From Bacteriovoracia bacterium (GTDB taxonomy: Bacteria > Bdellovibrionota > UBA1018 > JBFWNL01), in assembly GCA_050251055.1 (NCBI GenBank), contig JBFWNL010000002.1, positions 192,001-256,000 of the forward strand: a stretch of 64,000 nucleotides of DNA, read 5' to 3'. Below the pieces are notes generated by a model. The model was not told the DNA's origin, made no database searches, and was given only the letters and a program-made list of their open reading frames with translations. The translations under genes and the position numbers were made by a program. This document shows positions 1-64,000 of the stretch, in pieces. Every line of letters begins with the position of its first letter. Positions within the stretch are counted from its first letter, which is position 1.

Positions 1-95
1 GTTCTCGAAGCGAGAGAAACGCGCGGTAAGTCGTCAAAATACTAGAAGACTCTGTATTGAACTCCGCCTCGGTTAGTGGAGGCACTGAAACAACC

Positions 96-317
96 CTAAG
101 TCCTTTCCCTAAGGAGATCGGCCACACTCATGTTCAATCCTTCTGCAATTGCCAGTAAGGTAGAATAGCGGGGATCTTTTTTTCCCTTTTCGATATCGGA
201 CAGATTCCCCTTTGAGAGATCCATCTCATAAGCGAGTTTCTCTAAGGTAATCCCACGCTTGCGTCGCAATAAAGAGATTCTTTCGCCTAGCTTTAGCAGG
301 GCCGGTCTGGATTTCAC
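96..317 (-). CDS. XRE-family HTH transcriptional regulator (controller/repressor-like)
   Basis: LGERISLLRRKRGITLEKLA...SKGNLSDIEKGKKDP is a typical HTH_3 pattern; GTG start 7 nt after TAGCCT. Confidence 0.85.
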   Translation of the reverse strand: MKSRPALLKLGERISLLRRKRGITLEKLAYEMDLSKGNLSDIEKGKKDPRYSTLLAIAEGLNMSVADLLRERT

Positions 318-350
318 TCATTCAAGGCTACGCATCGAGCTTGCAAAGTA

Positions 351-383
351 GTTCGCTATAGCGAACAATTCGTTATAGCGAAC
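351..383. promoter_or_regulatory. Two tandem 16-bp palindromic operators between the XRE gene and the divergent ORF
   Basis: GTTCGCTATAGCGAAC (351-366, perfect palindrome) and ATTCGTTATAGCGAAC (368-383). Confidence 0.7.
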
Positions 384-445
384 TCAGGCTCTATGGCGTA
401 TTCCAGCCATTTGAATTCCGGACTCTCATAAAGAGGAGGCACGAA

Positions 446-958
446 TTGTTAGGTCTAATTGGGACTCTTGCGATACTTGGCGGAGCAGCGCTTCTTTTCT
501 TCTCAGCAATACTCTTGTTATTCAAAAGAGAAAGCCGTTATCCAAAACGCTTAGCATTGCTTGGTTTCGTTACATTGCTCGCTGGGGCCATCTCAGTAGG
601 TCTAGAAAAAGACACTCGTCAGCCAAAGGCGCTAAGCATTGAGGAGTGGAAGCAACATCGAGAGTACATCGAATCGTTTTCTAAGCGCGTATTCGTAAGC
701 TTAACCGCTCATGAGATGTACGAAAAGGCGAATGAGTACCTATCAGACCCTTACATCAAATCATGCAGGTACGGTGGGTGCGCAGAGTTTCGTCAAATGC
801 TACGTGAAATCATGGATGCAACAGAAGACGGCAGAATTTCTCCAAAAGAAGTCGGTGCAAATAAAGGCTTGGGGAAATTCGTAAAAGACGCGCTAGATAA
901 AGGAGAGAAAGACATAAACAAAAGCATTAAACCTGCGCCCCGTCCTGATGGGAAATAG
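446..958 (+). CDS. Hypothetical membrane protein (two N-terminal TM helices)
   Basis: GAGGAGG RBS before TTG; two hydrophobic segments, then a soluble domain with CRYGGC. Confidence 0.65.
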   Translation: MLGLIGTLAILGGAALLFFSAILLLFKRESRYPKRLALLGFVTLLAGAISVGLEKDTRQPKALSIEEWKQHREYIESFSKRVFVSLTAHEMYEKANEYLSDPYIKSCRYGGCAEFRQMLREIMDATEDGRISPKEVGANKGLGKFVKDALDKGEKDINKSIKPAPRPDGK

Positions 959-1247
959 ATTCTTTGTAATCTACAGCATACTTCACCAAATCAGTAAAAC
1001 TCTCAATCAGAGGCAAGCGATCACCTACATCAAATTCGATAGCCTTGCGCTTGGGGTAAATGTATCCCAGCAGCTGGACCAATAGATTCGCCTGCTCCTT
1101 CGGTGACAATTGAGGCAATAAATCACAAATCCTCGAAACCGGTTCAACTCCCCCTGCTCGCAATGCCTCTACCAGGAGATGTGTTTTTTTATTAGGAACC
1201 CCTTTTCTACGTCCTCCGGTTTTAGGGAGCCCCGCTGGCCTGCTCAT
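927..1247 (-). CDS. Phage terminase small subunit-like protein
   Basis: N-terminal KTGGRRKGVPNKKT motif resembling TerS-like/DUF5681-type phage proteins; ~100 aa, helical. Confidence 0.55.
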   Translation of the reverse strand: MSRPAGLPKTGGRRKGVPNKKTHLLVEALRAGGVEPVSRICDLLPQLSPKEQANLLVQLLGYIYPKRKAIEFDVGDRLPLIESFTDLVKYAVDYKESISHQDGAQV

Positions 1248-1359
1248 TTCCTCTATTCCCTTCTACTTTAGATACGGGCATCCAATCGGACATTGCATCG
1301 CGGCCAAGTAGCAATTCCCACACCTCCAACCCACCTAAAGGTCCGCCACGCACCCAGAT

Positions 1360-1408
1360 ATTTATAAACTATATTAATTTATTATATAAATTAATATAGT
1401 TTATAAAT
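1360..1408. repeat. Perfect 23-bp AT-rich inverted repeat with 3-nt loop
   Basis: ATTTATAAACTATATTAATTTAT-TAT-ATAAATTAATATAGTTTATAAAT. Confidence 0.95.
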
Positions 1409-1573
1409 CTAATCATCCACAAACTCAACGCGTTGTTCTTGCACGATGATTTCAATATATAAAAGTGGATCAAAACCATTTAGTATAATATTATACGATA
1501 TGCTACATAAAATTGAAATTTATGTCGTATATTGGTACAAGTGGTTCCCGGTGGCTGCATATATGGAAGATGC

Positions 1574-2008
1574 ATGCTTCAGGGGGACAGTTTGGAAGAA
1601 GATCCTAACCACGATTTTTCGGCCTTCGAGAAGGCATGTCAAAGCCATCCCGAAACCGTGGTTGTTCCCGATGATACGGAAAGCGACGCAAGGAGACATT
1701 TCCGCATCAACAACTCAGACGACCTACTAGCCTTTATTGGGCGAGGCGGTTTGAAGGACCATAAATTCGTCAAACGAGACACTTGGCGTTTTGGAAAGGA
1801 AGCTTATGGTGTCGAAGTCAATTTGGATATTTATGACTTCTGGGAAGGGGAAAAGTTTGGTTACCTGTCCCTTGGACGCCATCCGGAGAACAGCATGTGG
1901 GTAATCAAATCCTTTCACGAAAATACAAACCCGAACCCAAGAGCCAAACCTGTTTTCAAGGTCACAAAGAGGATTGTTTTTAAAAAAGGCGTACCCCATG
2001 AAGAATAG
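1574..2008 (+). CDS. MqsR/RelE-fold toxin-like protein (start could be 1532)
   Basis: Size, DIYDF...GYLSL...WVIKSFH C-terminal strands like MqsR; overlaps a Zn-ribbon-HTH gene. Confidence 0.55.
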   Translation: MLQGDSLEEDPNHDFSAFEKACQSHPETVVVPDDTESDARRHFRINNSDDLLAFIGRGGLKDHKFVKRDTWRFGKEAYGVEVNLDIYDFWEGEKFGYLSLGRHPENSMWVIKSFHENTNPNPRAKPVFKVTKRIVFKKGVPHEE

Positions 2009-2576
2009 TTGCCAATTTTGCGGCTCAGCCGAAACAGAAATTCTATCCGTCGAGAAAGAAGGCGCGCTTCCTGATAATACTGCTTTTAAATATCACGCTC
2101 AGGTGTTGCGCTGTTCTAATTGCCAATTAAAAGTCCCAGTCAAGCAATCAAGCGACGCGGAATATGATCAAGCTTACGTGCAAGCACAAGCTGAGAGTGT
2201 TGAAAAAATAAGCGAAAGACTGTCCGAAGTAGGATTAACAATGGCATCTATTGAGCGCAGTTTCGGGATCCCTCAGCGCACGATTATGAGATGGAAATCC
2301 AAAGGTTGCTCCGCCGCTGGCTTTTCTTTGATGCACCTTCTTAATGTGTACCCCTGGCTGACTAAAATCGCTGATCATAACTACGACCCTCGATTTGCTT
2401 CTAAAGAAGTACTTCGACAAGCTGCGGAAATATACAATGGACCGAGCTCTATTGAGGTCGCGGAGCATCAATTACTCGGATCACCAAGCATTAGCCTGAA
2501 CGAAAGGCATCTCCGACTTGTACCTAAGAGTAATTCTTCAGAAGATCCGCAAATATACCAAGTGGGGAGCGGATGA
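1998..2576 (+). CDS. MqsA-like antitoxin (Zn ribbon + HTH) with C-terminal extension
   Basis: CQFC...CSNC zinc ribbon followed by HTH (LTMASIERSFGIPQRTIMRW) and a ~50-aa tail. Confidence 0.7.
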   Translation: MKNSCQFCGSAETEILSVEKEGALPDNTAFKYHAQVLRCSNCQLKVPVKQSSDAEYDQAYVQAQAESVEKISERLSEVGLTMASIERSFGIPQRTIMRWKSKGCSAAGFSLMHLLNVYPWLTKIADHNYDPRFASKEVLRQAAEIYNGPSSIEVAEHQLLGSPSISLNERHLRLVPKSNSSEDPQIYQVGSG

Positions 2577-3010
2577 AGGTCACAAACATAATATTCTGCG
2601 ACGATATCCGGCGAGAGATCAATAACAAGCACACTCTCGTTGGCTGTTATTCAGATCGTATTCTCATTACACCACGCAACGGGGATATGAAATGGCCGGT
2701 GGCTGTAAAACTTGGGATCTTTATTACTCTCATACGCGAGTCAGATGACCCCAAGTTCAACACCTTTGCTTTAGAGTTTTTCGACTCAGAAGAATCTCTA
2801 GCAAAAGTCGAAGGAAATCTAGACGGCTTAGACCAGGGTCGCCCCATCAACATTATGTTTGTCTTACCGCTGGTATTTAAACGTCCAGGTCCTTTAAGTG
2901 GGAAGTTTGATTTTTCGGAGAAAGACGGAGTTACTATTACACTAAAGCCCGAACTTAACTTCCGACTCGAAATCGCGAAACCCGCTCAACAGCTAAATCC
3001 AACAGTATAA
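2573..3010 (+). CDS. DUF6941-like beta-sandwich protein
   Basis: IFCDDIRREINNKHTLVG N-terminus and F..PG motif; ATGA overlap with the antitoxin. Confidence 0.6.
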   Translation: MKVTNIIFCDDIRREINNKHTLVGCYSDRILITPRNGDMKWPVAVKLGIFITLIRESDDPKFNTFALEFFDSEESLAKVEGNLDGLDQGRPINIMFVLPLVFKRPGPLSGKFDFSEKDGVTITLKPELNFRLEIAKPAQQLNPTV

Positions 3011-3077
3011 AGCCTTCAACCAGCCTCCTGAAACAATAGTGGAAGAAGACGAGCTCTAGAGTGAGGAATGCCCCGGT

Positions 3078-3968
3078 TTGAGTACAGACAGCACCGAAGT
3101 AGAATTCGGAGAAACACCAGAATGGAAGCAATTTGCCAGCAAGTGGACCATTCCGGACGAAATATCGCCAGACCTCTTACTGTATCATTACACAAGCACA
3201 GGGGCCGCGAATTCCATGTTTCTATCTAAGCAGTTTTGGGCAACCTACGCAAAACACTCAAATGACTCTACCGAATTTTCTCATGGAATAGATTTATTTA
3301 TCGAGGAGATTAAAGCATTTCAATTCTGCTTTGTATCGCCAAACAATAGAGACCTTATAGAAGAGCTGATAGGGTTCTTAACTGAGGAGAAAACATCTCC
3401 AAAAATTAAGCCTTTCATTTTTTGCCTTTCAGAGCTGGGCGATTTACTAAGCCAATGGCGTGGCTACACACCAAATAGCTCCGGTGTGGCGATCGGTTTT
3501 CAATGCAAAGAACTTGAATTTGATGAATTTCATACATTAAAAAAAGTGGTGTACGACGACGGGACAAAAAGACAAAGGGCCCGATCAATCATTCAAGAGT
3601 TTGACAAACTAGTTCAAGGCGAACTCGCTAAGTTCGGAAACCACATATCTCCTCCGCACGGCCGCAGTCTTTTTTTTAAGCTATTGCAGGCAATATATGT
3701 TCAAGCGGCATGCTTTAAACACGAGGCATTCAACGAAGAAAAAGAATGGAGGATTGTTATTTATTGCGCTGACAAGAGTCAAATACTTAGCCGAAATCGG
3801 GGAATCGATCTTGTTCTATACACAACATGGGATTTCAAGGCTTCAGCAGTTGCGAGTGTCGTTTGTGGCCCTAAATGCAGTTCTTCCACAAATGAAACTC
3901 TTGAATCCCTTGTAGATAAGAAACAATTTAACTTCAAAATCGCAAGATCATCGATTCCATTTCAGTAA
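3078..3968 (+). CDS. DUF2971 domain protein
   Basis: LYHYTS, ND..EF..G, FCLSE.GDLLSQWRGY, GVAIGF, FKHEAFNEEKEWR motifs. Confidence 0.85.
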   Translation: MSTDSTEVEFGETPEWKQFASKWTIPDEISPDLLLYHYTSTGAANSMFLSKQFWATYAKHSNDSTEFSHGIDLFIEEIKAFQFCFVSPNNRDLIEELIGFLTEEKTSPKIKPFIFCLSELGDLLSQWRGYTPNSSGVAIGFQCKELEFDEFHTLKKVVYDDGTKRQRARSIIQEFDKLVQGELAKFGNHISPPHGRSLFFKLLQAIYVQAACFKHEAFNEEKEWRIVIYCADKSQILSRNRGIDLVLYTTWDFKASAVASVVCGPKCSSSTNETLESLVDKKQFNFKIARSSIPFQ

Positions 3969-4016
3969 AATCACCTATCGTATGGTTTGAGCGTGCATAT
4001 CCGCACTACCAATTCA

Positions 4017-4913
4017 CTACTTCACTCCCGATGCTATCGGCTTATGTCGGACTTCAATTCCAAGTGAAAAATCTGAGAAACATCCAAAAATCTCTTCGAA
4101 TTCAGACCTATTTTGAAACAATTCCTTATAACTACGATTATGTTGATTCGCTACCCAAATGAACTTGGACTTTATATTCGAGTTCTCAGAATGCGCAATG
4201 ATTTCATCCGAGACTGCGTGTCTGTGTACCAAGTAATTTAGCTTTTCCTTAATAAACGTTTTTTCGAATGAATCGTTTGGCAAAAATTTTTCAAAATCTG
4301 AAAAAGGGAGCACAAAATCTGCCTCGCGAAATCCCTTTAAATAGTCAATGTATCTAAATCCATCTGAATCTTGGCACGTGAACTGATTAAGATACCTTAC
4401 CCAATCATCTGGAAACATGTGCTTTCCGGCAACCAGATGAAATCTATTTAGGGCACTCTCCCCCAGTATTACTCGTGGTACACGCGCAGATTTAGTCTCT
4501 AGGAGATATGCTTCTGAAAGCGCGGGACTAACCAGATAGTCATTTTTCTTAAAATAATCTCCGTAAGTTATAGCTCCACGTATCCAGACTCTAGAAAGAC
4601 TAAGGTGCGCAAGTGACCTGATTAGATCCTTCAAAAAGTGGTCGCATGCACTTTTAATGGTTATATCTGCAGCAATTATCACTGAGTCACTAATCACCGT
4701 AACTTCTGGCTTATATAGGGCACCGCTTTGGTTTGGCGTACTGAAACGAAACAGTTCCAACGCATGAATTAACTCCGATAACTTGCGTTCCTTGAGATGG
4801 TCTTTAAATCCCAGGATATCCAGGTAGGCCACAACCCGTTTTGAATATTCATGACTAACTACTTTTTGCTCTACTGACTTTTCCATACTTTCCCAGTTTC
4901 GAGGTGAAATCAC
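4017..4913 (-). CDS. Divergent class III nucleotidyl-cyclase-like protein
   Basis: YLDILGFK (Asp1), ISDS (Asp2), IRGAITYG, SPALSEAYLLE...PRVIL; GTGA overlap with the DUF4238 stop. Confidence 0.65.
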   Translation of the reverse strand: MISPRNWESMEKSVEQKVVSHEYSKRVVAYLDILGFKDHLKERKLSELIHALELFRFSTPNQSGALYKPEVTVISDSVIIAADITIKSACDHFLKDLIRSLAHLSLSRVWIRGAITYGDYFKKNDYLVSPALSEAYLLETKSARVPRVILGESALNRFHLVAGKHMFPDDWVRYLNQFTCQDSDGFRYIDYLKGFREADFVLPFSDFEKFLPNDSFEKTFIKEKLNYLVHRHAVSDEIIAHSENSNIKSKFIWVANQHNRSYKELFQNRSEFEEIFGCFSDFSLGIEVRHKPIASGVK

Positions 4914-5830
4914 TCAAATAATTGGTGATTCCTTCCATTAGGTTTTATTTGCAAAAAGTTTTTATCTCGAAAAAAAAGAAACTTACACGGAGATTTAGAG
5001 ATTTCAGCATTCAATTTTGAAACTGAATCTGCACTCAATATAGCTTTTTTTTGGCCAGGTTCAAAAGTTCCGGACAGACAGATTCTTGGACTTAGTGGAA
5101 CTATAAGTTCGTTAGACTCAGACCCAAAACCACGTCCATGCTTTATCCTCACTCGCCTTGACCAATGCACCAACACCGGCTGATCGCTTGTAATAAATTG
5201 ACCCGAAGAAGCGACGAGAATGCACCAATCACGCTTTGCCAATAATGGAGCGAGCCGGCGGGCATAGTCCAATGTCAGTGATAGAATGTAGTTCTGAGTA
5301 GTTTTGAATTTATAATGCTTAGAATTAGCAATGTCCTTAAGCTGCTCCAAATTCATCCTATTACGCTCTGGAGTATTCATTCGATCATACAAGACTTTTA
5401 GGTCCTGAGGCGTACCCTTGGCTGCAAAAGCTTGCGCCCAATCCTTAGCAGTGCGGTCGACAACCTCTGCTGCATGCTCTCTAGACAAAGGCCCCCTCAT
5501 GGCCAGAAATGCGATGAAGGTCCATAACCTAGCCAATTGCACAGGGTCCTCTGGCAGCTTCTCTTCCTGGATGATCTTTCGAAGAACTGGGGCCGCGGCT
5601 CCCTCCATAGGAGCGAGCATTTTCGTTTCAATTCCAAACTCGTCATCGATACCCTCTGATGCGTCTAGACGGTAAAAATCACGAATATGCCCTACGTTAG
5701 AGACCGAAGTCTTAAAAGATGTCTTCTTTTCCTTGCTAAAAACCTGAATTATACGGCTATCCTTCTCAGTATCTGTGAAGTTAATCAGATAGCACTCGGG
5801 CACATAGTGATGCTTTCGGGGGACAGCCAT
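4910..5830 (-). CDS. DUF4238 domain protein
   Basis: HHYVPECYLINF, FITSDQPV, PLSPRICL motifs; RBS before ATG 5830. Confidence 0.85.
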   Translation of the reverse strand: MAVPRKHHYVPECYLINFTDTEKDSRIIQVFSKEKKTSFKTSVSNVGHIRDFYRLDASEGIDDEFGIETKMLAPMEGAAAPVLRKIIQEEKLPEDPVQLARLWTFIAFLAMRGPLSREHAAEVVDRTAKDWAQAFAAKGTPQDLKVLYDRMNTPERNRMNLEQLKDIANSKHYKFKTTQNYILSLTLDYARRLAPLLAKRDWCILVASSGQFITSDQPVLVHWSRRVRIKHGRGFGSESNELIVPLSPRICLSGTFEPGQKKAILSADSVSKLNAEISKSPCKFLFFRDKNFLQIKPNGRNHQLFE

Positions 5831-5906
5831 GTTGTTCCTTATCCTACGCATTCGAGCCTATGTCTTGAGCGTTCGACTTAGGCCACTCAATTAATAGGAA
5901 GGTCAG

Positions 5907-6134
5907 ATGACTCATGTAATCAAAATAGGGACGATTATAACTTACGGTCCGAGCTCAAATGCAAAAACCCAAAAAACCGGCCATGTTACTGACGTATGGC
6001 AGCGTGGAGACGAGATTCTAATAACAGTAAAGATCAACAGCATGCCCATAGAGGAATCAAAATCCGGTTACCCAGAAAACTCTCACTCCACCTATACGGA
6101 CATCTTTGTAGAAACCCCCGCAGGGAAAAACTAA
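5907..6134 (+). CDS. Small hypothetical beta-rich protein
   Basis: AGGAAGG RBS, 75-aa ORF in a gap. Confidence 0.5.
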   Translation: MTHVIKIGTIITYGPSSNAKTQKTGHVTDVWQRGDEILITVKINSMPIEESKSGYPENSHSTYTDIFVETPAGKN

Positions 6135-6294
6135 CTAAAGCACAGCAGTCACTCTGGGGAAGCGCTGGGGAATCTAGAACCTAAAAACACCCCAAAATAA
6201 CCAATAACAACCAAGGATCCAGGCCCACCGATTTCCGCTGTGTTTTGTTTATTTTCAGTAACTTAAGTCCCATGCCTAAGTCCTGATTGGTTTA

Positions 6295-6350
6295 CTCGAA
6301 AGCGTGTGTGGGGAAACCCACCGTGAGTTCGAATCTCACTCTCTCCGCCA
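6295..6350 (+). pseudogene. 3' half of tRNA-Ser(CGA) = attR core
   Basis: Anticodon loop CTCGAAA, GCGTG, long variable arm GTGGG-GAAA-CCCAC, T arm GTGAG-TTCGAAT-CTCAC, TCTCTCC-G-CCA; no D arm or 5' acceptor strand upstream. Confidence 0.9.
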
Positions 6351-6506
6351 TCACTTTTCCTTTTTCCCGTTTTAAAAAAGACGAAGACTGGCAGGGGGAC
6401 GCGCTTCCATGCGCTCGACCCCTCAGCGCCTTCCTGGCCCGGGGACGCCCCCCGCCAGTCTTCGTCTTTTTTAAAACGGGAAAAAGGAAAAGTGATGGCG
6501 GAGAGA
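6340..6506. repeat. Perfect 53-bp inverted repeat (6340-6392 / 6454-6506) that includes the tRNA 3' end
   Basis: TCTCTCCGCCATCACTTTTCC...GAAGACTGGC and its exact reverse complement, 61-nt spacer. Confidence 0.95.
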
Positions 6507-6529
6507 TTTATGGTGAGGAGGGCAGGATG

Positions 6530-6678
6530 CCCGACTTCCTTGGAGATGTCCCGGAGCGCTGGAAGCGCGGAGGGAAATCGAACGACCGCACCTGAGCTAG
6601 ATTAAGTGATCCAGCCACCCGACTTCCTTAGAGATGTTGCGGAGGGCGGGAAGCCCGGAGCAAAATCGAACTGACCGG
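6530..6678. repeat. Two imperfect ~60-bp direct repeats with internal hairpin
   Basis: CCCGACTTCCTTrGAGATGT..CGGAG..GGAAG..GGAG..AAATCGAAC.GACCG at 6530 and 6618. Confidence 0.8.
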
Positions 6679-6686
6679 CGATCACC

Positions 6687-7277
6687 CTAGAAACTATTCG
6701 AAGGATCCTTAAGAAACTCAATCTCCTCCGCCGTGCTCACGCGGCCGAGGATCGAGTTGCGATGCGGGAAGTGCCCGAACCGCTTGATGATGTCGTGATG
6801 CTTCACCGCGAACCGTTGGTTATCGAGCATGTACTCCCGAAACTCCGCCGGCGTATCCTGCACTAGCCGGTCAAACTCCACCAGCGCACGCTCTTGAATG
6901 ATCAAGTCTTCCGCGTGTTCCAGCGGCAGCAAGAAAAACTGTCGCTCTGACCAGTGCATCTTGCGATCCATCCCTTGCGCGAGTCCCTTCAAGCAAAGCG
7001 CGCGTGCCTGCGCATCGAACGCAAACGCGCGCGGCTTGCCCCGGAAAATATGACGGGGAAATTGATCCAACACGAGGATCAAGGAAACGAACCCCTCCGG
7101 GGTGCTCTCCCAATCCGCGAGCTTCCCCGCAGCGGCGGCCTCTAACGTCGGCAGAAACTCGTCGCGGACCTTTTCGTCAATGCCCGCCGGACGCCGCCAC
7201 CAAAGGTCGCGGTTTTTCAAAGGCGAAGCCACGAGGTCTTCTCCGAACCAAAACTCATGTACGCGCTGGAAATTCAT
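6687..7277 (-). CDS. DUF924 family protein
   Basis: FWFG, LDQFPRHIFR, FFLLPLEHAE, RFGHFPHRN motifs. Confidence 0.9.
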   Translation of the reverse strand: MNFQRVHEFWFGEDLVASPLKNRDLWWRRPAGIDEKVRDEFLPTLEAAAAGKLADWESTPEGFVSLILVLDQFPRHIFRGKPRAFAFDAQARALCLKGLAQGMDRKMHWSERQFFLLPLEHAEDLIIQERALVEFDRLVQDTPAEFREYMLDNQRFAVKHHDIIKRFGHFPHRNSILGRVSTAEEIEFLKDPSNSF

Positions 7278-7403
7278 CACTATCCCTTCTACCGCTAAAC
7301 GCCCTTTTCGTATCCACCTGATACAACCCGAAAATCTCAGCTTGACGCAATGCAATATATTTACTAAAAGGGCCGTGGGTGACCCCTTTTAAACAGGGAT
7401 TGT

Positions 7404-7694
7404 ATGATTTTTCTCGGGCTCGCCCTTCTTTCAAGCCTCCTCGGAACCGACCCGTCGGCCCTCGCCGGGGAAAAAATTGAATTCGTCCTGGCTTACGATT
7501 CTCTTTCTCTCGATTCATTTCCGACCGCGGCCCTAGCCACCGAGCTCTGCAAATCCTCCGGGTATGCGGAGGCCGACTGCGTCGTCACCGATCGGCGCAT
7601 CCAAAACGGATACGACTTCTCGGTGCCGAAATCCGTGAGCGGGTACCCGCCGGAATGGATCGACACCACCGTAATTGTTCAACCTTACGAATAA
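7404..7694 (+). CDS. Small secreted hypothetical protein
   Basis: Signal-peptide-like N-terminus, Cys pair. Confidence 0.5.
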   Translation: MIFLGLALLSSLLGTDPSALAGEKIEFVLAYDSLSLDSFPTAALATELCKSSGYAEADCVVTDRRIQNGYDFSVPKSVSGYPPEWIDTTVIVQPYE

Positions 7695-7729
7695 CGAAAT
7701 CAACCCACCCAAACAGGAGACCGTTCGAC

Positions 7730-8233
7730 ATGAAGAAGAAACTCGTTAAACTGAGCGCCATTTTTTACTCGGCATTCGTCTTTTTATCCCCGGCTTCGCA
7801 CGGAGACGCGCCGTCTAACGACCCGCAAACCCTGGAAGCTTTTGCCAAAGAAAACGGAGTTACCGAAGAGTATATTCGCTCGCTTTTCAAAATCGACGAC
7901 GTGGCCGCGACTTTCAAGAAGTGGGCGACCTCGAATTACATCGACGTACTTTTGCCCGATGAATCCAAGGACCGCCCGGGAACGGACCTGCTCAAAACCC
8001 AGTATCAGGTCACGAACGAGTGTTTTAAACAGATCCGCAGCAAACACCCGAAGATGCTCGTACGGACCCGAACCATTCGCTTGACGAACCAAGACCTTTC
8101 GATCGTGAGCGGCAAGACTTACTGCAAAGACGCCCACGGACAGTACGCGGAATGTTCCGTTCGTATCGGGTCGGCGGTCTCGGTTCAAGAGTGCGTGAAC
8201 TACATCACCTTGAACCAGTTGGACGCGCCCTAG
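7730..8233 (+). CDS. Secreted hypothetical protein (4 Cys)
   Basis: AGGAG RBS, MKKKLVK signal peptide. Confidence 0.65.
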   Translation: MKKKLVKLSAIFYSAFVFLSPASHGDAPSNDPQTLEAFAKENGVTEEYIRSLFKIDDVAATFKKWATSNYIDVLLPDESKDRPGTDLLKTQYQVTNECFKQIRSKHPKMLVRTRTIRLTNQDLSIVSGKTYCKDAHGQYAECSVRIGSAVSVQECVNYITLNQLDAP

Positions 8234-9297
8234 TTGGGGTTTTCCAGATCCCACCAAGTCTGGATTCGTTCACAGAGATCGGTAGTGGCGCATTGATTCC
8301 CTCCTCCGTGAGCGAGTCCACCGCTCGCCTTGAGGAAGTATCGGTTGTTCATGCGCGTTCCCTCCGGCGGCGGAGGGGATAAAAGATGGGGCCGGGCACG
8401 GGAGTAATCGTTCATCTCGAACCCATGGCAACCCACGCACGTGAGTAGCGGCGCGACCTGGCTGTTGAAGTACCCGCGCGCTGGATTCGACTCGTGTCGA
8501 TAGGAAAGCGGCGAACCCGGCAGACGCTGCAAAGTGCCCGTCGAGGGATCGATGGCAAACGCATCGATGCTGTGCTCGATGCCGTCCTGATATTGAATCG
8601 GAGGCGTGAAGGTAAATCCGTGCGCTCCCGGAATCGCTCCGGCCGTACGCGAGTCATTGGCGACCACGGTACCCGCCGAAGGGAGGCTGGCAAGATTGGC
8701 CAGATCGAGCGGAAAGCCGGTGGAGATGTAAAAACGCACCCGAATGGGTTCGTCCGCCGCGTCGGGGTCTGCCGCCCAGCCACTCACCTCGGGCCCGGTG
8801 ACCGAAAGCAACGCGCCCTGAGGCATTTGGTTGCCGGCGGGTATGCTCAAGCGAAAACTAAACGGCGAACCTGGCAACTCCTCCGATTGCCCCGTGTTGA
8901 GGGTCTTGCCCCGCACGACGATCCGGTGGAGCTGACCATCCTTCAGCGCGCCAGGGATTTCATAGAAAAAGCCGTGACTCCCGGGGTTCCCGGTTCCCTC
9001 GCGCGGTTGATTGGCCAACAAAAAGATGGGACTTCCCCCATCGATGTATAAATCCACGAACGTCGGATCCAGGGGACGAGCGGGGTCAACGACCCAACCC
9101 GACAAAGTTTCCGCGGTTAATCGGGAATCCACCGCCCCCTGAAGCAAGCGAACGGAAGGGGTCGGCTCATCCGATGGGTCTGAAGTAGGATCCAATGCCG
9201 GAAAGCTCGTCTGATCGGGGGACCGGTTCTGCTCGACCGAACATCCCAAACCCAAAAGACCGGCAATGCCCAATAGTGCAAACCCTTTCAACCCCAT
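8230..9297 (-). CDS. Lipoprotein with two Ig-like repeats and C-terminal c-type heme motif
   Basis: LGLGC lipobox; repeated SGW..DP...AN..R.....HGF; CVGCH. Confidence 0.75.
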   Translation of the reverse strand: MGLKGFALLGIAGLLGLGCSVEQNRSPDQTSFPALDPTSDPSDEPTPSVRLLQGAVDSRLTAETLSGWVVDPARPLDPTFVDLYIDGGSPIFLLANQPREGTGNPGSHGFFYEIPGALKDGQLHRIVVRGKTLNTGQSEELPGSPFSFRLSIPAGNQMPQGALLSVTGPEVSGWAADPDAADEPIRVRFYISTGFPLDLANLASLPSAGTVVANDSRTAGAIPGAHGFTFTPPIQYQDGIEHSIDAFAIDPSTGTLQRLPGSPLSYRHESNPARGYFNSQVAPLLTCVGCHGFEMNDYSRARPHLLSPPPPEGTRMNNRYFLKASGGLAHGGGNQCATTDLCERIQTWWDLENPN

Positions 9298-9318
9298 GGC
9301 GTGATCCTCCCGGCGAGA

Positions 9319-9750
9319 TTACTGTTTCAGTGCGAATGAGCAGGCCGCCACACACGCCGCGTGCTCCTCTTCGGCTTGCAGCCGCAGATAGCCTATCTCC
9401 TCCAGTAACTCTTTTCTGCACGCTTCTCTTTCGGATGCCGGGGCAACGGGACAACTTGCCAACGCGCGCTTTAAAGCGACTCCGAACTGCATGAACAGAG
9501 AGTCCCGAACCTCGTCACAGCCATCGACACAGTACTCATAGTTCGTCTCGCTCAAACGCCACTTCCACGGCGGATCGTCGTGGCCCCAGTCAAAATCCGG
9601 CCAACCTTCCTGCTCCGCCACGACGGGGGTCGCCGCCGGGATCGAAGCACTGGACGAAAATGCAAAGCTAGCCGCGGTACTTCCCGCCACGGCCGCGCTG
9701 GAGGAAGTAATCAAAACCAAGACCGCGAAGAGTTTCATCATTGGATTCAT
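9319..9750 (-). CDS. Secreted Cys-rich helical hypothetical protein
   Basis: Signal peptide; CxxxC motifs, six Cys. Confidence 0.6.
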   Translation of the reverse strand: MNPMMKLFAVLVLITSSSAAVAGSTAASFAFSSSASIPAATPVVAEQEGWPDFDWGHDDPPWKWRLSETNYEYCVDGCDEVRDSLFMQFGVALKRALASCPVAPASEREACRKELLEEIGYLRLQAEEEHAACVAACSFALKQ

Positions 9751-10043
9751 TTCCGTTTCCCTCTCTTTGAAAAGTTTCAATACCGGTGCCCAGAACTCGT
9801 TCGGGGGCGAATTCTGGGCTTCCGGCAACTGTGCTCGGCGTATTTTAGGGGCGAACATTTCATTCGACGCCGATGAGTCCAAGTTACCAAATCCGACTAT
9901 TTTAATCAATATAAAAAATGAATATTAGTAAGCGATAAAATTATTATTTAATTTAAAATATTGTTTTTATTGAATTAATTATGTTATTTAAAATAAATTT
10001 GAAATTAAATTGTATAAATATGTAAGCGTTTGTACCATTAAGT

Positions 10044-10895
10044 ATGCCCACTCACACCCCCAGCCGACGTCCGGATGTCTTTCGCCATTCCAGCGCCGCC
10101 ACCTTCCTGAAGGAGTGGATCTCATATCGCCGAGGCAAGGCCGGCACCCTGAGCGCCCGCGGCATCGCGCGGGCCCTAGGATACTCCACGGGCTACCTCG
10201 CCTTGGTGCTCAACCGGAAACGAGCGCTGCCAATGGAACTTTTAGAAAAAATGCTGCCGCATTTAGGGCTCGCCGAGCACGAAGCCCGGCACCTACGGAA
10301 CTTAAGGGAAAAAGATGCGCAAAATACATTGGCCGGGGATCAAGCGTTTGCCCGTCAGGCCCAGCGCTCGCGTCGCTATCAACATCTAAATCCCCTCGAA
10401 TACCAAACCTACCGCTACATGAGCCAATGGCTCTGCGTGGTGATCCGAGAAATGGCTCGACTCCTACCCGCCCCGCGAACGATCGAGGATATCCAAGCCA
10501 CCCTTCTGTTTCACGCCCGCCGCGAAGAGATCCGGCCCGCGCTCGAGTTCTTGGTCCGTAATCGATTTCTGAAAAAAAACCCCACCGGCGACCTTCAGCT
10601 ACCGAACGAAAACTTAATCGAATGCCGCGGAGATATTTATCGACTCGCCCTCGCCCGCTATCACCAGTCCATGCTCAACCGAGCTATCGACGCGATCGAA
10701 GTCACCCCCCGCGAAGATCGCTTACTCGAGGGCCTTACCGTCGCCCTCAGCGAACCCGAATACCAAGCGGCATGCGCGATCCTAAACTCCGCCATCAACC
10801 AAGTCATGAGCTTGGCTCAAAGCACTTCCAACAAGCAAAGCGTCTACCACCTAGGGGTCCTCGCGTACCCTCTCACCAAAAAGACCGCGTCCTAG
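10044..10895 (+). CDS. TIGR02147-family HTH protein (DUF4423 C-terminus)
   Basis: LSARGIARALG..TGYLALVLNRKR HTH; W..VIREM; YHQSML..AIDAI....R; YHL...YPLT. Confidence 0.85.
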   Translation: MPTHTPSRRPDVFRHSSAATFLKEWISYRRGKAGTLSARGIARALGYSTGYLALVLNRKRALPMELLEKMLPHLGLAEHEARHLRNLREKDAQNTLAGDQAFARQAQRSRRYQHLNPLEYQTYRYMSQWLCVVIREMARLLPAPRTIEDIQATLLFHARREEIRPALEFLVRNRFLKKNPTGDLQLPNENLIECRGDIYRLALARYHQSMLNRAIDAIEVTPREDRLLEGLTVALSEPEYQAACAILNSAINQVMSLAQSTSNKQSVYHLGVLAYPLTKKTAS

Positions 10896-11771
10896 CTAAT
10901 CCTTCAATTCACCCAAGGGAATCCGCAGATAACGCCGACCGTTCGGCGCGGGCTTGGGCAGATGACCCGCATCGATATTCACCTGGATTGATGGCAGCAA
11001 CAACTTTGGAGCCGCCAGCGTCCGATCTCTTTCCGTCCGAAAACGCACGAACTCCTCGCGCGAGGTCTGGGCTTTTAATTGGATGTTTTCCGCTTTCTGC
11101 TCGGCCAAGGTAGCCATGCACCTCAATGAACGACCGTTCGGGAGATAGTCGTGACCGGTGTAAACTTTCGTTTCCCCCGGAAGGCCGTAGAGCCGATCGT
11201 GCACGGAATGGTATAAGTCGATCGCGCTTCCGGCCGGAAAATCGCACCGGCCCGTACCGTAGTCCGGCATAAACAAAGCATCCCCCACGAATACGTTGCC
11301 ATCGATCAAGTAAGACGCGCAGGCGGGCGTGTGGCCTGGGGTGAAAAGCACCTCGATGGGTATCGCACCTGCAGGAAACTTCTCGCCATCCTTCAAAAGC
11401 CGGTCAAACTGGGAACCATCGGTTTTAAAATCCGCCGGCAGACCGAACACGTCCTTGAATATCTCCTGAACTTTCGTGATCCGCTCTCCGATCGCTATCT
11501 TCGCGGAGGGAAATTCTCGCTTGATGATTTGCGAACCGCTGAGGTGATCGGCATGGGCATGGGTCTCCAAAATATAGTGTAAATTGAGCGATCGTCCGCG
11601 CAAAAACTCAGCCACTTGCTTGGCCGACAGCTCGCCGATCTTGGCCGAGGCCGGATCGTAGTCCATCACGGGATCGATCACGACCGCGTCCCGGGTTTTT
11701 TCGTCCCAGACCACGTAAGAAAGAGTCCAAGTGCTCTTATCGAAGAATTCCTTGATTTGGACCATAGCCAT
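10896..11771 (-). CDS. blh: Persulfide dioxygenase (ETHE1/Blh-like MBL fold)
   Basis: [35 protein letters not shown]. Confidence 0.9.
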
Positions 11772-11780
11772 TCTCCTCTA

Positions 11781-12584
11781 TCAAACCGACAAACGGTGAA
11801 ACTGCTCGATCAAGATGGAAGCCCCCATCAAAAGCACCAGCCACCCGAATGCGGTCTTCAGCTTTTTCTCCTGAATCCGATGCGCGAAGGTGGCGCCGGC
11901 AACGATACCGCAGGCGGCCGTCATCGCGATGCCGAATAACAACGTGCCCTGAAAAGCCATTCCTCGCATCAGATCCCCCGCGAAACCCAGGAGCGACTGA
12001 AGAGCGATAATCATTAATGAGGTGCCAATCGCCAACCTCATAGGCAGGCCCACGAGCAGCACCAGGGCCGGCACGATCAGGAAACCTCCTCCCGCTCCCA
12101 CGAAACCTGCAATCACACCGATGATCAGACCTTGAAGGGTCACCTGGACGAATCGTGCCGGCCCGACACCTCCTCCGGGGGCTTGCGATCGTCTTCCTCG
12201 AATCATGGAATAGGATGCCGCGATCATCAAAGCCGCAAAGCTAGCCATCACGAGGATTTCCTTGGTCAGATGAAAGCCGCCAACGTTTGCCACCACGTTC
12301 GGCAAATTGGGCACGACCAGGCCCCGGGAGATATTCACGCCGATCACGCTGGGAATAGCGAATAGGCCGCCCGTTTTAAAATCCACGTCCCCCCTTCGGA
12401 TATACACCAAGCTCCCAAACAACGCCGTCATGCCGACGACGAAGAGCGAATTCCCGGCGGCTTCCGTTGGCGGGAGATCAAACAAGTACACCAAAATAGG
12501 CACGGTCAAGATGGAACCGCCGCCGCCCATCAATCCCAAGATCACCCCCATCATTAAGCTTGCGGCATAGCCAAGAAAATCCAC
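11781..12584 (-). CDS. Sulfite exporter TauE/SafE family
   Basis: [13 protein letters not shown] and [12 protein letters not shown] repeats, multi-TM. Confidence 0.9.
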
Positions 12585-12586
12585 GC

Positions 12587-13027
12587 TTACTCCCGAAGCC
12601 CCAAGTAAGGCTCGGTCGCACGGAAGAGGAGCATTCCTGAAGCCATGGCCCCCACAAAGAGAAGCGCCCGGGCATCTCCCGTGGCCAACGACGTCACCCC
12701 CGGGCCGGGGCAGAATCCACCCAGCCCCCAGCCGAGGCCAAAAATGGCTGAACCTAAAATCAGCCGCGCCGTCACGTCCTTGCGATGAGAAACATGCCAG
12801 GCGGCGTCCAACAAAGGCGAAGACCTTCGCTTAATAAGCGGATAGGTCACGGCATGGACACCGACCGCCCCCAACATCACGAAAAGAAGCGAGGGGTCCC
12901 ATTGCCATGGATCCAAGAAGCCGATCACCCGCTGGGGTTGGGTCATGCCCGACAGGGCCAGCCCCATCGCGAACAATACCCCGGCGCCAAACGAAACCGC
13001 ATACTGACCGAGCCGAACCGCGGTCAT
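12587..13027 (-). CDS. YeeE/YedE (DUF6691-type) sulfur transport membrane protein
   Basis: SGMTQPQRVIGFLD, FGLGWGLGGFCPGP; ATGA overlap at 13024-13027. Confidence 0.9.
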   Translation of the reverse strand: MTAVRLGQYAVSFGAGVLFAMGLALSGMTQPQRVIGFLDPWQWDPSLLFVMLGAVGVHAVTYPLIKRRSSPLLDAAWHVSHRKDVTARLILGSAIFGLGWGLGGFCPGPGVTSLATGDARALLFVGAMASGMLLFRATEPYLGLRE

Positions 13028-13458
13028 CCTTGATCTCCCAGTAGCGCGCGCATGATCTGCACGGAAAGAAAACCGAAGGCCATAAAAGTCAGGGTGGCGA
13101 CCAGCGACCGAAAGGAGAAGCGGCTTAAGCCGCAGATCCCATGGCCGCTCGTGCATCCACTTCCCAACACCGTCCCGTATCCAACCAGCAATCCGGCCAA
13201 GGCGATCGACCACCCGCTTCGACCAGACTGGTTGTCAAAGTAAGCAGGATCGACGTGAAACATGAAAGCGCCGCCCGCGACCAAACCCCCGACAAACATC
13301 CAACGCCAAATAATGCCTTGCGAAGGCCTCGCCAGGGACGCGGCAACGATCCCGCTAATGCCGGTCACTCGGCCATTAAAAAGCAACATCACGGTGACCG
13401 CCAGCCCGATTACCGCACCACCCAACAAGCCATTCAGAACCGAATTAATGTTAGTCAT
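13024..13458 (-). CDS. YeeE/YedE sulfur transport membrane protein
   Basis: NGRVTGISGI, GSGCTSGHGICGLSR. Confidence 0.9.
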   Translation of the reverse strand: MTNINSVLNGLLGGAVIGLAVTVMLLFNGRVTGISGIVAASLARPSQGIIWRWMFVGGLVAGGAFMFHVDPAYFDNQSGRSGWSIALAGLLVGYGTVLGSGCTSGHGICGLSRFSFRSLVATLTFMAFGFLSVQIMRALLGDQG

Positions 13459-13488
13459 TTTTTCGCATTACCTTGCTACCCTGTTTTT

Positions 13489-13510
13489 CATATTATAATA
13501 CTATAATATG
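13489..13510. promoter_or_regulatory. 9-4-9 AT-rich palindrome, BigR-box-like operator
   Basis: CATATTATA-ATAC-TATAATATG between the divergent sulfur operon and bigR, overlapping -10 hexamers and the bigR ATG. Confidence 0.8.
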
Positions 13511-13822
13511 AAAAATCAAGGCGCGAACAAAGCGCTGCCGCATCTAAGGAAAAAAAGCGCGGAGGTGGCCGCCCTACTCAAACAGATGACGCATCCACAA
13601 AGGTTGCTGATACTCTGCAGCCTTGCGGAAGGCGAAAAGTCGGTGGGAGAAATCGAATCGGCTTGCGGCGCCTCTCAATCGGCCGTATCCCAATTCCTAA
13701 AGGGCATGCGAGTAAGCCGACTGATCGCGTCCCGCCGCGAAGGAAAACTGATCTACTATCGAATCGTGGATAAGCGGGTACTGGAGCTGATTCAATCTCT
13801 TTACCGAATTTTTTGCCGGTAG
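13508..13822 (+). CDS. bigR: BigR/SqrR-like ArsR-family persulfide-sensing repressor
   Basis: HPQRLLILCSL and C-terminal IFC give the two-Cys pattern; adjacent blh operon. Confidence 0.85.
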   Translation: MKNQGANKALPHLRKKSAEVAALLKQMTHPQRLLILCSLAEGEKSVGEIESACGASQSAVSQFLKGMRVSRLIASRREGKLIYYRIVDKRVLELIQSLYRIFCR

Positions 13823-14246
13823 CAGAGGCTTGGTTTACCTCCGCTTGGGGGGGTAAATCGGTTTCGATTTGATTGAGCTCCCGTTCGATCGCCCGCAGTT
13901 CGGGGCCGATCAACGCGCTCACGAACAAAGCCATATAGGACCAAAGAAACACCGCTCCGCCGGTCATCAAGAACATGGCCAACACCTTCCCGCCCGTGGT
14001 TACGGGGACGACGGTCGCACTCCCTACGGTGGTGACAAGGCTCACGGCCCAGCCCAAGCTATCTATAAAGTCGCCCACTCCTGGGTTTACTTCCCGCTCC
14101 AGCCAATGGAATAAGGCGGCGCCCCCCAGCACACAGATATTCCCAAAGAGCGTGACCCTCCAAAAGAAGCGGGAGCGCCACAGCATTCGGGCGCGGCGGC
14201 GAAATGCGTCATCTAACATCCAATTGGGGGTGTGAGTAGATTTCAT
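13578..14246 (-). CDS. Two-TM potassium-channel-family protein with non-canonical filter
   Basis: DSLGWAVSLVTTVGSATVVPVT.GGK pore region. Confidence 0.75.
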   Translation of the reverse strand: MKSTHTPNWMLDDAFRRRARMLWRSRFFWRVTLFGNICVLGGAALFHWLEREVNPGVGDFIDSLGWAVSLVTTVGSATVVPVTTGGKVLAMFLMTGGAVFLWSYMALFVSALIGPELRAIERELNQIETDLPPQAEVNQASATGKKFGKEIESAPVPAYPRFDSRSVFLRGGTRSVGLLACPLGIGIRPIERRRKPIRFLPPTFRLPQGCRVSATFVDASSV

Positions 14247-14314
14247 ATAACTCCTCAGAATTCACGAACTGCGCCAGCCCGAAGGCCCGAGCCAAGCTTC
14301 GACACCTTCGAGCA

Positions 14315-14352
14315 TGGGACAAAGCGCCTCACGGATGTCTCGTTATACCCCA
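14315..14352. promoter_or_regulatory. Paired 17-bp candidate enhancer boxes
   Basis: TGGGACAAAGCGCCTCA and TGTCTCGTTATACCCCA, 21 bp apart. Confidence 0.5.
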
Positions 14353-14503
14353 TGCGATCTCACTCGGTCTCTTCGAATCGGCGGGCGGGACATTTATCTT
14401 GGAGGGCGGCGAAGAAATAAATTTACGTACTTCACGCGGAGAAACGCGTAAAAAACGCGATACACGGGCCATTTTTTTTGCATTCATCCAACCGTACCGA
14501 AAG

Positions 14504-14520
14504 TTGGAACACCCGTTGCA
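14504..14520 (+). promoter_or_regulatory. sigma54 -24/-12 promoter
   Basis: TTGGAACACCCGTTGCA (GG-N10-GC). Confidence 0.7.
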
Positions 14521-14552
14521 GTGGGACCCCCCTCGAAAGAGGAAAACTAGAA

Positions 14553-15272
14553 ATGAAAAAAAATCTACTCGTCGTAGTCTCGCTCCTGCTGTCCGCCCCC
14601 GCCTTCGCAAACCCCGGCGATCCTGAGCTGGTGAATCTCATCCCATCCCAGGTCTACATGCCGACCGGATTCGATCACAATGACAACAGCCAAGTCGTGA
14701 TTCGCGGTGAGTTTAGCAACACCTGCTATAAAGTCGGTCCCACCCAAGTCGAGGTGGATCCCGCTAGCGGTAAGGTCAGCATAAAAAATCAAGCCTACTT
14801 TTACGGCGGCTGCTTCTGCTTCTACGTTTTGGTCCCCTATGACAAGGTCGTCGATCTGGGCATGCTGGCTCCGGGCGACCACGCGCTTTCATTCTCGGAC
14901 GATGACGGCAAAACCGAAGTCCTGGGAAATATCTCCGTGGCCACCGCAAAACCGGGTGCCGGTCCCGACGATTTCCTATACTTGCCCGCGAGCGAGATGA
15001 CCGTCCTAAAGACTCCAGGCCAACCACAAGTGGAGCTGCGCGGCGAATACACCAATACTTGCATGGTACACAAAGAAACCCGCATCGTTCGCAACCGCAA
15101 GGATGTCGTCGAAATTTTGCCGGTCGCCGAAATGCTTACCCGTGACGACTGCCAAAACGCACGCGTACCCTTCGTGATCAAGGCCCAGTTGCCAAAAGAC
15201 CTCAAGGGCAAGGTCCTCGTGCACGCACGGGCCTTAAGCGGCAAGTCCCTCAACCTGCTCGCGGACTTCTAA
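14553..15272 (+). CDS. Secreted two-domain beta protein, hypothetical
   Basis: Signal peptide; internal repeat RGE.sNTC in both halves. Confidence 0.75.
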   Translation: MKKNLLVVVSLLLSAPAFANPGDPELVNLIPSQVYMPTGFDHNDNSQVVIRGEFSNTCYKVGPTQVEVDPASGKVSIKNQAYFYGGCFCFYVLVPYDKVVDLGMLAPGDHALSFSDDDGKTEVLGNISVATAKPGAGPDDFLYLPASEMTVLKTPGQPQVELRGEYTNTCMVHKETRIVRNRKDVVEILPVAEMLTRDDCQNARVPFVIKAQLPKDLKGKVLVHARALSGKSLNLLADF

Positions 15273-15279
15273 GCCGATC

Positions 15280-15322
15280 AAAAAACGGCGCCGGGCCCGC
15301 CGGGTTCCGGCGCCGTTTTTTT
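15280..15322 (+). terminator. Rho-independent (bidirectional-type) terminator
   Basis: A6-CGGCGCCGG...CCGGCGCCG-T7. Confidence 0.85.
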
Positions 15323-15359
15323 GGGGCGGAAATTCCGATGAATGGGGTGAATTGCCCCA
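15322..15359. promoter_or_regulatory. Paired 17-bp candidate enhancer boxes
   Basis: TGGGGCGGAAATTCCGA and TGGGGTGAATTGCCCCA, 21 bp apart. Confidence 0.55.
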
Positions 15360-15450
15360 CGCCGACACCCACCGCCGATCTCGAATATCGGAGTTTTTAA
15401 AATTATCAAATAAAATCAATAGTATACAAAGCAGCCACGGCGTAGTCAGT

Positions 15451-15467
15451 TTGGCTCGCTTGGTGCT
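15451..15467 (+). promoter_or_regulatory. sigma54 -24/-12 promoter
   Basis: TTGGCTCGCTTGGTGCT, preceded by an AT-rich IHF-like tract. Confidence 0.65.
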
Positions 15468-15491
15468 TTGTAGACGAATAGGAGAACGCCA

Positions 15492-15896
15492 ATGAAACAG
15501 ATGCCTAAGATTCAAAAAGTCATGACCGCAATGCCCCACACCATCGGGAAGGACATCTCGGTTCCCATCGCATTGAGCATGATGCGGGAGCACCGCATCC
15601 GCCACCTCCCCGTCCAGGACGGGGGCGCGCTCGTGGGAATCCTCACTGATCGAGACGTACGATTGGCCTCCTCCCTCAAGGGTGGATCGGAGCTAAAAGT
15701 GGAAGACGTGATGACCTCGGACCCCTTCACCGTATCGCCGGATGCGGCCGTGGACGCGGTGGTCCTCGAAATGGCCGAACATAAATACGGATGCGCGATC
15801 ATCCAGCAGGAAAACGGAAAAGTAGTGGGAATCTTCACGGCCGTGGACGGTTTACGCGTCCTGGGTGAAACATATCAAGCCTTTTACCGGAGTTAA
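15492..15896 (+). CDS. CBS-domain pair protein
   Basis: MREHRIRHLPV..LVGILTDRD; VVGIFT. Confidence 0.9.
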   Translation: MKQMPKIQKVMTAMPHTIGKDISVPIALSMMREHRIRHLPVQDGGALVGILTDRDVRLASSLKGGSELKVEDVMTSDPFTVSPDAAVDAVVLEMAEHKYGCAIIQQENGKVVGIFTAVDGLRVLGETYQAFYRS

Positions 15897-15900
15897 CCCG

Positions 15901-17115
15901 ATGAAAACTTTGCGTCGTTTGAAGTCCGTCGATATTCGCTCCCTAGCGACGACCCTGGTGATAGGCGCCTGTATCGGTGCTTCGGTTTATACCCCTACGG
16001 CTCAGGCCAAGCCGTCTCAAGACCTGAGTCGCAAGATGAGAAACCTGGAAGCGACGCTCCAAGCCCTCATCCTTGATCTCTACGACGACCGACGATTCAA
16101 CGACCCGAAGAATTTCGGCCGGATCGAGCGCAACGCCCAGAAGTTCTCTCGCTTGGCGCACGACCTGAAGGCGAAGCCTGACCTGACCGCCGACCTGGAC
16201 CCCGGCGTGCGCATCATCGCCGAGCTGTTCTCCGCGGAAACCGTGCATGCGTACCGGGCGCTAAAAGGAGGCCACCGCGCCTACGCCCGCGACGTGCTCA
16301 AGTCCGCGACGAACTACTGCATGGCCTGCCATACGCGTAGCCAAGGTCCAAGTTTCCAAGGCGCCCTGAGCGCCAAGGCCTTCGCTCCACTGAAGCCTTA
16401 TGAGCAAGCCATCTTGCTCGCCTCCACCCGGCAATTCGATGGCGCGCTCGAGGAATTCACCCGAGTGGTAAAGGACGCCAACGCGAGCAAGTCCGATCTC
16501 TACGCATGGGAAAAATCCGTGCGTTCGGGGCTGGCCATCGCCGTCCGCGTGAAGCAAGATCCCTCCGCCGCGCTCGCGATCGTGGACCAAGTCCTGAAGA
16601 CTCCGACCGTCCCGCTTTTCCTGAAAGAAAGCGCCACCCAATGGAAGAAGAGTTTGAACGCCTGGCAGTCGGAGCCAAACTCCCAGGCCACGACGGAGGA
16701 AGGCTACTACCAGAAGGCCATCCGCTTCCTAAGCGAGGCCCGCGCTCTCCAACGATATCCGCTTGATCGATCCGCCGACATTCTTTATCTGCGGGCTAGC
16801 GCGGCGATCCACGACATGCTGAGAACCGCACCGAACGGAAAGCACGTCACCGAAGGACTCTATCTAGCGGGACTGGCTTACGAGGTGCTGTCCGACTTAA
16901 GCCTGCCAGATTTGCATGAGTTTTACTTCTTGGCTTGCATTCAAAGCGCGCCGCACTCGGAGTTCGCCCGTCGGTGCTTTGAGCGTTATGAACAGGACGT
17001 CATCTACGGTTACACGGGAAGCGCGGGCACGGACATTCCGGATGACATCCAAGGAAAGCTACGCCGGTTGGACGCCCTCTCCCTGCCGTTAACGGCGCCG
17101 AAGGAGTTACAATGA
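15901..17115 (+). CDS. Secreted monoheme cytochrome c with helical/TPR-like C-terminus
   Basis: Signal peptide, helical bundle ending in CMACH, helical repeats. Confidence 0.7.
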   Translation: MKTLRRLKSVDIRSLATTLVIGACIGASVYTPTAQAKPSQDLSRKMRNLEATLQALILDLYDDRRFNDPKNFGRIERNAQKFSRLAHDLKAKPDLTADLDPGVRIIAELFSAETVHAYRALKGGHRAYARDVLKSATNYCMACHTRSQGPSFQGALSAKAFAPLKPYEQAILLASTRQFDGALEEFTRVVKDANASKSDLYAWEKSVRSGLAIAVRVKQDPSAALAIVDQVLKTPTVPLFLKESATQWKKSLNAWQSEPNSQATTEEGYYQKAIRFLSEARALQRYPLDRSADILYLRASAAIHDMLRTAPNGKHVTEGLYLAGLAYEVLSDLSLPDLHEFYFLACIQSAPHSEFARRCFERYEQDVIYGYTGSAGTDIPDDIQGKLRRLDALSLPLTAPKELQ

Positions 17116-17471
17116 ACGCCGTCGTCGTTTGGATCGATCACGAGCACGCCAAGCTGTATTCTTTTTCCGCCGAACGCATGTCGCGCGAGATACTGCGGGC
17201 GACTTACGTTGACCACCATACCCACCTGCGCGACCGGGCGGAAAGGGGGCTACCCGGTTTATTTCGGGAAGTGGCGGATCGCGTACGGGGCGCCCAGGGC
17301 ATCCTAATCGTGGGGCCGGGCACCGCCCGCTCGGAGTTCCTGCATTATCTGCAGGCAGACGAGAAACCGCTCGCCGCCCGCGTGGTCGCCTGCGAGCCGG
17401 TCGATCACCCGAGTGACGCTGAAATCGCCACCTTTGCCGCCCGCTATTTCCAACGCCCCCTCGCTTCCTAA
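17112..17471 (+). CDS. eRF1-domain-like / host-attachment-like small protein
   Basis: VVWIDHEHA, ILIVGPGTARSEF, E.VDHPSD. Confidence 0.7.
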   Translation: MNAVVVWIDHEHAKLYSFSAERMSREILRATYVDHHTHLRDRAERGLPGLFREVADRVRGAQGILIVGPGTARSEFLHYLQADEKPLAARVVACEPVDHPSDAEIATFAARYFQRPLAS

Positions 17472-17535
17472 ATCGTCACACGCAGTTTCGTTTTTGGGGC
17501 TTTTTACGGCGATTTGGGGTACTTTTAGGTGAAAT

Positions 17536-18993
17536 ATGAAAGACTTCAAGGGACGCATCGTCATCGTCGACGACGATAAGGAAATGAGATCACTGCTCGA
17601 GGACTTCGCGGTCCACGAAGGCTACGACGTACGGGTCTTCCCCCTGGCCGCCGACGCCCTAAGCGCTTTGGGACCGGACGGAGAGCTGAACGCCTCGACC
17701 GAGTCCGGAGACGTGGACGTGATCATTTCCGACATCCGCATGCCCAAGATGGATGGCCTCGAATTCTCCGAGCAGCTGCAAAAGCTTCGTCCGGAGATTC
17801 CCGTTATCCTAATAACTGCTTTCGGTAGCATCGAAACGGCGATCGAGGCGATGCGCCGGGGCGCGTTCCACTACGTCGTCAAGCCCTTCAAGCTCGCGGA
17901 AATGGCCGTGAACCTCGACCGCGCGCTGGAACATCGCAAGCTCCAGCGCGATAACACGGCATTACGCAGGGAAGTGAAGCGCAGCTGGAGCATGGGCGGG
18001 ATCGTCGGCAAGAGCGGCGGCATGAAGGGCGTATTTGACTTGGTTCAACGGGTTTCCCAAGCCACGGCGAACATCTTGATCACCGGCGAAAGCGGAACCG
18101 GAAAAGAAATGGTCGCGCGCGCCATTCATGAAAACGGCGCGCGGGCGCGCAAGCCGTTCGTCGCCATCAACTGCACGGCGATCCCCGAAACGCTCTTGGA
18201 ATCCGAGCTTTTCGGACACGCCAAGGGCTCGTTTACCGGCGCGATCCAGCGCAAACGCGGTTTGTTTGAGGAAGCAGATGGCGGCACGCTTTTCCTCGAC
18301 GAAATCGGCGACATGAATATCCAGCTACAGTCGAAGCTCCTACGCGTACTCCAGGAAAAGAAAGTCCGAGCCGTCGGCGAAAACATCGACAAGAACGTGG
18401 ACGTTCGTATCGTAGCCGCCACCCACAAAGATCTGAAAGCCGCGATCAAGGACGGCCGCTTCCGCGAGGACTTGTATTATCGCTTGAGCGTAATCCCGAT
18501 CGTGATTCCCCCCTTGCGTAACCGCAAGGAGGACATTCCCCTCTTGGCCGAACACTTCTTAAACAAGTACGCCGCCACTAATAACGCGAACGTCAAAGGC
18601 TTCACGAAACGAGCGATGAACCGACTGATGAACGCGCGCTGGGAGGGCAACGTTCGTGAATTGGAGAACGTGGTGGAGCGCGCGGTGGTGCTCGCTACCC
18701 AGCCCCTGATCGACGACGGCGATCTACCCGCTTTAGAATCGGCTTCCGCCGACAGCTTCTTCGGAGCCGCCACCGGCGACTTCCCCACGGTCGAGCAGCT
18801 TGAAAAGCGCTACATTCAGCTAGTGCTTGAAAAAACCGCCGGTCGCAAGGACAAGGCCGCGCAGATCTTGGGCATGAATCGCCGCACGCTTTATCGCAAG
18901 GAGCGGGACTACGGCCTGGTATCCGACGACGCCTCCGAGAACGCGGATTTAGAGCACGAGCCGGGAGATGAAACCGGCCCGGAACACACGTAG
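17536..18993 (+). CDS. sigma54-dependent response regulator (NtrC/AtoC family)
   Basis: REC domain, GESGTGKE, ESELFGH.KGSFTGA, FLDEIG, Fis-type HTH. Confidence 0.95.
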   Translation: MKDFKGRIVIVDDDKEMRSLLEDFAVHEGYDVRVFPLAADALSALGPDGELNASTESGDVDVIISDIRMPKMDGLEFSEQLQKLRPEIPVILITAFGSIETAIEAMRRGAFHYVVKPFKLAEMAVNLDRALEHRKLQRDNTALRREVKRSWSMGGIVGKSGGMKGVFDLVQRVSQATANILITGESGTGKEMVARAIHENGARARKPFVAINCTAIPETLLESELFGHAKGSFTGAIQRKRGLFEEADGGTLFLDEIGDMNIQLQSKLLRVLQEKKVRAVGENIDKNVDVRIVAATHKDLKAAIKDGRFREDLYYRLSVIPIVIPPLRNRKEDIPLLAEHFLNKYAATNNANVKGFTKRAMNRLMNARWEGNVRELENVVERAVVLATQPLIDDGDLPALESASADSFFGAATGDFPTVEQLEKRYIQLVLEKTAGRKDKAAQILGMNRRTLYRKERDYGLVSDDASENADLEHEPGDETGPEHT

Positions 18994-18999
18994 TTCTCG

Positions 19000-19037
19000 T
19001 GAGGTAGTTTTTCCCCCGCATCGGACAAAAAGCCTCG
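19000..19037. promoter_or_regulatory. Paired 17-bp candidate enhancer boxes
   Basis: TGAGGTAGTTTTTCCCC and TCGGACAAAAAGCCTCG, 21 bp apart. Confidence 0.45.
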
Positions 19038-19114
19038 CGCGCATGCGAGCAGCTCCCGTCCTTAAAAATTACCCAATAAGTACAAAAACTTAGGATGTCC
19101 CCCGCCCGCTCTCC

Positions 19115-19131
19115 TTGGCGTCTCCTTTGCA
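19115..19131 (+). promoter_or_regulatory. sigma54 -24/-12 promoter
   Basis: TTGGCGTCTCCTTTGCA. Confidence 0.75.
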
Positions 19132-19161
19132 GTCCTTAAGGCGCAAGGAGAACAAAGTTTC

Positions 19162-20175
19162 ATGAACACTCGCACGCCGTTGATCGTTTGGGCAGTCGAC
19201 CCCTTTGAACCCGAGACCCAAATCGGATTGGAGGAGCTGAAGTTGGTAAAATTCTGGGCGAACGCCCGGGGAGCGGCCCTGCTCCCCGTGTATGTAGCTT
19301 CTCCTCCTGGGCATTTGCTGGAAGAGGGCCGCGTCGACGAAGTCAAAACATTCGTCAAGGGAATGCAAAGCGCGGTGCAATCCTATCTACAACGCTTAGG
19401 CGCCGAAAGCTACTCGACTCCCCAAATCCTGATCAATGCCAAAGGCACCACCCGCGAGGCCGCGGAGAGCCTGCTCCACTTTGTCGCCCAGGAAGACGTA
19501 CAGGTGATTCTTGTCTCTACGCGGGGTAAAGCGGGACTCGCGCGTTCTCTATTCGGCAGCTTTGCGGAAACCCTGGTCGCCCAAGCGAACGTGCCGATTT
19601 TCTTCCTGGCCCACGCTTCGACGATCGACCGGCCAGCCGACCGAGAATGCACGCGTATCTTGTTCGCGACGGATTTTTCCAAAAACTCCCACCGTACTTT
19701 TCAGACGCTGCTTCGGCGCCTACCCGAAGTGGACGCCTCCTGCGCGCACTCAATTCATATCTTTCATGCCTTTACCTACCCTACCCTAGCCGCGTCGGGC
19801 ATGGCGATGATGGGCGCCACGCCTCAGGTGCCGGAGGCCTTCATCGAAGAGCAAAAGAATCTACTGACGGCGGAAGGCTCCCAATGGGTGCACGAAGCGC
19901 AAGCCGCCGGCATCGCCGCCGACTTCAGATTGTTTGATCGCTTGGGAGGGCTCGATACCGCCGAAGCGATTCTAGAAGCGGCCACGCAGGCGAAGTGTAA
20001 CTGGATCGCGATGGCGGCCGAGAGCGGCCCCTTGAAAGCTGGGCTCCTGGGGAGTGTGGCACGCGGGGTGTTTCGCGCGCACCGTTTCCCGGTTTGGATC
20101 TGCGGCCCCACCCTGCTCCGTGAAGATTCACCTCGGAATTCGTTCTTAACGACCCCCGGGGCGATGTTGATATGA
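19162..20175 (+). CDS. Tandem-domain universal stress protein
   Basis: STRGKAGLARSLFGSFAETL; ILFATDFS; LLGSVA. Confidence 0.85.
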   Translation: MNTRTPLIVWAVDPFEPETQIGLEELKLVKFWANARGAALLPVYVASPPGHLLEEGRVDEVKTFVKGMQSAVQSYLQRLGAESYSTPQILINAKGTTREAAESLLHFVAQEDVQVILVSTRGKAGLARSLFGSFAETLVAQANVPIFFLAHASTIDRPADRECTRILFATDFSKNSHRTFQTLLRRLPEVDASCAHSIHIFHAFTYPTLAASGMAMMGATPQVPEAFIEEQKNLLTAEGSQWVHEAQAAGIAADFRLFDRLGGLDTAEAILEAATQAKCNWIAMAAESGPLKAGLLGSVARGVFRAHRFPVWICGPTLLREDSPRNSFLTTPGAMLI

Positions 20176-20747
20176 GTGGCCGACCTCGCAAAATCGTACT
20201 GACCGGGGGGCCTTGCGCCGGTAAGACAACCTTGACTCAGGTTATCGCGCAAAGTTTTCCGGAAAAAGTAGTCACTGTCCCAGAAGCCGCGTCCCTCCTG
20301 TTTAAAGGAGGCTTCCCTCGCTGGGCGGAACCGGACGCGGTCCGAGCGGCCCAAAGAGCCATCTACCGAGTACAAGTGGAGCTCGAAGCCGTCTTTGCCG
20401 CCAAATATCCGGACCGTTTGCTAGTTCTGGACCGGGGCACCGTGGATGGAGCCGTCTATTGGCCGGACGGACCGGATCGGTATTTCGCGGATCTCGGCAC
20501 CAGCTTCATAGACGAATTGGCTCGCTACGACCACGTCATCTACCTGGAAAGCGCCGGCGCCGAGGACTACGCGAAAAACCAAAGCAAGAACCCCTACCGA
20601 ATAGAAAACTGGGAAACCGCCCATCGTCTGGATATGCAGACCCGCAAGCTATGGGAAAATCACAAAAATTTCACCTTCGTCAAGAACCAGCGCGCATTTG
20701 GCTACAAAGTGATGGATGTGCTCGACGTGGTCGAAGGCGCGCTATGA
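20172..20747 (+). CDS. P-loop ATPase/kinase (AAA_28/NadR-like)
   Basis: VLTGGPCAGKTT, VPEAA, DRGTVD. Confidence 0.85.
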   Translation: MSGRPRKIVLTGGPCAGKTTLTQVIAQSFPEKVVTVPEAASLLFKGGFPRWAEPDAVRAAQRAIYRVQVELEAVFAAKYPDRLLVLDRGTVDGAVYWPDGPDRYFADLGTSFIDELARYDHVIYLESAGAEDYAKNQSKNPYRIENWETAHRLDMQTRKLWENHKNFTFVKNQRAFGYKVMDVLDVVEGAL

Positions 20748-21976
20748 GCAGACCCGAGCGCGCGTACATTATTGACTCGCCTCAGAAAAAACCACCCGCT
20801 ATAGTACGTCTCCAAGGAGTAATCGTTCCCGTGGAAGAACTTTCGCTAGAAGAGCAGCTCGAGCGAACGGAAAAAGAAATCGACGACTTGCGTCGGGCGC
20901 TGGACCAAGCCTCGATCGTGGCGTTCACCGACTCTGCCGGTTCGATTACTTACGTCAACGATCTGTTTTGCCAGATTTCCAAGTATTCACGCGAAGAGCT
21001 GATCGGGCAAAATCACCGGATCATCAATTCCGGCTACCATCCCCGCGAGTTTTTCGAAGCTCTGTGGAAAACCATTTCTTCTGGACGCGTCTGGAAGGGC
21101 GAAGTGAAGAACCGCGCGAAGGATGGGTCGTTCTATTGGGTGTTCACGACGATCGTTCCCTTCATGACCCCTAAGGGGCGTCCTTTCAAGTACGTGGCCA
21201 TCCGTACGGACATCACCGAACTCAAGCGCGCGCAGGAGCAAGCCGAGTATCAACGGGGGATCCTGGTTCAATCGGAAAAAATGGCAAGCCTGGGCGAGCT
21301 GGCTGCCGGCATTGGCCACGAGCTGGGCAATCCGCTCGCGACGATCGGTGGCCGGATGGAGTTCCTGGCGGGAAAAGTCCGGTCGGGCCGCGCGGGTCCC
21401 GAGGAAGTCCTAAAAACTATCGACACCGTCAACCAGCTTTGCGATCGCATGGCGAGCATCATTCGCGGGATGCGAGCACTTTCCCGTGATGGTACCGCCG
21501 ATCCTTTCCAAATGGTGCCCGTCGCACGAATGATTCGCGACGTATTAAGCTTCACTCAAGAGAGCTTCTTGAAACACAATATCGATGCGCAAGTCGCCGA
21601 AATCGACGAAAGCCTCGAGATATATGGCCAGGAAACCCAGCTGAGCCAGGTTTTCGTGAACTTGCTCAATAACGCCAAGGACGCGGTGCTGCCATTGAAA
21701 GAGCGATGGATCCGCATCGACTGCCAAGACGTCGGAGACCACGTGGAAATCTCGTTCACGGACAGTGGCCCGGGAATTCCCGCAGAAATCCGCGAAAAAA
21801 TTCTCTTGCCGTTTTTCACGACCAAAGACATGGGCAAGGGTTCGGGGCTGGGATTAAGCGTTTCCAAAACGATCGTCGAGGCCCACAAAGGCGCCATCCG
21901 CATTGACTCCAGCTGCCGCAACACCCGTTTTGTACTCACTTTGCCGAAGCGGCCGGAAAACCCCACGAAGGGGTAA
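20744..21976 (+). CDS. PAS-domain sensor histidine kinase (alternative start GTG 20831)
   Basis: PAS/PAC, HELGNPL, N-box, DSGPG, PFFTTK, GSGLGL. Confidence 0.92.
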
Positions 21977-21985
21977 TTTGCCCCA
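21949..21985. promoter_or_regulatory. Paired 17-bp candidate enhancer boxes
   Basis: GCGGCCGGAAAACCCCA and AGGGGTAATTTGCCCCA, 20 bp apart. Confidence 0.45.
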
Positions 21986-22033
21986 TTCCGCGCCAAAAAC
22001 TTGGAAAAAAGCTAGTTATTTCAAGTAGCAACG

Positions 22034-22050
22034 CTGGCCCTCCCCTTGCT
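22034..22050 (+). promoter_or_regulatory. sigma54 -24/-12 promoter
   Basis: CTGGCCCTCCCCTTGCT. Confidence 0.7.
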
Positions 22051-22075
22051 TTATCTATGGGCAAGGAGGTCGCAT

Positions 22076-22243
22076 ATGACGACACTGGTATTCGTGAGCA
22101 TCTTTTTTTCCATCGTAGTCCTTTACGGGCTCGCCATCCTCTCCGCCGGCCAAGGATCGAAAAACCGGCTAGACCTTGCGCAACGACTGGCCTTGATCGA
22201 TACGGCGAAAGAGGACGCTTCCTCATTTCGCCGTGCCAGCTAA
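22076..22243 (+). CDS. 55-aa single-TM small protein (CcoQ-like pattern)
   Basis: AAGGAGG RBS; TM helix then KNRLDLAQRLALID. Confidence 0.6.
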   Translation: MTTLVFVSIFFSIVVLYGLAILSAGQGSKNRLDLAQRLALIDTAKEDASSFRRAS

Positions 22244-22310
22244 GACGAATTCTTGATAGGACATGCCGCTTCGGGTTGACGCAAACTGCGACAACCCCTA
22301 CCATCACGGC

Positions 22311-23660
22311 ATGAAATTCGGCTTCGAAAGCGAAAAGCTCCTCTATGACCTAAAGGACGATTCCATTTTCCATGGGGTTTTTCGTCTCGTGGACGCCCTG
22401 TCCGATTACGTCACCTTTCACGGAGAGGACGTTCCCGAACGGGTGACCAATGAATTCGTGTTGAACATGGTGGAGATCAACACGTTGGCTTCGCCTTCGC
22501 AGCGGGAAGTCATCGAAGATTACCTTTTGCTGTATCAAATCGTGACCGATGTCTCCTATCGCGAGCGCGTGGTCCCGCTCCCCCTGGGAGCCGTACCATT
22601 TCTTTTTACCCCCAACATGGTGCCCCGCTGGCCGTACTACGTGCAGAATTCAATTCTCTCCGGCAAACGCCTCAAGGACTGGGCATTGTCCCCAAAGTCG
22701 CCGCTCGCCGACGCGGGAAACTGCGCGGGGCTGCACACGCATATCGAAATCGAATGCCTGCCGGAGTTCCTGGTGTTCTCCAAGGAACTCGTTCACAAAC
22801 ACAACATGGGGCTCATGCTGACCCCCATGACCGCATTTTCGGCTTCTCCGTATTTTTACGAGGAGCACTCCGCTCACTCCATGCGCGCCCACCGCTATTA
22901 CCACCGGGTGTACGAGAAGTTTCCCCTGAATGGCGCCCTACCTCCGGTCATGAGCACTTCGGAGGAAGTCCTGCGCTACACGCTTTCCGGTATCAACCAT
23001 TGGATTGAAGCCGGTACCCAGATTGGATTCGATCGCGAGGATCTGGTTAAGTTGACGTCCAAGAAGGGCGCCAACTGGAGCATGATCCGCTGGAACCGTA
23101 CCTGGAACACGATCGAGCTTCGCTGCCTGGAGTCCGACCGGGTGGACCTCGATATCGGGAAGTTCATCTGGGTTGCCGGAGCGATGAAGCGCCTGGACCT
23201 TAAGGGCGAAGCGCTGGAACCTGAAGTACTTACAACGCAGTCCCGCTTGGATGAAAAAATGATCGATGAGGCTTTTAACGTCCACGGCGGACGGGTGAGC
23301 ATCCTCCCCACGGTCGCTATCCATGAACTGACCTCGCGCGCGATCCTCAAGGGTCTGCACGACCCCTGGGTAGAGCGCTATCTGCACCGCCTCGCTACCT
23401 TTGCCCGCGATGGAGTGGACGAAAACTGCCTTTCGGTCTTCGAAATATTAAAGAAAGCCCTGGATTCTCGCCGGACGACCACGATCGATATCCTGGAAGC
23501 AACTGGAAACGCCTCGAGCTTGACCCAGCAGCAATGCATTCCGATCTTGCGGGACCTGATCCAGAAAGAGCGCACGGCGCTGGCCGCGCTGCGGACGGAG
23601 TTTCCGAACGTGATTTTCAAGAAAAAGTCGGATCTTTTTCCGCGACTGCCCAAGAAGTAG
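22311..23660 (+). CDS. Carboxylate-amine ligase (GCS2/YbdK-like)
   Basis: FGFESE, EF..NMVEINT, AGLHTHI, ASPY, TIELR. Confidence 0.75.
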   Translation: MKFGFESEKLLYDLKDDSIFHGVFRLVDALSDYVTFHGEDVPERVTNEFVLNMVEINTLASPSQREVIEDYLLLYQIVTDVSYRERVVPLPLGAVPFLFTPNMVPRWPYYVQNSILSGKRLKDWALSPKSPLADAGNCAGLHTHIEIECLPEFLVFSKELVHKHNMGLMLTPMTAFSASPYFYEEHSAHSMRAHRYYHRVYEKFPLNGALPPVMSTSEEVLRYTLSGINHWIEAGTQIGFDREDLVKLTSKKGANWSMIRWNRTWNTIELRCLESDRVDLDIGKFIWVAGAMKRLDLKGEALEPEVLTTQSRLDEKMIDEAFNVHGGRVSILPTVAIHELTSRAILKGLHDPWVERYLHRLATFARDGVDENCLSVFEILKKALDSRRTTTIDILEATGNASSLTQQQCIPILRDLIQKERTALAALRTEFPNVIFKKKSDLFPRLPKK

Positions 23661-23693
23661 CGGAACTATTTACCCGGGTGCGGTAGACCGACT

Positions 23694-24209
23694 TCACTCT
23701 AGGTCGCCCCGCAGTATTCCGTAAATCGCTTCGTTCGCGGGCGCGCCCCCCACTAAGAAGTGTTCCCGCAGGAGTCCCTCGAGCCGAAAACCCACCTTCT
23801 CTAGTACGCGACGCGAAGGAACATTGTCTTCGTGCACGAATGCGACGAGCTTCCGCAGTGGCGTACGCGTGAAACAATCCCGCATCACCATGCGAACGGC
23901 TTGGGTGGCGACGCCCTTCCCCCGCGCGGACGCCGAGACAGCGTAGCCAAGCTCCGCCGTGAGCATCATACGATTAATTTGCTGAATAGAAACGTGCCCT
24001 ACCAGCTCCCCATCGACGCGAATGACCCACAGGAAGGCCTCGGATCGCGGGAAATCCGCGAGATCCGCGCTCGCTTTGGCTAATCGCTCGCGCAACTGCT
24101 CGAGCGTGGAAGGCGCGAAAGGATTGTATCTTACTGATTCGGGATCCCCACGGGACTCCTGCCACCAAGCCGCTAAACTGGGCGTGAATGCCTCGAGGGT
24201 CAACTTCAT
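23694..24209 (-). CDS. RimJ/RimL-type GNAT acetyltransferase
   Basis: AELGY...RGKGVAT; N..SRRVLEKVGFRLEG. Confidence 0.9.
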   Translation of the reverse strand: MKLTLEAFTPSLAAWWQESRGDPESVRYNPFAPSTLEQLRERLAKASADLADFPRSEAFLWVIRVDGELVGHVSIQQINRMMLTAELGYAVSASARGKGVATQAVRMVMRDCFTRTPLRKLVAFVHEDNVPSRRVLEKVGFRLEGLLREHFLVGGAPANEAIYGILRGDLE

Positions 24210-24246
24210 CTCGAGACACTAACTCTACTTTCCCGAATAAGGTAAG

Positions 24247-24954
24247 TTATTTTCGAAACTCGTTTAATTGCTCCACGAAGCATTTCGCCAGGCTCGAAAA
24301 ATTCAGCTGAAACTTCGCCAACACGCCCGAGTCGGAATTGCGCAATGGCTGTGTGATTTCTTCGGCCGGAGCTTTACCGTAGCGGACCACGAGGTCAGCC
24401 GCATACAACGCATGATCCACAAGGGGGCGACCAAAGTGATCATACTGAACGCGCGCAGGCGTTGCATTGAAAGTAAAGAAGGGTACGTTGAAGTTCACGC
24501 CGACCACGGGAACCACGGTCACGGGGGACCCACCACTTTCCACTTCGTTCCAGTCACCAGAAAAAAACTCGATCGTGTCACAACGCGCGTCGTCCGGCCC
24601 CGTCGAGTTCAGTTTGATGTCAATTCGTTCGCCTTCGTACCGTCCGGCAAAGGCGCTATAATATTTACGCCGTACCGAGAACCCCTCCCCGGGAAGCAGG
24701 ACCGCGCTCCACTTCAACTGAAAGAGCTCGGACATATTTCGGTGCGCGTGAGACGGCCAAATGGTCGGCCATGCCCCTTGCGCCCATTGAATCGCGCACA
24801 CCCGTTGTATCTCCTCAACGGTCGCGACATTTAAAGGAGCGCCCGGCACCAAATAGTCATGGGGATTCAGTGCGGGCTGGGGTTCGCCAAAGACGGCGGA
24901 GCCACGGAAAAACGTAAGAATTAACAAAAGATAGGACAGGTGAGGAAACTTCAT
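24247..24954 (-). CDS. Secreted hypothetical protein (paralog of 25489-26187)
   Basis: Signal peptide; CAIQWA, YDHFGR, F.LNF....KC. Confidence 0.7.
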   Translation of the reverse strand: MKFPHLSYLLLILTFFRGSAVFGEPQPALNPHDYLVPGAPLNVATVEEIQRVCAIQWAQGAWPTIWPSHAHRNMSELFQLKWSAVLLPGEGFSVRRKYYSAFAGRYEGERIDIKLNSTGPDDARCDTIEFFSGDWNEVESGGSPVTVVPVVGVNFNVPFFTFNATPARVQYDHFGRPLVDHALYAADLVVRYGKAPAEEITQPLRNSDSGVLAKFQLNFSSLAKCFVEQLNEFRK

Positions 24955-25101
24955 CGATCGGACTCCTTCGACGGCGAAACAATCGCCGGAGGGTGGCCCG
25001 ATTCACCCGGATTAATACGACTCGATGCGTTATACCCTGTTTTTTGGCGTTTGCAATCAAATTGTTCGAGTCCGAAGCGACGGTTTGTTATTCAAGTGTC
25101 T

Positions 25102-25458
25102 ATGGATGTCATCTTGCGTGGACACGAGAACTCCACCGGACGCGGAACGATCCAGGTCCAGAGCTGGACCAAGCGCGAGCGTACCTTGCGTGCCCTGAAG
25201 TTCGGCGGGTTCTGCTGGGGCCTGGCCTTAGTGTCCGTGCTTATTCCCCTGTTACATTTCGTGCTGGTACCTAGCTTTCTTATCGCCGGACCGATCGTCG
25301 CGCTCGTAATAATGCGTCGGCAGGGAGTCGTGCTCGGAGGAAGTGGCGACTGCCCTCACTGTAAGAAGCAGATGAAGATCGTACGGAGCCTGCCGCGCTT
25401 TCCGCTCACCGATCTCTGCGACCACTGTCAGCAAAGCGTAAAGATCGAACCCGCTTGA
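25102..25458 (+). CDS. Small two-TM protein with C-terminal Zn ribbon
   Basis: IPLLHFVLVP; CPHC...CDHC. Confidence 0.7.
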   Translation: MDVILRGHENSTGRGTIQVQSWTKRERTLRALKFGGFCWGLALVSVLIPLLHFVLVPSFLIAGPIVALVIMRRQGVVLGGSGDCPHCKKQMKIVRSLPRFPLTDLCDHCQQSVKIEPA

Positions 25459-25488
25459 ATTGCGCCCGCAGAAGCCCGGCCTGCTCGC

Positions 25489-26187
25489 TTACTTAAGCTC
25501 GTCCCCCAAGCACCATTTATAAGGATTGAAATCCAGGGTAAACTTTATCCTTGCCTTCGTCTTTTCGTTTACCAAAGAAAAGATAGCCTCTTTATTGAGC
25601 AGGTTCTTTCCGTGCCGTATGAAGAGATTCGTTGCATACGGAACCGCCTCAGAAATCGCGCGGCCAAATCGATCGTAAAGAGGTGACCCGGCCTGGGTAT
25701 CGTAGATCAAGTACGGAACCCATGCGACGCCTTCCTTAGCGGGAACCATGCGAATCGCCCCCTTGTCCGCTCGATACTCGAAGACGGTGACGATCTCTCC
25801 ATCTTTCTCTTCAGTAGGCTTTAGGGAAACTGTAAATTCTTCAGTACGGCTGGGTATTGCTTGATCCAAACTAAACGCTGGATAGTCGCGTATGACTTTA
25901 AAACCTCGATCGGGGGCTAACAATGGAACGAAAGCAAACTCCACCGCCGTCGCGGTCGAAATTTGCGACGCACCGGCAAGCTTACTCCATTGAGATACCG
26001 CCCACTGTATAGCGCACTTCCGCTGTACATCCCGCACCCGGGCAACCCTGTGAAGACTCGAACGCTCGATGACGAGGTCCTCGTAGCGAGGCTCATCGAC
26101 GTAGGTAACCGGCGGCAACGCCAAACCAGCGTGTGCCGGTGAAGAAAATACCGCGAATATCAGCCAATAAATCAGCGTCGCTTTCAT
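25489..26187 (-). CDS. Secreted hypothetical protein (paralog of 24247-24954)
   Basis: Signal peptide; CAIQWA, YDRFGR, F.LDF....WC. Confidence 0.7.
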   Translation of the reverse strand: MKATLIYWLIFAVFSSPAHAGLALPPVTYVDEPRYEDLVIERSSLHRVARVRDVQRKCAIQWAVSQWSKLAGASQISTATAVEFAFVPLLAPDRGFKVIRDYPAFSLDQAIPSRTEEFTVSLKPTEEKDGEIVTVFEYRADKGAIRMVPAKEGVAWVPYLIYDTQAGSPLYDRFGRAISEAVPYATNLFIRHGKNLLNKEAIFSLVNEKTKARIKFTLDFNPYKWCLGDELK

Positions 26188-26313
26188 TGTGACACAATAT
26201 AATGCGTTGCATTATATTTGGCTATTTCGATTCGACCCGCCCCGACGATAACTTACTCAGGTTCGAGTTCAACTCCGCGGTAAAACGAACGTAAGACGTG
26301 TTATGTTTTACTC

Positions 26314-26751
26314 ATGGAAAATCTCTTACTCTCCGCCTCGCCCGAGTGGATCGAAATGGGCATATTGATCACCCGCCTCTTCATCGGCGTTTGCTTCGTC
26401 GTACACGGGCTAGGGAAGCTAGGCGTGGTCGGCCCCGGAAATATGCACGGCTTCACCGAATGGCTCCGTAGCCTCGGGGTACCGATGCCCGCTGTGCAGG
26501 CGCGGATGGCGATGCTGACCGAACTCCTAGGCGGCGCCTGTATCGCTCTGGGTTTGGGCACGCGCGTGGCGCTCGCGCTGGTATTCTGCACGATGATCGT
26601 GGCCATGCTGATTGGTCACCGCGGAGGCGGCTACCTCATCACCAACAATCCTCCTGGCAACGAGTACACGATCAACCTGGCCGTGATCTTGGCGTTCTTG
26701 TTCGTTTGCGGTCCCGGTCCCTATTCGCTCGATGCTTGGCTATTAAACTAG
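26314..26751 (+). CDS. DoxX family membrane protein
   Basis: RLFIG..FVVHGLGK, ELLGG, GPGPYSLD. Confidence 0.9.
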   Translation: MENLLLSASPEWIEMGILITRLFIGVCFVVHGLGKLGVVGPGNMHGFTEWLRSLGVPMPAVQARMAMLTELLGGACIALGLGTRVALALVFCTMIVAMLIGHRGGGYLITNNPPGNEYTINLAVILAFLFVCGPGPYSLDAWLLN

Positions 26752-27522
26752 GGGCGGCGGCGAAAGACCGAACGAGAGAAATCCGCCGTCGACCGCAATG
26801 GCCTGGCCCGTGACGTAGGACGCGGCGTCCATCGCGAGAAAAGCCACTAGACCGGCCACCTCGGCCGGCTCCCCTACCCGACCCATCGGGGTGGCCGCGA
26901 GAATTTTCTCCAAACGCTCCGGGTTCTTCAAGACGCTTTCCGTCAGTGGGGTCTGGATATACCACGGTAGCACGGCGTTCACGCGGATCTGGTCGCGGGC
27001 CCACTCCACCGCCAGATAACGGGACATCTGGATCTCGGCCGATTTTGTCATCGCGTAGGCGACGCCCGTGCCGACCCCCTTTTCGGCGGCCACCGAAGCC
27101 ACGTTAATGATGGATGACGGATGGCCCTTTAAAAAGGGGTAGCAACCACGGGAAAGTTCATAAGCGGAATAAAGATTAGTTCGAAAGACGTGCTCGAAGT
27201 CGGCGCCGGTGAGCTCCACCGTGCGTTTACGGATGTTAGTACCGACATTGTTTACGAGAACATCCAACCTGCCTCCGCGCGCGTTTACCGCGTCTAATAC
27301 GCGCGTGATTCCTTCGGAAGTGGAAACATCGGCCGCCACGCCGTGGACCCGATATCCTCGGGAACCCCAATCCAAGAGTACACGATCAAGCGTAGTTCCG
27401 TCCCGCCCAACGACGGTCACCTCCGCCCCTAAGCCTAGAAACTCGGTCGCAATGGCGTAGCCAATTCCCTTTGTCCCACCCGTCACCAAAGCCTTGCGGC
27501 CATCCATTCGCCAACGCTGCAT
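26743..27522 (-). CDS. SDR oxidoreductase (tropinone reductase-like)
   Basis: TGGTKGIG, VNNVG, YAMTK. Confidence 0.92.
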   Translation of the reverse strand: MQRWRMDGRKALVTGGTKGIGYAIATEFLGLGAEVTVVGRDGTTLDRVLLDWGSRGYRVHGVAADVSTSEGITRVLDAVNARGGRLDVLVNNVGTNIRKRTVELTGADFEHVFRTNLYSAYELSRGCYPFLKGHPSSIINVASVAAEKGVGTGVAYAMTKSAEIQMSRYLAVEWARDQIRVNAVLPWYIQTPLTESVLKNPERLEKILAATPMGRVGEPAEVAGLVAFLAMDAASYVTGQAIAVDGGFLSFGLSPPPLV

Positions 27523-27590
27523 CGACTCTCCCCTATGCGGGAATCATCGCTAGACGACCCTCGTTTTGGAAGCTAATAGTGGGAAGATAG

Positions 27591-28220
27591 ATGATAAATG
27601 ACGACTTTTGGCGCGACCTTTGGAAGGCAAACGATTCTCCTTGGCATCAGGCAGAACCCGAATCTCTGCTCGCACGGCACGCTCCTCCCGGCGCGGGTAA
27701 ACGCGCGCTCGTTCCCCTTTGCGGAAAGTCGGTGGATTTGCTTTGGCTCATGCGCCAAGGATTCGAGGTAACCGGCGTCGAACTCAGCGAAATTCCTTGC
27801 CGAATGTTCTTCGAAGAAAGCGGCCTGCCCTATCGGGTGGAAAAGCGCGACGGATTTTCGGTGTTTCAAGGCGAACACATCCAAATCTGGTGTGGGGATT
27901 TTTTTCAGGTACCGGATTCAGCGCTCGCGCACGCGGATTACCTTTACGACCGCGCCGCGCTCATCGCCTTACCGCCCCAGGTACGGGAGAAATACGCCGC
28001 GCGCATCGCGAAGCTGGCACCGCGGCTGATGCACATTATTGGTCGCGAGGGCCGAGGCATGCCCGATGAGGGGCCTCCGTTTCGCGTGGACGAATCAGAG
28101 ATTCGGCGACTCTATTCGGCTGACTTCGCGATCGATATCTTGCAATCCTACGAACGCCCCAGCCGCCGCGATCCTTCCCTGCCCGTTAAAGAAAGCCTCT
28201 ACCGTCTAACGCCGTCATGA
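27591..28220 (+). CDS. tpm: Thiopurine S-methyltransferase family
   Basis: LVPLCGKSVD, GVELS, GDFF, YDRAALIALP, GPPF. Confidence 0.88.
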   Translation: MINDDFWRDLWKANDSPWHQAEPESLLARHAPPGAGKRALVPLCGKSVDLLWLMRQGFEVTGVELSEIPCRMFFEESGLPYRVEKRDGFSVFQGEHIQIWCGDFFQVPDSALAHADYLYDRAALIALPPQVREKYAARIAKLAPRLMHIIGREGRGMPDEGPPFRVDESEIRRLYSADFAIDILQSYERPSRRDPSLPVKESLYRLTPS

Positions 28221-28299
28221 TTTTGGCGTTGCTTGAGAAAAATGCTTATTTTCCGCGCGCCTTGACCAGCGGGATTTAAATTTCGATAATTGTTCGGAC

Positions 28300-29793
28300 G
28301 TGCCCGAGAAAGACGGAATTTTCTCACCGCGAAGGAGTCTCGCCTTATCGCTGGTGCTGCTGGGATCAGCCGCGCTTTCGAGTCAGCACGCGAATGCCGA
28401 AGCGCCGGGACGCGTGGCCGCGATTCAATTCGCCGCCGAAGAGCCCACTCCCCTGAACGTCACCCCGGATGAAGCCCAACGCTACCAAAAACGTATGTGG
28501 AACGAGCTGGCGAAACCCATCCGCCAAGCCGCGGCCGCTGGCGCCGAGCTGGTTGTCACCCCCGAACTCTCCGCAGCGGGTTATCCCGCCGACGATTACT
28601 ACACCCGTGACGACGTCGCTCCCCACGCCGACACGATTCCGGGCCGCGCCACCCGGCACTTCGGAGCCCTGGCGAAAGAGCTGGGGATCTACCTTCACAT
28701 CGGATTGATCGAACGCCGTGGCGAACGATATTTCAACGCGGTCGTGGCGCTGAACCCCCAAGGCGGCATTTCGGCGAGCTATCGGAAGATCAACCTATTC
28801 GGCATGGAGCCCCGCTACTTCGACTCGGGGAGGGAGCTGGCCAGCTATGTCACGCCGTTTGGTAGAGTGGCCATGATTATCTGCGCGGATGTCTATAACG
28901 CTTACCCCATGAAATCCTACCGGGACCAAGGCATCCAGCTTTTCGCCATGGGCGCGAGCTGGACCGTGAGCAGCGCCCTCGCCAGCTTTTCCAACTATGC
29001 TAGATCCAACGCCATGCACCTCATCGCGGCGAATACGCCGTACTTTCCCGGATCGGCCGTGGTGCGACCGGATGGCAGCCTTCAAGGTTCCGTCGCGCGC
29101 GGCGCCGGCGTCGCGTACGGCACATGGCCCCGAAAACGAAAAAAAACCGTATTTCTGATGACGTCCCCGCCACTCCGGCGTAACCTGGGGCGCATGTCGC
29201 TTACCGAAATCCAAAAAATAGAATCCGAGATCATGCAGCTCTCCATGAAGCTTCAAACGCTTCGTGCGGAAGCCAAACCCCAGCCTGTAAAAAACTACTC
29301 GTTCCAGGAACTCACCGGGGAAACGAACCTACTCGACCTCTTCGCCGACAAGGATGTTCTCTTCGTGATCCACAACATGGGTCAAGGCTGCCGATACTGT
29401 ACCCTCTGGGCAGACGGATTGAATGGATTTCTCCCACACTTGGAGGATCGCTTCGCCGTGGCCCTCGTGTCCAAAGACTCGCCTGCGGATCAACGGCGGA
29501 TCGCTAATCAACGCGGCTGGCGTTTTCGCATGGCTTCGCACGGTGGCGGCGCCTATATCCAGGAGCAGAGCGTGACCGGCACCGAGAAAAATGCTCCCGG
29601 CCTCGTCTGCTACGTGCGCGAAGGACAGCAGATTTTCAAAAAGAACTCCGCGGTTTTCGGGCCTGGTGACCTGTACTGCTCTATCTGGCACGTCTTGGGA
29701 CTGGGAGGGTTTAACGCCGAAAATTGGACCCCTCAATATACTTATTGGAAACGTCCCGAAAAGCTCGACGACGGTGGAAATAACGTCCTTTAA
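28300..29793 (+). CDS. Carbon-nitrogen hydrolase in frame with a DUF899 thioredoxin-like protein (probably two genes; second ATG at 29194)
   Basis: PE, YRKINL, ICAD triad in the first part; HNMGQGCRYCTLWADG, RGWRF in the second. Confidence 0.75.
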   Translation: MPEKDGIFSPRRSLALSLVLLGSAALSSQHANAEAPGRVAAIQFAAEEPTPLNVTPDEAQRYQKRMWNELAKPIRQAAAAGAELVVTPELSAAGYPADDYYTRDDVAPHADTIPGRATRHFGALAKELGIYLHIGLIERRGERYFNAVVALNPQGGISASYRKINLFGMEPRYFDSGRELASYVTPFGRVAMIICADVYNAYPMKSYRDQGIQLFAMGASWTVSSALASFSNYARSNAMHLIAANTPYFPGSAVVRPDGSLQGSVARGAGVAYGTWPRKRKKTVFLMTSPPLRRNLGRMSLTEIQKIESEIMQLSMKLQTLRAEAKPQPVKNYSFQELTGETNLLDLFADKDVLFVIHNMGQGCRYCTLWADGLNGFLPHLEDRFAVALVSKDSPADQRRIANQRGWRFRMASHGGGAYIQEQSVTGTEKNAPGLVCYVREGQQIFKKNSAVFGPGDLYCSIWHVLGLGGFNAENWTPQYTYWKRPEKLDDGGNNVL

Positions 29794-29848
29794 AAAAGAA
29801 AAGGCCGCGCTTCTTGTTCGGGGCCTATCCTAGTGAAGCGCGGCCTTT
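29792..29848 (-). terminator. Rho-independent terminator with the stronger U-tract on the minus strand
   Basis: 14-bp stem AAAGGCCGCGCTTC / GAAGCGCGGCCTTT, A-tract on the left flank. Confidence 0.7.
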
Positions 29849-30028
29849 GAATACTTCCACTGTGGTTAGCTAGAAGCACTCGGCTGGGAACCTAATTGTG
29901 TATCCAGGTTACCCCGCCTTTACGCCGCGGACAACGAACTCCCGGCGCCAACCTTGAGTCGTCGACCACGGTCGTGCACGAACCCGGCTTCAGGAGTCTG
30001 TGAACAGCCGTGAACGGAGAATGCCGCC
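29795..30028 (-). ncRNA. Candidate structured ncRNA (6S-like or unknown)
   Basis: Intergenic; nested complementary blocks; TATAAG -10 upstream and terminator downstream on the minus strand. Confidence 0.35.
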
Positions 30029-30093
30029 TAAACCCCTTATATTCGTTCATTTTTTAGCCAAATCCCTAAACTGGAACTCGACTGGGGGATTGC

Positions 30094-31554
30094 TTGGGGA
30101 CAAAAAAATACTTCCATATAGGGGTAGGAGCGGTCTTAGCGATCGTTTCGGCAAACGCGGCGCGGGCCTACGACCCTATCGTAGAATCTCAAAAGCGCCT
30201 CCGTGGCGTTGCGCTCCTGAATAGGTGCTATCTCATCATGGCGGGTCGCGCGCCCGCCTTCACCGATCCGATCTATCTCGCAGTAAAAGCGGGTACCCGC
30301 ACCGGCGCACAAGGCTGCATGGACTTGCTGGACAAAGCCCTTCTCAATGGCCAAGACCGCGTGGCCGACGCAACGGCGGGTTCTCTGGGCCTAGCCGTGC
30401 TCAATCACTTCCAACGGTTTCATCGCGGCTGGTTTCCGGTGGGCGACTTCGACGGACTAATGGGTCGCGGGGACAACGACCGCGTCCACCTGGACTCGAG
30501 CGCCGGAGCTAACTTCATTACCTATAACCTTTTCAAGGGACGGCCCTACTCCGAGACGGTCACGGGCGCGCAGGACATGCGCGCTCTTCGCAGCGAAGGC
30601 GTGGCGATGGTCCTGGGGGACAGCAACTACCAAGGCAGTCATGTGAACGGGGTAAAAGTCGGTACCTTGATCGGTGTTACCCCGTGGGCGACCGGGACGG
30701 GCTGGTACATGCGCAACGGGACGATGTTAAACTCCGCCACTGACTACAATCTCTACGGACAAAACGTACCGCCGGCCGGTTCACAGCTGCCACCCCGCGT
30801 TTCCGGAAACTCCGGAATTCTCGGCAGCAACTCCTACATCTACGGCAACATCCCAGGAAGCCGTCGGCCGGATGGCGCGCTCGCCATGAACCGCATATTA
30901 GCGAAAAACACCCTGGAGTCCCTCCTGTGTTTGAAAGCACCTTTTATCCGCGACGCCGACGCCGCCGGTTACGTCACTCCGGGCGCGGCCGCCCCGTTCC
31001 GCACGAACGCCCAATGCATGGCCTGCCACTACACCCAAGATTCCCTATCGGCCGCTTGGCGCAACTATGCAGTTTCGGGTTACCTCGTGATCGAGGGCGA
31101 TAAGACTGCCTTCGCCTCGCGCTACCCGGCCAACGGGGGACCAAACAGCCAACTCAACCATCACCTCGTTCAAGCAAGCGGAAACTATGGCTCGACCTAC
31201 CCTTACTTCACGCTGAAGTTCCGTAGTTACCTCGAAGGCGCTCCCTTGAAGGAGTTCAACGTCATCGACGTGATCAACTCCGACCAGGCCCTAGCCCGCA
31301 TGGGCCAGATATTTTCGGAGCAAGATGAATTTTACGCCTGCGCGGCGAAGCGATACTTCGCACATTTTACCGGCATCGACGCAAACTTCGCCGATCCCGG
31401 ACGGACGCCGCTAAATGCACAAGAAATTTACTATAAAGCGAAAGTGCTGGAGTTAGGCCAACGCCTCAAGCAGCACCAAAGCCTGCGGACGCTAATTCAG
31501 GAAATCGTGGAATCGGAACTGTTCCAGAAACAGGGACAGCGGGACCTTTACTAA
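30094..31554 (+). CDS. Secreted monoheme protein, DUF1585/DUF1588 (PSD/PSCyt)-like
   Basis: Signal peptide, CMACH, FYACAAKRYF..FTG, LRTLIQEIVES..F. Confidence 0.7.
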   Translation: MGTKKYFHIGVGAVLAIVSANAARAYDPIVESQKRLRGVALLNRCYLIMAGRAPAFTDPIYLAVKAGTRTGAQGCMDLLDKALLNGQDRVADATAGSLGLAVLNHFQRFHRGWFPVGDFDGLMGRGDNDRVHLDSSAGANFITYNLFKGRPYSETVTGAQDMRALRSEGVAMVLGDSNYQGSHVNGVKVGTLIGVTPWATGTGWYMRNGTMLNSATDYNLYGQNVPPAGSQLPPRVSGNSGILGSNSYIYGNIPGSRRPDGALAMNRILAKNTLESLLCLKAPFIRDADAAGYVTPGAAAPFRTNAQCMACHYTQDSLSAAWRNYAVSGYLVIEGDKTAFASRYPANGGPNSQLNHHLVQASGNYGSTYPYFTLKFRSYLEGAPLKEFNVIDVINSDQALARMGQIFSEQDEFYACAAKRYFAHFTGIDANFADPGRTPLNAQEIYYKAKVLELGQRLKQHQSLRTLIQEIVESELFQKQGQRDLY

Positions 31555-31568
31555 GACGGGGTAGATGT

Positions 31569-33239
31569 ATGTGCGATCATCACAAGAAAACGCTTTCGAG
31601 ACGAGACTGGCTGGCACTCGCAGGCGCCGCATCGATCATCACGATGAAGCGCGACCCCCTCTATCTTCTCGTGAAAAGCATGATCAACGGCATGATAGTC
31701 CAGTCTGCCAACGCCGAAAACCCCAACGAATACCCTCGCAGTTATTTCTTAATCATGAGCCAGGGAGGCTACAACGGGTGGACGAGCATTTGCGGTTTGC
31801 AAGACGTAGCGAACAATCCCGTGCAAACGCATGCGGTCGTTCGCAACAAGTTCAATACCCCCAACTACTCCGGAAGTCTGGGGGATTTGGCCTACGGTCA
31901 CTATCTCTGGAACAGCACGAGCAATAACAACCAGCGGCCCACCTACCTCCCGGCGATTTGGGAAACCACCATCCCCACCCGATCCGGGGGAAGCGCGCCG
32001 ATGACCAGCGTACTCAACAACGCCTTAATCTTTCGGGGCACGAGCATGCAGGCCGATGTCGGCCATGACATCGGACGCATTCTAGTTCCCCAGCCGGACT
32101 TATCCAAACCGAGCGTCACCGGCATCGCCGCCGATAAGTTCGTCGAAGTCTCGCGGTATCTGGCGGCGAATTCCCAGATGCCTCTCTATCAAATTCCGGC
32201 CTTCGCCCAAGTTTCGGCCAATGTGGAGCAAGGCCTGGGGTACAACTCCGCCTCCGGAACGGGTTTATATGTGGCGCGCGGCCGCGGTAGCTATGCCACC
32301 TGGCTACATAAGCTTTTGGGGGGATTCAGCTTCGACAACCCGGCGATCAACCTCAACAACAAAGCCCTGATGGAACAATACATTTCGGCCGCCCTCCAAG
32401 AGCTAGGCGACTACCATAAGAGCGGAAAGCCCGGTGCGGCCAATCTGTACGACAGCTACCGAAACGCGGAAGATCTGTTCCGCCGTTCCTTCGGAAATCT
32501 GACCGACCAATGGAACGCGCTCTACGCGAAGTACTTGGATCTGGCGAAACGCGCGGCCGCCAGCGTGCCCTACCTGATTCCCGCGGGTGGCACGGATCCT
32601 AACTCCGCCGGTTTGAGCCACATGGCCACCGAGTTCGCGCTCATGGAGTTCATCCGCAGCAATGATCTGGTGGGCGTGACGACTTTCCACCGTCCCGGCA
32701 CAATCGATACCGGCACCTTCACCCACGATCTGGACGAGCACACCCAGGAAGGCCGTAACATGACCCGATCGGTGGTGGCGATGAACTACTGGATGCGCAT
32801 GGTTGTCGCGATGATTAACGAGTTTCGCACAGCCGTAGGCGCCACGCGCTGGGAGGACACCGTGGTCCAACTCGGTACCGAATTCGGTCGTGAACCCCGC
32901 TTTGCCCACACGGACGGGAGCGAGCACGGACCAGATGCTTCGCATCTCCTAGCCTTCAGCGGAGCGATCCAGGAGTTCCAGTACGGCGGAAACGTTCAAA
33001 AAAATACGCAGCAAACCACCAACGGAACTACGTACAACCAAGGCTGCTACGGACGCTCGATTCCCGTCCAATACACCAACGACGTAGGCCAGCTGCTTAC
33101 CGCCACGATCACTAACGAGCACATGGCCTCAACGATCGCGCGATTAGTCGGTGTGCCGTCACCGGTGACGGCAGCCTCGCTGGTGGAACAAGTAGGCGCG
33201 ACGTTTAAACTTCGCACTGAATCTCCGAAAACCGTTTAG
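31569..33239 (+). CDS. Tat-exported DUF1501-like protein
   Basis: LSRRDWL twin-arginine motif; DEH; TVVQLGTEFGREP; GSEHG. Confidence 0.75.
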   Translation: MCDHHKKTLSRRDWLALAGAASIITMKRDPLYLLVKSMINGMIVQSANAENPNEYPRSYFLIMSQGGYNGWTSICGLQDVANNPVQTHAVVRNKFNTPNYSGSLGDLAYGHYLWNSTSNNNQRPTYLPAIWETTIPTRSGGSAPMTSVLNNALIFRGTSMQADVGHDIGRILVPQPDLSKPSVTGIAADKFVEVSRYLAANSQMPLYQIPAFAQVSANVEQGLGYNSASGTGLYVARGRGSYATWLHKLLGGFSFDNPAINLNNKALMEQYISAALQELGDYHKSGKPGAANLYDSYRNAEDLFRRSFGNLTDQWNALYAKYLDLAKRAAASVPYLIPAGGTDPNSAGLSHMATEFALMEFIRSNDLVGVTTFHRPGTIDTGTFTHDLDEHTQEGRNMTRSVVAMNYWMRMVVAMINEFRTAVGATRWEDTVVQLGTEFGREPRFAHTDGSEHGPDASHLLAFSGAIQEFQYGGNVQKNTQQTTNGTTYNQGCYGRSIPVQYTNDVGQLLTATITNEHMASTIARLVGVPSPVTAASLVEQVGATFKLRTESPKTV

Positions 33240-33250
33240 AGGAGTCGACG

Positions 33251-36200
33251 ATGAGTATCTTTAAAAAACTCCTCGTATTCACCCAAATCCTGGGCTGCGT
33301 AACCGCCGCTGGCCTCACCGCAGGTTGCGGCCAGGTGAAGCTCTACAACGCCCAACGCCAACTCGCGAACCTTCAACAAAATCGGCCTGACGCATCATTA
33401 GAAGAAGAGTTTCGCCAGATCATGGACAAGCGCTGCACGAACTGCCACCGCGCCGGGGGATCGGTGCCGACCTCCCCGCTGGACCGCTCCGTCACTCTTC
33501 AGGCCATGACCGATTCCGGCATGATCTTTCCGGGTAACGCTCCCCGTTCGAAGGTCTTCAATCGCCTCATCGGCGCCGGCGGATTGAACCCCACGCTTGA
33601 AAACATGCCCATGGGATCGGGCGCCCTCCCCTACGCCGAAATGGTGACCATCCGTCAATTTATCGAATCGCTTGGCGATCCCAGCCTCGTACCTCAGCTG
33701 GATTGGATCAGCCCAGCCGTAGGCCAGCGCTCAACCAATCAGCTCACGATGCCGTTCGTCGTGAGCTGCACCCGCGGATTTCCGGTTTCCGTGACCGGCC
33801 CGGACATCGCGCCGATTCAAACCGATTGTCCGCCCGGGGGCCAAATCAGCGGGACGTTGATGTTCACGCACGGCGGGACCTATCCGGCCGCGATCTCTGC
33901 CAAGCAACGCGTCTACTCACTCAATCTTCAATCCGACATCTCGATTGCCTTCGACAACGTCGCGCCCGTCGTGACCACCGACTTCCAGGCCAACCAGCAA
34001 GTGCTCGCGAGCGTCACCGCCGCCGGCAACTGCACCACCGGCGACAGCCAAGTAAAAATCCAGATTATCGGCGGTGCCATGTTCCTGGGCAATTGCGCGG
34101 CTGGACGCTACTCCATTCCCGTCACGTTCACCGCGCCCGACGGCAACAAAGATCTCGAAATCACTCAAACCGATGCCCTCCAAAACCAGGGCCGGGTCAC
34201 TATTCGCCTCGTGCGTAACACCGCCGTCCCGCTCGTGACGATCACCCAGCCCGTAAACGGGCTGCGCACCCGCGTGGCTAACCAGCAGGTCCGCGGCGCG
34301 TGCGACCAAGCCACTGTACGCGTGATTAGCTCCCGCATCATGGGATCACCCCAAGCGGGAAATTGCGTAAACGGGACATATAATGTCCCGGTGACTTTTC
34401 TGAGCCCCGATGGGCCCGTGGATATTCGCGTCGAATCGACCAACTCGCCCGGCACCGTGGGCTTTGCCCTGGGAAGTTACTTTCTAGACACGACCCCTCC
34501 GGCCGTGGTCGTTCAAGCCCCGCTCAGTGGAGCCACCGTTCCGACGACTACGGTCGCATTTGACGTGCTCTGTGAATCAGGCCGTAACGTCGATCTCTCG
34601 AGCTCGAACTCTGGTCTGGTTACTCCGAACGTCGTACTCTGCCCGGCCACAGGGCGCGCGCAGTTCAATGTCACGCTCTCGAGTATCCCTGGCGCCAAGA
34701 ACATTCAAGTCGCGCAGACGGACGAGGCGCAAAACGTGACGCAGATCCCGCTTACGATCAACTACCAGCCTCCGCCTGCCCAGATGTTGGCCATTCTCTC
34801 TCCCGTGACGGGAACGAGTTTCAATCAGGTTTCGATCCCCGCGCAAATTCGTTGCTCGACGAACGCGGGCGATGGGAACGTTACCGTTTCGGGCACGCGT
34901 ATCACCAGTCTGAGCGCAGTCTGTCCGACCGGCGGCGTCTGGTCGGTTAACCTCACCGCGCAGCCGGGCGAGTACCAGAACTCGCCAATCAATGCCGCCC
35001 AGACGATCTCCGGCACGGGCCAGAACGTTTCCGTGCAATTTAGCATGGACACCACGCCACCTTCACTCACCACGACGTTGGTAAACGGTCAGCGGGTGCA
35101 ACGCACTATCAACGTGCAGGGAACTTGCTCGGAAAATGGCCGCGCCGTCACCGTGTCGGGAGATCTGATGAACACCATCAATACGAGCTGCAGTAACGGC
35201 AGCTACACCGCCGCCGTCACTCTGAGTGGATCTGACGGAAACAAGTATCTTTCGATCGAGCACCGAGACGCGGCGACGAACCCGACCGTGATCACCCGTC
35301 AAGTGATCCTAGACACTATCCCGCCGGTGCTCACTATTGCGAGCCCGGCCCCCGGTAGTATCGTATCGTCGGCGAGCATCACCGTTACCGGCACCTGCGA
35401 AACCGGTCTCACGGTGAGCCTGGCGGGTAACATCAACGCGGCCCCGCAGACCACTACGTGCGCGGCCGGCACTTTTAGTAAGGCCGTGGCGCTCTCAGGC
35501 GGCGACGGCCCTAAACAAATCAACGCCTTTAGCGTCGATGGTGCGAATAATCGTACGGATGTGAACTTAAACCTCACGCTCGACGCCAGCGCTCCCAACG
35601 TAGTAATCACCACCCCCGTGGAGGGCAGCTACCAGAACACCGCCGCCGTCAGTATCACTGGCACCTGCGAAAGTCCGATCCCAGTCGTCATTTCGGGCGG
35701 CCTCACTCAGACCTACAGCGCAGCCTGTAACGGTAATACATTTTCACAAGTGGCAACGCTGAGCGGGGGAGATGGTCCCAAAACCATCACCGCACGCCAA
35801 ACCGACGGAGCAAATAACGTCGGACAAAACTCGGTGACGGTAAACCTCGACACCCTGAATCCGGTCTTCGTCATCACCTTCCCCGCCAATAACGGCGATG
35901 TCGCCCCGCCTACCCTAACCGTCACGGGCACCTGCGAAAACGGAAACCTACTAACGGTCACGGCCGCCGGCACCAGCGGATCGGTAACCTGCGCGGGCGG
36001 CGCCTTCTCGCGGGCCTTCGATATCTCGGCGATCCCATTCGGATTCTATCAGCTATCGGTAACCGCGCGCGATCAAGCGCTAAACATGAGCTCGCAGACG
36101 ATCCCGTACTTTCGACTGCCCAACAACCCCACCAGTCCGTTCGGCAAGGCCCAACGTGTGATGGGCCGCTACTGTATGGGGTGCCACATGGAAATGGCGA

Positions 36201-37108
36201 CCAACACCGAGGCCCAATACGTGGCTCCGCGCGTGATTCCCGGCAACCCGAACCAGAGTACGCTCACCATGCGCACCCGCTTTAGTCCCACCGGCGGGGC
36301 AAGTTCCACCATGCCTCTTAACCCCACTCTCTACAACGCGTTCACTCAGTCCGACTATAACGACCTGGCGAACTGGATCACCAACTACAGTGGTGGCGGA
36401 AGCGGCGGAAGTGGAGGTGGTGGTACCGGAACCACGGTTGCTACCGTACCCGGTGAGAAGTTGATCCTGATGGACCGATTTGCCCTGAAAAGTAAGCTTT
36501 CGAATATCTACGGCATCGCCACCGGTTCGGCCTATGGTAACGGACTCAATCCCGCCGACCGCTTGCTCGCGCAGGTCTCGATTTTCGGAGGGCCGTGCGA
36601 CGCCACGAACATTTCTTACAGCAGTGCCGTCGCTAACGGAAACGTAATGGAGACCGCCCTCGCCCTCGACTCGGGAAAATGCGGCTACCAAGATTCCTAC
36701 CCCGGACGTTATAGCATCGTCGACAATGAAGACCGTCGTGCGGCTACGCGTCCAATCTCGTTTCCTCCCCGCGAAGGCTTTCGTATCAAGTCGTGTTGGG
36801 ACATCGGTTACAAGGACGGGGAATCAGTCTTCAACGACTACCTCAAGAACGCCATCAGCAACGCGACCGGAGTAGCGGTCGCGAGCATCGCCAACCACGT
36901 AAATACGAATCCCGTACCCAACGACGCCGAAATCCGTGCGGCCTATGAAATGTTCTATCCCCAAGGCGATCTGCCGACGGCTGCGCTCGATAAGCTGAAA
37001 ACCGTAGCCACCCAGGCAAATTCCAGGTTCGGTTCAACCCGTAAATGGGAGGCATGGCGCTACTTACTCACCACCCTCTGCTTAAGTCCCGAATGGCAAG
37101 CGCAATAA
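33251..37108 (+). CDS. 1285-aa lipoprotein: cytochrome c + nine Cys-pair Ig-like repeats + cytochrome c + C-terminal helical domain
   Basis: LTAGC lipobox; CTNCH..PG...S....MP; D..PP-initiated ~90-aa repeats; CMGCH..MP; Gly linker. Confidence 0.8.
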   Translation: MSIFKKLLVFTQILGCVTAAGLTAGCGQVKLYNAQRQLANLQQNRPDASLEEEFRQIMDKRCTNCHRAGGSVPTSPLDRSVTLQAMTDSGMIFPGNAPRSKVFNRLIGAGGLNPTLENMPMGSGALPYAEMVTIRQFIESLGDPSLVPQLDWISPAVGQRSTNQLTMPFVVSCTRGFPVSVTGPDIAPIQTDCPPGGQISGTLMFTHGGTYPAAISAKQRVYSLNLQSDISIAFDNVAPVVTTDFQANQQVLASVTAAGNCTTGDSQVKIQIIGGAMFLGNCAAGRYSIPVTFTAPDGNKDLEITQTDALQNQGRVTIRLVRNTAVPLVTITQPVNGLRTRVANQQVRGACDQATVRVISSRIMGSPQAGNCVNGTYNVPVTFLSPDGPVDIRVESTNSPGTVGFALGSYFLDTTPPAVVVQAPLSGATVPTTTVAFDVLCESGRNVDLSSSNSGLVTPNVVLCPATGRAQFNVTLSSIPGAKNIQVAQTDEAQNVTQIPLTINYQPPPAQMLAILSPVTGTSFNQVSIPAQIRCSTNAGDGNVTVSGTRITSLSAVCPTGGVWSVNLTAQPGEYQNSPINAAQTISGTGQNVSVQFSMDTTPPSLTTTLVNGQRVQRTINVQGTCSENGRAVTVSGDLMNTINTSCSNGSYTAAVTLSGSDGNKYLSIEHRDAATNPTVITRQVILDTIPPVLTIASPAPGSIVSSASITVTGTCETGLTVSLAGNINAAPQTTTCAAGTFSKAVALSGGDGPKQINAFSVDGANNRTDVNLNLTLDASAPNVVITTPVEGSYQNTAAVSITGTCESPIPVVISGGLTQTYSAACNGNTFSQVATLSGGDGPKTITARQTDGANNVGQNSVTVNLDTLNPVFVITFPANNGDVAPPTLTVTGTCENGNLLTVTAAGTSGSVTCAGGAFSRAFDISAIPFGFYQLSVTARDQALNMSSQTIPYFRLPNNPTSPFGKAQRVMGRYCMGCHMEMATNTEAQYVAPRVIPGNPNQSTLTMRTRFSPTGGASSTMPLNPTLYNAFTQSDYNDLANWITNYSGGGSGGSGGGGTGTTVATVPGEKLILMDRFALKSKLSNIYGIATGSAYGNGLNPADRLLAQVSIFGGPCDATNISYSSAVANGNVMETALALDSGKCGYQDSYPGRYSIVDNEDRRAATRPISFPPREGFRIKSCWDIGYKDGESVFNDYLKNAISNATGVAVASIANHVNTNPVPNDAEIRAAYEMFYPQGDLPTAALDKLKTVATQANSRFGSTRKWEAWRYLLTTLCLSPEWQAQ

Positions 37109-37268
37109 AACGGTATCTGCCGTTAGACGCGCGGGGAGAAGGGATAAAAAAACCTCTCGGCTCACATAGCAGCTCCTTGGACAACGCCCACGATACGGGC
37201 TTTTAGCAAGCCATCGTTCGCGCAAATCCCAGTTGACGATTTCACTCCCTATCAAAGACAATTCAGGG

Positions 37269-38036
37269 ATGTTCCGACATCGACTCCAAAAAGCCCGAAC
37301 CATTCGGGTGCATGTGGACTGGCTAATATTGAGCTTCATTGCCGGATGCGTGAACGCGGGGGGGTTCCTGGGTGCGCATCGATTCGTAAGTCACGTCACG
37401 GGATTCGCGACCTTGTTCGGCGCCGAGGCTGCACGTGGGAAGTGGGACCAAGCGATCGGCATCCTCTCCGTCCCGGCTTTCTTCCTGCTGGGTGTGATCG
37501 TTTCCGCCTACCTCGTGGACAACCGTGTTCATCGGGGAAAGCGGCCGCACTACGCCACGGTCATGGCCCTGGTCTGCAGCTGCATGCTCGTTGCGGCGAT
37601 CGGAGGACGTTTCCACTGGTTCGGCGAGTTCGGTAGCGAGCCCAAACTGAGCGCCGACTACTTCTTCTTGGCGCTGCTTTGCGCGGCCAGCGGTTTGCAG
37701 AACGCCGCGATTTCCAGCGCGTCCGGCGCCACCGTACGCACGACCCATCTAACGGGACTCACGACTGACCTGGGCATCGGATTCGTGCGCGCCCTTACGG
37801 ACCGCGACCAATACCGCGCCGAAATGCGCGCCACCCAGCACCGACTCGGCATGATCGCCACCTTCGCCAGCGGATCGGCGGTCGCCTCCTACGCTTTCTT
37901 AAAAGTGGCTTTCCTGGGATTTCTGCTGCCGGCGGGACTGGCCGCCTATCTGTTTTTCGAGGCGCTCGCCCCCTATCGGAGATTGCGCCGTTTACGCCGG
38001 GCTCAGTCCACGCAAAGCGCGGTCAAGTCTTTATAG
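37269..38036 (+). CDS. YoaK/DUF1275 membrane protein
   Basis: AGCVNA.GF, FVSHVTG, GLQNA, VRTTHLTGLTTDLG. Confidence 0.9.
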   Translation: MFRHRLQKARTIRVHVDWLILSFIAGCVNAGGFLGAHRFVSHVTGFATLFGAEAARGKWDQAIGILSVPAFFLLGVIVSAYLVDNRVHRGKRPHYATVMALVCSCMLVAAIGGRFHWFGEFGSEPKLSADYFFLALLCAASGLQNAAISSASGATVRTTHLTGLTTDLGIGFVRALTDRDQYRAEMRATQHRLGMIATFASGSAVASYAFLKVAFLGFLLPAGLAAYLFFEALAPYRRLRRLRRAQSTQSAVKSL

Positions 38037-39289
38037 CTGTTTCCTTCGGCGCACCAGCTCCCAGAAACCGACCCGCACCCCGAACCGTCCAGGTACTTGC
38101 CTCCCATGTATTGAAAAACGTTGTTGAGCTTAGCGCAGTTCGACGGCCGTGAGTTTGCTCCGCAAACTTGCCGGGAGATCTCCAGCATCGGGTTCCCACC
38201 GTCCCGAATACCCACATCCCGGCATTTCGCGTCCGAATAGTCTCCGTTGACGGTGCTGTTGCAAGCTACACCCAAGTCGTCCGCTTGACAGGCGGCCAGG
38301 AGATTCACGTCGGACATGATCCCCTGCACGGGAAGCAGGTAGAAGTCATGGTCTTTATATCGGACGAAGAGATCCGCGGAGGGGGCATTCACGAAAACCA
38401 TCCCTAGCTGACTCGCCATCTCGGTTGAAAAGGGCAAGACCGTACGTTTACTGTACTTGGAGTCCTTCCAAGTAACGCCCTTCGCTTGAACGCGGGTCAA
38501 ATCGGCGTTCAGAAAATTCGATCCCGTGAAGTCAGCCCGATCCAAAACCGCGTCTTGCAGCACGGCTCGCTTGAAATTAGCCCTCGTAAACACGGCGGAG
38601 GTCAAATCGGCTTTCTCCAAGCGAGCCTTGGTGAAATCGATTTGGTCGCCGCGAGTATCACCCAAACGGGTGTTTTGCAGCAAAGCGTCTTTGAAAACCG
38701 CCCCGGTAAGGTCCGCTCCCTGCAGATCCGCTTCGACCAAAGTCGCCTGGGCAAAGTTCACCCTTTTGAACTGATTGCCCGACAGCTCGGCACCGTTGAG
38801 TTTGACCGCGAAGAAGTTCGCCTCGCTAAAGTCAGTCCGTGAAGACCTGACTAGCGAAAGATCCGATTCACGAAAGTCCGCGCGGACAAAGCGGGCTCCG
38901 TCGATTTGGGCGCCGGCGAACTGCACCCGCTTCATCGTGGCTTGCGTGAAATTAGTACGAACGAGCTTTGCATCGGTGAAGTCCGTGCCCGAGAGTATCG
39001 CGCCATCGAAGGCGGCTCCTTGCAGATTGGCCTTTTGGAAATCCGTTTTTTGCAAATCGGCCGAAGAAAACTGCGAGCCGCTCATGTCGACGCCGGCGAA
39101 ACTAAAACGCCCGAGAACCACGCCGCGAAAATCCGAGCACTGACCAATATAAGTCGTATTCAGACCCGGCTCACCCTTCGCGTTCACGCACTTTCCGTCG
39201 GATGAATACCGAAACCCAAGGTCACCCGCGAAAGAATTGATCGCCAAGAGCCAAATCCCACCCATCAGCAGCCCGAAACCTTTTTTCAT
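38003..39289 (-). CDS. Secreted pentapeptide-repeat protein with Cys-rich C-terminal domain
   Basis: Signal peptide, long A(D/N)(L/F)xx array, 8-Cys tail. Confidence 0.88.
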   Translation of the reverse strand: MKKGFGLLMGGIWLLAINSFAGDLGFRYSSDGKCVNAKGEPGLNTTYIGQCSDFRGVVLGRFSFAGVDMSGSQFSSADLQKTDFQKANLQGAAFDGAILSGTDFTDAKLVRTNFTQATMKRVQFAGAQIDGARFVRADFRESDLSLVRSSRTDFSEANFFAVKLNGAELSGNQFKRVNFAQATLVEADLQGADLTGAVFKDALLQNTRLGDTRGDQIDFTKARLEKADLTSAVFTRANFKRAVLQDAVLDRADFTGSNFLNADLTRVQAKGVTWKDSKYSKRTVLPFSTEMASQLGMVFVNAPSADLFVRYKDHDFYLLPVQGIMSDVNLLAACQADDLGVACNSTVNGDYSDAKCRDVGIRDGGNPMLEISRQVCGANSRPSNCAKLNNVFQYMGGKYLDGSGCGSVSGSWCAEGNSYKDLTALCVD

Positions 39290-39468
39290 GACAACATTAG
39301 AACATCCTCTCTCCCTATCGTCCATCACGGGGAGTAGCAGTATCCCGACGGTTTTGGTTTGAATAAAAACACAATAAAAACAGATATATACTTAAAACTT
39401 GACTAAATAAGTTAGATAACTTATCTCCACCTTACTGAAATCCGAGTACATCGGTTCGTGGAGGTCAG

Positions 39469-40191
39469 ATGATGCGGTTTTTGAATGGTTTAGCCTTGGG
39501 TGCTTTAGCGGCGGCCTTAAATACGCCAACCGCACAAGCGGCCAAACCCGAAGTATTGGTGAAGAGCAGCTCGCATATGTTGCTGGGGCAGCCCGGCGGA
39601 GCAAAGCTGACGATCAAAGTCGACACGCCGTACTCCCAAGTCCAACGCGAGATCAAGCGGAACTTTCTGACGCTCCTTCAAAGCTTGCCACGCGTGGCGC
39701 GTTCTCAGGTTTTTACCGAAGAGAAGCTAACTCCCACTTCGCAATCCAACGACGAACAGACGATCGCCGGCGCCCACACGCTGCTCATGCGCTTCGCCGA
39801 CTCCCAGCTCATGCCGGAGTCGCTCTTTACCCTGAACGAAGAACGTCTCGAGTGCAAAGCCAAAACGGATTGCGATGCCCACGTCGAGCTTTCCCTGCAA
39901 GGTCCGGTGAAATCGTACGCGGAGAAGATCGAAGCCCGTCCCATACAGAATCTAAACGGCAGCTTCACCCTGACCACCGGGGCGGAGCCTATCGACGCCA
40001 AAGACGTAACCAAGGGAACGACGATTTTTCTTTCCTTGCGCTTCCATGATGTCCGCTACTTGCATTTCCTCGCCGGATTGGTCGAGAAGAAGCAGCTAAA
40101 AACCCTGCCCACGGTCGATGAGCTCAACACGGGCTTCCTGATCTGGGCGAAATCCGCCGCGCCCCGCCTGGCGGCCGGAGGTGGCCAATGA
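39469..40191 (+). CDS. Secreted hypothetical protein
   Basis: GGAGG RBS, signal peptide, ATGA overlap with the S8 gene. Confidence 0.7.
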   Translation: MMRFLNGLALGALAAALNTPTAQAAKPEVLVKSSSHMLLGQPGGAKLTIKVDTPYSQVQREIKRNFLTLLQSLPRVARSQVFTEEKLTPTSQSNDEQTIAGAHTLLMRFADSQLMPESLFTLNEERLECKAKTDCDAHVELSLQGPVKSYAEKIEARPIQNLNGSFTLTTGAEPIDAKDVTKGTTIFLSLRFHDVRYLHFLAGLVEKKQLKTLPTVDELNTGFLIWAKSAAPRLAAGGGQ

Positions 40192-42071
40192 AGAATCACA
40201 CCCACGCTTTACGCGCGTTATGCCTGAGCCTGGCCTTAGCTGCAGCCGGTAGTAGCTGCGCATGGCTACGCGGAAAATCCACGACCGCCGTCGCGCCCAC
40301 ACCCGCGACGAATGGTGTGATCGCGGGCACGCTGCTGATTCAGCTAAAATCGGATGATCAGCTTCCGGAACTCCGCCGGCGATACGCGGTCAGCGAAGTG
40401 GACCGCGAAACCCGCGTCTATCGGTTAAAGGATGCGAGCTTCGGTGGCCGCGAGCGAGAAGCCGCGAGCGAACTCCAACGGGGGAATCAGTTTGAAATCG
40501 TGGAGCCGGAATGGGAAGTCCGGTCGTCGGCCTCGCCGAGGGATCCTTTGTGGGGTTCGCTCTGGGGTTTACGCAATCTCGGCCAAGACGCTCCGAATGG
40601 AATCGAGGGTAAGCCGGGCGCGGATATTGGCGCGCTCGAGGCCTGGAAAATCACCCAAGGCAGCCGCGACATCTTGGTCGCGGTTGTGGATAGCGGCGTG
40701 GACTATACCCACCCCGATCTAAAGGACAATATTTGGGTTAACGAAAAGGAAGCAAACGGGACGCCCGGAGTCGATGACGATGGCAACGGATACGTGGATG
40801 ACATTTACGGCTGGAACTTCGTCAGCGGCACCCAATCCTCGCTCGCCCACGGAAATTTGGGCTCGGCAGATCCGATGGACGACAATGGCCACGGTACGCA
40901 CGTAGCCGGTACGATCGGCGCCTCCGGCAACAACGGCGTGGGCGTCACCGGTGTAAACTGGAAGGTAAAAATCATAGCGCTAAAGTTTCTTTCCTCCGCC
41001 GGCTCGGGTGGAACGGGTGACGAGTACCGCGCCATCCGTTACGCGATCAAGCAAGGCGTGGACGTCATCAACGCGAGCTACGGTGGTGGAGGGAAGTCAA
41101 AACTGATTGAAGCCACGATCCGTGAAGCGGGCCGCGCCGGCTTGCTCTTCGTGGCCGCGGCCGGTAACGATTCAGAGAATAACGACACGACCAATAGTTT
41201 CCCGGCCAACTACCCGCTCGAGAACATACTCTCCGTAGCCGCGACCGACAATCTCGACCAGCTCGCCAGCTTCAGCAATTTCGGCTACGAAAAAGTCCAC
41301 CTCGCCGCCCCGGGCGTCGCCGTGCTCAGCACCTATCCGCTCGCGCTTGACGCCAAAGAAGGCGCCGGCGGTTACCCGTATCGGGCGTTCTCGGGTACGT
41401 CCATGGCCACCCCCCACGTCGTCGGTGCCGCCGCCCTGACCTTGGCGGCGCGGCCCGAACTACGCAAGCAACCCGCCGCCCTCAAGAAAGCACTCCTGGA
41501 AAGCTCGGAGTGGCTGCCCCAGCTCGCCGGAAAAGTATCGAGCGGCGGCCGACTGAATCTCGCCCGGGCCGTTCGCGGCCAGAAGGGTTCCGCGCCGGCC
41601 ATGGCTGGCGGCTGGGTGGAGGAAGCCATCGACTTCCGCACTCCCCGGTACCCCACGGAGGCGATCAACCAAGCGTGGGCGTTTAAGAAGGCGGGTGCCC
41701 AGGCCATACAGCTGCACGTGCAGTCGGCCGTAATCGACCGCCCGAACGACGCGGCCATCCTATTCGATTCGCTATACCGGCCCATCCTCGAGCTGCCGGC
41801 GGATAGTTTCGATCAGTGGTTGCCCGCGGTCGTGGGCGATACCGCTTACCTCAAGTTCAGCAACGGTTTGGTCGCCATCCAGAAATACCTGGGCAGCAAG
41901 CGGGTCAAGGATATGGCCGAGGTACCGGATGCCCTCGTCTGTCAACGCGTGTCGGGATCCGAGTTATTAGATTGCTACATCTGGGACAAGCCTGGGCCGA
42001 CGTTTCCGAACTTCGACTCCGAAAGCATCGTAATCGACAAGATTCGTTACCTTCCCGGAAAGGCGGAATAG
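40188..42071 (+). CDS. S8 subtilase lipoprotein with CUB-like C-terminus
   Basis: VVDSG, GHGTHVAG, AAGN, SGTSMATP. Confidence 0.93.
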   Translation: MKNHTHALRALCLSLALAAAGSSCAWLRGKSTTAVAPTPATNGVIAGTLLIQLKSDDQLPELRRRYAVSEVDRETRVYRLKDASFGGREREAASELQRGNQFEIVEPEWEVRSSASPRDPLWGSLWGLRNLGQDAPNGIEGKPGADIGALEAWKITQGSRDILVAVVDSGVDYTHPDLKDNIWVNEKEANGTPGVDDDGNGYVDDIYGWNFVSGTQSSLAHGNLGSADPMDDNGHGTHVAGTIGASGNNGVGVTGVNWKVKIIALKFLSSAGSGGTGDEYRAIRYAIKQGVDVINASYGGGGKSKLIEATIREAGRAGLLFVAAAGNDSENNDTTNSFPANYPLENILSVAATDNLDQLASFSNFGYEKVHLAAPGVAVLSTYPLALDAKEGAGGYPYRAFSGTSMATPHVVGAAALTLAARPELRKQPAALKKALLESSEWLPQLAGKVSSGGRLNLARAVRGQKGSAPAMAGGWVEEAIDFRTPRYPTEAINQAWAFKKAGAQAIQLHVQSAVIDRPNDAAILFDSLYRPILELPADSFDQWLPAVVGDTAYLKFSNGLVAIQKYLGSKRVKDMAEVPDALVCQRVSGSELLDCYIWDKPGPTFPNFDSESIVIDKIRYLPGKAE

Positions 42072-42073
42072 CC

Positions 42074-43231
42074 ATGTTGACCCACGTTCTCAACCGCAAA
42101 CAAGTACGCGCCATCGTCGGAGCCTTAGTACCGGTATTCATGTCCGGATGCTTCTCGGACTGCAAAATGCTCATCCAGCCGCCGAACAAATCCTTCTACC
42201 CGATGGTGGAGTCGGTACCGGCGCCGGTGGGCCAAGGAGATCCGCTCGCCAGCGAGCAGTGGAGCATCGCCAAGCTCGGCCTCACTCAAGCATGGACCCA
42301 AAGCCAAGGATCTCATCGGATCCGCGTGGCGCTGATCGGCACTGGAGTGGATTACAATCATCCCGATCTACGGGCAAACATTGCGATCAACTCGGAGGAA
42401 GCCGTCCTGCGGAAACCGGGCGTGATCACGCCGGCGGACGGGATCGACAACGATGGCAACGGATATATCGACGACGTGGTCGGCTACGATGTGGTCGATG
42501 ACCATGGATTTCCCTACGACAGTCTCGGCACCGGCACCGCCGCCGCGGGCGTCATCGCGGCTGTTCATGGCAATGGTCTCGGCATCCGAGGCATCGCCCC
42601 CAAAGTCTCGCTGATCCCCGTCCGCTACATCGGCCCCAATGGCCAAACGAAGGTTCCGAACCTCGTACGCGCCTTGAACTACGCGCACGCGGTACGTCCC
42701 GACGTGGTCTACCTGCACGTAGCCAATATCCAATGGAGCGAAGAAAAAGAGGCCGTCGTGAAGACTGAACAAGCCGCGCTTAAGGCCGCGCTCACCCAGC
42801 TTCGTACGATCAACGTCCCGGTCGTGGTAAGCGCCGGCAACTCGGGCGTCGACCTTGGAAAATTCAGGACCTTGATCCGGGAGTTCGCCGAGTTCGACAA
42901 CGTGGTCGTGGTCACCTCGGTCGGCGAAACCGACGGGAAGCCCACCATCGCTAACTTCGGACAGAGCGTGCATTTGGCCGCACCGGGCGAACAAGTGATC
43001 ACCACCCTACCCGGTGGTGCATACGGTAAACAAAGCGGCACCTCGATCGCGGCCGCCCACGTAGCGGGCACCCTTGCGCTAGCTTTGGCGGATCACCATG
43101 GCCAGTACACGACCCAGCAGCTGCTCCAGAAGCTAACGAGCGAAGCCGGAGCCGATTCCGTGGCGGGGCTCGAAGGCCTCACCCTAGGCGGGGCTCGACT
43201 GAACGTAGCGAAGTTTCTCGGGGCGCTCTAG
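42074..43231 (+). CDS. S8 subtilase homologue lacking catalytic Asp and His (lipoprotein)
   Basis: LIGTGVD, LGTGTAAAG, SGTSIAA; FMSGC lipobox. Confidence 0.85.
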   Translation: MLTHVLNRKQVRAIVGALVPVFMSGCFSDCKMLIQPPNKSFYPMVESVPAPVGQGDPLASEQWSIAKLGLTQAWTQSQGSHRIRVALIGTGVDYNHPDLRANIAINSEEAVLRKPGVITPADGIDNDGNGYIDDVVGYDVVDDHGFPYDSLGTGTAAAGVIAAVHGNGLGIRGIAPKVSLIPVRYIGPNGQTKVPNLVRALNYAHAVRPDVVYLHVANIQWSEEKEAVVKTEQAALKAALTQLRTINVPVVVSAGNSGVDLGKFRTLIREFAEFDNVVVVTSVGETDGKPTIANFGQSVHLAAPGEQVITTLPGGAYGKQSGTSIAAAHVAGTLALALADHHGQYTTQQLLQKLTSEAGADSVAGLEGLTLGGARLNVAKFLGAL

Positions 43232-43262
43232 GCGGAAGCGGATCGGGCGAGCACTCGCTCGA

Positions 43263-43949
43263 CTATTCCAGCACCCACGTAAGACGCACGAGGGTGATCT
43301 GTGGAGTCACTAGCCGCGCTAGCCGACCCATCGATTCGGCCGAATCCGTGTATAGGTCCGCCGAGTTGTCGGAGTTAGCGCCCGTAGCGCTATCTTCCAG
43401 GTAAAGGCTCCCGGAAGCCACGAGCGGGATCTGCGCGCCCAAATCGAATCCCAGATAGAGCCTCTCTCCGACCTTAAAGCTCCCACCAACGGCGAGCGTG
43501 AACACCAAGCTCTTGAGATTGATCGAACCGCTCGTCGCCAAGGGCTGATCGTCGATCTTAAAGGAAGAAACGTCGGCCGAAAGCGCAAAAAAACGATAAC
43601 CTAGCGACGCACTCGTAAAAAACCAGTCTTGCCAAGGAAAGTAACGAACGCCGGCATGGAGGGAAAATGCCCGTACGGATTTCGATCCCAATGGGATGTA
43701 TGCAAATCCGGTCTCGGCGTAAGGGCGCCAAGGCTGCAAAGGACGCCAAAGCTCGATGCCGACGATCAAGGGCTGGGGTAAGTTTACTCCCGCCACCGGC
43801 GAATACCGCCAATGTTCGGCGTGGCCCACCGGCGCGGCCTCGGCGATCGCGGCGGGAGGCGACTCTTCCCCGCCCGCGGCCCCAGGCATCACCATGGCAC
43901 CTACGATAAGGGCTAAGATTGCGACACGGCTAAGGGGCGAGGTACACAT
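43263..43949 (-). CDS. Probable outer-membrane beta-barrel protein
   Basis: Signal peptide, alternating amphipathic strands, aromatic-rich C-terminal strand. Confidence 0.6.
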   Translation of the reverse strand: MCTSPLSRVAILALIVGAMVMPGAAGGEESPPAAIAEAAPVGHAEHWRYSPVAGVNLPQPLIVGIELWRPLQPWRPYAETGFAYIPLGSKSVRAFSLHAGVRYFPWQDWFFTSASLGYRFFALSADVSSFKIDDQPLATSGSINLKSLVFTLAVGGSFKVGERLYLGFDLGAQIPLVASGSLYLEDSATGANSDNSADLYTDSAESMGRLARLVTPQITLVRLTWVLE

Positions 43950-45351
43950 GGTTGGATACAATCCAGCGGAATTCGCGCTCGGCCTGATCCGGCGCCTCGA
44001 TGAACTTGGCGAGCTGCCTCGGACGGATGAAGATCTCCACCCGATAGGCGCCCGCCGTGGAAGTCGTATAGGAAATATTTCCGCCGACGCCGAAACCACT
44101 CGAGCGCGCGACCACCTCGTCGGCACCGTTGGCGAGCACCCGCTTTAGCTCGGTACGCACCTCCGGATCCACGCCCATACCCGCTCCGGGGCTACTGGTA
44201 TGCAGGGTCGGCGTCGTCACCGTGAAAGTCGCGGAGTTCGCGCCCAAGGTACCCGTCTCGCCCATGCCGTAAGTCGTCCCGCCCGTCACCGCGTAAAAAT
44301 CGAGTCCCACGGGGGATCCAAAGCCTTCAAATACCAACCAGCTACGACCCGTGCGCAGTGCCTGCTTTACCTCCGGTACGGTCGCGGCCCCCACCACGAC
44401 GTGGTTGGACATGAAGCGAGTCAAGCGGCGATGCGACTCCAGCCGCTCGCCATCGGCCGCTTTCTGGGGAAAAATATTCTCGTGCGAATCGCTCCCGCCC
44501 ACGCCCGTCAGCTTCAAGCCGCCGTGAATGAGCTCGTTCCATCGCGTGAAATAAATCGCGGGCGTTTCCACGAACTTCATGAACAAGAAATCCGCGTTGA
44601 GCGATTTATAGGGATCAAAGAGATATCCCAGGATCTTGGACATGTGCTCGAAAGGAGGCAGGCCAAGATCTTTCTTACGGATCTTGGGGTCCAGGTTCGC
44701 GTGCACGTTATAAATCTCGATCCCGTGTGGATTCACCGTTTGAATCGTCGAGACGGTGCGGCTCTCCGTATGCGGGACCATCACCACCGCTTCGGAGGTA
44801 TTCACTAGGTCGTCACGCAGCGCCTGCGTCTCAGCATTGTAGGCTTCCTCGCGCTGAGCGGCCGTGCCGGAAAGGTGCTTCACCATGCCCATGGCCAGCA
44901 ACCGCCCTTCGATTCCCACGGTCAGGTACGGACGAAAGCCATTGGCGCATCCGGCGAGGCGATTCGCATAGGTGTTCGCCGCCCCGTCGACCAACAACTC
45001 ATCGCCCGATGCCTGGAGCAACAGGCTGGCAAACTCGTAGGCGGCCATATGCGCCGGATGATCCGTGGCCAGGGCCACATCGATCCGGTTCTTACAAAGG
45101 GCTTCTCGTAGGTGAGTCAGGCATTCGACGCTCGGTACCCCATCGGTGAGCCCGACCTTGTCGCACGCGTCGTTGGAGTAAGGCGTGTGTAAATGGGTGA
45201 TCACGCGGGCGATGCGCTGGCCACGCGGCGAACCCAGCTCGGCGGCGTCTGGCAGTTCACTCGGATAGGTCGGACGCGTGCAACCCAAGGCAAAGCTGGC
45301 CAGCCCCAAAGCCGCCAAGAGCGAGGTTTTACGGATTGCCGAAACCGTCAT
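43930..45351 (-). CDS. PHP-like metallohydrolase lipoprotein
   Basis: ALGC lipobox; HLHT, TDH, PH, IEIYN, GGSDSH. Confidence 0.75.
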   Translation of the reverse strand: MTVSAIRKTSLLAALGLASFALGCTRPTYPSELPDAAELGSPRGQRIARVITHLHTPYSNDACDKVGLTDGVPSVECLTHLREALCKNRIDVALATDHPAHMAAYEFASLLLQASGDELLVDGAANTYANRLAGCANGFRPYLTVGIEGRLLAMGMVKHLSGTAAQREEAYNAETQALRDDLVNTSEAVVMVPHTESRTVSTIQTVNPHGIEIYNVHANLDPKIRKKDLGLPPFEHMSKILGYLFDPYKSLNADFLFMKFVETPAIYFTRWNELIHGGLKLTGVGGSDSHENIFPQKAADGERLESHRRLTRFMSNHVVVGAATVPEVKQALRTGRSWLVFEGFGSPVGLDFYAVTGGTTYGMGETGTLGANSATFTVTTPTLHTSSPGAGMGVDPEVRTELKRVLANGADEVVARSSGFGVGGNISYTTSTAGAYRVEIFIRPRQLAKFIEAPDQAEREFRWIVSNHVYLAP

Positions 45352-46427
45352 TTCTGCACATTGCGCCAAAGCACGGCCGCCATCAAGCCCGTAATGACAT
45401 TGGGAATTTGTAGGGCTAACCATACGGGGAGGCTGCCTTTTTGGGCCATCCCGATCGATACGACAAGCGTCTCCCAGTAGATCAGACAAACCACGAGGCT
45501 AAAGATCGTGCCGACCTGCTTAGAGGACCGCACTCGCACCGTGCCGAGGCCAATCCCCAGAAAACAAAAGATCAGGGGGGAGAAGGAAGTGGAAACACGT
45601 TTCCAAAACTCCGTCACATAGTCACGCCGATCCATGCGCTCCAATAAGGTCTTAAGGGAGGCCGTGCGTGGAATGTCAGGGGTGGCAATCTCGCTAGAAC
45701 TCAGCTCCATAAATACGGAGTACTCGCTGAAGTCCATCCGCGAGGAGTTCTCGCTCCCCTCCCCAATCTGGTAGATGTTGCCCCGATACAGCTTCAACAG
45801 CGCCTGGTGGTTGAGCCCGTTATCCGAGATCGTCGACTGCATGTTGCCTCTTGGCGCCACCACTACAAACGGGTTTTTAGGGTCTCGGTCATCGAAGATG
45901 AAGACGCGATCCAGCGCCCGCGTGGTGGGATGCACCTTCTCGGTGAAGATCAGCATTCCGAAGAAATCCTTATTGAATGTGCCAGGCTGGATGGAACCGG
46001 CGATCTTACGGGCTTCGGCTTCGAAAATCGATTTCGTGAGCACCCGCTCTCCCAAAGGCGCGAGCTCCATGCCGATAATGAAAGCCGCCATCGAGAATGC
46101 CGAACCGATGAAAATCACGGGGCTGGCCACTTGCCAGGGGCTTAGGCCGCACGCCCGCATGGCGCCGATCTCCTGCTCCGTGGAAAGCCGGCCGAACGCC
46201 ACGATCACCGAAAGCAGGAACGCGACCGGTAGCACGAGACTGGAAAAGGAGATCAACAGACAGAACGCGATCTTCGCCACGATTTTAAGTGGCACTTGGT
46301 GCACGATGAGAAAATTAGAGAGTCTCAGGCTTTGAAAAACGAAGAAGGTAAAAAAAATGATCAACGCCGACGGAACGAAGAACTGGATCACTTCGGACAG
46401 GATGTAGGTTTGGTAGCGCTTGATCAA
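45348..46427 (-). CDS. lptF: LptF/LptG family permease
   Basis: FGRLSTEQEIGAMRACG; 3+3 TM layout; PN in last helix. Confidence 0.85.
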   Translation of the reverse strand: MIKRYQTYILSEVIQFFVPSALIIFFTFFVFQSLRLSNFLIVHQVPLKIVAKIAFCLLISFSSLVLPVAFLLSVIVAFGRLSTEQEIGAMRACGLSPWQVASPVIFIGSAFSMAAFIIGMELAPLGERVLTKSIFEAEARKIAGSIQPGTFNKDFFGMLIFTEKVHPTTRALDRVFIFDDRDPKNPFVVVAPRGNMQSTISDNGLNHQALLKLYRGNIYQIGEGSENSSRMDFSEYSVFMELSSSEIATPDIPRTASLKTLLERMDRRDYVTEFWKRVSTSFSPLIFCFLGIGLGTVRVRSSKQVGTIFSLVVCLIYWETLVVSIGMAQKGSLPVWLALQIPNVITGLMAAVLWRNVQK

Positions 46428-46593
46428 TCAGCGAAAGTTTAACGTCCCGATGCTTTCAGTAGCAAACTGATTCCGATCCAGAGCGAAACGGCCCCGACCG
46501 AATTCTTCCGGGCCGAGCCCGCCCCAGCGCAGGCGCGCCGCATCATTCACTTGATCCGCCGAATTTCACGATGCTTTTACCGGTTTGCCGTGC

Positions 46594-46610
46594 TTGGCAC
46601 CTGGATTGCT
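46594..46610 (+). promoter_or_regulatory. sigma54 -24/-12 promoter
   Basis: TTGGCACCTGGATTGCT, near-consensus. Confidence 0.75.
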
Positions 46611-46677
46611 CCACTCCCCTGCCAACGCGGTCTCGGAGAGTTCCTCCGGACCACCACTTGAGAGGGGATCTATCCAA

Positions 46678-47322
46678 ATGAAAACGAATCGAACGAACTG
46701 GCTTCGGAATGTCCACGTGTATCTATTTGGCCTAATCACCGGCGTCGCCGCCCTATCCGGGCAAAGCGGAATCGCGGCGGCCGACGACATCTACCTGGGG
46801 CTACCCGGCTATGGAGGTTCGGGATGTCCCCAAGGGTCGGCCTCGGCCACGCTCAGCCCCGATGCAAAAACGCTTAGTATCTTGTTTGACCAATATGTTG
46901 TCGAAGCGGGCCGGGGTACCGGGCGATCTTCGGCCCGTAAAACTTGCAACATCGCGATCCCTGTACACGTACCTCAAGGATTGAGCGTGAGCCTCATCGG
47001 GATCGACTACCGCGGGTTTAACGTGCTCCCGCGCGGATCATCGGCGCAGTTCGACGTCGATTACTTCTTCGCCGGTAGCGTCGGTCCCCGCGATCGCCGC
47101 CAGTTCGTCGGTCCCGTGGAAGACGATTATCTGATCACGAATAACCTCGCCGTCGGAGCGATCGCTTGGTCGCCTTGCGGCGCAGACGTCAATCTGCGCA
47201 TCAACACGGGTCTATTGGTACGGGCGGCCGGCACGAACGGCGCCCTGGCTTCCAGCTCCGTGGATAGCGCAGACGTCCAGGCGGGCCTGATCTACCACCT
47301 GCAATGGAGACAGTGCCGATAA
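46678..47322 (+). CDS. DUF4360 secreted protein
   Basis: YGGSGCPQGS, RKTCNI, DYRG, WSPCG, WRQC. Confidence 0.88.
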   Translation: MKTNRTNWLRNVHVYLFGLITGVAALSGQSGIAAADDIYLGLPGYGGSGCPQGSASATLSPDAKTLSILFDQYVVEAGRGTGRSSARKTCNIAIPVHVPQGLSVSLIGIDYRGFNVLPRGSSAQFDVDYFFAGSVGPRDRRQFVGPVEDDYLITNNLAVGAIAWSPCGADVNLRINTGLLVRAAGTNGALASSSVDSADVQAGLIYHLQWRQCR

Positions 47323-47407
47323 CTCACTTTAGACCATGATGAACGAGGTACCGGCCGGCTCGGAGTTTCCGAGTCGGCCGTGCCCATTTCCATGATTAGA
47401 GCGGCGA

Positions 47408-49465
47408 CTAGAGATCGACCTGAAATCCGTTGATCCAGGTTTGCGTGAAAGGTTGACCTGACGAGGCGTTCGATTCCACGGCGCCGATGTCACAAGCACC
47501 ACCTCCCGGACGAGAATTACCCCGCTGATCGACCGTAAGCGTGAGGTTTTGACTGATATTCGCCGGATCCATATAAACGCAAGCGGCGCCACCGTTATCG
47601 ATGGCCATAGACCCGCTGGCGGGTAAAAAAGTTGCGGTCCAGCCGCCATTGTCGTCCAGCGCGCTTAACGAAGAGGGAGTTGACGTGCGATCGGTTCCCG
47701 CACTCAGGCTACAGTCCGTGGCCGCCGTATCCGATAGATTGTACCCGTTGGAAACGATCAGGCCGGAGCTGGCAACGGCACAGTTCGCCGCGCTGCCCGC
47801 GATAATCGTCCCACGGACGTAGATACGACCAGTGGCTCCAGTGGCGTAGAGTGTACGCGAACCTGTGGTCAACCCTGCCGCGTTGTTGTTGCCATAAATT
47901 GTTGAGTAATCCACGTACACCGGCGCACTTGCGGTATAAATGGCTCCGCCATTGTTCTTCGCCGAGTTGGTCGTAAACGTGGAATTACGGACGAAAACGT
48001 TGTCGGCGGTAGAAAAAGCATAGATCGCACCACCTGACCCACCGTTCCCCGTCGCCAAGTTCCCGCTAAAAAGGGAACTATCGATTTCAACTTTCCCTTC
48101 GAGCACCACGATCGCGCCACCGCCTTCACCACCGCCAAGAGTGTTGGCCACCGCGGCGTTGTCCTTAAAAAGAGTTTGGGAGATCTTCACTGTAACCGCC
48201 CCGCCGCTAGGAGCCGTGCCGATCAGCAACGCCCCCGCAGAACCTTGGGCCCGATTGGATTCAAAGACTCCACCGCGAATATTCAGGGTACCGCTGTTAA
48301 AGTAAAGGGCGCCGCCGCGGTAGCCCACGGTCGTACCGCAAGTCAACGTTGCTTCCGTAAACGTACCGCACGCAAAGTTCTGAACGAAATGTACACCATT
48401 CAAATCGAGAATCGAAGTGATTGCGCCGTCCGCCATGATCGCGCCTCCAAAACTCGTAGATTCGTTGTTAGCGGTACCCGATGCGCGCCCTTTGGTCAGC
48501 GTCAGGTTCTGAAGTAATACGGAAATACCCCCGTCAATCTTGAAAACACGAGAATCAAAATCCGCGTCCACCACGCTCGTTGGGCGCTCCCCGGACAACT
48601 CCAGAACGCCACCCATCCCCAGGATGTTCACACTCTTCGAAAGCTGCAGTACGGTGCCTCCGAGTACGATATGGAGATTTTCCGGAATCACGATCATCGT
48701 CGGTCCGCCGGCGACCGTGTCGTGGGCATTCGCCATCCGCACAGCGGCTCGTAGACTGCAGCCGGCATTTCCCGCAGTCTGGCAGGCCGTGTCCGAGGCA
48801 CCCGCTAAGTCGTCCGCTATATCCACCCGCGCCCCGAAATAGACGGCCAGCTTCAACGCCCAGGACTCGTCCCCACTCGAGTTCGATGCTGTGATGGTGT
48901 AGGTCTTGCCCGCCGTGTACTGAGTAGCCGTTCCGGAGACAACACCCGATACGGGATCCAGGCTCAAACCAGACGGTAGCGCCGGATCGACCGAGAAGCT
49001 GAGGCCAATGCCCGTCACTTCGGGCTCCAAGTTGACGCTCTCGCCGATCAGCACAAACATCTCCTCTTCCGGATAGGAAAACCCGGATGGACGCGGCAAC
49101 ACCACCGCCAACGAGATCGTTTGACGGACCACGGCCCCAAACTCGCTAATCATGGAAATCAGGTAGTTCTGGGCGGCGGCGGCCGAGTGAGGCGTACCGG
49201 TAATCATTCCCGTCGCCGGATCAAAGTGCAGACCCGCGGGAAGCGCCGGAGAAATTTCGATGGAATAGGCTTTGGCCGAAAGGACGGGCAAAACGGAAAC
49301 CGAGTTCCCGACTTCGAATACGAAAGTGGAAGCCGGATAAGCGAGCGCCGACGCGGACGCCCGAGTATCTACGTCGTTCACAAGGTTGAGGCTGCACGCC
49401 TGCATCATCGCAAGCGCGATCACGAGAACAATCGGAGGACATGGTCTATCAATCCCAAAGGCCAT
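47408..49465 (-). CDS. Surface lipoprotein: putative Ig domains + CSLREA + GGAI/FxxN beta-helix + choice-of-anchor-Q-like end
   Basis: PALPAGL..DP.TG.I.GT x2; CSLRAA; GGAI repeats; DQRG..R....CDIGAVE. Confidence 0.85.
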   Translation of the reverse strand: MAFGIDRPCPPIVLVIALAMMQACSLNLVNDVDTRASASALAYPASTFVFEVGNSVSVLPVLSAKAYSIEISPALPAGLHFDPATGMITGTPHSAAAAQNYLISMISEFGAVVRQTISLAVVLPRPSGFSYPEEEMFVLIGESVNLEPEVTGIGLSFSVDPALPSGLSLDPVSGVVSGTATQYTAGKTYTITASNSSGDESWALKLAVYFGARVDIADDLAGASDTACQTAGNAGCSLRAAVRMANAHDTVAGGPTMIVIPENLHIVLGGTVLQLSKSVNILGMGGVLELSGERPTSVVDADFDSRVFKIDGGISVLLQNLTLTKGRASGTANNESTSFGGAIMADGAITSILDLNGVHFVQNFACGTFTEATLTCGTTVGYRGGALYFNSGTLNIRGGVFESNRAQGSAGALLIGTAPSGGAVTVKISQTLFKDNAAVANTLGGGEGGGAIVVLEGKVEIDSSLFSGNLATGNGGSGGAIYAFSTADNVFVRNSTFTTNSAKNNGGAIYTASAPVYVDYSTIYGNNNAAGLTTGSRTLYATGATGRIYVRGTIIAGSAANCAVASSGLIVSNGYNLSDTAATDCSLSAGTDRTSTPSSLSALDDNGGWTATFLPASGSMAIDNGGAACVYMDPANISQNLTLTVDQRGNSRPGGGACDIGAVESNASSGQPFTQTWINGFQVDL

Positions 49466-49905
49466 TGGTTACCCCGCTGACGTCCTACCCAAAAACGAAA
49501 ACCCCTCAAGCCCTATGATCTCATTTTTGACTATTTACATCAAGTACAAGAGGGGGTTATAAACCAATTCAATTCATATCTAACCATTTGAAATAAATAG
49601 ATTTTACCATTATCAAGAAAACTTTATGAAATTTTATTAACTATTTGGATTCACTATGATTCTCGGATGTGGGAGTTTTCGAGCACGCATTATTCGATCC
49701 CACCCTCCTCCAAAAACCAAAAAATACGAGCCGATTTGCGCCAAATTTTTCTAGACTGCCCACTCTCCCCACGTAAAAAAAACGCACGAGAATTTAAGAA
49801 AGCTTAACCACCCAGTCACGCACGCGTGTGCATTTCCTTCGGAAATCCCTGCGGATTTGCGTTTTTGGCGACATCGCCTCGCGACGATGCTATCTTCTTA
49901 AAAGA

Positions 49906-50637
49906 TTGACCCAAACAAATCACCGCATCCTCATAGTCGAAGACAATGCCGAAGTCCGCGAGCTAATCGCGGATGCCCTCCACGACGAGTTCATCGTCGA
50001 TGTCGCCGAAACCCTGGGCCATGCGGACGAAAAGCTCAGTCTGCACGCGATCGACTTGATCTTCCTGGATGTGAATTTGCCGGACGGCAACGGATTTCAG
50101 TACTGCTCGAAGATCCGTAATTCACCGACCACACGGGACATTCCCGTGATCTTTCTCACCGGCAACGTCGAAGTGCACGACAAGGTGCTAGGGTTTTCCA
50201 TTGGCGCGGACGACTACATAACGAAACCCTTCCACTTAGAAGAGCTCCGGATGCGCGCCCGCGCGCGCATCGGCCGCGCCCGAACCAGTGGGCCAACCGA
50301 AACTGTTTTGCAGGTGGGAAATCTCCGGCTCGATACCGAACGGCACCGCGCTGCCCTCAATGCGAACGGCCAAGAACTGACCTTGGATACCACGCCCATC
50401 GAATTCAAACTGCTCTTGCACTTCGCTAGACACGGAAAGAACGTCATTTCACGCGAAAATCTCATCGAATTCATATGGGATAAGAACACTTCCATTACCG
50501 AGCGCGCCATCGACACGCACCTCAGCAACCTGCGCAAGAAGGTAACCGCCTGGGATCATACGATCCTTTCCGTGCGTGGCGTGGGCTACAAGTTAGCCAG
50601 CAAAGCCAGCAGCTCGGAAAACCAAAATCCTACGTAA
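49906..50637 (+). CDS. OmpR-family response regulator
   Basis: ILIVED, LDVNLP, GADDYITKPF, winged helix SVRGVGY. Confidence 0.92.
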   Translation: MTQTNHRILIVEDNAEVRELIADALHDEFIVDVAETLGHADEKLSLHAIDLIFLDVNLPDGNGFQYCSKIRNSPTTRDIPVIFLTGNVEVHDKVLGFSIGADDYITKPFHLEELRMRARARIGRARTSGPTETVLQVGNLRLDTERHRAALNANGQELTLDTTPIEFKLLLHFARHGKNVISRENLIEFIWDKNTSITERAIDTHLSNLRKKVTAWDHTILSVRGVGYKLASKASSSENQNPT

Positions 50638-50646
50638 TCCTTAGAC

Positions 50647-53600
50647 TCAGGTACGGGTAGTGGAACGCGGTTTCCCACGCGTATCGCTCAGGTCTGGCAC
50701 CGCGGGCGCGGCCTGGCTGCCGTTCACGGGCGTAAGGCCCGGTTTGGCGTGCGCATGCGCGCCATTTCCATTGCGCGCGGCTTCCCGTTCGGACTCCGCT
50801 AGTTTCTCGGCATGCGTTTTTTTCTCGCGGCTGACGATCATATAAAAGCTAGGTACCACGAGCAAAGTCAGGAACGTGGAAACCACCACCCCACCAATCA
50901 CGGCGAGCGCCATGGGCACCCGGGTCTCGGCGCCCGGACCGATGGCTAACGCGGGAGGAATGGCGCCCACGGTGGTCGCAATCGAGGTCATGAGAATGGG
51001 ACGCAGACGCATGGGACAAGCGTGAATGAGCGCGTCTCGGATATTCATCCCTTGCTCCCGCATGTGGTTGGTGAAGTCGACGAGCAAAATGGAGTTCTTT
51101 TTCACGATCCCCATAAGCAGGATGATGCCGATCACGCTGTACATGTTCAAACTATGCCCGCCGGGAAAAAGGGCGATCAGGGCGCCGGAAATACCGAATG
51201 GCAACGCCATAAGCACCGTAACGGGGTGAATGAAGCTATTGAACTGGGATGCGAGCACCATATACGAGATGATCAACCCCATCACGAGGGCCATGACGGC
51301 CGCCATGCCCGACTCCTTGAACGTCTTCGCGCTACCGCTGACGTTCATTCGGTAGCCCGCCGGCAGCACTTGCTTCGTGATGCGATCGATGGCCTCAAGC
51401 GCCGCTGCCTGCGACTTTCCGGTCGCCACGTTCGCGAAGATACTAATCGCGCGCTCCCGATCCTTACGGGAAATGGACTGAAGCCCAGGCACCCGCTCGA
51501 TCTTAATGACCTGTCCTAGTGGAATGAGCTCGCCGCGGTTGTTGCGGACCATCACCGTGTTTAAGTCCTGAATCTTTTGCTGTTCATCCGGAGCCATCTT
51601 CACGCGGATATCGAAACGATGGCCGCCGCGCGAAAACTTGCCCGCGACCGCGCCACCCATCAGCGCGCTGACCGCTTGGCCCACGTCGGCGACGCTCACG
51701 CCGCGTAGGCGCGCGCGCTCACGGTCGGGTACCACATGATACTCTTCAACGTTCCCGCGATAGTCGGAGTCGATGTCGCTCATCAACCCGGTCTTCTCCA
51801 TCTCGGCCAGCACCTTCTTGGTCGAATCGATCAGCACGTCCCAACGCTCCCCCTGGAGCGCGAACTCGATGGGAAAGCCCCGGCTGCCGGAAAACCCGCC
51901 TTGGGACAAATCCATGATGAAAGCGGATACGCCTTTAATCTGCTTCAAATCGGTCCGTAATGCCGCCGCGATCTCCTGCTGCGTGCGGGCCCGGCCCAGT
52001 TTTTCATCCCTCGGCCTTTGCTCTTTCGCTTTCAAGGTCACGAAGAGCATGGCCGTATTCACTTCACCGCCCCCGAATCCCCCGATCGCGGCGAAATACC
52101 GTTCCGCCTCCGGGAGCTTCGCGACCATATCCTCAACCTCGCGGGTCTTGCCGTCGGTGAAGTCAAACGAAGAACCTTCGTCCGTCTTCAGTCGCATCAA
52201 CAACGTCGACATGTCCTGCGACGGTACGAATTCCTTTTTTAAAAATGGAATAAGCGCCAGGCTTCCCGCGAAAAGCCCCAAAGCGACCAGGACCGTAGTC
52301 CATTTACGCGCCAGCAACGTCGGAAGGATACGCGTATAGATCTGCGCCAGCCGGTGGAAGCCGTCCTCCACGAACTTACCGAGACGAGAAGTTCGTTCGC
52401 CGATCTCCAAAAATTGGGACGTCCGCATGGGCGTCAGAGTGAGCGCCTCGAGCAAGGAGAGGGCGACCGCGACCGAGATCGTCACCCCAAACTGGTAAAA
52501 AAACTTGCCGACGATCCCGCTCATAAACGCGATCGGGAGGAAGATGGCGATGATCGCGGCGGTGGCGGCCAAAGCGGCGAACGTGATCTCGCGGGCGCCG
52601 TCGGAAGCCGCTTGCATCTTGCCCTTGCCGTCTTCGCGATGCCGCACGATGTTCTCGAGCACCATGATGGCATCATCGACCACGATACCGATGGCCAGCG
52701 AGAGGCCGAGCAAGGTAAAGGTATTGAGGGTGAAGTTCAAATATTTAAGGACGATGAATGTCCCCAATATCGAGGTCGGAATGGCCAAGATCACGTTCAT
52801 GGTCGCCGACCACGAACCCAGGAATACCCAGCAAACCAGCGCGGTCAAAACGGCCGAGAGCACGAGCGTAAAATTTAGTTCGTGGATAGACTCCTTGATA
52901 AATCGGGTAGAATCGAAGTTGACCCCCAGCTTAACGTTCGGCGGCAGGGTTTTAGAGATTTCCTGCATGCGGGCCCGCACGTTTTCCGCGACCTGCACCG
53001 CGTTCACGCCACGTTGCTTGCGAATCCCCATCCCGACGGCCGGAGCGCCCATCACGCGCGAACGGCGGCGAACGTCCGCCAGGCCCTCCTCGATGGTTGC
53101 CACCTGATCTAGCGCCATGGGCGTGTAATTAGGCAGGCCACCGCGCTTTTGGATCATGAGCCGGCTGAACTCGTCCGCGGACTCCGCCTCGCCCATCGTG
53201 CGAATATTGAATTCCTTATTAGCCACGTCGATGCGGCCGGCCGGAGGCTCAGCATGCTCCATTTGAATCGTATTAATGACGTCGGAAACGGCGAGCGCAT
53301 GCTGATTCAGTTTCTTTTGGGATACCCAAACGCGCAGATTGGGTTCCACGTACCCACCCAAGAAAACGTCCGCCACGCCCGGCACGGTCGCGAAGCGGTC
53401 ACGCAATCGATCGCGCACAAACGACATGAGCTGAGGCAGCGGCATATCGGGCGAAGAAACGGCCATCCACATGATCGGCTGGTCCTCGGGATTGGTCTTC
53501 ATCACGATCGGCGGATCCACGTCCTTGGGTAGCTCGCGCTGCGCCTGCGTGATCTTCGTTTGAATTTCCTGAACGGCGATATCAATGTTTTTATCGAGAT

Positions 53601-53886
53601 CGAACTCGACAGTAATGTTGGCCAGACCGCTACGCGCGGTGGAGGAAACGCCGATGATGCCTTGGATGGACATGAGCGCGCTCTCGATCGGATCGACCAC
53701 GCTGAGCTCCATCACCTCCGGCGCGGCTCCGTTTAGCGTCACCGAAATATTGACCACGGGAAAATCGATGTCGGGAAGCTGTGAAACGCCCATGCGTTGG
53801 AATCCGACCCATCCGAAGAGGATGAGCGAAATCATGAGCATCCAAGCGAATACGGGTTTGCGTATGGACAGGTCGGAAATATTCAC
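50647..53886 (-). CDS. RND efflux permease (AcrB/CusA family)
   Basis: IVVDDAIMVLENI, KKNSILLVDF, RLRPILMTS. Confidence 0.95.
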   Translation of the reverse strand: MNISDLSIRKPVFAWMLMISLILFGWVGFQRMGVSQLPDIDFPVVNISVTLNGAAPEVMELSVVDPIESALMSIQGIIGVSSTARSGLANITVEFDLDKNIDIAVQEIQTKITQAQRELPKDVDPPIVMKTNPEDQPIMWMAVSSPDMPLPQLMSFVRDRLRDRFATVPGVADVFLGGYVEPNLRVWVSQKKLNQHALAVSDVINTIQMEHAEPPAGRIDVANKEFNIRTMGEAESADEFSRLMIQKRGGLPNYTPMALDQVATIEEGLADVRRRSRVMGAPAVGMGIRKQRGVNAVQVAENVRARMQEISKTLPPNVKLGVNFDSTRFIKESIHELNFTLVLSAVLTALVCWVFLGSWSATMNVILAIPTSILGTFIVLKYLNFTLNTFTLLGLSLAIGIVVDDAIMVLENIVRHREDGKGKMQAASDGAREITFAALAATAAIIAIFLPIAFMSGIVGKFFYQFGVTISVAVALSLLEALTLTPMRTSQFLEIGERTSRLGKFVEDGFHRLAQIYTRILPTLLARKWTTVLVALGLFAGSLALIPFLKKEFVPSQDMSTLLMRLKTDEGSSFDFTDGKTREVEDMVAKLPEAERYFAAIGGFGGGEVNTAMLFVTLKAKEQRPRDEKLGRARTQQEIAAALRTDLKQIKGVSAFIMDLSQGGFSGSRGFPIEFALQGERWDVLIDSTKKVLAEMEKTGLMSDIDSDYRGNVEEYHVVPDRERARLRGVSVADVGQAVSALMGGAVAGKFSRGGHRFDIRVKMAPDEQQKIQDLNTVMVRNNRGELIPLGQVIKIERVPGLQSISRKDRERAISIFANVATGKSQAAALEAIDRITKQVLPAGYRMNVSGSAKTFKESGMAAVMALVMGLIISYMVLASQFNSFIHPVTVLMALPFGISGALIALFPGGHSLNMYSVIGIILLMGIVKKNSILLVDFTNHMREQGMNIRDALIHACPMRLRPILMTSIATTVGAIPPALAIGPGAETRVPMALAVIGGVVVSTFLTLLVVPSFYMIVSREKKTHAEKLAESEREAARNGNGAHAHAKPGLTPVNGSQAAPAVPDLSDTRGKPRSTTRT

Positions 53887-55184
53887 TACTGGGCACTCCT
53901 CAGCCCGGCGGAAGCGGGCACGCTGCCGACGGACGTTTCCAGCGCGATGAAGGCCTGTTTAGCCGTGAACTGCGTCTTGTCGAGGGCGCGCTGGGTATCG
54001 ACGAAACTGTTCAGGGCTTGTAACACATCCAGGTTGGTGGTCAAACCCAGGCTATAATCGCGCAGCTGCTCCCGATAGTTCTTTTCGGAAATTTCCAACG
54101 CGCTTTTGTAAGCTTCGATTTGTTTTTGGGTGCTCACCAAGAAGTCGTAGTTAATCAAAATGGTTTCCTGCGCCGTACGACGCAGCCGAGATAGGCCCAG
54201 TTCCGCGACCTTACGGCGTTCGGCGGCTTCGCGCACTTCCGACTGGATCACCCCGCCTTGAAATAACGGAAAAGTGGCCGACAAACCTACATCCCACTTA
54301 GTATCCCGCAGGACACCAGTGCGGGCGAGATAGTAGTTGGCGCCGAAATCAATCGAAGGGAGATGAGCTCCCCAGGCAACGCTCACTTCGGCCTCCGATG
54401 CCTCGACCCGCTCTACCTGGGCGCGAACGTCGTAGCGAGATTCCACACGGGAAAAGTAGGCATCCACGGATGGCAGCGGATTCGGCAACTGAACCGAGTC
54501 CTGAAGCGAGAACTCCCCGGAAACTCCGGTCACCAGCTCAAAATTACGTTTCGCTTGCGCGGCCACGGCCTTGGCGGCCTCCAGCTGCGCCGTCACCGTC
54601 GAGCGCTGAACCTGGGCCGTGAGCGACTCGCCGTTACGTGAGCGACCGATGCGCACGCGCTGGTTGATCTCGGCGACACGTTTTTCCGTCAGCTCCAGGA
54701 GGTGGTTCAAGTTGCGTAAATCCTGCTGCGCGGAAAGGTGGCCATAAAAGGCATCGCCCACCGTTCGATAAAGCTCGACGCGTGTCTGCGACTCCGCGGC
54801 GACCTGGGCCGCGTAGTTGGCGTTCGTTCCCCGCACCGCCGCGAACTCACGTAAACCGCGGAAGATCGGCTGATTCAAGTTGAGACGGGCGTTGTATTGC
54901 ACGGGGTCCGTGAAACTCGAAGTGGGTGCGTTCCCGGTATCTTGCCGAGTATAAGTCCCCACCAAATTGATCGTCGGAAAGATCGCGCCCTTGGCCTGGG
55001 AGACGAGCTCCTCCGCCTGACGAGTTGTCGCCTCCGCGATCGGCACCGTTTCCGTTTTTTGAATAGCAGACACGTAAGCCTGCTCCAACCCCAGGACGGG
55101 AACGGCCTGCGCAGGACCTCCGAATAGCCCCAACGCCAAAGCCAGCGACGACACAATGAACGCGTTCTTTCTTTTGCTAGTCAC
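53886..55184 (-). CDS. TolC-family outer-membrane efflux protein
   Basis: Signal peptide, duplicated OEP pattern (P.I.L...PIF.G; PLFQGG), GLTTNLDVL. Confidence 0.9.
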   Translation of the reverse strand: MTSKRKNAFIVSSLALALGLFGGPAQAVPVLGLEQAYVSAIQKTETVPIAEATTRQAEELVSQAKGAIFPTINLVGTYTRQDTGNAPTSSFTDPVQYNARLNLNQPIFRGLREFAAVRGTNANYAAQVAAESQTRVELYRTVGDAFYGHLSAQQDLRNLNHLLELTEKRVAEINQRVRIGRSRNGESLTAQVQRSTVTAQLEAAKAVAAQAKRNFELVTGVSGEFSLQDSVQLPNPLPSVDAYFSRVESRYDVRAQVERVEASEAEVSVAWGAHLPSIDFGANYYLARTGVLRDTKWDVGLSATFPLFQGGVIQSEVREAAERRKVAELGLSRLRRTAQETILINYDFLVSTQKQIEAYKSALEISEKNYREQLRDYSLGLTTNLDVLQALNSFVDTQRALDKTQFTAKQAFIALETSVGSVPASAGLRSAQ

Positions 55185-55272
55185 TAGCAAAAGGCTAACA
55201 GGACGCGCCTGGCCGTCTACTGAATTTATCTTGACGTAGTGGCGTCAAGATCTTGGAATATCAACGAAAAAG

Positions 55273-57393
55273 TTACTCTACCGTAACCAACAAAGCGAAC
55301 GGTTGCTTACCTGCCTTGCCCTGAGGAACGTTCACGCCCTGAACGGTAACGACGTACTCGCCAGCGGCCAAACCACTCAGCTCCAGCATCTCGTGGTTAT
55401 TCACTCGATCCGCTAGCTGCATTTTTTTCCCATCCGCGCCCGTCACGACCAAGTCGAGGTCGTTTACCAACGCCTTGGCCGCCATCGAGGCCCCTGGGGC
55501 ATCGGTGTACACAAGCGTCGCCCGGAGCTTGCCCGCCGCCCCCACCTCCACCGTGATATCCTTGCGCTCGCCCACGCCCACGCCCGCGGTCTCATCCACG
55601 AATTGGGTTTCCGCCAAGTTCGTCGCTTGATCCATATCCACCCGGCCGTAGCCTTCGTGGATGTTCGGCCGCCGTTTTGGCAATTCCTGGGTGCTTCCTT
55701 CCCCGTACTGACCCGGAAACAGGTCCTTAGCAGAATGGAGCAACGCCGCCTTCACGATCGCCGCCGACGGATTCGCGAGCTTACGGTCCTTGATGAGGTA
55801 CTCGCGCACGACCGTGGCCGCGCCCGCCGTCAGCGGGGTAGCCATCGAGGTACCGCCGGCGTAAACGTAGTTATCGTCGTAGGCACCCCAAAGCAGGCCC
55901 GCCTTCGGGTGCTTGGAGCGGGTGCTGACGATGTTCGTGCCTGGCGCCACGATTTCGGGCTTCAGACGGCCGTCATTCGTCGGACCACGCGAGCTGAACG
56001 CCGCGATCCCGTTTGGATTGTTCGAAAGCGTGTCGGACTTCAGCGGCTCGACGCCCCACTTCGTGGCGCCATCGCGCAGTTCACCGTGAGGCTTTTGAAT
56101 GCCTCCTTGCCCCAACAGATTTTCCGAAGCGCCCACCGTCAACACGTTCTTCGCCGTACCGGGGGAACCAATCGAGTTTTCATCGATGCGCCCGTTCTTG
56201 TCTTTGTCCTGACCGCTATTTCCGGCCGCAAAGAGCACGAGCATGTCGGGATTGTTCCACATGAAGGTATCCACTCGCGAAGCCATGGTCTCGTAGGCCC
56301 CGAAGTTCGTGGCCATGCCCCACGAATTGGAATGAATGCGCGCGCCCTCTTTATAGACGGTGCCCAACAAATCGTCGAAGTTCATGCTCCACGCGATGTT
56401 GTCAATCACCGGGCTCCAGATTCCTTCTGGCAAAAAGGAAGCCCCATAGGCACCGCCGCGCAGGATATCTTTGGACATCTTGCCATTGCCGACGATCGAA
56501 CCCGCCACGTGCGTGCCGTGTCCGTTGGTGTCCTGCCAGCTCGATGAACCCAGACCTTTAGCGTAGCCCTTTTTCACCGCCGAAAGATCCGTGTGGTTCT
56601 TCGCGGTATCCCCCATATCGAGACCGGTATCGGCCATCGAGGCCGTCTGACCGGCGCCCGTCCAGCCACGGGACCAAGCGGCGTCGAAGTTCATGATCTT
56701 CGTCCCGCTTTCGTAGCCATTGAGCGGAATCGGATCGGCCCGAAATCCGGAAATGCGGGATTCAAGATCGCCCGTCATATCGAAAGCAAACGTTTCCAGG
56801 TGCGGAACCTCCTGCACCCACTGCACGCCCGAAAGATTGGCCACTTCGGCAAATGCCTCGGCTTCTACGCGCGCCACCAGGTCCAGGCCGCGCACTTCCA
56901 CTTGTGAAACACCCGTCACACGGGCCAGGCGAGCCGCAAGTTCCCAAGACGATTGGCCTGGCCATACCGTAATCAGGACGACGGGCGATTCGGGAGCGTG
57001 AAACCCATTCTGCGGAGAGGCGAAGAGCGATGGGCTAAGTTTCCACTCACCCTTGAACTCCGAAACCGCGCGAACATTTGTTAACGCTCCGACGACCGTG
57101 CCCGCCGCGCCCGAAGGGCCGCGCACCAGGTAAGCATCGTCCGGCAGATAACCCAAAATCACCAAGCCTTCCGCTTCCAAGCCGGTTCGATCGGCGGCTT
57201 GGATCGTCGACTGGAACTGCACGACGAAAACCCGCTCATCATCTAAGAGGGACGGCCCGGCTTGCTGCAGGACTTCGGCGCTTTCATCACGCAAAGCTAC
57301 GTCGCCGCGAAGCAGATGGAGAGTGTCTCCCGCCACCGCCGTCAGCCCGAACTGCGTTCCGAAAATTAAAGTCGCCGCGAGAATTTTTTTCAT
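55273..57393 (-). CDS. Secreted S8 protease (KP-43-like) with C-terminal beta domain
   Basis: ADTG, GHGTHVAG, AAGN, FSSRGP.DGRLKP, GTSMATP, LVNDLDL. Confidence 0.93.
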   Translation of the reverse strand: MKKILAATLIFGTQFGLTAVAGDTLHLLRGDVALRDESAEVLQQAGPSLLDDERVFVVQFQSTIQAADRTGLEAEGLVILGYLPDDAYLVRGPSGAAGTVVGALTNVRAVSEFKGEWKLSPSLFASPQNGFHAPESPVVLITVWPGQSSWELAARLARVTGVSQVEVRGLDLVARVEAEAFAEVANLSGVQWVQEVPHLETFAFDMTGDLESRISGFRADPIPLNGYESGTKIMNFDAAWSRGWTGAGQTASMADTGLDMGDTAKNHTDLSAVKKGYAKGLGSSSWQDTNGHGTHVAGSIVGNGKMSKDILRGGAYGASFLPEGIWSPVIDNIAWSMNFDDLLGTVYKEGARIHSNSWGMATNFGAYETMASRVDTFMWNNPDMLVLFAAGNSGQDKDKNGRIDENSIGSPGTAKNVLTVGASENLLGQGGIQKPHGELRDGATKWGVEPLKSDTLSNNPNGIAAFSSRGPTNDGRLKPEIVAPGTNIVSTRSKHPKAGLLWGAYDDNYVYAGGTSMATPLTAGAATVVREYLIKDRKLANPSAAIVKAALLHSAKDLFPGQYGEGSTQELPKRRPNIHEGYGRVDMDQATNLAETQFVDETAGVGVGERKDITVEVGAAGKLRATLVYTDAPGASMAAKALVNDLDLVVTGADGKKMQLADRVNNHEMLELSGLAAGEYVVTVQGVNVPQGKAGKQPFALLVTVE

Positions 57394-57516
57394 CTTCTAT
57401 TCCTTCAGGTTTGGTTCTCTCTGATCCCCGTAGTGGATCAGGAAAAAGGGAAAATTCAAAGGGGGTGAGAGAATTTTTTCTTTACAGATGTTAACGCGGG
57501 GCCATACCTTTTCCCC

Positions 57517-58044
57517 ATGAACCGCAACCCATTCTCAGTATTCGCCGCGGCGCTAACCTGCTTCGCATCCATCACGCTTGCCACTGCGGCACCCACCCAG
57601 GCGGCAGCGGAAGCCAGCGGATTTTCCGCTAACGCCGCGCGCTCAACCGAGCTTGGCCTCATCATCGGAGAGCCGCTTGCTCTCTCGGGAAAATTCTGGA
57701 TGGGCAATAACGCGATTGGCGCGGGACTAGGCTACTCCTTCAATAGCTATCTGCTGATTTTCGGAGATTACCTTTGGCACTTTCCCGGCTTATTCGGATC
57801 GCGTCATGAGTTTCTATCGCGCTTGCTGCCGTACGTTGGCGTAGGGGGTTACTTTGGCTTCTCGACGGATCGTCGCTCGCAGATGACCAACGGCGCTGCC
57901 GCATTGCGCATTCCCTTCGGCGCCGAGTACATCTTACCAAAGGCCCCCGTGTCCTTTACCTTAGAACTGGTTCCCGGCATCCGACTCGCGCCCAGCACGG
58001 GCGTTATCCTTCAGGGCGGCTTGGCCATCCGCTACTGCTTCTAG
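57517..58044 (+). CDS. Small outer-membrane beta-barrel (DUF3996-like)
   Basis: LGLIIGEP.ALSGK, RIPFG, LELVP, C-terminal RYCF. Confidence 0.75.
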   Translation: MNRNPFSVFAAALTCFASITLATAAPTQAAAEASGFSANAARSTELGLIIGEPLALSGKFWMGNNAIGAGLGYSFNSYLLIFGDYLWHFPGLFGSRHEFLSRLLPYVGVGGYFGFSTDRRSQMTNGAAALRIPFGAEYILPKAPVSFTLELVPGIRLAPSTGVILQGGLAIRYCF

Positions 58045-58127
58045 TTTTTAAAAACTCGGGAAAAAATGCGGCACCCGAAGCCGGTCGGCATATACGTGAC
58101 CTTGGATGGCGCGAGCGGGCGCGGGAT

Positions 58128-58625
58128 CTAGCGGCCACTACTTTCCGGCGGCGTCTTCCGCCAACGGGTTTTCTTCTGGTTGAACGCCTCTAGCACGCGT
58201 CCTTCCAATATCTGCAGCTGTTCGCGCGCCGGCGGTTGCTTGAGGGCAATCTGCACGTAGAGATTACCGGGAAAGAGCGGAGCGTCCTTCGTCGGCTCCG
58301 GAAAAAAATACATAAGGAATAGCGCTTCCGACTGGGCGCCCTTCGTGCGCACGCGGGTACGCGAGTCGATGCGGTCGGTGATCGACTCGCGGTAAGGCGC
58401 AAACTGGAACTTGGCCGGTGACTCCTGCTGAATGCGGGTGATCAATCCTTCGAGCGCCTCACTCAGCGTTTTTCCTTCGGCCTCCGCCCTCGTCTTCCAG
58501 TCGGAAGCGGGCGTCGTATCGGTGGGCATCAGTTGCAACCGAAAATGAGGTGCGGTCACGCTCGTCGCCTGATCGAACGTTTCCGCGCGCGTGAGCGCAA
58601 AACCCAAGAGAATCATTGAAAGCAT
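58128..58625 (-). CDS. Secreted hypothetical protein
   Basis: Short signal peptide, overlaps the upstream gene stop. Confidence 0.55.
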   Translation of the reverse strand: MLSMILLGFALTRAETFDQATSVTAPHFRLQLMPTDTTPASDWKTRAEAEGKTLSEALEGLITRIQQESPAKFQFAPYRESITDRIDSRTRVRTKGAQSEALFLMYFFPEPTKDAPLFPGNLYVQIALKQPPAREQLQILEGRVLEAFNQKKTRWRKTPPESSGR

Positions 58626-59104
58626 GCTTCTATCCTCAAACCGGTCATTAAGGGCAGACTCCCGCCGCCGGAATTCAAGAGTACGGCGCCCCGCCAGCCC
58701 ACTTGCAGCTGAACTTCCTCGCTTTGGTAAAAAGGAAGGCCCGCGACCACGCCCAGAACTGGGCCTGCCACCGACGAATTCACGCCAAATCCCCCGTCCG
58801 CGCCCAGGTAGGGCGAAGTGGTCCGACTCGCGTCGAAACGATATTGCAGCCCGAAGCTGAAGCTGACCAGGCTCCACTCGCGTTGGCCGACGAGATTCAA
58901 TTCAAGATAGACGGGCGCTTTCGCGATCTCCCACCCGTAGGCCGCGGAAACCCAGAACTGCGCGCCGGGATCGTTGGCCTGGGTTACCCAGCCCGTGCCC
59001 AACCCGGCGTTATAGTGTTGCGTCGGGAGAACGGCCTCGTCGCCCCGGGCGCCCGGTGCAAAGCTCAACGCCCAAGCCACGAGAAGGACCCCGCGCGATC
59101 TCAA
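58613..59104 (-). CDS. Small outer-membrane beta-barrel
   Basis: Signal peptide; SPYLGADGGFG strand pattern. Confidence 0.65.
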   Translation of the reverse strand: MRSRGVLLVAWALSFAPGARGDEAVLPTQHYNAGLGTGWVTQANDPGAQFWVSAAYGWEIAKAPVYLELNLVGQREWSLVSFSFGLQYRFDASRTTSPYLGADGGFGVNSSVAGPVLGVVAGLPFYQSEEVQLQVGWRGAVLLNSGGGSLPLMTGLRIEACFQ

Positions 59105-59991
59105 TTGAAAAACACCCCGAGACGCGCGCCCAGCACGTAAGGCGTAACCCCGTTCAAGTCCTTAAACAGGATCCCGGCCCGAAACCCCAAGTCTATATTC
59201 AAGGCGGTCGTCCGCAGCAGCTGTAGGCCCCCGCCACCACCGAGCACGAAACCCACGGTGCTGACTTCCGCGATTCCCATCCCGAAATCCGCGGATACGT
59301 ATGGAGTGGTGCCACGATCCGAGAAAAAGTAACGCCCGCCAATGCCAAAATCGACGAGGCTCGCGCGACTGAGGCTAGCCCAGTTCAAACCAATCGAGAT
59401 CATCCAATCGTTGAGATCCCACGCGTAAGCGCCCGACAAGTAGTAAGCCAAGCCGGAATTCGCCGAAGACTTGAGATAGGCCGGGCCGAGGCCGAAATAA
59501 TAACCCTTGCGCGCCGAGCGACGGTTTTGGCCCGCGGTGACTTCCGTTTCGGTCACGTCGCCCACGCGGGCGTCCGCGGCCGGCGCGACCTCGTTGATCA
59601 CGGCCCGGGTTAAGCGCGATCCCACCTGATCGAGATCTTCGATGCGGGCCGCTTTCATCTGGGCGGAATAAGCCACCTTGCCGTCGCGAATTTTCTCCAA
59701 GGTCATGACGTAGGCGCCACCCAACCTCAAAAGCCGCGGGCGCAGACGATACTGCGACTCGCCGGCCTCGGAAACCGCGCGGTGCGAACCACTGCTCGCC
59801 ACGGCGACGCGGACGAGCTCGGTGGTGGCGTCCAGATCGCTGCTAGGAACTCCCGCGCCGGTGGCGCGCTCGACGAAAATTTCGTCGGCTAACCCCGGAA
59901 CGCCGTCGAAAACATGGTATGTAGCGAGAATGCCGATCGCGAAAAAAAAGCTGAACCTTCTCCGATACGCCCTGTTTTTCTGGTTTTTCAT
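59101..59991 (-). CDS. Alpha/beta periplasmic domain fused to an outer-membrane beta-barrel
   Basis: TPYVSADFGMG; C-terminal LGVFFN. Confidence 0.7.
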   Translation of the reverse strand: MKNQKNRAYRRRFSFFFAIGILATYHVFDGVPGLADEIFVERATGAGVPSSDLDATTELVRVAVASSGSHRAVSEAGESQYRLRPRLLRLGGAYVMTLEKIRDGKVAYSAQMKAARIEDLDQVGSRLTRAVINEVAPAADARVGDVTETEVTAGQNRRSARKGYYFGLGPAYLKSSANSGLAYYLSGAYAWDLNDWMISIGLNWASLSRASLVDFGIGGRYFFSDRGTTPYVSADFGMGIAEVSTVGFVLGGGGGLQLLRTTALNIDLGFRAGILFKDLNGVTPYVLGARLGVFFN

Positions 59992-60559
59992 GAGTGCCCC
60001 CATTCTTGCGGAGGAACCCGGTAAAGTCAATTTACAGCGGCTCGCGATCAATCAAAAAGGCATGCTGGTACTCGGCGGGTGGGCGCTAGGCAATATCGCC
60101 ACGGGCTTGGCGATGCAAGGCAACGCAACCCAAGCCGACCACTACTTTCACCAAATGAACGTCCTTTGGAACACAGTGAATTTTGGATTGGCCACGTGGG
60201 GATACCTTCAGAATCGAAACGAAGACGTCTCGAACTACACCTTGCGCCAGACCATCGAGAAAAATGAGGAAGTGCAGGGCGTCTTGCTCCTAAACGCCGG
60301 ATTGGACGTAGCCTACATGGCCACGGGGGTGTGGCTCCATTCGCGTGGCGATCACGCGGGCGAAACCTTCGAATCCCAAGCCAAATGGCGAGGCTACGGA
60401 CGCTCCCTGATCTTGCAGGGTGCATTTCTCTTGGTATTCGACGTCACCCTTTACCTCGTCCACCGGGGGAACCACCAGTCTTGGCTCGAAAGTGCTTTTG
60501 GAAAAACCACGGCCTTTCGGATCCAGCCAGACAGCATAACCTATAGTTTTTACTACTGA
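59930..60559 (+). CDS. DUF6992-like membrane protein
   Basis: GM.VLGGWA.GN, YFHQMN..WN.VN, NAGLDVAY, GYG.SLILQGAFL..FD. Confidence 0.7.
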   Translation: MPIAKKKLNLLRYALFFWFFMSAPILAEEPGKVNLQRLAINQKGMLVLGGWALGNIATGLAMQGNATQADHYFHQMNVLWNTVNFGLATWGYLQNRNEDVSNYTLRQTIEKNEEVQGVLLLNAGLDVAYMATGVWLHSRGDHAGETFESQAKWRGYGRSLILQGAFLLVFDVTLYLVHRGNHQSWLESAFGKTTAFRIQPDSITYSFYY

Positions 60560-60645
60560 TTTTTATTACTTCCCCACGCCAAATCCCCATTTGACGCTTC
60601 GCAGGCCTATCATTTATATAGCAGCGCAACAGGGAGACGTTCGTT

Positions 60646-61995
60646 ATGAAATTCAGTTCACTTTTGATCCTGGCCACGAGCCTAGGTTTGTCCATCGCGC
60701 ATGCCGACGAAAGAAAACTCTACGTCGGCAAGAACGCCACCGAGGCCTATCTGAACTTCCGCCACACCGTGGAAATCAATAGCCCCCGGGCCAATGAAGA
60801 TGACGCCTACGAGGCGATCGAAGACCAGCTCCAGCACCTATTCGGCACCATGGCCGTCGCGGACCTGAAAGCCGTGCCGCGCGGGGCGCACGAGATCACC
60901 GATGTCCAGCTCTCGGTGAAGGACGGCAAGAAAACGATCGTAAGTTATCAGTATCGGGGTCTCATCGTGGTCGAACTCGCGAAAAGAGAAACTCCGGAGG
61001 CACCGCTAAAATCCTACACGGTGATCCTGCCGAACAATCCCGCGACGATTTATCGTTCGGCGATGGTGGGACGCTACAACCCCTGTACCGACGAGCACTA
61101 TCAAGAAGAAGGCGATTTCTGGTATTTCTGGTCCCCGGCGCCGGCTAACCCGAAATGCCGACTGAAGGAGTGGGTGCACTACCGGAAAGTCACGGGCTCC
61201 CTCCAGAGAATCAAGAATACCACGCGCAGCTTCCCCGAATACGAACGGCTCACGTCAGCCGATGGCGTACTGCGTATTTCGCTGCTCATGGGCATGGATG
61301 ATCCGGATTTGAACCGCGATCCGAATGTCTCGGACGACGAGAACGCCCTGAACTTCCGGCCCATCAAAGCTTCGCTGCTCGAGCGCGGCTACCGCTCGCG
61401 CATCTGGTCCGGGTCCGAAATCAATCAGGTGGTGCCCGACCGGGCGGCAAACGATCGCGTCTACGTGGAAGAGTTCACGAAAACTTTCACCCGCAACGAA
61501 GTGACCCGCGCGATCCGTCTGCGGATCTTCTTCGGACCGTCGGGCATTGACGAGGACAGCCGCAGCTTTCATTACTTCTTCAAGGACTCGCTCGCGAACG
61601 AGGCGATCATGATGTACGACGGCCATAGCGGCCTGGGCGGGCACTTGGATCTGGCGGCGATCGAAGACCAGCACGGTTTCGAGTTCGCGCCGAACCAAAA
61701 GCAGTATCAGATCTACTTCTTCAATAGCTGCAGCTCGTACACGTACTATAACAGCATGTACTTCGGCCGAAAGAAGACCCAAACGGACCCCAAGGGAACG
61801 AAGAACCTCGACGTGCTCAATAACGGGCTCTCGACGTACTTCTCCGTCATGCACGACACGAACATGGCGCTCGTCCGGGCGGTGGAAGCCTGGGTCGAGA
61901 CCGGCACGCGCGTGTCTTACCAAACGCTCGCCAACCAGATCGACAGCGACAACCTGTTTAGCGTCAATGGCGATGAAGACAACCCGAAGGAGTAA
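60646..61995 (+). CDS. Secreted protein with caspase-like His/Cys motifs
   Basis: Signal peptide; MMYDGHSG and IYFFNSCSSY. Confidence 0.7.
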   Translation: MKFSSLLILATSLGLSIAHADERKLYVGKNATEAYLNFRHTVEINSPRANEDDAYEAIEDQLQHLFGTMAVADLKAVPRGAHEITDVQLSVKDGKKTIVSYQYRGLIVVELAKRETPEAPLKSYTVILPNNPATIYRSAMVGRYNPCTDEHYQEEGDFWYFWSPAPANPKCRLKEWVHYRKVTGSLQRIKNTTRSFPEYERLTSADGVLRISLLMGMDDPDLNRDPNVSDDENALNFRPIKASLLERGYRSRIWSGSEINQVVPDRAANDRVYVEEFTKTFTRNEVTRAIRLRIFFGPSGIDEDSRSFHYFFKDSLANEAIMMYDGHSGLGGHLDLAAIEDQHGFEFAPNQKQYQIYFFNSCSSYTYYNSMYFGRKKTQTDPKGTKNLDVLNNGLSTYFSVMHDTNMALVRAVEAWVETGTRVSYQTLANQIDSDNLFSVNGDEDNPKE

Positions 61996-63598
61996 ACTCC
62001 TTCTCGCGTCATCCCTGATTTGGCTCGGCGGCGCCGTCCACCTCACCGTGGCCGCGGCGCCGCCCGCGTCAACGCCACCCACGCCCACGCGCTGGGAGCT
62101 TGCCGTTCTTTTCATCGAATCGGGTGGCCCCGGGGCCCCGAACCGGGACGTCGACCCCGCCTTCCAGTCCGACATCGACCGGAACGTGATGGAGCTAGGC
62201 CGGATCGTCCCGAACGAAAACCTACGCTTATCGATCTACCGGGAGTTCGCGGACCGCGCCGTTGAATATTTCGTGGACCCCGCCTCTGCCGAGCTGACGA
62301 ACTGGGATCCGCTCTTTGCCCGGTCTCCCCTGCCCGGTTGGCAGGTGCCCGGAGGCTTCACGGTAACCCCGCGAAGCTCCCAAACGCCCACCCGCTTGCG
62401 GGAAAGGGAAGCTCTGCAGCGATTTTTCGCGCGCGCTTATCCGGACCCCTCCGCCAAGCGCGTCTTAGTGATTTACGCCCACGGCCTGGCGTTCGACGGG
62501 CTGCAGGTCATTCGCTTGAACGCGCTCAAAAAACAGCTGGCCGCCGCCCTCGCGGAGCGTTCGCTCGACATTCTTTGGCTGGATTCCTGTTTCATGGCGA
62601 ACCTAGAAGCCCAGCTCGAGCTCGCCCCGCTCGCGCGCTACATCCTGGCGTCGGAAGAAGCCGAGTTTTCCGCCGGCACCCCATTCGACATCTTTCGTAC
62701 GCTGGCGGCCGGCCCCGCCGACGTCGAGAAAGTCGCGATCGACTTCGCCACTCGTTTCATCGAAACCTATTCTTATTTGAAGCAAGGAAGCCAACGCCGC
62801 GCCGTCGAACGCAGCTCCGCCACGCTCAGCGTGGTGGATACGACCCGCTTGCGGGCGACCGTGCCCCTTTGGCAAACCTTGGCGCGGGAGCTCGGGCCGA
62901 CGCGCCTGGGCGGCGAAGCCAAACGCGTGCTCAATCAGCAACTCGCCGCGAACCGGATGGAACGGCCTGACTTAGTCGACGCAGGTTCGATGCTACTCGC
63001 CGTGCGCCGGCTGAAACAATGGCCAAGCGAGGCCAAGCCCGCGATCGCCAAATCAGCGGACGCCCTGATTGAGACGATGGAACTCGCGCAGGCGGGAAAA
63101 TTACATACGAATCCCCGCATTCACGTGGTCGCACCCAGGAAGGACACCACGCTCGTGTTCGGTTTCGAGGACTGGACGCGCGGGCACCGGGACGACACCG
63201 AGACACTGAAAAAAATTCCCCGCTCTATGCAACCCGCGACATTTGTCGGCGGTCCCGCCGACCGCGACTGGCCCGGCTTGACTGTGAATCAGGAACGTTA
63301 CCTCACGCCGTTCGCGCCCGGGCTTCGGGAGTTCAGCTACTTTTTTGTCGACTCCCTCACCCTTCGTTTGCTCAGTGAACCGCAGTCCGTGACCCGCGAC
63401 CGCGATTATGTGATCTTCGCGGCGACCCATCCTGACAACCCCGTGCTTTTCGCCGGTTATACCCAGGGCATCGGCAAAACCGCCGAGCGTTACACGGGGT
63501 TGAATATGCTCGACCCCACTTTAGGGATTACTTCCATTCACTACCTGGATACCGAGTTCTTCCGTCAAACCCACTGGGGCAGCTTCCCCCAACCGTAG
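61967..63598 (+). CDS. Clostripain-related (C11) cysteine peptidase
   Basis: YP...VLVIYAHG; LDILWLDSCFMANLE; YILASEE. Confidence 0.75.
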   Translation: MAMKTTRRSKLLLASSLIWLGGAVHLTVAAAPPASTPPTPTRWELAVLFIESGGPGAPNRDVDPAFQSDIDRNVMELGRIVPNENLRLSIYREFADRAVEYFVDPASAELTNWDPLFARSPLPGWQVPGGFTVTPRSSQTPTRLREREALQRFFARAYPDPSAKRVLVIYAHGLAFDGLQVIRLNALKKQLAAALAERSLDILWLDSCFMANLEAQLELAPLARYILASEEAEFSAGTPFDIFRTLAAGPADVEKVAIDFATRFIETYSYLKQGSQRRAVERSSATLSVVDTTRLRATVPLWQTLARELGPTRLGGEAKRVLNQQLAANRMERPDLVDAGSMLLAVRRLKQWPSEAKPAIAKSADALIETMELAQAGKLHTNPRIHVVAPRKDTTLVFGFEDWTRGHRDDTETLKKIPRSMQPATFVGGPADRDWPGLTVNQERYLTPFAPGLREFSYFFVDSLTLRLLSEPQSVTRDRDYVIFAATHPDNPVLFAGYTQGIGKTAERYTGLNMLDPTLGITSIHYLDTEFFRQTHWGSFPQP

Positions 63599-63662
63599 CG
63601 AATTGCAACAAGCTGGGCCGACGCGCGCCGTCGCAACTTGTTGATATATTTACGATTAGACG

Positions 63663-63679
63663 ATGGCACCCCCCTTGCT
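63663..63679 (+). promoter_or_regulatory. sigma54 -24/-12 promoter
   Basis: ATGGCACCCCCCTTGCT. Confidence 0.75.
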
Positions 63680-63706
63680 CTACACTTAAGCAACAAGGAG
63701 AACCTT

Positions 63707-63988
63707 ATGCAATCCAAACTGATTCCCACCCTGCTGCTAGCGATTTTCACGGCCTTCCCGTTGGCTTCGGCCCGCGCCGATGATGCTCCGGCCGTTCCGC
63801 CGCAAGCCGAGGTGAAAAAAGACTTCCAAGATCAGATCAAGAAAGAACGCGCCGACATCAAGGAAAACCGGAAGGAAATCCGTGAGAGCCGGCAGAAGAT
63901 TCGCGAGCTTCGCAAACAACGCCGCGAAACCCGCCGCCAGAAAAAAATGGAAAAACACGGCGGCAACGCTGCCCCCGCGCAGCAGTAG
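63707..63988 (+). CDS. Small secreted basic coiled-coil protein
   Basis: AAGGAG RBS, signal peptide, K/R/E heptads. Confidence 0.7.
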   Translation: MQSKLIPTLLLAIFTAFPLASARADDAPAVPPQAEVKKDFQDQIKKERADIKENRKEIRESRQKIRELRKQRRETRRQKKMEKHGGNAAPAQQ

Positions 63989-64000
63989 CGGTCGCGGCAA

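Follow-up and report, generated by a model that had tools for sequence, protein, structure and literature searches.

The DUF4238 gene and the cyclase-fold gene that follows it on the minus strand are, in our judgement, probably separate and individually acting anti-phage genes, both cargo on a small island gained by horizontal transfer. They lie near the left end of the window, which is the whole stretch of 64,000 nucleotides from a Bacteriovoracia bacterium that was analysed. The first-pass annotation had joined the two genes into one new two-gene nucleotide-signalling or toxin/regulator defence system, a reading that has weak support at best: of 202 cyclase-like loci, 2 have DUF4238 next to the cyclase-like gene, a cyclase-like ORF stands in 0 of 77 other DUF4238 loci, and the families share 2 genomes versus 1.2 expected. 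Both genes do look defence-like, and they sit on foreign DNA: the DUF4238 gene matches PADLOC DUF4238-Pers, the cyclase-like family is nested in restriction-modification (R-M) operons in some loci, and the island has a low GC. The cyclase-like family itself is a candidate for an uncatalogued defence family.

Layout of the locus and start codons

The features of the locus are as follows.

1..6500, no strand: window part of a low-GC island, GC 39-49% versus 54-62% in most flanks
3078..3968, plus strand: DUF2971 gene, convergent with the pair and outside it, the third defence candidate of the island
4017..4913, minus strand: cyclase-fold gene of an unnamed family, 298 aa from the GTG at 4913 or 289 aa from the ATG at 4886
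4910..4913, minus strand: GTGA, the DUF4238 stop over a candidate GTG start of the cyclase-fold gene, read directly from the sequence
4910..5851, minus strand: DUF4238 gene, 313 aa from the first ATG (the longest ORF), TGA stop at 4912-4910
6295..6350, plus strand: 3' fragment (56 nt) of a tRNA-Ser(CGA) gene, at the right island edge

The DUF4238 gene likely starts at the ATG at 5830, which gives the 306 aa of the database gene call and has AAGGA 5-9 nt upstream; this ATG is also the end coordinate that the first-pass annotation had chosen. The plus strand reads TCAC at 4910-4913, that is GTGA on the minus strand, and the bases of the stop/start overlap described earlier as translational coupling are indeed present, but the overlap of 4 nt exists only with the GTG start. 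The ATG at 4886 is the more likely start: it is used in the database call (289 aa), and most homologues have short N-termini. This start would leave a spacer of 23 nt after the DUF4238 stop, so that the linkage is tight and translational coupling uncertain.

The two genes are probably on one transcript. A promoter and terminator scan of 3800-6300 stayed below the shuffled sequences (2 versus 4.9 and 1 versus 2.1) and gave no usable signal; one promoter-like site was seen at 5064-5037, within the DUF4238 gene. In a search of sequencing runs, the stretch was found in two DNA runs of one study, one of them perhaps its source, and no RNA run was listed.

A small low-GC island with three defence candidates

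The island is about 8.5 kb long and starts about 2 kb before the window (G000:C2, about 190000). Its genes have a GC3 of 37-50%, while the backbone genes have 66-70%. The fragment at its right edge is identical to the 3' part of an intact tRNA-Ser(CGA) gene on another contig, and ARAGORN found no whole tRNA there; the fragment is probably an attachment-site remnant. Besides the pair, the island carries a primase-like gene (L003:18239-19402), an MqsA-like gene and the DUF2971 gene, which matches Pfam DUF2971 (E 2.7e-12), PADLOC PDC-S31 (E 6.3e-11) and phrog_1762 (E 1.8e-30). In a Pfam scan of 10 island ORFs, no cNMP-binding, TM or TIR effector module was found, and the neighbours of the cyclase-fold gene are the DUF4238 and DUF2971 genes, as expected from the earlier remark that no effector of the Pycsar type is visible.

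The DUF4238 protein

The identification as DUF4238 holds over the full length: PF14022 matches the protein with E 3.5e-41 and 141.9 bits (cut-off 27) over positions 1-280 of the 281 profile positions. PADLOC DUF4238-Pers (PDLC03000) matches with E 6.8e-31 over positions 1-294 of 309, and phrog_29785 with E 2.6e-28. All invariant residues of the family (H8, R112, D216, P218, N274) are present, and the identity to aligned relatives is 12-43%. The protein is an ordinary though divergent family member. The relatives were drawn from genome searches because the word-based homologue search gave only 4 DUF4238 proteins.

PF14022 is the only domain in the Pfam scan of the protein, with no recognised nucleotide-binding domain. 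The structure model (pLDDT 89) has no convincing relative among solved structures: the best VIA-align match has Z 4.1 and covers one helical stretch, and the best Foldseek E is 0.36. BFVD gave a single clear match, to a Stenotrophomonas phage Smp131 protein that is itself uncharacterised (E 1.6e-9).

A single DUF4238 protein has been reported to give E. coli strong resistance to T7 (Rousset et al. 2022, PMC9122126). The first-pass annotation had put this gene in P4 hotspots; according to the paper it belongs to the P2-encoded hotspot of E. coli P2-like prophages (PMC9122126), so this part has to be corrected.

Fold and family of the cyclase-like protein

The likeness to class III cyclases is seen in the fold and not in the sequence. 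The AlphaFold model (pLDDT 84) is matched best in VIA-align by 3et6_B (Z 14.4, rmsd 3.0, 156 residues), and class III cyclases and cyclase-like proteins fill nearly all of the top 25 rows; the top Foldseek matches are adenylyl and guanylyl cyclases (E 1.5e-5). The structure prediction that the first-pass annotation had suggested thus bears out its class assignment. It was also right about an extra C-terminal helical region: the catalytic-type domain, which is the aligned part, spans about residues 9-187, and beyond it lies a helical extension of about residues 190-257 with helices 206-231 and 236-257.

At the sequence level, no Pfam family matches the protein at E<=0.1, and the 5 genes found in a six-frame PF00211 search of the genome do not include the cyclase-fold gene. 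Alignment by hhalign to 12 cyclase domains gave E 0.0074 with a probability of 5%, and phmmer against PDB sequences gave one chance-level match (E 2.3). The family profile matched 7 PDB sequences weakly; all 7 are adenylate cyclases, and the alignments fall on the first Asp motif.

The family is large, with 3239 representatives at 50% identity, and is represented in neither Pfam nor PADLOC. No PADLOC model matched any of 100 members at E<=0.001, and the family is absent from PADLOC v2.0.0 including its candidates; at E<=0.1, PADLOC gave a single weak match for the window protein, to PDC-M33C (E 0.022). It does match phrog_23933 (E 1.6e-21). In the ESM Atlas, 30 of the 30 nearest clusters are unnamed, and the nearest named ones, Guanylate_cyc (0.87) and DUF2652 (0.86), serve as leads only. 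Supplementary tables aside, no account of the family or of a DUF4238-cyclase pair was found in the literature.

Homologues occur on 71 plasmid records, where all are annotated as hypothetical, and on 42 IMG/VR viral contigs. It is quite unlikely, in our estimate, that the protein has only a function of mobile elements, such as addiction, regulation or anti-defence, and that its presence in defence islands reflects nothing but mobility. The plasmid and viral records and the PHROG entry would suit such a function, as would one family member fused to a response-regulator receiver domain, like ordinary signalling enzymes. On the other side, tblastn with this query found no match in 50,697 isolated phage genomes, and the places where the family occurs, inside type I R-M operons of chromosomes and next to AbiH, OLD and Mrr genes, are those usual for defence genes.

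Active-site residues

The ORF contains the motifs YLDILGF, ISDS and PALSEAYLLE. In the profile-profile alignment, D23 and D67 fall on the two metal-binding Asp of class III cyclases, and the Arg-Gly of strand 4 stands in the same register. Both Asp, which the first-pass annotation had recognised in LDILGF and ISDS, are kept across the family: among 195 members, D23 is found in 193, D67 in 194, E130 in 194, and R103 and R138 in all 195.

The transition-state Asn-x-x-x-Arg motif is lost, again as first noticed. Its positions are S124 and L128 in the window protein, and the pair is not conserved in the family as a whole, where position 124 is mostly V (75 of 195), I (53), N (43) or S (9) and position 128 is E (61), L (27), T (25) or K (19). 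Without this pair, the family could be not catalytic in the classical manner. K241 and W244 are conserved in the C-terminal extension. In the tandem-domain members P0052 and P0072, one copy is intact and the other has no Asp motifs.

We infer a working model. The protein would act as a head-to-tail dimer, to which the two tandem-domain members point indirectly. D23, D67 and the strand-4 R103 of one subunit would bind the metal ions together with the NTP triphosphate. The partner subunit would complete the site, with the invariant E130 and R138 as candidates for the place of the Asn/Arg pair, and the C-terminal extension with K241 and W244 may be a sensor or regulator. Upon infection, NTP would be turned into a cyclic or other nucleotide product, and the phage would either be starved of nucleotides or be met by a signal to a target encoded elsewhere than next door.

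The pairing with DUF4238 is rare and scattered

To see whether the pairing recurs, as the first-pass annotation had proposed to check, we collected 202 cyclase-like loci from genomes, metagenomes and viral contigs. With the window DUF4238 as query, phmmer gave no match in the first 80 of these loci and was replaced by an iterated HMM and Pfam. It turned out that the pair is not unique to the window, because two other loci (L145 and L097) also have it; these are 2 of 144 clusters at 70% identity. The pair recurs, but it is rare and scattered. In the reverse direction, a cyclase-like ORF was found in 0 of 18 DUF4238 loci in the phylum of the window and in 0 of 59 further ones, within flanks of only 1.5-3 kb.

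DUF4238 and the cyclase-like gene of L145 stand in this order on one strand with a gap of 80 nt. Together with a small reverse-strand ORF (893-1147) they make up a compact islet, about 2.2 kb long and low in GC within a backbone of 60-70% GC, which looks like a two-gene cassette. In L097 the cyclase-like gene comes first, and an 818-aa DUF4238-domain protein follows after 110 nt on the same strand. By a crude estimate, the 2 DUF4238 genes among 142 neighbours are more than chance sampling of defence genes predicts (about 0.2, with the share of DUF4238 among defence genes taken as about 0.3%).

At the genome level the association is absent. Among 401 sampled genomes of the phylum, DUF4238 occurs in 18 and the cyclase-like family in 26; both occur in 2, where about 1.2 are expected, and these two are the genome of the window itself and one in which the genes are 855 kb apart. 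In a tree of 186 rows, the cyclase-like proteins of L145, L097 and the window are not sisters and form no clade. Close kin of the L097 protein (L111, L032) lack DUF4238, and no cyclase-like gene adjoins the DUF4238 gene of L212, which is the closest relative with context (43% identity). Besides, no gene lies within 30 nt of 46 of the 61 full-length DUF4238 genes, and the 15 tight neighbours are mutually unrelated. Sampling near the window proteins is thin: the nearest cyclase-like relative with context has 31% identity, so that some subclade outside the sample might hold the pair as a conserved unit. A complex prediction for the two proteins scored 0.07 against a mark of 0.32 and carries no weight either way.

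A real two-gene defence system, perhaps facultative in a few lineages, is doubtful on these data, with an appreciable minor chance of being true. In such a system a nucleotide signal from the cyclase-fold protein would, upon infection, switch on DUF4238 as effector, or the roles would be reversed, with DUF4238 as the sensor and the cyclase-fold enzyme as the executor. The common strand with an overlap of 4 nt or a spacer of 23 nt suits a functional operon, and the adjacency is found in two unrelated lineages, in one of which (L145) the order is the same and the pair is nearly the whole islet. The counts of paired loci, the missing genome-level association and the lack of a clade argue against it, as does the fact that DUF4238 acted as a single gene in the one case tested (PMC9122126) and that its only domain is PF14022, with no recognised domain for binding a nucleotide.

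Neighbours of the cyclase-like family

Like DUF4238, the cyclase-like family is mostly found alone or beside unrelated genes. In 36 of 140 informative loci, the cyclase-like gene has no same-strand neighbour within 150 nt. We scanned 142 operon-like neighbours and found 93 Pfam families, with HsdM (13) and HsdS (12) as the most frequent and with 2 occurrences each of DUF4238, AbiH and Mrr_cat; OLD-type ATPases, AAA_13 and HNH are also met. Pfam detected no common sensor domain among these varied neighbours, which speaks against a two-gene system with DUF4238. For instance, three close homologues of equal length (L005, L008, L014) have a DUF6988 gene, a Guanylate_cyc protein and an AAA_13 ATPase, respectively, about 30 nt downstream. 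Such loci can be read in favour of a two-gene design, as one signal maker with exchangeable effectors.

A repeated context is type I R-M. Of the 202 loci, 29 have a type I subunit somewhere in the fetched flanks, and in 16 of 202 (12 clusters) the cyclase-like gene is flanked by such subunits on its own strand. A preprint of 2024 on 'guilt by embedding' regards genes that lie inside type I R-M, BREX or DISARM systems as defence candidates, with PrrC as an example found almost exclusively inside type I R-M systems (Payne et al., 10.1101/2024.01.29.577857). The protein might be an R-M guard or accessory like PrrC, silenced by the type I system and freed when a phage inhibits restriction; the window copy would then be orphaned and DUF4238 incidental. 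The nested loci, and the precedent of PrrC as a near-exclusive resident, fit this reading. We regard it as very unlikely, for in 173 of 202 loci the fetched flanks are free of type I subunits (although many of these contigs are short), the 36 loci without a close same-strand neighbour count against it as well, and no Hsd gene was found among the island ORFs scanned, so that the window copy is not nested in an R-M operon.

Two separate genes on one mobile island remain our preferred explanation. A bolder one is unlikely: the cyclase-fold family would be a widespread and so far unrecognised group of nucleotide enzymes against phage, in which the second half of the class III site has been rebuilt, and DUF4238 would be activated by its non-canonical nucleotide product here, in L145 and in L097.

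Significance

DUF4238 is a validated anti-phage gene with neither a known mechanism nor a solved fold, and a true partner would be valuable. The partner proposed here is probably a mere neighbour, and a wrong two-gene annotation is avoided. The cyclase-like family deserves attention of its own: it is thousands strong, unnamed in the domain and defence databases searched, retains the metal site while the transition-state residues are replaced, and is repeatedly nested in R-M. If the protein is protective, a stand-alone enzyme of the cyclase fold would be added to bacterial immunity, and the question would arise which nucleotide chemistry such an enzyme carries out when no effector adjoins it. 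If its product activates DUF4238, there would be a first handle on how DUF4238 is switched, and a case of cyclase-effector signalling without a recognisable cNMP-binding domain.

Comparison with known systems

The DUF4238 protein resembles Rst_DUF4238 and DUF4238-Pers in its full-length PF14022 match, its PADLOC match, the invariant residues and the mobile, compositionally foreign island. Unlike Rst_DUF4238, the window gene is not in a P2 prophage but shares its small island with a tRNA-Ser fragment and a primase-like gene, it has a same-strand gene directly 3', and it shares 12-43% identity with its aligned relatives.

Pycsar consists of the pyrimidine cyclase PycC and an effector that senses cNMP (PMC11224242). 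The window protein shares with it a cyclase fold in an anti-phage context, and PycC structures are matched with Z 11.7 (8jsz), 11.2 (7r65) and 10.9 (8jsf). Unlike in Pycsar, the canonical cyclases outscore PycC, and no PADLOC Pycsar model matches the protein. With defence genes embedded in type I R-M, such as PrrC, the family shares its nesting (16 of 202 loci), whereas the window copy is outside R-M.

The closest likeness in fold is to class III cyclases (PF00211; 3et6, 1ybt, 1wc1), with Z 12-14 over about 150 residues and with the two metal-binding Asp and the strand-4 Arg-Gly in register. The tandem forms of the family, with one degenerate copy, are like the pseudo-heterodimeric class III cyclases. 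Unlike class III cyclases, the protein has no PF00211 match and its family does not conserve the Asn and Arg of the transition state; the family instead has the invariant R138 and E130, and K241 and W244 in its helical C-terminal extension.

Layout of the two genes and their island

The DUF4238 gene and the downstream cyclase-fold gene are located on a low-GC island, which begins some 2 kb ahead of the window, runs to approximately position 6500 of it and has a GC content of 39-49%, against 54-62% in most of the flanking sequence. The GC3 of the island genes (37-50%) also differs from that of the backbone genes (66-70%). The features of this region are as follows.

Features of the island (window coordinates except for the first line)
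About 190239-191402 of G000:C2 in the window's genome (18239-19402 of L003, the fetched locus including sequence just before the window), minus strand: primase-like gene (phrog_10514, E 1.3e-14; weak RepB_primase match)
1532-2008, plus strand: unassigned 158-aa ORF
1974-2576, plus strand: MqsA-like gene, 200 aa (weak TIGR03830 antitoxin match, E 7.3e-5, below the cut-off)
3078-3968, plus strand: DUF2971 gene (PADLOC candidate PDC-S31, E 6.3e-11; phrog_1762)
4017-4913, minus strand: cyclase-fold gene, downstream ORF of the pair, 298 aa counted from GTG
4910-5851, minus strand: DUF4238 gene, upstream ORF of the pair, 313 aa
6295-6350, island edge: 56-nt tRNA-Ser(CGA) fragment, an exact match to the 3' part
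6340-6398 and 6448-6506: arms of a 59-nt inverted repeat, 98% complementary
6530-6583 and 6618-6671: two 54-nt direct repeats, 85% alike

The primase-like gene stands at the left end of the island just before the window, and an HTH regulator is also encoded. The 158-aa ORF and the MqsA-like ORF, which it overlaps from upstream, may be a toxin-antitoxin pair. The DUF2971/PDC-S31 gene is convergent with the pair under study and is a third defence-type gene of the island. The intact tRNA-Ser(CGA) gene is on another contig, and the left arm of the inverted repeat takes in the terminal 11 bases of the tRNA fragment. Rfam and ARAGORN found no RNA gene among the repeats and tRNA fragment (6295-6671), and no integrase was found among the scanned ORFs of the island.

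The stop/start overlap of the two genes described in the first-pass annotation is real, as the minus-strand bases 4910-4913 read GTGA. The DUF4238 gene probably starts at the ATG at 5830, which is also used by the database gene call (306 aa) and has AAGGA 5-9 nt ahead of it in our reading of the sequence. For the cyclase-fold gene, the database gene call (P0001) begins at ATG 4886 and gives 289 aa, and short N-termini are also found in most homologues. Because this start leaves a spacer of 23 nt after the DUF4238 gene, strict translational coupling is not certain, while the close linkage of the two genes is retained.

Conservation of the pair

The pair had been proposed as a candidate two-gene nucleotide-signalling or toxin/regulator defence system. 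We collected 202 loci with cyclase-fold relatives, of which 80 come from species genomes, 80 from metagenomes and 42 from viral contigs; they encode 190 distinct proteins, which form 144 clusters at 70% identity. DUF4238 was present in 2 of them by an HMM iterated from genome hits, and Pfam confirmed 2 among 142 operon-like neighbours from genomes and metagenomes (37 viral-locus neighbours were left out). At the first locus, L145, the DUF4238 gene precedes the cyclase-fold gene with a gap of 80 nt, and the pair takes up almost the whole of a low-GC islet (about 2.2 kb) within a backbone of 60-70% GC. At the second, L097, the cyclase-fold gene comes first, and 110 nt further on lies the gene of an 818-aa protein that has a DUF4238 domain at its N-terminus. 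This long protein also bears a Cys-rich CPCG...CC motif, and the cyclase-fold gene lies within a same-strand gene row (L097:21-8359), preceded by unannotated proteins of 1300 aa and 279 aa.

In a FastTree tree (186 rows, kept after removal of identical duplicates and of rows <200 or >400 aa), the cyclase-fold proteins of the window, L145 and L097 do not group as sisters, and two loci with long flanks that are close kin of L097 (L111 and L032) contain no DUF4238. Starting from DUF4238, no cyclase-fold ORF was found within flanks of 1.5-3 kb at 18 loci, in 17 genomes of the window's phylum other than its own, or at 59 further loci (11 viral contigs, plus 30 loci from 27 genomes of a second phylum and 18 from 17 genomes of a third). 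Among 401 sampled genomes of the window's phylum, 18 contain DUF4238 and 26 the cyclase-fold family; both occur in 2, the window's own and G387, versus about 1.2 expected by chance, and in G387 the two genes are 855 kb apart. We also took 50 genomes chosen for their cyclase-fold gene (50 of the 80 genome loci), of which 3 have a DUF4238 match, none at the cyclase-fold locus.

The upstream protein is a new, full-length member of a known family, with matches to Pfam PF14022 (E 3.5e-41), PADLOC 'DUF4238-Pers' (E 6.8e-31) and phrog_29785. Its model (window 4910-5830) is confident (pLDDT 89) and has no relative among solved structures (best Z 4.1, best Foldseek E 0.36); BFVD gives a single clear match (E 1.6e-9), to a Stenotrophomonas phage Smp131 protein that is uncharacterised. 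The sole tested DUF4238 gene acts alone against T7 (PMC9122126).

The proposed interpretation gains partial support. Both genes stand as good defence candidates, and we lean towards two independent genes which became neighbours by happenstance. A dedicated two-gene system seems unlikely, and it is kept alive mainly by the islet of L145, where the same two families occur in the same order; DUF4238 is also somewhat commoner among cyclase-fold neighbours than a rough expectation.

Gene neighbourhoods of the two families

The neighbours of the cyclase-fold gene are very varied, as the 142 scanned match 93 Pfam families. HsdM (13) and HsdS (12) are the most frequent, with Peptidase_S8 and ResIII (3 each) and AbiH, Mrr_cat, DUF1156 and DUF4238 (2 each) further down. 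OLD-type ATPases, AAA_13 ATPase, HNH, RhuM and DUF499 are also found nearby. Using our own HMMs for type I subunits, at least one subunit was detected in 29 of the 202 loci and at least two kinds in 23, while at 16 loci (12 clusters) the cyclase-fold gene has type I subunits of its own strand on either side. A 2024 preprint (10.1101/2024.01.29.577857) takes genes embedded in type I R-M, BREX and DISARM systems as defence candidates.

For the 140 loci flanked by 1 kb or more on each side, no same-strand ORF lies within 150 nt of the cyclase-fold gene in 36 and none within 40 nt in 78. DUF4238 is similar: of 61 full-length genes, 46 lack any same-strand neighbour at 30 nt or less, and the 15 tight neighbours show no relation to one another. 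At L005, L008 and L014, each with a cyclase-fold gene at 6004-6864 (286 aa), the gene 27-31 nt downstream differs (DUF6988, a protein with a Guanylate_cyc domain, and an AAA_13 ATPase), which could be a pattern of exchangeable partners or simply a hotspot.

The cyclase-fold family

The cyclase-fold family, which is large, unnamed and tied to defence islands, is a more interesting result than DUF4238 itself. The window's protein has no match to Pfam and NCBIfam models and one weak match in PADLOC (PDC-M33C, E 0.022), and it matches phrog_23933 (E 1.6e-21). An exhaustive HMMER search gave 3239 cluster representatives at E<=0.001, of which 356 reach E<=1e-10. Every source-given name of the homologues is 'hypothetical protein', the 30 nearest clusters in the ESM Atlas all lack a name, and none of 100 family members matches PADLOC v2.0.0 models at E<=0.001. 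G181, a genome of the window's phylum, has three matches (G181:C1:1926893-1929969 and 2091723-2092229), two of them 2 kb apart and one of these with an in-frame TGA.

In the AlphaFold model (33 sequences; pLDDT 84), residues 9-187 superpose on class III nucleotidyl cyclases, best on 3et6_B (Z 14.4, rmsd 3.0, 156 residues), and nearly all of the top 25 structural rows are cyclases or cyclase-like proteins. Foldseek concurs (adenylyl cyclases, E 1.5e-5), and GGDEF domains score Z about 9. Conservation was counted in 195 single-domain members, after 4 of 199 (two tandem forms, one fragment and one low-complexity hit) were excluded: D23 193, S66 190, D67 194, R103 195, G104 193, E130 194, P137 191, R138 195, K241 184 and W244 182. 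In a weak profile-profile alignment with 12 class III domains drawn from related genomes (E 0.0074, probability 5%), D23 and D67 fall on the two metal Asp, while S124 and L128 fall on the transition-state Asn and Arg, and positions 124 and 128 are variable across the family. All seven matches of the family profile to PDB sequences are adenylate cyclases (E 0.09-1.7), with the alignments falling on the first Asp motif. The likeness to cyclases, the two retained metal Asp, the missing Asn/Arg pair and the extra helical tail, noted earlier for the window's protein, thus hold for the whole family, which keeps the class III metal site with the rest of the active site rebuilt.

Fused and tandem forms are also found. 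P0065 (420 aa) carries a response-regulator receiver domain at its N-terminus, and P0052 (475 aa) and P0072 (531 aa) are tandem domain duplications; the first copy of P0052 is without the second Asp motif and Arg-Gly, and the second copy of P0072 is without both Asp motifs. These three forms argue for a real, dimeric and regulated enzyme. From fold, conservation, fusions and context, the protein would be a dimeric, infection-triggered NTP-converting enzyme. Compared with known systems, Pycsar cyclases superpose on the model at Z 10.9-11.7, below 3et6_B. Pseudo-heterodimeric class III cyclases combine one intact and one degenerate copy, and P0052 and P0072 have the same arrangement.
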